DNA from: Oculina patagonica
Taxonomy: Eukaryota
Length of the DNA stretch: 64,000 nt
Assembly (NCBI RefSeq): GCF_052425735.1
Contig: NC_135761.1
Coordinates: forward strand, 21,390,001 to 21,454,000
Direction of reading: 5' to 3'
Of the stretch, positions 1-64,000 are shown piece by piece. Below the pieces are notes generated by a model. It was given only the letters and a program-made list of their open reading frames with translations. It searched no databases and was not told the origin of the DNA. Within the stretch, counting starts at the first letter, position 1, and every line of letters begins with the position of its first letter. The translations under genes were made by a program, and so were the position numbers.

Positions 1-17923: not shown

Positions 17924-20536
17924 AGCACACCTGTCGGTAACTTGCGGTTCCCATTTTAGCCGGAATAAAAGAATATTTTTCAACACGGAACTTGTCGTGC
18001 CCCGCTGCTCTTGAGAAAGTAAATTACCCAGGAAACACACAAACTCAATGGCAACCTCTCGCTGTTTAATCAGAGATTCCACAACAAAGGAATACATTTA
18101 TTTCAAAGGCCTCCTTTGAACAAGAAGAAAAACCACAATAGATTACGAAAAGATTATCAACGTGATATGCACTTGACCTGTGACGTAAGACAGGTCTTTT
18201 AAGGTGCGCAATGGGGGTCTTTAAAGTAGTTAATACAGAAAATATTCCCCTAGATATTCAGTTTACAGACCTGCTGCTAAGTTTGATACACTTCATTTCT
18301 TGCAACGAAATGAGAAGGAAATTTCCACCAAAAGTGAAATAAGCAGTTTAACGCAAAGCGCAAATATAGCATTTTTGAGTAGCAAAATAGAAATTTAGGG
18401 CTGAATAGCGAATCTACCTTAATACGGTGTTCAAAATATACAAGCTGAAATATTAATAATACTGTGGCAAGTTTTCAGCGTACGCAGATAATATCTGGAA
18501 ATCTGTGAAGCAGATAAATTGAGGAGCCCCATAAGAGCAGAAAGTCCTCTGATATCGCCTGACGAGCAGTGCGATAATTTTCGTATCTTAACCCCTAGAG
18601 CCCTGATATCGCCATGTATATACATATTATCCCTATTACTTTCAATTCGTTTATTCTAATACCAGCCGGAAGAGGTTGATTACAAATCAACACAAATTCC
18701 TTTTGCTGATCAATCTATCAATTCCCATGACCTGCATGTCGCATTTTCACTGATATTTTACGGAGAATTTACATCCTAATCAGGACTGACAGAGTTAAAA
18801 AAATCCATTTTTCAAAGACTACTCTTTACATAGTATTTGTTACAATTAATTATACTTGGCTACAATTGTTCGATCTGAACAAATTTCCTTAATATATACA
18901 TGCAAATAACCTTAGCTTATCAAAACGACCGAACCCCGTGAATCGAAACATAATAAGAACCCTGAAATAAGACTGAAGACTTAAATTAAATCTTGAAATC
19001 ATCTTAAATCTAAATATGACCGGAATAACTTATAAGTCAGTCTAAACTCTTGCCAAACGCTAATGTAATGTCTTACAATTTCTTTAATACGCGTCAACTG
19101 CATTAATTACAGAGAAAATGGCAATTAAAAGGACTAAAGGTCACCAAGAGTTTCTGCATAAAACCGGCATCAGAAATTTTACGATGCGAATAACGCTTTT
19201 ACAAAGGATGGACCGGCAAGGATTCGAACCTTTTCACTATTAAACAAAGATTGTTATCGCACAAGAACGAGTGTAATATAATTTGATCACCAAATATTCA
19301 ACGGCCATAAAAAGGCCATGGAAAAATGAAAACGATACGCAAACTTCCTTGAGTTCCGCGCTAACTTTGATCTAGTATTTCAAGGTTTTAAATTGATAAT
19401 TCAATGTTTAAAACATCTTTCCGTGCGGCGCACTCAATTCCTCACAATGGCGAGGGAAATTAAAAATTCTATTTAATTATTTTTGAAACCCAACTGTAAT
19501 GGAAATCCTTTCCAAACCATACACTAAAACTCTTCACTACGTCTTCAATACAATTACTTAATTCAAAAGACGTGGTTTTTAGCGAAAGAATAAATTATGA
19601 ATTTTAATTTATGAAACATAGCAAACAAACTGTCTTGCAGTGTTGCCTATGTCAAGTTGCATTCTTACTCTAGAAATATATATTTTTCTTTCCAGAATTC
19701 TTTGCCGTATATTCATTTTAAAAAATAAAATAAAAAACAGAGAAAATTATCGACGCGGTAAAATTATTCAGTTTGAAAGTAAAGGAAATGGCCCCTTATT
19801 AATATTAAAAACGTAAGAAACATGAATACAAAATACAACTGAACCAACAAGTCTAAAATTAACAACGAATTTAACACTAAAAATAAAAGCCAAATGCCCT
19901 TAGAAATTTTGCCAACGCACACGACAAAAAAAAATTACAGTTTCCTACCAAAATAAGGTTAATAATATAACCCGAGGAGAATTTCCCATAGTGAATATAT
20001 TTTAGTTGATATATTTCCGTGCGATTTCAAATGAAATCGAACTCTTGGTGGTAAAGCAGATAAACAAAAACTCCCGATCGCTCAAAACCATTCTAGTGTG
20101 CGGAGTCCAATCAACTTCCCTCGAGCATTCAATGCAAATACCCTTATTTTTCGCTGTCGCACAAGGTAAATACTACCAAAACTAACAGCCAATATATTTT
20201 GTCTTTCCCAGAAAGAACTTAAATCTCTTAATTCTCTTGGTTGCTTGTCTCTCAAATGAGACATTATAGCAGATTGATGATGACACTCTCATCCTATGGC
20301 TTAAGATAAATTCAACTTGAAAATTTTTTCTCGATATATTTTTGCAGCGTCTTTTCGCATAGTGAAATCTGCAATTTAAGATCTACATCCTCGATTTTAC
20401 GATAAGCGCTCTACAGGTTATACGACCAATAACATTACACGAATACAAAGCTACATTAACTACCTATTTTAGTTGTGCTTTGCTCAAGCTCTTTCTTGAT
20501 CCAAGCTTCTAGAACGAAGAATCGTGTCGATGCCGC

Positions 20537-21490
20537 TCACTGGGCTTTACTTGTTGTGATCTCGCGAGCGCAGGCCGACTCGGCGTGTTTATTAAGGTAT
20601 GATTTCAGAGCGAACGTTCGATCGCAGCGGTCGCACTTGAACTGCTTGAGCGGGGAGTGCGTCTGCATGTGCGCTCGGAGATTCGAACGATCCGCGAACG
20701 CCTTGTTGCATTCAGGACACAAGAAGGGTCTCTCACCCGTGTGAGACCTCATATGTCCCTGTAGAAGCCATGGCCGGCTGAAGGCTTTCCCACAAACATC
20801 GCACTTGTGAAGAAGCTTGTGAGTCAAAACATGCATTGCCAAAGCCGGCATAGACACATACGCCTTACCGCAATGTTCACAGCGCTTGGCAAGCTTACTG
20901 TCCAAGCTTCTGTGAGTCTGTTTATGTCGGGAGAGATTCGACGACGTGGCATACGACTTGCCACATTCAGCACACACATACCGGCTTCGAGCACTGCTGG
21001 AGTGTTCAGCACCTTTCTGGCGCCGATCCGGGCGACCAGCGCTAAAATCTTCAACACAGTTACCGTTTTCATCTAAACTCACATCATCATGATCCTCCTC
21101 TTCAGCGAATCCGTTCGCTTTTTCACCGTTTTCACGGTGTTTTAGCTTGGTATGTGGTAGGGTTTGTGAGACCGATGCCTTTCCCGGCTCGCTCGTGGCT
21201 CCTAAAAAGGGAAGCGAGTGAAAAAACCCAACAGGTGTTACCCAGGAGAATACAATCAACAAATTTCTCTGTGTCAGACCAAGGCGCAAAACGAAACATC
21301 CAAGTAAAATACATAAGCAAGGCCCAATTTTTTTAAATAAATAATAATAATAAAAATAAAAGAATATTTTGAAACTGAGGACAAAAACGTTTCGCTCACC
21401 TTCGGTAACAGTCGGGCCTTGTTGGAACCCAGGGCTTGAAGACAAGCTTCCATATTCTTTTCCTTTTTTAATCAAGAACGATTTCGGCAT
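20537..21490 (-). CDS. SCRT: Transcriptional repressor Scratch (Snail superfamily). Exons 21490-21400 and 21201-20537; 251 aa spliced
   Basis: N-terminal SNAG motif MPKSFLIKK; Scratch-box-like [10 protein letters not shown]; fingers [106 protein letters not shown] are characteristic of Scratch. Intron GAAG|GTGAG...CTTTTTAG|GA. Confidence 0.96.
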
Positions 21491-21899
21491 TTTTCAGCAG
21501 TTGCACACACTGACAACACCGACATCGCTTTCTAGAACAAAATTCGCCAATCTCCAGGAAAGAACCGAGCCATCCCCGCCACCACCACAGCATAATAAAT
21601 CGAGATAATTCTTGTCTTGGAAACTCATCTCTCGATCATCCGTCAACAGAAGCTATTAACAATATTTCACACAGCCCACATGTTCCTATAGAATTTTCCG
21701 AAATCCAACCGGAAACCACGGGTCGATGTTCATTCAAATACAACTCCCACACCAACTCTCCGGCTCAAAACGCGATTCCTAGTGGCTGTCCAGTGGAGCC
21801 TCTCTCGAATAAAATGCAGTTTCTAATCATTTCCGATAATAAGAGAAAGCAAGGGGGATATAAACACTCAAGACAAGGCCTCGGGCCCATTAGCAAGAC

Positions 21900-22200
21900 A
21901 TCTCGGCTATTATTCAGGGTGTTTTGGAGGCGGGGTTTGCTGTAGAACAGGGAAACTCGAGTCGTGTAAGCTATGCTCGACGAGATCTCTAGGCTACTTG
22001 TTGGGCCACCTGTTGCCAGGCCACTCATCTGCATACAAAATATTACAAATAATTTATGTGTATTAATATGCATGAGCTATCGCCGGCGCACCAGAGTTTT
22101 GGCGGTAAATGCGGCCTGACGGGCGCGAAATCGCGCCAAAAGCGACCAGCCGTCGCCTGATTGGCTGAGCTGCTCACACTTTAACGCTATTGGTTGGAAT
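21900..22200 (-). promoter_or_regulatory. Candidate Scratch proximal promoter/enhancer: GC box, E-boxes, POU-like site, CCAAT boxes
   Basis: gaggcgggg (~21928), CACCTG (22007-22012), CATCTG (22025-22030), tattaatatgcatg (~22060-22074), attgg at ~22160 and ~22189. The region is GC-richer and free of recognisable repeats. Confidence 0.4.
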
Positions 22201-25200
22201 TTTCATTACAGGAAGCTTCATTAGCGACATTTCCGAGTCCATATTATTAACCACTTTTACTGATTTACTTGTAGGATTCAAACAATATTCTCGCTTATTT
22301 TAATATTATACATTTTTTTTGGCCTTATCTCAGCAATCGCGAAAAACACGAATATATTTGCAATTTTTCAATTCTCTTGTATCAATTAAGAGATATATTC
22401 CTTGACCGCTTGGACTAAGATGTATGGTATTTAATTTTTCTTCTGTCGATACTGAATGTTATTTATTTTCTTTTTCGGCATTAAACGCACAAAAACCTGT
22501 CAGCTCCGATTTTAATATTGTCTCCAATTTTCAAGCGAGAGTTAGATATCAAATAATTCAAATTTGAAGATTTCCAATAACTGAATACTTTAAAACTGGC
22601 ATTTGAATCGATATTTAACAAACCGAGTCTTTCCAAAAAAAAATTTATTTTCTTCTTCTTTAACCGAGAAACGACATGGTATAAACCCGAAGGAAAAAAA
22701 AACTAAAATGAGGTTTTATCTGTTGACATCCGGGCTGAGAATCAAACTACTATAATTTACCCTGAAACAAGATTTATTTACACTCTAAAGTAAAATAAAA
22801 ACCCACGCGGGAGATTGTTCTTGAAAACACATGCGGTTTCCATGACGTATAAAAACCCATCAGTTTACCACGGGTCAAAACCATTATATCAAGCCTGTTG
22901 AATGCAATTTCCGACACAAAAATGCTTCTCCACAGCTTACTGATACACGATAAAAATAGATATAAATATTTCGGTCTGTTTACAGCCATGACAAGCAGAA
23001 CAACGTCAGTGACAGATCCGTCAAAAGGTGCTTCTTGCCACAAAGCAAAACAAACCATAATGGCATCATACGGAAAGTACAACGAAAAAAAATTGAAGCG
23101 CTTCGAGGAAGAGATTGGGAAACCGAACACAACATTTAACACTGTTTTAAAATTATATTCTTCCTTCCTACGCGAAATTCTTGTTTTGCAATTTACTTAT
23201 TTCCCATAATGAAATATCGCCTCGACGAATCATAAATATTGTTAGTTATCATTTTGCTCGGAGGACATCTCCACATAAACCTCTTTTTATGCCAAAAATA
23301 TTATTGAAACAATAAATTATAGTACAGCTAAACATAATTAACATTTTTCTAACACCGGACACCGAGAATAAAGATAATTTTTTTTAACTATATTTGGTAC
23401 AATTTTATTCTTTTTCGTGAGGTATACAAGGAAGCAGGACTAACAAGATATTTCGCAGAAACTAAATAAAAATCGCACACTCGGCTTAAAAGGTTCTTGT
23501 TCGCTGTTTATGTCTCTCTTATATTGCTCAATTACGAAAGCGCCGAATGGCAGGGAAGGTAAACCACAAGCTTAATTGGCAGCCACAAAACACACTTTGG
23601 TGGCATGGAATTAGAAACACAAAGAACATGTACTATTATTAATTTCACTGCACGCTAAAACTGGAAAGAGCGGAAAAGCTTAGCGGAAAATCCCATCTTA
23701 TTTGCTATGTTTTCCCTTGAAACCTTTTCTAACTTCGGTCCTTTAATTAGGACGAAAGCTTTCTTGAATGAAACAGCTTTAGCCCAGCTTTTTTTTATAT
23801 TCGTGAATTTTTTTCGTGCGCGAGTTTCAATTCACACCAAACAAAATTGTAGAATTGCACAGACACGTTGCCATGGAAACGTAGGAAGCCATTTAAAACT
23901 AAAATAACTGAATGATTTACAGCACACGCAGCGTCTTGTCATTTGCATAAAACATAGTGTTAAACGGTATTAAAGGAATACACTTGTTTCACGAGATAAG
24001 TTGTCAGTTCCCGCAGTTAAAAGCCGTTTATCGGGAGATTTTCCACCAAACAGAAGGCTTGCTTTCGATTCGGAATCGCCTTCTGACGTCACATGGCTTG
24101 TCACATTCAGCATTTTGATGGCTTTTCTTGAAATCACTAGCTGTCATTAACTCATCAATAAAACAATCGCTACAGGAAAAAAATATACGTTGAAGATAAA
24201 CTTCGTGGAACAAATTCTAATTGTAAAAAAAATTGTTGCAACCAAGCATCGTACAAAATTTTGATCAAAATGTTTACAACACGAACTTAAGTGTTTGAAC
24301 TACAAAAAAACCTTGTCAACATAGCCAACAACATTAAAATAGAGAAATTACATTGAATAAACATCGTTAGCTGCTTTCCACTTAATTATTCGCGGGAAAA
24401 TAGGACACCAGTAATAATTATATCTCTGAATAATTTATTTAGCGTTAGAAACTAAATTGCAAACAAACTGGCAGCTTCGAGTGGAATGCAAAGTGGCTTT
24501 GTAGGTACCACGCAAAACAGCATAACACTCGCTTGTTAGAGAGACTGTCTCGTAATTTTAAGTTGTAGAAATCAATTTATTTATGCTCAGGAAAATAGAC
24601 CAATTCAAGGAAGGCTTGTAGTTATGTGCCATTAACATTTTATTTCACACCGGTCACTGTTCAAAATAGTCCTTCGAAATAACAGCCACGTTCCTTTGAG
24701 ATTAACGAGCTTCCTCAATGAAGCCACACTTGTACCACGGTGGGGGCGAAAAGTGAAAAGGCGGAGGGCTAGGGGGCGGATTAAAAAAGTATCCGACCAA
24801 TTTTGTTTCGCTCCTTCGGTCCTCAATTTGTTTGCCAAACAGTATGGGGGCGCGGGCTCTTATCCTGAGGCTAGATGCAAAATGTATTTTTATAAAGAAA
24901 ACGAAGAATTCAAGATTGTATACAGAGTTCGCGAGCATGCAAAATATATATGTAGCATGGTCAGTTTTATTGCCAAAAACCTACACGAAAGTTTCCAGAT
25001 AGGTACCATCGGTACACAAGAGAGAAACAAGAAAAGTATGCCCTCGAGATAAATGCCGTTAAAAGTTAAGCGAACGCCAGGTGGTAGTTGATGTCTGCCT
25101 TCATTTCCTTTAATTTTCATGGCCTCGGGAGTAGAATCGTTCGACTGCGACGAACAACCGCATAGTTTTTGTCAAACGTTTTAGATTTTCATCTAAACTG

Positions 25201-25385
25201 ATAATACAAACATGGGATAAAATTTCGGGCTCAGGATTGAATGGAACTTATGCCTCTATGAACAGCAGGACATTTAAACACTATTTTGTTTGCATTGCAG
25301 CACTTTGTTAAGCTTAGTCATACAGAATTGTCACGCAACTTTTATACAGACTTGTCACGCAACTTTCGTTCTGCAGTGCTGCAGG

Positions 25386-25863
25386 TAGGCTTTTGTACAT
25401 TATGCTTTTGTTTCCCCACTAGAATGCTCCACCTTAATGCTCCATTTTCCCACTAAAATGCTCGGTCTCCCTCAAAAAAGTCGCTAAAATGCTCGGATAA
25501 TGCTCATTATACAAACAGTTTTTCTAAAAAAAACTTTGAAAAAGCGGTTAACACTTACGTACAAGTGTTGTAAGTAACAACAACAACGTATACAAGTTCA
25601 TAAATACAGCCAAAACAACATAATCCTCGAAATCATCTACGAGGCTTAGTACAGAAAGTAGTTGACTATCTCTAGAAAGTTATTTGTAGTCGAATTTTGA
25701 GTTTTAGTCTTCATTTTCTCTAAAAAAAATTAATTTCTTTTTTTATTTTCTCGGGAAAAAATCAATTTTCCGAGCAAATGCCACTAAAATGCTCGAATAA
25801 TGCTCAATACTTTTGTCTCACTAAAATGCTCGAAAAAATGCTAGTATAATGTACAAAAGCCTA
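25386..25863. mobile_element. hAT-type MITE with 8-bp TSD GCTGCAGG
   Basis: TIR taggcttttgtacatta / taatgtacaaaagccta; gctgcagg at 25378-25385 and 25864-25871; subterminal aatgctc repeats. Confidence 0.85.
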
Positions 25864-26521
25864 GCTGCAGGTGGTGTCGATCCACAGCGTGCACACAACA
25901 GAACACACAGCAGCCTGGCGACCAGCTGGCCAGCCTACACGCCATTCAGCTGCATTGGCAGTCAAAATTGTGATATTGACTCTGTGGTAGAGCAAGTCAC
26001 ATCGTTTATCATCTGCACGAATGGTATTTCTATCTACCTGCTCATCCAATAAAAACAAAATAATAAATAAGCATTGCTGAGCCAGCTCGAAGACGACCAT
26101 CTGTTTCAAACAACCCTAAGCTTAAGAAATATTGCCCTAATCCCAGAAGATACTACACTCCTTTTGTTCTACTCCGTGGGCTCAAAAACAGCGTGGCTAA
26201 GTCCAGCTAGTTAAGGGGTATCTGAACAAACGCTTTAAGGAAGTCTCGTGATCGGGGTAAACAAAGAAGACAAAAAGAGGAAGCTACGCGAATCTATTTT
26301 CATTTATGAGGAAAGTAACCCAGCTATTGGGGTTCCGTTGATTTACATAGCAATTTTCAAGTTGAGAGAAGAGTGATCTGACCAACGAGTGTCACCAACA
26401 GCCCCGATAGTTTACCGCACACGTGATTATTTTGCTGTCTTTATACTTCAGTCGAAAAAATAAAACATATGCCGTTGAGAACATTTGTTTTGTTTTTTTC
26501 GCTACTCAGGAATCTTGTAAA

Positions 26522-27021
26522 NNNNNNNNNNNNNNNNNNNNNNNNNNNNNNNNNNNNNNNNNNNNNNNNNNNNNNNNNNNNNNNNNNNNNNNNNNNNNNN
26601 NNNNNNNNNNNNNNNNNNNNNNNNNNNNNNNNNNNNNNNNNNNNNNNNNNNNNNNNNNNNNNNNNNNNNNNNNNNNNNNNNNNNNNNNNNNNNNNNNNNN
26701 NNNNNNNNNNNNNNNNNNNNNNNNNNNNNNNNNNNNNNNNNNNNNNNNNNNNNNNNNNNNNNNNNNNNNNNNNNNNNNNNNNNNNNNNNNNNNNNNNNNN
26801 NNNNNNNNNNNNNNNNNNNNNNNNNNNNNNNNNNNNNNNNNNNNNNNNNNNNNNNNNNNNNNNNNNNNNNNNNNNNNNNNNNNNNNNNNNNNNNNNNNNN
26901 NNNNNNNNNNNNNNNNNNNNNNNNNNNNNNNNNNNNNNNNNNNNNNNNNNNNNNNNNNNNNNNNNNNNNNNNNNNNNNNNNNNNNNNNNNNNNNNNNNNN
27001 NNNNNNNNNNNNNNNNNNNNN
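26522..27021. other. Assembly gap (500 N)
   Basis: Run of exactly 500 N, typical of a fixed-size scaffolding gap. Confidence 0.99.
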
Positions 27022-28416
27022 TTAAAATACACCTAATTTCAATTACGTCATAGAAAAAAGTGAAAGGAATAAATTAGCTTTATCATTATAACGGTAGCAT
27101 TTAATGAAAACTCACAAGTTTATATCTGTACACTTATAAATTGATTTATGTGTATTTTGAGTCGTTTTGAGGTCATTTCTACCGGTAAATTTCAAACATG
27201 CCTTCAATTAATTTCTTCTGACAACCCTATTGGAATTAGGTGTAGTTTGAAATATTTTAGAGTTACTTTTCAAAGATCAGCAATCAACCAATCGCGTCCG
27301 CGAAGACGTTCATTCTCCGTGATCCATTATCAGCAGAAAAGTACCGCAAACTTAAAGGACCCTAGTCAGCCACGCCTTTGTTTTTGTTTTCATACGAGAA
27401 TTTCTGTATTATATTTTTCGCGGAGCGTGTCTAAAGGAAAGAGATCAATGCGAAATTGCCAAAGTAATTAAACAGACTTCAATTGCAATAAGAATTCGCT
27501 TCGCCATACAGTTTTTATAATTTCGATGGCATCCAAAATGGCGGAGGCTGACTAGGATCCTTTAAAGTGGAAACAAAAACAAGTCGCTAAGCGTAAGCGC
27601 GCGATGCGTTGTATATTTATTCCAATGTAATTGATGTGGTGCAAATTATGTCGGGTTTACTGTTCGACACCTAAGTCGACCCACTAGTGAACACCGTTAT
27701 CATGCCATCGGAAGACACCTTAAAACACAACATGACAACAAAGGACAAAGATCATCTCTTGAATGTTATAAAAAAATAAAGAAGCAACTCCCAAATCGCG
27801 ATTCGCGCTAAACTTTTTACTTGACACTTTCGTACCTTTAATTAGAATTTCTCAATTTTTTAATCTCTTGTTTTTTACTTTGGAAGTTATACCCATAGGA
27901 CATACAAATATTTGTTTTTCGTGTCTTTTATATTCGTCTCAACTTTTACTTTTTGACTTGATAAATGGCGTAGAGAAGAACAAAAACCGTCTGCAATTTG
28001 CAAGCCATGGTGTCACAATCCTGACCGACCAAAAAAAAACCGTGATAGAAATGCCAAGGAAAACTGATTTTTTTAGTTCACAAATTGATCCTTGTTCGTG
28101 AATGAAGACCCAAAATTAAACGCAGTCGGACTCCATACGTCCGAAGTTATTTGTTTAATTAAATACAGCACGCACTGACACTTTGAACGCTAATGAACGT
28201 GATCAAACACTTTTAAAATATTCCAATGTGCTCTGTCAACTTTGCATATATTTAATTTCAAAACTGCAACCGTTAACTCTCTACGTGATAATCGGGTCAA
28301 AGATGACTTCTAATTCGAAACGTCGAAGTTTTAAAATGTCTCTCATTTTCACTGTCAAGTGCTTTTGCGTCGATAAACTATAACAAAATGTCACTCAAAA
28401 CCATGATGTATCATTA

Positions 28417-28763
28417 CAGTGGATCTTCGATATAACGATGAGAATTTAGTGGACCGAACGTAAAAACTTCCCCGATATAACGATATCATCAGTACACAGT
28501 CGGAATTTAGGCTTATTATGAATTTAATACAATGACAAAACAGTAATCGAGTAATCTCTAACGTTTCTGAGAACAGCTTTATAGGATGATATACGAAAAT
28601 GAAGCTATATTCTAAGTCTCTTTATCCAGTAAAAAGTAAATGTTAGGTTTACCCCTACATAACGATATTTTCGGTTATTTTACGGCCATATCGTTATATC
28701 GGGAATTTCGATAACAATAATTTTACTGCTTCCTTGGCATATCGTTATATCGAAGTTCGACTG
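28417..28763. mobile_element. Tc1/pogo-type MITE with TA TSD
   Basis: TA-cagtggatcttcgatataacga...tcgttatatcgaagttcgactg-TA. Confidence 0.75.
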
Positions 28764-29804
28764 TATAAACAATCTATGCAGAGTTATTTCTTACCTCGTC
28801 GACGTGACAGGTGCAGGAGACAGAAAATGTACCACCTCACGCTTTTATAACCGGTCACGCCAATTGCCACTGACCAGAAATGCACGCCGTTTCACTTATC
28901 TAACTTTTTGGTTCAAATGAATTTTGAACCTAGATACCGCCGGCTCCTCGGTCATTGGCAGGTTGCCGGGACAGACTTTACGAAAATGAAAATGACCATG
29001 CTAGAAGTATTGGTGTTCTAGGTTTTATTGACAAGGTTAACTTTTAATTAGAAGTAAAAAATTTCTAAAACGGAAAGGAAAAAAGAAGGCCGAACTCCTT
29101 GCCGGGGGGAGGGGGAGCGCTAGCGGGAAGGAGGACTGGGTATAAAATTGGTTCCAGATGCAAGGACGTTTTCCATTTGTTCAGTCGAAAAAAAAAATGG
29201 AACGATTTAAAACTGGAACAACATGTTTTCCATCAAGTAGCAAATGCCTTTGGCTGTGAACCAGTGAGCAGGAAACATTGAGTCTGCGTACAATACTGCA
29301 ACGCGATGGTAGCCAGGACTGAGAAGGCGGCTTTTTGCCTCTGTGTACACTGGCCGGTCTTAGTTGTATGATAGCCATTTAGCAGAACAGTAAAAAGGAA
29401 ACTGTACGTGCCACAGTTGTAGAGTTACCATTGAGCAGAAAAGTGACTTGGAAACTAAGGGAAAACAAGTTTCTGGACTACGCCTTTCACCAAATTTTCC
29501 TCATTGGCCGTCTTTACCTTAAAAGACCTGAACAGAAATATGCTGTCATCGGTATCCCATCATGACGTGCACTTGCGCTTGGCTAAAAGAGTTCTAGAAC
29601 CAAGGGTTGTGATTTTTATTTATTTTTTAATATTGTTATTGATACAAAGGAAAAAAAGGATAAATAAATAAAATAAAACTTGTAGCATACAAAATACAGA
29701 ATACCGTAAACTGCCGCTTAGAAGCCCCCCCCCCCCCCGACTATAGGCCCATCTCCCCCCCTCCACCTCCGCCGGAATATAAGTCCCCCTCTGCTGGATG
29801 GCAG

Positions 29805-30425
29805 TAAAGGAAGGAAGGGAGATCTGAAGGAATGTCAGAACTGGAGAGGCCCCATGCTGCTGTCGACGGCCGGAAAAGTACTGAATAGGATAATTCTGGA
29901 AAGATTGAAAGTAGAGGTGGACAAACAATTGAGTGAAGAACAGACTGGGTTCAGGAAAGATGGGTCATGCACAGATCAAATTGCCACTCTGAGGATCATC
30001 TCGGAGCAGTCTCTAGAGTGGAACTCTCCTGTTTATGCGACCTTTGCAAATTGTGGACTATGAAGAGGCATTCGACAGCGATGATAGGGAAGTTTTGTAG
30101 AAGCTGTTACGCCACTATGGCATCCCAGAGAAACACATCACTCTTATACAGAAGACCTATGAGAAGTGCACCTGTAGAGTCATCCACAACGGAGTTCTTT
30201 CAGAACTGGTTGAAATGCTCACTGGAGTGCGCCAGGGTTGCTTGCTGTCGCCCTTCTTGTTCCTGCTTGTCGTCGATTGGATAATGCGGAGGACGGCAGA
30301 GAAACTTCAGGATGGCATACAGTGGACCCTCACGACCCAGCTAGAAGATCTGCACTTCGCCGACGACATCGCCTTTCTCTCGCAAAACCACAGGAGCATG
30401 CAATCCAAGCTAACAAGACAGGCAA
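29805..30425 (+). mobile_element. RTE-clade LINE reverse transcriptase fragment (frameshifted pseudogene)
   Basis: GDLKECQNWRG..LLSTAGKVLNRIILERL..EQTGFRKDGSCTDQIATLRII / VDYEEAFDS..LLRHYGIP..GVRQGCLLSPFLFLLVVDWIM..LEDLHFADDIAFLS; contains frameshifts and an in-frame stop. Confidence 0.9.
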
Positions 30426-31183
30426 TCCCAATGCTCATTTTGAGACGTCTTTTCATTATTCGGCTTATAAGTCCTCCTCTGCGAATAAAGGGCCCTCCTT
30501 ATAATAATGATTGACTGACTGGTGAGAAGAAGTTTACGTTTTCTGCTGATCTTCCCTCATTGGAATAGTTACTCCTCTGTTTGATGACAAAAGGCTGGAT
30601 CGGAATTACGAGGAGACACCAGCCACCCGAATAACTACCATTTATTTCAACACATGAACACCTATATACTCGCCCAAATGTAGGCCTTGTTTTGCAGTAT
30701 GACCATCTTCCTCAAGCTTAGAATGGCAAATTTCAGCTGAACTCAGCGAAGTGTAAGCCGAGATCCCGTGCAACTGTGTCAAAAATAGTGCAATGCTTAA
30801 ACACCTACAATAATGCCAAAATCTACAGCACATCATAGGTTTATTTAGTCTTTCACCTCAAATTCTTTCTGATCATTTTTGCAATAATTTCTATGCCCAA
30901 CGTTTCTTTTCTTGACACATATAAGAAATGGAACTTGCTATTATCTAAAGAGGCATATCACACAAAGAAAAGAAAGCCAGTCATTTTTTGATTTTACCAG
31001 ATTTTTCTACAGCCAAAAATTATATTTGTGTCGCAAGAAACCTAAAAATAGAAGTCCATTTTCATTAAAAACTGCTATATTACAGCACTGAAACTGTTAG
31101 CCTTCTCTTTTCTGTACACTATTTTTTCGTTTTTTACAACGTTAAAAGCTATACATGGCCAAGCGCCAAAGTTCCCAAACTCA

Positions 31184-31345
31184 AATTCTGAAGTGCTGTT
31201 GGTACCACCGTCCATGAAGATAAAGAAGACACTTGCTGACAGAGCTTTTTCCGCTGCTGCTCCATCTGTTTGGAATAAATTGCCAAGAGAAATAAGACAT
31301 GAGGACACTTTATACGTTTTAAATCGAAACTGAAGACATTTTTAT
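31184..31345 (+). mobile_element. L2/CR1-clade LINE ORF2 3' end fragment
   Basis: Translates LLVPPSMKIKKTLADRAFSAAAPSVWNKLPREIR...FKSKLKTFLFRKAYE*, the typical L2 C-terminus, followed by an AT-rich tail. Confidence 0.8.
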
Positions 31346-31924
31346 TTAGGAAAGCGTATGAATAGGATCATTTTTATTATCTATTAATTTTATTTTTTCA
31401 GCTTTTTAAATAATCTTTTTTTTTAGTCATATGTACATTATTGTAAATAGCTAGTTTTTAAATCACGTATATTCTTAGTATTAATTCATTTTATGGTGTG
31501 CGGCGCATTTCTTCATATTTATATGTTAATGGTACCGTGCGTAAAGACCAAAATATAGCGTTCTCTGAAACATCCCGTCTGCTTTTTCATTGATCTGAAT
31601 ATCAGTGACGAAAATCCATTTATTCTGATATTCCTTTTATTTTATTATTTTTTATTTTGAATATCAATCGGACATTTTTAATGGCTACACTAAAATCCGA
31701 AAACCTAAACGGCATGATGAAAAATATACTTCGATTTTTAAGTCCTAAACATTGAAATTCAACTTCGTTTCAATTCACCATGCGGAATCGGGAAAGCGAC
31801 GTGTATTTCGATGCCATTTTTGTAAGCATACAAATGCATTGAGCTGATGTCAATGCATAGCGTAAATTAGGCCTAAGTTAGCATTTTCCCGTCTATTGTC
31901 CTAAATAATTCTGTTTTGATGCCG

Positions 31925-32730
31925 TCGTCATTCATTTCGTTGCTATAATTTCCTGTTTTTCTGTCAGTAACTCATTAGGCACACAATGAAGACTTTGCAG
32001 GATTTAGTAATAGCATTCAGACCACAATTCAGTGTCTTCTCGAGAAAAGCCCACTCACAGGAAACTTATGCAGTCTTCATTTAAAACTTCAAAATCGAAT
32101 GGTAAGTTTTCTTTCCATGTATTTTCGATGTTTCTAGCTAGCACAACTTCAAAAAGATGCCAGGTATTTTTACATGACGAGACGAGGTATTTCGCGTAGA
32201 AAAACCGTTGGGAAGGGGTGGGGGAAGATTTCACCTTTCACCAGAAAAAGTTTAACAAAACATTGCAAAACACTGCACTGTGAAACGTCTATTTTGCGTG
32301 CAGATATAGTCTTTTTGTCTGTAAGAATTTCAATGGATCTGTTGATTTTGATGTCGCCATTCAGTTCGTTCTTATAATTTCCTGTTTTTCTCTCAGTAAT
32401 TCATTTAACAAAACATTGCAAAACGCTGCACTGAGAAACGTTAATCTTGACTGCAGATATAGTCCGTTGTCTGTAAGAGATTCTATAGATATGTTGATTT
32501 TGATGTCTCCATTCAATTCGTTCTTATAATTTCCTGTTTTCCTCTCAGTAATTCATTAGTCGTACAAGGCAGATTTTGCAGTATTTGTCGTCTCAAGAAA
32601 AGCCCACCAACACGAAACTTATGCAGTCTTTATTCAACGCTTCAAAACGGGATGGTAAGTTTTTTGCTATGTATGTCGATGTTTTTATCGCATGCAATTT
32701 AAAAAAAATGCCAGGTATTTTCATATAACG
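31925..32730 (+). repeat. Locally duplicated modules upstream of G1 (candidate promoter / non-coding first exons); a further partial copy at 34477-34620
   Basis: tataatttcctgtttt..tcagtaa at ~31945, ~32372 and ~32525; aacaaaacattgc..tgcagatatagtc..gtctgtaaga at ~32253, ~32407 and ~34478; donors ATG|GTAAGT at 32102 and 32655. Confidence 0.7.
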
Positions 32731-33373
32731 GGACTTGGTATCAAGACCCAAAAAAATCCCAAGGGCTTCCAACATAACCCCCAAAAATCCTTAAATCAAA
32801 AATTTACCTTTCAAAAATCAACAGCAAAACACGTTTGTTTGTAGTTTATTTGCAGAACTGTGCAGCCAAGGCACTACCACGAATCTTCAGATTATTTTAA
32901 ATACCCAAACACATCCCTACTTGTACTTGCAAAATTTTCCCACCTAAAAAATCCCGGAATCCAAAATTTCAAACCCAAAAAAATCCTTCGAGCATCCCCA
33001 TCACTTCAAATCCCGAGTACCATTGCATCGCAATTCGCCAGTTCGTGCGATATCGATCATTTTTCTTAGTGCAAATTTCCCTGAAAACCCCTGAGTTCCT
33101 TTGTTGTTTGTATACCTGCTTTCAATGTAAAAATGTCGTTCGCTGTAAATTTCTTTGAATTCTTCCCAAAAAGGCCAATACTTCATTTCCTGATAAACTC
33201 GGGCTGGTGTTTTTCCTTTAAGTGTGTTAAAAAAAATCTGACGATACGATATCTCGCGACCGAAGGAGGATACGGTTTTTTTCCACATTACAACCGTTCT
33301 TATACACGATCCAAATGCCAAACATCACGAAAGCAAAAAAGTCAATTTAATAAGATAGTAACTACGGTATAAA

Positions 33374-34368
33374 AAAAATACGAAGTAATAAGTTGACACT
33401 GGCTAAAAATATTGTTTTTGGACGTTTCGGCCACTACTGTTGCCTTCTTTAGCAAAATAAAAATGCAAATGTTCAACGGCGTCCTGTTAAAAATCTGTAA
33501 CGAATGTGTGATAAAAACTAAGGGTGCGTTTCTTTGGGAAAATCCAAAATTGGATCATTGATCTCAGATCACACGGATACTTTGCTTTCAAAGAAACGAA
33601 GAATCCGAAAACGGATTTTTTGCCATGACAACCCCGTAAACACATTTCGCACAGAACACAAAATATCAGTACAAAATTTATTTTTCGTCGAATGTATCCA
33701 AGCTAAAATAATTTAAGCATACAAAATCTTTTACAAAAACCACACGTCGACTGAGTAGATCTTCTTTAGCGTTAAGCACAATGTGGCGAGAAAGCATCTG
33801 AGAGCGAAGAATGAGTTGCGAAATGATCAGTGCAAATTTCACTCGTGACAATTTTAAAAGGATACAAAATGGCACAAAATGGCTGTTCTAGAAAACCTGT
33901 ATCCTGTTTAAAATGATACTACATACCTATCTGAAGCTACCGTTTCCTTTTATCGTGAAAAATTTTTGTATTTTGATCGAAATAACCGCCTAAAACTTTC
34001 CGTATGGCAGTGTTAACAAAGAGCGAACTTGTATTTTCACAGCAAAGACCGCTGGGCCAAGGTACTTTTTCGAATCCTTTCCCAAAAAAACGCACGGATC
34101 ATGAATCCTAAAAATCCGGATTCAGATATGATCTGATGTATCCACTCGAAGTGTGGATTCTTCAGATCATTGATCCAAGATTAATCCATTTTCGGAAATA
34201 GGTAAAGAAACGCAAAATCCGTTTTTGGATCAAGAATCCGGATTTGGATTTTTCCCAAAGAAACGCACCCTTTTAAATTTTATGAACTTTCCGAGTGCAA
34301 CAAGTAAGTGGCCGAAACGTCCAAAAACAATATTTTTAGCTAGTGTCAACTTATTAATTTGTATTTTT
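33374..34368. mobile_element. Penelope-like inverted pLTR pair (33374-33443 / 34297-34368) with a minimal hammerhead relic (33416-33457, minus strand)
   Basis: ~70-bp inverted repeat; the minus strand reads ttttg-CTAAAGA-aggcaacagtagtggcc-GAAACGTC-caaaa. Confidence 0.65.
33522..34270. mobile_element. PIF/Harbinger-type MITE nested inside the pLTR inverted repeat
   Basis: gggtgcgtttctttgggaaaatccaaa...tttggatttttcccaaagaaacgcaccc; TAA on the left flank. Confidence 0.8.
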
Positions 34369-35097
34369 AACATGCCTGGCTACAACCCGAACATTTTTTA
34401 TATAGTGATACATGTATATTAAGCTCCGATCCATTTTGGTCGATCGCGAAACTTTGAAGTCTGTGTGCTGAAATAATAACAAAACATTGCAGTGACAAAC
34501 GTTTTTCTTCCATGCAGATATAGTCCTTTTGTCTGTAAGAGATTCTCTGGATCAGTCTGTCTGGATTTGTTGAATTCTGAAGGCTGCTTTATGTCTAAAA
34601 CGGAAAATCTGCAAGGTATGACGAAATTGAATTTTTGAAATAGCTGTTCCAGAACTTAATGGAAATTAGCTAATTAACAAATAATGCAAATTAGCCGGTA
34701 TAACGTTTTAAGATGGTGTTTTTTCTTAGCTTTAATACACCAGATGTCGTCTTAAATAAGTTTACGAAAAGAGACTGAAGGTTTTCGTTTTATTGTTTTA
34801 AGTGCCTATTGTACATGTCTCGCTAAGTCTAACCTAGTTCCGATTTTCTACGGTCAGGATCAGCAAATGCATATTTATTTCATTACTCAAAGGCATATTT
34901 TAGCCGGTAATGTTGAGACAGCTTGTAACTTTGAAGCTGTTTTAAAGTGGAATTCTGAACTATATACCTTTTAAGTAACGAAGTACTGCATAATTGAATC
35001 ATTGGTCGTTACGTACAGACATTGTTAAAAGTAAGTAGACGTATATTTTGCCTTCCGCATATCAAGTCGAAAAAAAACTTTTTTTAAAACATTTCAA

Positions 35098-35632
35098 TAG
35101 TCCGGCGGCTTAGCTTCTGAATTGTGCGGTTTTTGATACAAGCACCAAATTTTTTAGGATTACAAGCCTTCACGTATTAATCAATTCTCGATATAGTGCC
35201 AACGCCAATTTCCCATTTTCAGATAGTAATCAGCAATGAAATTTTCAGCCAAGAGGCCCCTCCCCCACGCGTCCAGCTCTCGCGAATCATTCCACGATCA
35301 CAGCGTTCGCAGTTCGCTAACAGAAGAAATATACGAAAATATATAGGGCTGTAAACAGTCTAAATTAAAGCATTTCATTTTAAATTTTGTAAGTGCGACT
35401 TGGTATCACTACCTAACATAATAGTATTTGTCTATAAAACAGGATAAACAAATATTTCACGAAATTTCATTTATTTTAATACATTGTGGTTTCCATGGAA
35501 ACTGGCGTTTTTCGGGCTTGGCACTATATCTGAAAAAACTTCTGTTGGTGACCACTTTCAGTGTGCCAAATTTCATGCTTGTATCAAAAAGTGCACAATT
35601 CGACTAAAATTTCGAGCTTAGCCGCCGGACTA
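35098..35632. mobile_element. TIR element (tagtccggcggcttagct...agcttagccgccggacta)
   Basis: ~50-bp imperfect TIR including ttttgatacaagca / tgcttgtatcaaaa. Confidence 0.75.
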
Positions 35633-36123
35633 CAAATTTATACGAAAGGCGGAATATTTGAAGGCGACTAATACCACCGAAGTTCGCGTAACATTTCAGT
35701 TCTTTGTCAAAGGACTTTATCCAGGTTAGATAGTGCAAGTAACTTTTTATCTTTATCATTTTTAGGTGAAAGAGAAACAAAAAAGCTGCCAATCTGTCAG
35801 GAGTTTTCAGATGTTCGCTCAATAATTTAACTGGAGGTAAGAAGGGGTTTTAAAGATATTCGTATAGAAAAATATTAATAATGTAAATGAAGCTTTGAGC
35901 TAAAATGGCTACTTTCCAGGCGATGGAATTAAACTGAAAATACACGTAAATAAGATTTTCATAAAAAAAATGCTTTACAATATATAACTATTTTTTTTAA
36001 TTTTCGGAAAATCCTTAATATAAATAGTCGCTAAATCTTGCACAGAAAAAATCACTAAAAGTAGTAGCCGTTAACAATAATAAAATTAACGTAGCTAACA
36101 AGAGCTTTCTCTACCCTAGGTTT

Positions 36124-37119
36124 ATGGCCGATATAAACGTTTCCTCTTCTGACGCCGGAATCAGTAATCACACCACTCAGCACCGAGATGGAGATGAGGA
36201 AAGCTGTTACATCCCTGGAGTGTCACAAACGTTGCAACGAGATTACTTCTATTACACTAATGTAGTGTTGACACCGGTCAATACGCTGTTAGGTATCTGG
36301 ATTGTCCTGTCAAACGGGTTAATCTTGATAGCGATTCTAAAGGGCGGAATGCGAATTCGTCCAGGATTTCTGTTGCTGTGTAGTTTGACCTTGACTGATC
36401 TTCTGTGGGGAGGGCTGGTGACCCCAGTGTATTTAAAATATAGGGTTCAGGAAATTATCAACAGCCAAGTTTGCGCGTTAAATCGCAGCGAGAGGGATGA
36501 CCCTGTGATGGTTGCATCCTTTTTCTTGTGTTTGCTCGGCACTGTAGGTAGCCTTGCTGTGATAAGCTTGGATCGTTACTTAGCTGTTGCTAAGGCAATG
36601 TGGTATAAGGTCTCTGTAAAACTCTGGCACGCCTGCCTGGAGTGCTTTGGGGTGTGGCTTCTCTCCATTTTTATTATCACAGCCAAGATAACCCGCATTG
36701 TACCACAGAATGTAGTAGAGGTGCTAGAGGCCTGTTATGTGATAGCAATCTCCTTTTTCATTGTCATCGTTCAGGGTTTGACGCTTTATGTTTTAAATAA
36801 GCATAACAATTCCGTGGCCCAGAATAGCGACCCAGCAGCGGACCCGGGGCAGGGGAACAATCCAGTTCATACAACTGCAGCCATTGAGCGCAAATTAACT
36901 GTCACAACAAGTTGGGTTGCGGGGGAACTTGTCCTGGTGTTGATTCCTTGTGCTATAGTTGTAGTTATTTCAAAGACAGCCAATCCAGCCACCTTTATGT
37001 TTATGGAACCGTTGTATTTTCCAATCGCCTCGATAATCTCCAGTATAAACCCAGTGTTGTACCACCGTCGAAACCCTCAAATACGACAAAGTGTATCTAA
37101 GCTGTTCAAATGTCAATAA
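36124..37119 (+). CDS. Orphan class A (rhodopsin-like) GPCR G1, single coding exon, 331 aa
   Basis: Seven hydrophobic segments; SNGL (TM1), SLTLTD (TM2), DRY (TM3), W (TM4), ERKL..T (ICL3/TM6), NPVLY (TM7); N-glycosylation sequons NVS and NHT; splice acceptor ccctAG at 36118-36119 just before the ATG. Confidence 0.93.
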   Translation: MADINVSSSDAGISNHTTQHRDGDEESCYIPGVSQTLQRDYFYYTNVVLTPVNTLLGIWIVLSNGLILIAILKGGMRIRPGFLLLCSLTLTDLLWGGLVTPVYLKYRVQEIINSQVCALNRSERDDPVMVASFFLCLLGTVGSLAVISLDRYLAVAKAMWYKVSVKLWHACLECFGVWLLSIFIITAKITRIVPQNVVEVLEACYVIAISFFIVIVQGLTLYVLNKHNNSVAQNSDPAADPGQGNNPVHTTAAIERKLTVTTSWVAGELVLVLIPCAIVVVISKTANPATFMFMEPLYFPIASIISSINPVLYHRRNPQIRQSVSKLFKCQ

Positions 37120-38884
37120 ACGTGTTCTTTGCTTGTTGTGATCCACCAGCGAGTTTGAGTTTTGTTTTATTGTTTCTTTTACCTTTCCTTTCTCTTCCTG
37201 GGGAAGTCCAATCAAAAAGCGAAAAAAGAGGCTCGTGTCGAGTGAATGAAATGCTGTGATTGTACACTGTTACCATAACGCACAGTGGGCGCCGGGTATA
37301 TTTTTGGGTGGGGTGTGCCGCTGGGACTTTAAAACCCCTACCCTCTACCAGGTCATATTCAGCTGATTTTGCAACCCTCTACTAGACTAGACACCAAAAA
37401 ACTCCACCCTATTCCAGACTCCCTTTTACCGAATTGTAATGAGGTATTAAAATGACTTGACTTCACTCACTTATCAAACCACAATTAATTTATGCATTAA
37501 ACGGTAAACGTGGTGACAGAAAGGTCCTTTATACGCATTCAGCACATGTCAATCAGAAACAATTTATTCTCCAATCTCATTCCCAGGGTCTCTCTCTTCC
37601 AGGGAACAAGGTTGATTATTTACATGAGAAATTTTTCAAAATGCGACCACTGAAGGGGTTTATTTACTAATTAATCCATAATATTGAAAACCTAAACAAA
37701 TGCAAAAATTTAAAATAACTGTCAAAGATACATGTCAAAATCGCGAGAATTATTGCTTGGAAATATTCCTGCATACGTCTACACCGAGGTGAGGCAATTT
37801 TCACGCTCCTATTTGTCGGCCACGGTAAATCAGTGAATGTACAGTGCAAACACTGCATATGTGTTGTGTTAGTCAAAGCCTTTTTTGTAAAACAAAAAAG
37901 TAAAATGGCAGGTGATAGATTTGTTAGTTTCGTTTGTTTTTATTAAAAGTACTGAAAAATATATTTCGTTTTGCATCGATTCTTTTGCAGATTTCGTTTT
38001 CGTTTATCACATCGGGCTCGACAAGCGAGAATGCGTGAAGTGGTCACAGATTTTTAAAAATCAGCCAACTTGTCGAATAGAAGTCGCGCGCGTATGGGAT
38101 CGCCATTCAATATAGCCGTGAGTGGCTAGTCCACCGCGCGTTAACCCGAACTAAGGGGGTAGAACAACAAAAGCGCCATTTACGTAGGCTTACCCAGGCT
38201 ACATTCAAACGAGATAGCTTGCGAACATGCTCCCAAAGGCAAAGCTCGACTCGCTTCGCTCGCTTATTTCTTTTTTCGTCCTGTCGCAACTTGGGAGCGT
38301 GCTCGCAAGTTAAAACCTGAGCCGATTTTCGTCCGGATTTATCGTGGCCGACAAATTGTAGCGTGCTAATTAGTTTGATTCAGAAAATCAGTGGAACAAA
38401 TCGCATTGGTCATTAATTTTATAAAGTATATTTTGGGGTGTAATATCTTTTTTAACTTTTGTGATAAAAAAGTCGAGGCTGCCGATCTATGATTCTCGCA
38501 GCATGTAGACCTGTCTGATGGACATAACTGTTGTAGTTCAATTTTATCCTAAGCTAAAATGACAATTTCCTTTGTTTCCTTTTTTTCTTTGTTTCAAACT
38601 CATGTTTTGTGTATGATAATGAATCACAGGAAAATCCAATTTGAACCAAGGATAAAATTGAATTACAACATCTACAAATTCGACCCTATCTTGTTCACAG
38701 AAAATTATTTTAGTTTTTACAAGAGCGTTTCCTTACAATAGACGTCAATCTGTTGCACTTTAGACTGAAATCTTTATGTCCAAAATTTCACAAATGTGTA
38801 AGTTCGCTTTCAAAATTTCATTGAATTTGTTTCCGTGTTGGCCAAGGATTAACAACTGCACAATCTAAATTTCGGTACAATTAA

Positions 38885-39465
38885 AATTTACTGATCGATG
38901 GTATACTGCTAGCTACATAGATATTACCCAAATAGTTTCCTTTAAATGTTAGAAAACGTCCTAAATATTTTGAACAAATTTTGGTCGTGCATGCGCGCCT
39001 TTTTTCTAATGTTAAATTTAGAAATTATTGTTTTACCTTTTTTTTGCCAGAGACTCGTGGGGAATTTCATTTTAAGTTTCTTCTGTTCAGGATTATGTAA
39101 AAAGGCCAGATTAAAAGAAAAAGTTACTTTTAGAATATTGCATTATCTTCAAATGCAAACCGTTAAATTTACCGATCGTTGGTATACTCCTAGCTACATG
39201 GATATAACCTAAAGTGTTTCCTTCAAATGCATGTTAGGAAACTTTCTAAATATTTTAAACAAATTTCGGTGCATGCGCGCCTTTTTTTCTAATGTTTTTA
39301 AATTCAGAAATTAATGTTTTACTAGATCTTCCACTTTCTTTGCAAAAGACTCGCGGGAAATGTTATTTTAAGTTTGTTCTGTTCAGGATTATGTAAAACG
39401 GTCAGATGAAAAGACAAAATTACTTTCAGAATATTGCATTATCGTCAAAAACAAACCGTTGAAAT
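38885..39465 (+). repeat. ~281-bp tandem repeat, 2 copies, upstream of G2
   Basis: gatcg.tggtatac..ctagctacat at 38893 and 39174. Confidence 0.8.
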
Positions 39466-40258
39466 GAACATGACACATTTGCTCCACGCCGCCACGAAAT
39501 TGACAAATCGTTGAAACAAATCAGGTTTTATTTGAGAAATTGAGAAATATTCGTTTAGCTGCAACTGAGCCTTACGCGTGAAGATATCCGGCGAGGACCT
39601 CGAGGAGTTCGTTGGTGTGATTGTGGTAGATTGTAAACCGAATCTTAGCTTAGACGGTAAGGTTTAGACATTTCGACTTTTGTCTCTTTCATATTGAAAA
39701 TGCGTAATTTTCCTGTAATGAGGTATTTAGGGGTGAGCACAGTGGTGTGATTCCACGTTTGTGAACGGTCGATAAATGCTTAGTATTTTTACATTATCCG
39801 AACGCCAAACATCACGAAAATGTCAATTTAACACGATACTATGATAAAATAAGATAGTAACTACGGTAAACGATATTAGTTTTATAATTAGTGCCGAAAA
39901 TATCGCGAGCGCAGCGTAAAATTGGTTTGTCAAGATATTCCGTCTCGTGAGTGGGTTCAAACATCTTTGAAACTTCCTTGGAAGTCTTCGGGAAACTTCC
40001 TTTAACATCGGAATAGTTCGAAAATGATAGGAAACGTTCGTATGACCTTCAAAAAACAATTTGTGAATCTTTGCAAATCTCATCTCGGTCTAGAAACTGT
40101 TCGGAAAACAAAACGTTGCTAGAACGGAAAAACGTTGCACCTGCCGAGTATTTTTAGGACAGCCCCTCCCCCCTCCCCCTACGTTCCAAAACGCTCCGCC
40201 GCCTCTGCCTACTGTGTTTCTGTAACAAAACTTTTTCATCTCTTTTCACAGCGTGAAC

Positions 40259-41233
40259 ATGAGGCCGAATTTGACTACAAATGACACGCAGATTGCTTTT
40301 CCAGGCCTGGCAATGGAGCAGGCAAAGCGACCGTGTTTTTCCTCAGGAATCTCACAAACTTTCCAGCTTCACTTCTTTTATTACTCCAACTTTTTTCTCG
40401 TACCGGTCACCACTTTGTTAGGTCTGTGGTGTTTCCTGTCAAACGGGTTAGTCCTGATTGCCATTCTCAGGGGTGGCCTTCGAATCAGGCCAGGGTTTCT
40501 GTTGCTGTGTAGTTTGACTCTGACTGATGTCGTGTGGGGAGGGCTGGTTACCCCCGTGTATGTTAGATTCAGGGTCAAGGAGTTGCTTTCTGGCAAGGCG
40601 TGCACCAATCCTGGCGATTTGGATTCGCCTCTTATGGCTACATTTTTCTTTTTATGCTTTTATTCTACGCTGGGTAATCTTGGAGTGATAAGCGTGGATC
40701 GCTACTTAGCAGTCGCTAAACCAATGTGGTACAAAACGACCGTCACGATACAGCATGCTATTTTTGCTTGCAGCGGAGTGTGGCTGGCATCAATTTCAAT
40801 GGTGATTTCATGGCAAGTGGAAGTGTTTCCTCACAAAGCGAGCGAGATCTTTCGAACGTGTTTCGTTATCCTCTTCTCTTGTCTGGTTGTAGGTGTTCAG
40901 ATATTAACTCTTGTGACCCTTCGTAAGCATAACAATGCAGTCGCACAGGTAATGGAGGAAACCGCTCGGGTAAATCCTGTTACCGCTAATAATGCAATCG
41001 AGCGCCAGCTAGCAGCGACAACTCGCCATGTTGTCTGTTTACTGGTTTTGTTGATAATTCCCACGGCGTTTCTGGTGGGTTTATCACAGATTCTAAGGGT
41101 GAAAATCTATTCATTTGTAAGGCCCTTATTCTATCCTACCACCACTCTTTGCTCTGGTATAAACCCCGTGTTGTATTACAGAGGAAATGTCCAGATTAAA
41201 GATGGAATCACTGAACTTGTCAAATGGCAGTAA
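40259..41233 (+). CDS. Orphan class A GPCR G2, single coding exon, 324 aa. The ATG is at 40259; the GTG start in the ORF track lies just after a splice acceptor
   Basis: 7TM with SNGL, LTLTD, DRY, NPVLY; acceptor tcttttcacAG at 40250-40251; candidate upstream donor ACG|GTAAGG at 39657. Confidence 0.93.
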   Translation: MRPNLTTNDTQIAFPGLAMEQAKRPCFSSGISQTFQLHFFYYSNFFLVPVTTLLGLWCFLSNGLVLIAILRGGLRIRPGFLLLCSLTLTDVVWGGLVTPVYVRFRVKELLSGKACTNPGDLDSPLMATFFFLCFYSTLGNLGVISVDRYLAVAKPMWYKTTVTIQHAIFACSGVWLASISMVISWQVEVFPHKASEIFRTCFVILFSCLVVGVQILTLVTLRKHNNAVAQVMEETARVNPVTANNAIERQLAATTRHVVCLLVLLIIPTAFLVGLSQILRVKIYSFVRPLFYPTTTLCSGINPVLYYRGNVQIKDGITELVKWQ

Positions 41234-41822
41234 ATGCGAGATGTCGAGTGATGGCAGTTATCCTTATTTTAGTTCTCGTTCAAGTAGATACTACATGGCA
41301 GCTGATCATGACTAAACTTTGTGTCCCTGAGTTACGCTGAAATCGAACCTATTAAAGACTACCTTATTAAAGGAAATTGCTAAAGTCGGGTTAATTTTTG
41401 CTAACGTTTTATTTTCGCGCCGTTAACTACGTGACGTGTAGCGTTTACACATGTGTTTACTAATTTCCATTATTTCGGCCCCAATTTCTCAATACAGTCA
41501 AGACGTTCTTGTCTCCTAGGAAAGGGCATTATTTCATCAGGGTGGAAGTATTGGTATCACTGAAACTGTGATGAACGCTCGAGGTGGTTAGATTTCTTCT
41601 CTAACCCCTAAGTTTAGGATAATTCGCTTAGTGATGAAATAAACTTATCAGTTCCTGTTGTCGTAACAAGCGTTTTCTTTGTATACGTCGTGTTACTTTC
41701 CTTCACTTTAAAATTTTACCCTCTCTTTCGCGTTGATTTTCTTGATTTAGTTGGAAAGTAATTTTTCCTTCAAATTCCAGTTAAAGTCGCATTAATTTCA
41801 AATGCCTTAACTAACACATACG

Positions 41823-42786
41823 TTAAAGAGACACTGTCACCAGTTTCACTTCATAAATCAAGAGCCTAAAGACATATGGAAACTAAGAATAGTGATCCAG
41901 TTTTGTTAAAAATCACCATGTGAGTGCACTTAAGCGATAAACGAGTGAGTATTTTGTGATGTCTTCAGGTATTGGATCTCAATTTGAAAAAGTCAGGCTG
42001 ATTTTTTCAAGTTTTGTCCTTTTGGAGTGGAAGAACACCTAAAAATTAACAACAACAATTTACTTTATTATCTCCATGTTGATGTACTAGGTGCATTTCA
42101 TTACGAGAAGACCTATTGGCCAATAGGCCATTTCCGATATATTAAAATTCTAACTTGGCTCCGAGGTTTGGGGGAATAAAACAAAAGATATCACGTCGAG
42201 GTTCAGGAATGAATAAATCATTTCTTTTGTTTTGTTTTACTCCCCTAGCCTCGCAGCCACGTTAGAATATTAATATATCGGAATTGGCCTATTTTAGTAC
42301 GTTTTGCCGAAAAGCATTAAAATCCCCGTGACAGTGTAATACAAGGAGGCAAGCGTGGCCGAGTGGCTTAGGGCGCTGGTGTTGTAATCCGGAGATCCCC
42401 GGTTCAAGACCTGCCCCTGCCACTAGCTGGACTTGTTTCTCGGTTGTCCCGAGTTCAAATCCTCGACCACGCTTTGTATATAGCTGTTGTGGTTCAATTT
42501 TATCCTTGGTTCAAATTTTATTTTCCTTTGTTTTTGGGTATGGTAATGTGTGATAATGAGTTAAAAACAAAGGAAAATAAAATTTGAACCAAGGAAAAAA
42601 TTGAACCACAACATAGCCAACTGGTCTGCCTCCTGCCAGTTGGGATCTTTAACCTTGTTATGTTCATTTATAAATTATTAGTTTCCTCTGTTTCAGTGGC
42701 ATGCCTGTAAACTAGCTATCTCGTTGAGATGTGAAGCTAAGTGCATGACCACTATAAACATATATATATATATAGTGTCTCTTTAA
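41823..42786. mobile_element. TTAA-flanked TIR element (Kolobok-like) carrying nested insertions
   Basis: TTAA-agagacactgtcac...gtgacagtgt[SINE]agtgtctct-TTAA. Contains a MITE at 42122-42292 (aataggcca..tggcctatt) and a SINE at 42345-42772. Confidence 0.65.
42345..42772 (+). mobile_element. tRNA-derived SINE, itself interrupted by a MITE at ~42485-42613; related copies at ~46380-46620 (+) and ~50540-50715 (-)
   Basis: ggaggcaagcgtggccgagtggcttagggcgc (A box)...ggttcaagacc (B box); body ccaactggtctgcctcctgccagttggg; (TA)n tail. The inserted hairpin tgttgtggttcaattttatcc...ttgaaccacaaca has a relative at 38529-38670. Confidence 0.75.
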
Positions 42787-43284
42787 TTTCCTATAATAAG
42801 GTAGGATGTTTTTTCAGCTTTCTTTTTGCATACTTTGAAACTTAATTCATAACTGCAAAGTGAGTTTTGAATATTGTAAAATTAATATATAAAATAAACT
42901 AAAAGGAGTAATTCATCTTATTAACAAAACATGTCTTCCATATCACTTCATTTATGTATTGTAGTTTCTAACTTTCTTCAAAATATTGGCATACAAAAAA
43001 ACTCACACGTGCAGCCTCGTATGCATAAAATCTAACAGAACGACGAACAGTATACGAATTAGCAAGAAGACAAAAAGTTACGATTTTATTATAACACACT
43101 ATTTAAAGTCCTCATTGACTGTGAAGTTGGTTAATGTCAGGTTAAATAATTATTAGGTTGTGTCTTACATGCCTTAAATGATCTAATAAACGCCTCCCCT
43201 GAAGTGTAAAGTTTGTACAGTGTATTAGACGCCCCCCTGTAATAAACGCCTCGTATCCTATAGACGCCCCCTCCAAAATTCACC

Positions 43285-43396
43285 TAGCCTGCGTAGCAGG
43301 CGTCTGTGTAGTTTTCAGCGCGCGCGCCTTTCGCGTTTCTCCCATACGCGCGCTACAAAACCTACTCATCTTCATTATTTATTACCGAGCAGGCTA
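43285..43396. mobile_element. TAG-terminal MITE with 9-bp TSD AAATTCACC
   Basis: tagcctgc...gcaggcta; TSD at 43276-43284 and 43397-43405; absent from the mirrored arm near 44434-44450. Confidence 0.8.
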
Positions 43397-45287
43397 AAAT
43401 TCACCACAAAAACCAGGAAAATGCTCCATGGAGTAAAATCACGCAATTTATTTATTTTTCTGCTTGACGCAGACATCGAAGAGGCCAAAAACGCCACCAT
43501 GGGTGACCCAGATGACTAAGAAAAACGTCGATATCCTAGAATTTAGGACTGGAAAGAATCTAGGACTAAATGTCCCCGGAGCCCATCATTTCTCGAGCCA
43601 AGGCTCCGCCGGCTAAGAGAACCGAAAAGGGCTGGAACGAGAATGAAACGAGAATGGTGTTACCCTGGAGGGGAAAAGAAGGAAAGAAAAGGAAACGAAA
43701 CGAAAAGCAAGGCAAGTGAAAGGAAGGAAAAGAAAGAAAATGAAAAGAGAAGGAAAACGGGGGAGAGGAAAGAAAAGAAAAGGAAAAAGAAAGCATGCAG
43801 TCGTCGTTTTGTTTTGCCAGAAAGCGTCACAGTCCCAGCAACTGGCTTTGTAGCCAACCTTCGATTTTTGTGGGCGATTGAAACGATCTTTGCCAAGGAA
43901 AAAGGACTTAATCCGGCAAGTGTTCTGAAAAATCAACCAAAGGTTCACAAAACCATAAAATTTATTAACACAAGATTAACGACGGCGCTTAGAAGCTTCG
44001 GTTTGGAAACCTAGATAAGGTAACACAAGGATTACATCTTTCTTGGGAACCGTGGTAACAGATTCGGAAAGACTGTTCCTATGTTTATTTAAGACATCAT
44101 CAACGTTGAAGGAAGTTATGCCATTCGGGGTTAAATAGATATGAGGCGTTTATAAGAGAGAGGCGTTTATTTCACTTTTACTCTAAAAACGTCAATAAAA
44201 CAAATAGGATGCGTAGTTTGCTAGCGGAGTAAGATACAAAAAGAGTTGGTAAGTAGGAAACTAATCTAATCTGCTCTAATGCAAAGCCTAGAAATGCCGT
44301 TCATATTTGGATATCGACGTTTTCTTAATCATTTTTTTAGTCGTTTTCTTAGCCTCTTCGATGTCCGCGTCAAGCAAGAAAATAAATAAATTGCGTGATT
44401 TTACTCCATGGAGCATTTCCCTGTTTTTTTTTAGGTGATTTTTGGAGGGGGCCTCTTTCGTGTTTCGTACGGGATGGTAAATGGGGAGAGGAACGGGGAG
44501 AGGTGTAAAGTAAGCGCGCGGAGCCTGGAGAGAATCGAAACGAAAGCGCGCGGGGTAAGCCCGTCGTCCCCCGCGCTCTCCCTATTTTAATTTTTCGTGT
44601 TTTCGCCTTCCTCCCCCCGTGTTTTTCGCCTTCCCCCACTAAAGGAGCCTCTGCGGAGGAGAGAGGGAGGGGCGTTTATAAGATACGGGGCGTTTATTAG
44701 AGAGGGGCGTCTAATACAAACTTTACACTTCAGGGGAAGAGTTTATTTGAAAATGTTAGCATTATTCCTTTTAGTTAATTTTATATACTGATTTTACAAT
44801 ATTGTTGTTGATTTTGGGATGAGACAATTTTTCTCAAAGAATTGGTAAAATTTAGAGAAATAAGAAATATTGGAGATTTTATGTGATTTTAAAATTAGAA
44901 TTTAAAGTTCAAAATTGCCTTGTAGACGGACACCAGACAGTCCCTGACAACCTGGAGTGCTCTTGCGTGGGGGTCAACTGTCTGGTGGTGTTTCAAAAAC
45001 AATTTTCTTTCTCGTTTCACTCAAATGCACATTTACCCCCGCGTTAAGTAATAAAACTCACTTTGCAGTTCAACCCGGTATAGCGGGGTTTTGTTTGTCT
45101 GCAACGCAGGCTTTTTCAGTTATGAATTAAGTTTCAAAGTAAGCAAATGGAAAGCTGAAAAACATCCTATTCTTCAACAGGTTCGAGTTCACTGAGCGGA
45201 CGCAACGTTGAACAGTCAGCTGTCATGAAGTACCTACTTGAACGAGCACTTAAACAGGGGTAACTGCCATCACTCGACATCTCGCAT

Positions 45288-46262
45288 TCACTGCCATTTC
45301 ACAAGTTTAGTGATTCCGTCCCTAATCTGGGCATTTCCTCTGTAATACAACACAGGGTTTATACCAGAGCAAAGAGTGGTGGTAGGATAGAATAAGGGCC
45401 TTACAAATAAATTGATTTTTGTACCAAGGATCTGCGATAAACCGATTAGAAACGTCAGGGGAATTATCAACAAAACAAGTAAACAGACAACATGGCGAGT
45501 AGTCGCTGCTAGCTGGCGCTCAATTGCGTTATTAGCGGTAGCAGGATTTACCCGAGCGCTTTCCTCCATTACCTGTGCGACTGCATTGTTATGCTTACGA
45601 AGGGTCACAAGAGTTAATATCTGGACAGCTACAACCAGACAAGAGAAGAGGATTATGAACCACGCTTGAAAGATCTCGAGCGCTTTGGGAGGAGGCACCT
45701 TAACATGCCGTAATATCACCATTGAAACTGATGACAGCCACACTCCGCTGCAAGCAAAAATAGCATGCTGCATCTTGACGGTCGTTTTGTACCACATTGG
45801 TTTAGCGACTGCTAAGTAGCGATCCACGCTTATCACTCCAAGATTACCCAGCGTAGAAAACAAACATAAAAAGAAAAATGAAGGCATAAGAGACGAGTCC
45901 CAATCGCTAGGAATGGTACACGCCTTACCAGAAAGCAACTCCTCGACACTGTGTCTAACATACATGGGCGTCACCAGCCCTCCCAACACGACATCAGTCA
46001 GAGTCAAACTACACAGCAACAGAAACCCTGGCCTGATTCGAAGGCCACCCCTGAGAATGGCAATCAGGACTAACCCGTTTGACAGGAAACACCACAGACC
46101 TAACAAAGAGGTGACCGGAACGAGAAAAACGCTGGAGTAATAAAAGAATTGAAGCTGGAAAGTTTGTGAGATTCCTGTGAAAAAACACGGTCGCTTCGCT
46201 TGCTCCATTTCCAGGTCTTCTAAAGCAATCTGCGTGCCATTTGTAGTCAAGTTCAGCTTCAT
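45288..46262 (-). CDS. Orphan class A GPCR G3 (inverted copy), single coding exon, 324 aa
   Basis: Close paralog of G2 and G4 with an intact ORF and DRY, NPVLY; acceptor at 46271-46270; candidate donor at 47310. Confidence 0.93.
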   Translation of the reverse strand: MKLNLTTNGTQIALEDLEMEQAKRPCFFTGISQTFQLQFFYYSSVFLVPVTSLLGLWCFLSNGLVLIAILRGGLRIRPGFLLLCSLTLTDVVLGGLVTPMYVRHSVEELLSGKACTIPSDWDSSLMPSFFFLCLFSTLGNLGVISVDRYLAVAKPMWYKTTVKMQHAIFACSGVWLSSVSMVILRHVKVPPPKALEIFQAWFIILFSCLVVAVQILTLVTLRKHNNAVAQVMEESARVNPATANNAIERQLAATTRHVVCLLVLLIIPLTFLIGLSQILGTKINLFVRPLFYPTTTLCSGINPVLYYRGNAQIRDGITKLVKWQ

Positions 46263-48092
46263 GTTCACGCTGTGAAAAGAGATGAATAAGTTTTGTTTTA
46301 CACAAACACAATAGGGCTCAGGCTTAGAATTTGGAGTCTTCTCACTGATTCAATACATTTTCTTTCATGCTTTCTTCTAGTGATAGATTAATACCACATC
46401 CCTCCCTGCTACTAGATTGGAATTGTGTTTGGTCATCCCGAATTCAACTTCTCCACTATGTGTAAATAACTAGCTGGTCAGCCTTCTGCCAGTTGGGGCT
46501 TCTAACAAGTTCATGTTTGATTTTCATTATTTATTTGTTTATTTTTTTATTTACAGTGTCCTCAATTAGCACAGCAGTGCTAAATAAATCGACGCTTATA
46601 TAAAGTGATTTATTATTTATTATTTTGTTTATTTATCGACAACATTGAGAGGCTTTGCAAGAATATTCATATTTCATTTTTTTTTTTTGTTGCTATGCTT
46701 TTTTTCAGTTTTGGACTTGAGTCACATCAAGATAATCTGTTATCTTCGCTTAGCTCACATCCTTCCTCGGTAGAGAATTAAGTTACGAGACTCGCTTATA
46801 TCATGTCGCACAGATGAATATAGGCTTTCTGTGCTCCAAGGCTTCTTATGTCTTCTTATTGCGCATCTGAATTCTACACTGGTTCGTTCGTACGTTCATT
46901 GGACAACTTTAGCAACTTACCTTTTACATATGTGAGCGCTAACGACAAAGAGGCTTTCCAAAAACGTTTACTTCGCTCCACTGCAAAATTCTTCGGTGAT
47001 GCGGTCGAGCTTCAATACCTGATGAACATAAAGATTTAGACGATTTGTTTGACGTTTTTTTAAAAACCCATCTTTATATCAATTTTATGGAACATATTAC
47101 GCTTAAATTTGCGTTGGGTTTTAAAGGAAGTTTCACATCACGGACCCCTCTTACAAGACAAGACCATGCCGCTATCGACCAAAAAGATTTAAATTTTTCA
47201 AGGCAGTTTGAACGCGCAAATTATCTATTTTTACCGCATTAAAAATCAATTCAACTTTTTTTCGCATTTTCAATATGAAAAAGACCAAATTCAAAATGTC
47301 TAAACCTTACCGGCTAAGCTGAAGTGTAATCACAATGATGAGACGAAATATTGGTTAACAATCTTTCAGAATCACACGAACGGACAGCCTGAGATTCCTC
47401 GCAGGATATCTTTATACGTAGGGCTCAGTTGCAGCTAAACGAATATTCTCAATTTCTCAAATAAAATCTGATTAAAGTTTTAGGATTGAAGGATTTGTCA
47501 ATTTCGTGGCGGCATGGAGCAAATGTGTCATTTTCAACGGTTTGTTTTTGAAGATATCTTAAGGTTACTATTGTTAGCGGCTGCTAATTTTAGCGATTTT
47601 AGCGAGTTAGACGAAAATCGTTAAATTAATTATCGCTAAAATTTGTATCGGTCAACTTTAATACTCGTTAAAGATAATTTACACGCTAAGATTTAATGGA
47701 CTAATATTATGAACGAAAACGCAACCTGCAAGAGTATTGACGCAAACAAATTATACCTCCAAAAGTACTGCAACTGAAAACAAACTTACTAATCTATTTT
47801 ACCGACCATTTATTCCTCACGTTTTGTTAAAAACGTTTTGCTTATAAAACATTTACTTGCAATGCGTGCGCTAAAAAAAGGCTAATTTACACGCTCCTGT
47901 TTGTCGACTACGGTAGATCGGTTAATGTGCAGTGCAAACACTGCATATGTTTTCACAATATCATGTGTTGTGTTAGTCAAAGCCTTTTTTATAAAACGTT
48001 TCGAAAACTAAAATGGTGGGTTGCAGATGGCGTTTTTGTTTATCATATGAGGCCCGACACGCGAAAATTAATGAAGTGGTCACAGATTTTTA

Positions 48093-48205
48093 TAGCCTGC
48101 GAGCAGGCTCTCTATTCGGGGGCAACGTGAATATTGAACTCTTCGAGCGCCGAAGGCGCGATCTCGTGCACGTTGCCCCCGAATAGAGAGCCTGCTCGCA
48201 GGCTA
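48093..48205. mobile_element. 113-bp hairpin MITE with 37-bp perfect TIR and 9-bp TSD AGATTTTTA
   Basis: tagcctgcgagcaggctctctattcgggggcaacgtg / cacgttgcccccgaatagagagcctgctcgcaggcta; empty paralogous site at 38041-38066. Confidence 0.92.
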
Positions 48206-48820
48206 AGATTTTTAAAAATCGGCCGACTTGTCGGATAAGTGTCGCGCGATGCCGGAAGGCGCCTAAGGAGAAGACAGCGCCATTGCTCGTGTACGCGTTA
48301 ACCCCAACCAACGAGGGATAACGACAAAAGCGCCAGGTACGAAGGCAGACCCAGGTTACATTTAAACGAGCTAGTCTGTGAACAGGTTCCCAAAGGCAAC
48401 GCTCGGCTCGCTTCGCTCGCTAATTTCTTTCTTTTTTTCGCCCCGATTTATCCTGGCCGACAAATCGTAGCGTGCAAATTAGCCTTATTAACTGAGAAAG
48501 AAAATCCGGCGCAGAAACTTCTTACCATACACCGAACAATGGGGTTACGCTTGTGTGGTAATACACACTTGTTTGATTCAGAATTAATGGAACAAATTGC
48601 ATTGGTCATTAACCTTACCAAGTAAAATTTGGGGCGTAATATTTTTTTTATTATTATTATGATAAAAAAGTCGATTTAAAGACTGCTTATAAAGTAAACC
48701 TTTTAGTGATCTTACAAATGTGTATTAAAAAATTTCATTTTATTTTATTTCCGTGTTGGCCAGGAATTAACAACTGCACGATCTAAATTTCGGTACAATT
48801 AAAATAGCTATAAAAATTAA

Positions 48821-49675
48821 TAAATTTACTGATCGATGGTACACTTCTAGATACATGGATATAACCCAAAGTGTTTCCTTGAAATATTAGAAAACATCCT
48901 AAATATTTTGAACAAATTTTGGTCGTGCATGCGCGCCTTTTTCAATGTTTAATTCAGAAATTCATGTTTTACTAGATCTTCTAATTTCCTAACCAAAGAC
49001 TCGTGGGGAATTTTATTTAAAGTCTCGTATGTTCAAGATTATGTAAAAAGGCCACATTAAAATCAAAATCAAAATACTACTTTTAGAATATTGCATTGTC
49101 TTCAAAAACAATCCGTTAAATTTACCGATCGATGGTATACCTCTAGCTACATGGATATAACCCAAAGAGTTTCCGTGAAATATTAGTAAACTTCCAAAAT
49201 ATTTTGAACAAATTTTGGTCGTGCATGCGCGCCTTTTTAATGTTTAATTCAGAAATTCATGTTTTACCAGATCTTCTACTTTTTTTGCCAAAGACTCGTG
49301 GGGAATTTTATTAAAAGTTTCTTCTGTTCAAGATTATGTAAAAAGGCCACATTAAAATCAAAATCAAAATATTACTTTTAGAATATTGCATTGTCTTCAA
49401 AAACAAACCGTTAAATTTACCGATCGATGGTATACCCCTAGCTACATGGATATAACCCAAAGAGTTTCCTTGAAATATTAGTAAACTTCCAAAATATTTT
49501 GAACAAATTTTGGTCGTGCATGCGCGCCTTTTTAATGTTTAATTCAGAAATTCATGTTTTACCAGATCTTCTACTTTTTTTGCCAAAGACTCGCGGGGAA
49601 TTTTATTTAAAGTTTCTTCTGTTCAGGATTATGTAAGAAGGCCAGATTAAAAGCAAAAAATTACTTTTAGAATAA
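48821..49675 (+). repeat. ~295-bp tandem repeat, 3 copies, between divergently oriented G3 and G4
   Basis: gatcgatggta at 48831, 49127 and 49422; each unit carries ggtcgtgcatgcgcgcc. Confidence 0.88.
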
Positions 49676-50830
49676 ACCGTTGAAATGAACATGACACATT
49701 TGCTCCATGCCGCCACGAAATTGACAAATCTTTCAATCCTCAAACTTTAATCAGATTTTATTTGAGAAATTGAGAATATTCGTTTAGCTGCAGCTTAGCC
49801 CTACGTATAAAGATATCCAGCGAGGACTCCGAGGCTGTTCATTCGTGTGATTAATTGTGAAAGATTGTTAACCGATTTTTCGTCTCATCATTGTGATTAC
49901 ACTTCAGCTTAGCCGGTAAGGTTTAGACATTTTGAATTTAGTCTGTTTCATGTTGAAAATGCGAAAGAAAGTTGAATTGATTTTTGTTGTGGTGCATATA
50001 GAATATTTGCGCGTTCAAACTGTCTTGAAAAATTTAAATGACTTAAATCTTTTTGGTCGATAGCGGCATTTTCTTGTCTTGTAAGAATGTCCGTGATGTG
50101 AAACTTCTTTCAAAACCCAACGCAAATTTAAGCGTAATATGTCCCATAAAATTGATAGACATAGGTCAAACAAATAGTCTTAATCTTCATGTTCATCAGG
50201 TGTTGCAGCTCGACTGCATCACTGAAGAATTTTGCAGTGGAGCGAAGTAAACGTTTTTGGAAACCCTCGTTAGTGCTCACATAACCATTAATCATGTAAA
50301 AGGTAAGTTGCCGAAGTTGTCCAAAAACGTAAAAACGAACCAGTGTAGAATTGAGATGCGCAATAAGAAGACCTAAGAAGCCTTGGAGCACAGAAAGCCT
50401 ATATTCATCTGTGCGACATGATATAAGCGAGTCTCGTAACTTTCTTCTCTGCTGAGGAAGGATGTGAGCTAAGCAGATTATATTGATGCGACTCAAATCC
50501 AAAGCAGAAAAGCATAGCAACAAAAATGAAATGTGAAAAAATAAAAAAAATAAATAAACAATGAAAATCAAACATGAACTTGTTAAAAGCCCCAACTGGC
50601 AGAAGGCTGACCAGCTAGCTATTTACACAGCGTGGAGGAGTTGAATTCGGGACGGCCAAACTCAGGACACAAATCCAATCTAGTAGCAGGGAGGGACGTG
50701 ATATTAATCTATCACTAGAAAAAAGCATGAAATGAAATATATGGAATGCATTGATGTGACTCCAAATTCTAAGCCTGAGCCCTAGTGTGTTTGTGTAACA
50801 AAACTTTTTCACTCTTTTCACAGCGTGAAC

Positions 50831-51805
50831 ATGAAGCTGAACTTGACTACAAATGACACGCAGATTGCTTTCCCAGACCTGGCAACGGAGCAAGCGAAGC
50901 GACCGTGTTTTTCCTCTGGAATCTCACATACTCCCCAGCTTCACTTTCTTTATTACTCCAACTTTTTTCTCGTACCGGTCACCACATTGTTAGGTCTGTG
51001 GTGTTTCCTGTCAAACGGGTTAGTCCTGATTGCCATTCTCAGGGGTGGCCTTCGAATCAGGCCAGGGTTTCTGTTGCTGTGTAGTTTGACTCTGACTGAT
51101 GTCGTGTGGGGAGGACTGGTGACGCCCATGTTTGTCAGAAACAGGGTCAATGACTTGCTTTCTGGTAAGGCGTGTACCAATCCTAGCGATTGGAAGTCGT
51201 CTTTTATGCCTGTTTTTTTCAATTTATGTTTGTTTTCTACGCTGGGTAATCTTGGAGTGATAAGCGTGGATCGCTACTTAGCAGTCGCTAAACCAATGTG
51301 GTACAAAGCGACCGTCACGATGCAGCATGCTATTTTTGCTTGCAGCGGAGTGTGGCTGGCATCCGTTTTAATGGTGATATTACGGAAAATGGAGGTGCTT
51401 CCTCCCATAGCGCTCGAGATCTTTCAAACGAGTCTAATCATCCTCTTCTCTTGTCTGGTTGTAGCTGTCCAGATATTAACTCTTGTGACCCTTCGTAAGC
51501 ATAACAATGCAGTCGCACAGGTAATGGAGGAAAGTGCTCGGGTAAATCCTGCTACCGCTAATAACGCAATTGAGCGCCAGCTAGCAGCGACTACTCGCCA
51601 TGTTGTCTGTTTACTTGTTTTGTTAATAATTCCCCTGGCGTTTGCAATGGGTTTATCGATGATTCTTGGTGTGAAAATCAGTCTATTTGTAAGGCCCATG
51701 TTCTATGTTTTCGCCACTCTTTGCTCTGGTATAAACCCCGTGTTGTATTACAGAGGAAATGCTCAGATTAGGGACGGAATCACTAAACTTGTGAAATGGC
51801 AGTGA
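50831..51805 (+). CDS. Orphan class A GPCR G4, single coding exon, 324 aa
   Basis: Intact 7TM ORF with DRY, NPVLY; acceptor ttttcacAG at 50822-50823; candidate donor CCG|GTAAGG at 49916. Confidence 0.93.
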   Translation: MKLNLTTNDTQIAFPDLATEQAKRPCFSSGISHTPQLHFLYYSNFFLVPVTTLLGLWCFLSNGLVLIAILRGGLRIRPGFLLLCSLTLTDVVWGGLVTPMFVRNRVNDLLSGKACTNPSDWKSSFMPVFFNLCLFSTLGNLGVISVDRYLAVAKPMWYKATVTMQHAIFACSGVWLASVLMVILRKMEVLPPIALEIFQTSLIILFSCLVVAVQILTLVTLRKHNNAVAQVMEESARVNPATANNAIERQLAATTRHVVCLLVLLIIPLAFAMGLSMILGVKISLFVRPMFYVFATLCSGINPVLYYRGNAQIRDGITKLVKWQ

Positions 51806-52914
51806 ACGCGAGATGTCGAGTGATGGCAGTTACTCCTGTTTATGGTCGTTCAAGTAGATACTTCATAACAAATGACTGATTTTTGCGTTCCTGAGTTACG
51901 CTGAACTCGAACCTTTTTAAGACTGCCTTATTAAAGGAAATTGCTTAAGTCGCGTTAATTTTTGTTAACGTTTTATTTTCGCGCCGTTAATTTCGTGTAG
52001 CGTTTACTTATAAATTGGTTGTCATTCATTTCTTTTGTTTGGTTAAGTTTCTGAAAATGCTGATTTGAAAATATATGAAATAAAATACTAAACGAGAAGT
52101 TTCAGTGTTTTTGGTTAGACGGCTGCAGATTTGTGACTCATTAAATGTTAAGAGATTTGTATGGGAAAAAAACACCCTGGCCTGCCTAGCCTCGTTTTCA
52201 TGTTTTTGGTCATATAAATGTCCCTGTAACTTACCATTAGATAAAACTATAGCCTTGAAACTTCATTCATTGATTTACCTTGACTTGAACTTTAAGTTAA
52301 AGTGATTTCATTTTTTTACAAATGTTTCTTCTGGGAGCCGAAAATTAACGGCAGCCATATTTGAATTGGGTCTATTGATATAAACTGTGATGAACGCTCG
52401 AAGCGGTTATATTTCTTGTGTTAATAACCCTCTACGTTTTGGATTATTAGCTTAGTGTTGAAATAAACTTATCAGTTCCTGTTATCTTAACAAGCTTTTT
52501 CGTTGTGTACGTCGCGTTAATTTAATTCACTTTCTATTTTTACCCTCTCTTTCGCGTTGATTTTCTTGATTCAGTTGGAAAGTAATTTTTCCTTCAAATT
52601 CCATTTAAGACGCGTTAATTTCAAATGCCTTAACTAACACATACGTTAAAGGGACACTGTCACCAGCTTCACTTCATAACTCAAGAGCCTAACGACATTT
52701 ATACCATAACCGAGAGAATTCTCGCGCGCTGATTGGTCCAAAGTTATGGTCGATGAGAGTATAGACCATGAAAGTGACGTCAGAGCACGCCACGCACACG
52801 CGCGGGCTAGAAATGTGTAAGTTTGGTCTCTATGAATGAAAGCGAATTTCATCTTGTTTTGTTTGAATCAAGGACGCATTTGCTTTTGGAATTCAGGATT
52901 GGAATTCTACTCAG

Positions 52915-53128
52915 GTGAAAAAAAGGAAGGCAAACCAAAGAAAAGGAATCGAAAAGCAAGGAAAGGAAAGGGAAAGGAGTGATGTAAAGAAACGGAGAAA
53001 CGGAAAAAGAAACGGAAAGGGAAAGAATGAAACAGAAAAGAATAAAAAGGGAAAAAAATAAAATAAATAAAAAATAAAATAAATGGAAGAAAAGAAAAGG
53101 ATAGGATAGGAAAGAAAAGGGATGGAGA
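52915..53128 (+). repeat. Polypurine (GAAA/GGAAA-rich) low-complexity tract; similar tract at 43670-43792
   Basis: Purine-dominated strand over ~200 bp. Confidence 0.8.
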
Positions 53129-53514
53129 GGCTTCCGGTAACTCATATATGCTGAAAACAATGTTAAGATCACTATATATTTTCAATTAAATTAGTGACAC
53201 TCAACAATTTTCAGACCATGAAAGTAAAACAAAAAACAAAACAGAGAAGAAAGAACCACATTTCCGCTTATATGAAGTCTTTTTTCCAAAACACTAACTA
53301 CCCTCTTAAAAGTTAGGCCACAAATGGATTTATTCTTTATTCTTATTTATTTCATTTGCAACTTCATTTAGAACCGTTGATTGAATTAAGATAATTTCTT
53401 CGCATACTGCACTTCATTTGTATTCCGAAAATTTTTGGATACTGAATGACATACATTTTCATAATAAAAAACTGGTTTTAATTTTTAGTATCTTGTTAAG
53501 TAACATCTGATCAT

Positions 53515-64000: not shown

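Follow-up and report, generated by a model that had tools for sequence, protein, structure and literature searches.

The genes G2, G3 and G4 of the coral Oculina patagonica are orphan, intronless rhodopsin-class (class A) GPCR genes that arose by a triplication specific to this lineage, and they show, in a coral, a pattern well known from the smell and taste receptor clusters of animals. We consider it fairly probable (around 60 %) that they represent a young functional triplication, with purifying selection on the inner half of the receptors, an outer half changing at about the neutral rate, and gene conversion homogenising the copies as a by-product.

All coordinates refer to the window, i.e. 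the whole analysed stretch of 64 000 nt (accession number NC_135761.1, positions 21,390,001 to 21,454,000). G2 (40259..41233, + strand), G3 (45288..46262, − strand) and G4 (50831..51805, + strand) each encode 324 aa, with G3 lying tail-to-tail to G2 and head-to-head to G4. Their ORFs are intact [40253–41233(+), 45288–46268(−) and 50825–51805(+)], with the ATG as codon 3 in each, and align over 981 nt with zero indels and 91 (G2–G3), 105 (G2–G4) and 79 (G3–G4) nucleotide differences. The genes are embedded in inverted repeats, i.e. an arm around G2 (40213..41305) that is 90 % complementary to 45216–46308 around G3, and an arm around G3 (45251..46281) that is 92 % complementary to 50812–51842 around G4. 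The G3–G4 homology extends ~1.3 kb upstream (47187–47536 versus 49686–50039, 8–9 % mismatches), and the flanks show ~0.15 gap openings per mismatch, in contrast to none within the coding alignment. The adjacent G1 (36124..37119, + strand) is a divergent 7tm_1 GPCR gene with about 50 % amino acid identity to G2–G4; other corals retain it as the anchor of the locus, and it stands outside the homogenisation of the three copies.

Phylogenetically, the array genes form one clade (100/99 support), with G5, a paralog unlinked to the array, and the genes of other species outside it. Other corals possess one G1-type gene beside a single G2-type gene, and the nearest species harbours one gene and one frameshifted copy, a pseudogene. 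A second, inverted copy of the array (b; the array in the window is a) lies ~250 kb away and repeats the three-gene order; its states replace a-type states in other samples, i.e. its behaviour is that of an allele. A premature TAG interrupts G4b and, together with the pseudogene in the nearest species, fits birth-and-death turnover. The unplaced contig C1296 is a 99.99–100 % identical copy that begins exactly at an N gap at ~27.0 kb of the window. Both the b array and this contig look like haplotype or assembly redundancy, and could be read as signs that G2, G3 and G4 are themselves mis-assembled haplotypes of a single gene. Such an artefact is hardly credible, however, given their divergence of 8–11 %, their 4–5 kb spacing in + − + order on contiguous sequence with dissimilar flanks, the recurrence of this order in the b copy, and contigs of independent samples that cover both G2 and G3. 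The three genes are real, distinct paralogs, as had been presumed earlier, and not collapsed haplotypes. Clear RNA evidence did not emerge: no polyA reads were found on the coding sequences in one RNA run, and the only matching contig, of 152 nt, comes from a run that we guess to be RNA. The chemosensory or non-self-recognition role expected in the earlier note is conjectural.

The Pfam profile PF00001 (7tm_1) was matched by G2, G3 and G4 with an E value of about 1e-17 each, and scores for G1–G4 ranged from 58.8 to 66.4 bits (gathering cut-off 30.5) over profile positions 2–260 of 260. An AlphaFold2 model (pLDDT 76.5, pTM 0.72) adopts a GPCR fold of seven transmembrane helices plus helix 8 (33–71, 78–111, 124–153, 164–186, 192–235, 242–279, 284–307 and 311–322), and its best Foldseek matches were class A GPCRs only (probability 1.00, TM 0.57–0.77). 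N62, D90, D147-R148-Y149, W175, P268 and N302-P-V-L-Y306 are invariant across the family, the Trp of the CWxP motif (6.48) is replaced by Ile in every copy, and a reading of the sequences finds Cys neither at 3.25 nor in ECL2. The receptors thus carry most, though not all, of the conserved microswitch motifs of class A (N1.50, D2.50, D/ERY, W4.50, CWxP and NPxxY). Like human CB2, the coral receptors belong to the alpha group of class A and lack the canonical TM3–ECL2 disulfide; identity to CB2 is only about 19–20 %, however, and 5-HT1B scores equally well in the family profile search (E 2.8e-20, versus 1.4e-19 for CB2). Since the structural matches are also scattered among adrenergic, muscarinic, dopamine and cannabinoid receptors, with 17–24 % identity, the nearest solved relatives being amine and cannabinoid receptors (~17–24 %), we rejected membership of the cannabinoid receptors. 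The automatic NCBI gene name is ‘cannabinoid receptor 2-like’, a best-match label only, from which neither orthology to CB2 nor a ligand can justifiably be deduced.

The earlier note had described segments in which the three genes are identical at the nucleotide level, and three such blocks are indeed present: lower TM1, ICL1 and lower TM2 (G2 40415..40535, + strand, alignment columns 163–283; 121 nt, where G5 has 8 differences, including 5 silent ones), lower TM3, DRY and ICL2 (G2 40663..40735, + strand, columns 411–483; 73 nt, where G5 has 7 differences, including 6 silent ones), and the cytoplasmic extension of TM5 with the start of ICL3 (G2 40898..40961, + strand, columns 646–709; 64 nt). 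The 121-nt run exceeds the maximum of 99 reached in 20 000 permutations of the 135 variable columns (p<5e-5); clustering of silent changes alone is weaker (longest run p=0.12; three longest runs summed p=0.016). When residues were assigned to halves by the AlphaFold2 topology and the anchors N1.50, D2.50, DRY, W4.50, P6.50 and NPxxY, the amino acid varied at 65 of 166 positions on the extracellular side versus 9 of 158 on the cytoplasmic side, and nonsynonymous differences were enriched in the extracellular half (p=2e-9 to 8e-16). The claimed concentration of divergence on the ligand-facing half is thereby borne out, and the peptide strings cited in the note all occur in the translations. The proposed switching of relationships along the gene fared less well. 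Polarised by G5, the changes are unique to G3 in the N-terminus, to G2 in ICL3 and the C-tail, and to G4 in TM7, i.e. most of the cited switches are lineage-specific changes of single genes and not recombination, although true mosaic patches exist elsewhere.

Gene conversion between the paralogs, as inferred earlier, is nevertheless detectable, by the PHI test (p=0.0008 with G5, 0.002 without it) and by exchanged multi-nucleotide patches. At codon 283 in ECL3 (41099..41101, + strand), G2, G4 and G5 carry GTG and G3, G3b and G2b carry ACA, a three-base patch transferred between paralogs. Patches link non-sister copies, with G2b equal to G3 at nt 847–849 (this same codon) and G3b equal to G2 at nt 408, 410, 613 and 938. 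A candidate G2–G3 tract covers TM7 and NPxxY (41113..41198, + strand, CDS nt 861–946; G3 partner 45323–45408), in which G2 equals G3 over nt 861–914 and G3b over nt 861–946, and G4 differs at many sites; pairwise permutation gave p=0.012 for G2–G3 and p=0.003 for G2–G3b, both uncorrected for 21 pairs, and no GENECONV-like tract survives that correction. Homogenisation at silent sites, also claimed earlier, is confirmed for segments of the cytoplasmic half only. The paralogs are separated by 22 fixed silent differences on the extracellular side versus 2 on the cytoplasmic side, with silent sites equally numerous on both (~4e-5, two-class binomial from the counts), and codons with identical amino acids vary in 18.6 % versus 5.6 % of cases (p=0.0024). 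Moreover, the G3–G4 flanks mismatch at ~8–9 %, compared with 2.4–2.6 % at cytoplasmic-half silent positions. Of the 82 fourfold sites in that half 2 differ, a modest silent deficit against the ~8 % of the flanks. Silent differences between a and b copies are even (14.5 versus 15 between halves), ortholog dS is equal in both halves, and G5 fourfold sites are likewise even (0.19–0.24 versus 0.19–0.21), which argues against a local difference in mutation rate.

These data bear on two further explanations. The copies might simply be very recent, with blocks identical by descent and kept by purifying selection, and with variable patches due to fast point substitution and no conversion at all; the low whole-gene dS among copies (0.08–0.17), the unremarkable longest silent-only run and the weakness of the corrected tracts would fit. 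Still, this is very unlikely in view of the PHI results, the base triplet of codon 283 and the nt 408/410 pair common to otherwise non-sister copies, the uneven fixed silent differences against even a/b copies and orthologs, and the gap between flanks and cytoplasmic silent sites. We give even less credence to a dedicated device, such as targeted hypermutation of the extracellular-coding segments or donor cassettes as in immune and antigenic-variation loci. It would suit the extreme local clustering of differences and the higher NG86 dS of the extracellular half, but runs counter to the even a/b silent counts, ortholog dS and G5 fourfold sites. Neither a cassette library nor a specific diversifying mechanism came to light; a genome search for this gene yielded no copies, fragments or cassettes beyond the three genes, G5 and the b and C1296 duplicates, and the label of a receptor-diversifying array is an overstatement. 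Nor does conversion appear to be what keeps coupling constant, as had been suggested: the cytoplasmic protein half is equally conserved in G5, which is unlinked, and in the single-copy orthologs of other corals, where silent sites show no homogenisation, and conversion is therefore not needed for it.

Conservation of the cytoplasmic protein half is explained by purifying selection, with omega of 0.05–0.28 in the arrays, unchanged relative to single-copy orthologs of other corals (0.15–0.30). The extracellular half, on the other hand, reaches 0.69–1.26 in array a and 0.87–1.89 in array b, versus 0.26–0.42 in orthologs, and the N:S ratio is 2.9–3.6 in the arrays versus 1.3 in orthologs (p=0.005 and 0.0005). 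Omega above 1 in the a priori extracellular partition was not significant (best p=0.06). M2a was preferred over M1a (p=0.008), but the sole site called is codon 283, itself a conversion patch, and neither result amounts to formal proof of diversifying selection. Positions which we take to line the orthosteric pocket, on a list drawn up after the variable positions had been seen and with a guessed 5.50 anchor, show 21 nonsynonymous and 0 synonymous changes on between-paralog branches (p=0.005, a post hoc choice), omega of 2.6 on all array branches (p=0.03), and N:S of 24.5:3 versus 31:16 at other outer transmembrane positions (p=0.05). Positive selection on the extracellular half is thus suggestive only, and of the earlier claim of ligand-side diversification the concentration of replacements stands, whereas diversifying selection is unproven at an extracellular omega of about 1.

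Relaxed constraint without adaptation, i.e. redundant copies whose ligand half drifts under birth-and-death turnover with incidental conversion, is a possible but less probable account. It agrees with the extracellular omega, with an M1a fit that puts 56 % of sites at omega=1, and with extracellular replacements only slightly more conservative than random (Grantham 67.6 versus 74.5, p=0.09), a near-random value compatible with plain relaxation. The TAG in G4b and the frameshifted copy in the nearest species point the same way, and an independent duplicate pair of that species, one member being a pseudogene, shows the same extracellular excess (7.8 % versus 2.5 %). A drifting pocket should not, however, leave a cytoplasmic omega as low as that of the arrays, zero indels and an extracellular half free of nonsense codons, against an expected 5.4 (p=0.005); the excess of replacements at the presumed pocket positions likewise speaks against it. 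It also seems improbable, though somewhat less so than an absence of conversion, that arrays a and b segregate as haplotypes in which conversion continually generates alleles through the transfer of pocket and loop patches among G2, G3 and G4, giving the population MHC-like polymorphic receptors for partner discrimination. If true, such a set would discriminate symbiont, microbe or conspecific and would be the first GPCR-based system of that sort described in a cnidarian.

In the favoured reading, one intronless GPCR gene would have been triplicated in tandem in the Oculina lineage, as + − + inverted repeats, and all copies were probably kept functional, as their intact frames, lack of indels and strong purifying selection on the cytoplasmic half suggest. 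After duplication, the N-terminus and the outer portions of TM2/ECL1/TM3, TM4/ECL2/TM5 and TM6/ECL3/TM7, including canonical orthosteric-pocket positions, would have gained replacements at about the neutral rate, i.e. two to four times that of single-copy orthologs, most likely through divergence in ligand specificity. Short-tract conversion, as the statistics show, acts across the array; it would wipe out both silent and replacement differences of the cytoplasmic half, whereas converted patches on the extracellular side would be rare or purged by selection, with some surviving as mosaics (codon 283, codons 136–137). Constant G-protein coupling would then be held by purifying selection, and homogenisation would be a permitted by-product rather than its cause.

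Vertebrate olfactory receptor, V1R and TAS2R genes are of class A type, intronless and clustered in tandem; they duplicate within lineages, decay into pseudogenes, undergo conversion with neighbouring genes and evolve with an elevated dN/dS. The Oculina trio shares this pattern, Mus V1Ra/b (PMC2644715) serving as the comparison example. Unlike those clusters, the coral genes have no sequence orthology to them and number only three per haplotype. In the primate and rodent MRGPR (Mas-related) genes, Ka/Ks reportedly exceeds 1 in the extracellular parts and stays below 1 in the transmembrane and cytoplasmic ones, as Choi and Lahn are said to have found in 2003. The young coral paralogs resemble them in their fast extracellular and conserved cytoplasmic sides and differ in an omega of about 1, not clearly above it, and in variable sites that extend into the outer helix halves.

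Noel et al. (2023, Genome Biol 24:123, PMC10236652) report that no domain occurs more often than GPCRs in coral-amplified orthogroups (34 of 192) and that the tandem arrays of corals very rarely undergo gene conversion. Like the tandem GPCR families of scleractinian corals in that study, the trio is a coral-lineage-specific tandem class A amplification of orphan function; unlike them, it shows a recombination signal and silent homogenisation of half the coding sequence, and so qualifies the published view. In practice, duplicates of this kind are misdated when whole-gene dS is used, and site-model tests on them can be driven by converted codons. As a near-isogenic set with a common coupling face and ~65 differences mostly on the ligand side, the three genes suit deorphanisation and the mapping of specificity by patch swaps. 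Corals have amplified hundreds of orphan class A GPCR genes by tandem duplication, and the Oculina trio offers a clean and tractable example of this process.

Four intronless ORFs matching the Pfam 7tm_1 profile (E = 1e-16 to 1e-18) lie in the window, i.e. the class-A GPCR genes G1 (36124-37119, + strand), G2 (40253-41233, + strand), G3 (45288-46268, - strand) and G4 (50825-51805, + strand). G1 shares just ~50 % identity with G2-G4, and the latter three alike start at an ATG that is the third codon of the ORF. G2 with G3, and G3 with G4, make up inverted repeats that are 1.0-1.1 kb long and 90-92 % identical, and beyond the G3-G4 repeat the homology goes on for ~1.3 kb upstream with 8-9 % mismatches. 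The spacer that separates the divergent genes G3 and G4 holds two tandem copies of a 295-nt unit (48939-49528, 95 % identity). Some 540-800 nt ahead of the G2 start, at ~39464-39716, lies a segment that is conserved at 78-97 % in front of every array gene and at ~88 % in front of the unlinked paralog G5, although the flank around it cannot be aligned; candidate identities are a promoter, a 5' exon or a piece of a repeat. The G2-G3 intergenic DNA (41459-42858, 43059-43458 and 44059-45258) consists of very high-copy repeats, with a word depth of thousands to hundreds of thousands vs ~50-500 on the genes, and some polyA reads map to it. The single polyA run had zero reads on the G2/G3 CDS and says nothing either way about expression; the same applies to a 152-nt contig on G3, which stems from a run only guessed to be RNA. 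Also present are a C2H2 zinc-finger ORF, Snail-like in appearance (20537-21490, - strand), and exons of a gene resembling a class-V aminotransferase or selenocysteine lyase (53515-57231, - strand).

The AlphaFold2 model (55 homologues; pLDDT 76.5, pTM 0.72) comprises seven helices and helix 8. Searches with Foldseek and with a profile against PDB sequences returned generic class-A relatives only (amine, muscarinic and cannabinoid receptors, 17-24 % identity), with 5-HT1B and CB2 matching the family equally well. The receptors are thus orphans; 'cannabinoid receptor 2-like', the automatic database product name of near-identical proteins, is a best-hit name only, and a ligand inference from the closest solved structures was dropped, the relationship being a generic class-A one.

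The 981-nt alignment of G2, G3 and G4 contains no indels, and each pair differs at 79-105 sites. The identical blocks described in the earlier note are real, with alignment columns 163-283, 411-483 and 646-709 invariant in all three genes and the longest invariant run (121 nt) reached in 0 of 20,000 permutations; the peptide strings it quoted were likewise all found in the translations. The protein was split a priori using the AlphaFold2 model and the anchors N1.50, D2.50, R3.50, W4.50, P6.50 and P7.50 (5.50 was guessed) into an extracellular half, i.e. model residues 1-57, 93-136, 176-207 and 265-297, and a cytoplasmic half containing the remainder. Variable residues numbered 65/166 in the former vs 9/158 in the latter, and the nonsynonymous excess in the extracellular half (p=2e-9 to 8e-16) confirms that differences cluster on the ligand side. 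The variable Ballesteros-Weinstein positions include 2.53, 2.60, 2.61, 2.64, 2.65, 3.29, 3.33, 3.36, 3.37, 4.60, 6.51, 6.52, 6.55, 6.59 and 7.42.

A search of the 529 Mb Oculina patagonica genome yielded four further sets of copies, and it also showed other GPCR arrays, for example at C12:30.14 Mb, C9:22.48 Mb and C11:16.66 Mb. The unplaced contig C1296 carries an exact copy of the array; the copied sequence is 99.99-100 % identical to the window and starts exactly at an N gap (~27.0 kb in the window); everything to the right of this gap (~26520-27030) is duplicated at C1296:~135500-172500, while the left-hand sequence is unique, and this copy probably reflects redundancy of the assembly or a haplotig placed at a scaffold joint. 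A second, inverted array (b, with the window's array as a) was found on the window's own contig, NC_135761.1 (C4), at 21.687-21.703 Mb, holding G2b, G3b and G4b, which differ from their a partners at 40, 17 and 12 CDS positions, respectively. The whole inverted block (C4:21681897-21712432; loci L003, L004, L009, L013, L033 and L034) comprises G1b-G4b and the aminotransferase-like gene without the Snail-like gene, its non-coding DNA being 95-98 % identical to a over 29.8-59.0 kb of the window. Of the 14 variant positions listed, 9 show b-type states in Logan contigs of two other samples, and the G3 sites of sample X7 show the b-type state only; a and b therefore probably represent two haplotypes of a single locus and, less probably, a true segmental duplication in inverted orientation. 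If a and b are alleles, the CAG-to-TAG change at codon 314 of G4b (L009, C4:21687309-21688280), which shortens helix 8 by 13 residues and is reflected in an NCBI protein model of 311 aa, may be a segregating truncated allele. Whichever reading of b holds, G2, G3 and G4 are separate genes rather than artefacts of haplotypes. The remaining copies are the intact G2-type gene G5 (C4:6817950-6818921, L010), ~85 % identical in nucleotides and 14.6 Mb from the array on C4, and, ~14 kb upstream of it, a broken GPCR gene (C4:6803927-6804900, L014/L015) with 44-52 % aa identity to G2, a stop and frame changes.

In a protein tree, the six genes of arrays a and b form one clade (100/99), with G5 and the genes of other species outside. 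In three other coral assemblies, a G1-type gene is followed after ~8 kb by just one G2-type gene; the nearest species has one gene and one frameshifted copy. Together, these data show that the triplication is confined to the Oculina lineage. The pair in the nearest species (ENA ERZ25067872; L031:15500-16459 and L031:10001-10954) is an independent duplication with one member frameshifted, and its copies differ, like those of the array, by 7.8 % of nucleotides in the extracellular vs 2.5 % in the cytoplasmic half.

Conversion between the paralogs, as proposed in the earlier note, is borne out by the PHI test (p=0.0008 with G5, p=0.002 without it). The relationships said to switch along the gene fared less well in the examples quoted, since the N-terminus, ICL3/C-tail and TM7 patterns are mostly G3-, G2- and G4-unique changes, respectively, when polarised with G5. 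Patches exchanged between paralogs occur elsewhere: codon 283 is ACA in G2b, G3 and G3b and GTG in G2, G4 and G5; G3b carries G2 states at nt 408, 410, 613 and 938; at nt 297, 304, 846 and 980 G2 retains the G5 state and G2b has that of G3/G4; and G2 is identical to G3 over nt 861-914 and to G3b over nt 861-946, where G4 differs at many sites. A GENECONV-like permutation of identical tracts, which has no power within invariant blocks, singled out only G2-G3 and G2-G3b (nt 861-946) among 21 pairs, and its p=0.003-0.012 is lost on correction for 21 pairs, so that these tracts are not taken as proof.

The strongest evidence for conversion is the distribution of tree-polarised silent changes fixed between paralogs, i.e. 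22 in the extracellular vs 2 in the cytoplasmic half (114 vs 118 silent sites). A raised mutation rate in the extracellular-coding segments was rejected, because a and b copies show even silent differences (14.5 and 15 in the extracellular and cytoplasmic halves), and ortholog dS and the fourfold sites of G5 are even as well. The two latter observations therefore leave no intrinsic mutational or silent-constraint gap between the halves, and nothing in the data suggests local hypermutation. By NG86, dS between G5 and the array was 0.38-0.44 in the extracellular and 0.22-0.25 in the cytoplasmic half, despite the equal fourfold sites. Homogenisation of the cytoplasmic-half segments within the array is about as recent as the a/b split. 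Since the halves each consist of four segments, which alternate every 100-170 nt, conversion tracts would either be short, or longer ones would be purged by selection for overwriting extracellular differences. Nothing points to a dedicated diversifying device; a genome-wide search for donor cassettes or gene fragments found none beyond G2-G4, G5 and the b/C1296 duplicates. Nor is it conversion that keeps coupling constant, as the earlier note had it: the cytoplasmic face is equally protein-conserved in G5 and other species without homogenisation, and it is purifying selection that holds coupling constant.

Whole-gene omega (dN/dS) was 0.59-0.66 for G2 vs G3/G4 and 1.1-1.85 for G3 vs G4. Extracellular values ranged from 0.69 to 1.26 for array a and from 0.87 to 1.89 for array b, and cytoplasmic values from 0.05 to 0.28, except for G3b-G4b (1.32, resting on five changes). 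Compared with single-copy orthologs (extracellular 0.26-0.42, cytoplasmic 0.15-0.24), replacement is thus 2-4 times faster in the extracellular half, and only there, and the N:S ratio is 2.9-3.6 in the arrays vs 1.3 in orthologs (p=0.005 and 0.0005). Reading frames are clearly maintained, with zero coding indels vs ~0.15 gap openings per mismatch in the flanks, and 0 nonsense codons seen in the extracellular half where 5.4 were expected (p=0.005). At 35 generic positions that we take to form the pocket, a list drawn up after the variable sites had been seen, changes on between-paralog branches were N21:S0 (p=0.005), and omega over all array branches was 2.6 (p=0.03), the list being only semi-independent of the data. 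In our own implementation of the M0, M1a and M2a codon models, the M1a/M2a likelihood-ratio statistic was 9.6 (p=0.008); this result is discounted as proof of selection because the selected class (1.2 % of sites) is codon 283 alone, a conversion patch. Extracellular replacements were marginally more conservative than random mutation (p=0.09), a result that fits relaxation as well as selection. That the pocket is under positive selection is plausible, not demonstrated.

A fast extracellular side next to a conserved cytoplasmic one is also reported for the MRGPR family, which the array resembles in this respect. In coral genomes, rhodopsin-like GPCRs amplified in tandem are documented as a hallmark (PMC10236652), and gene conversion with raised dN/dS has been described for clustered intronless GPCR genes of vertebrates that belong to chemosensory families, V1R among them (PMC2644715); the array thus represents a further case of a known pattern. 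However, gene conversion has been stated to be very rare in coral tandem arrays (PMC10236652), a statement that the conversion found here contradicts, which is a modest point of interest. As a compact, near-isogenic receptor trio, G2, G3 and G4 are suited to deorphanisation.
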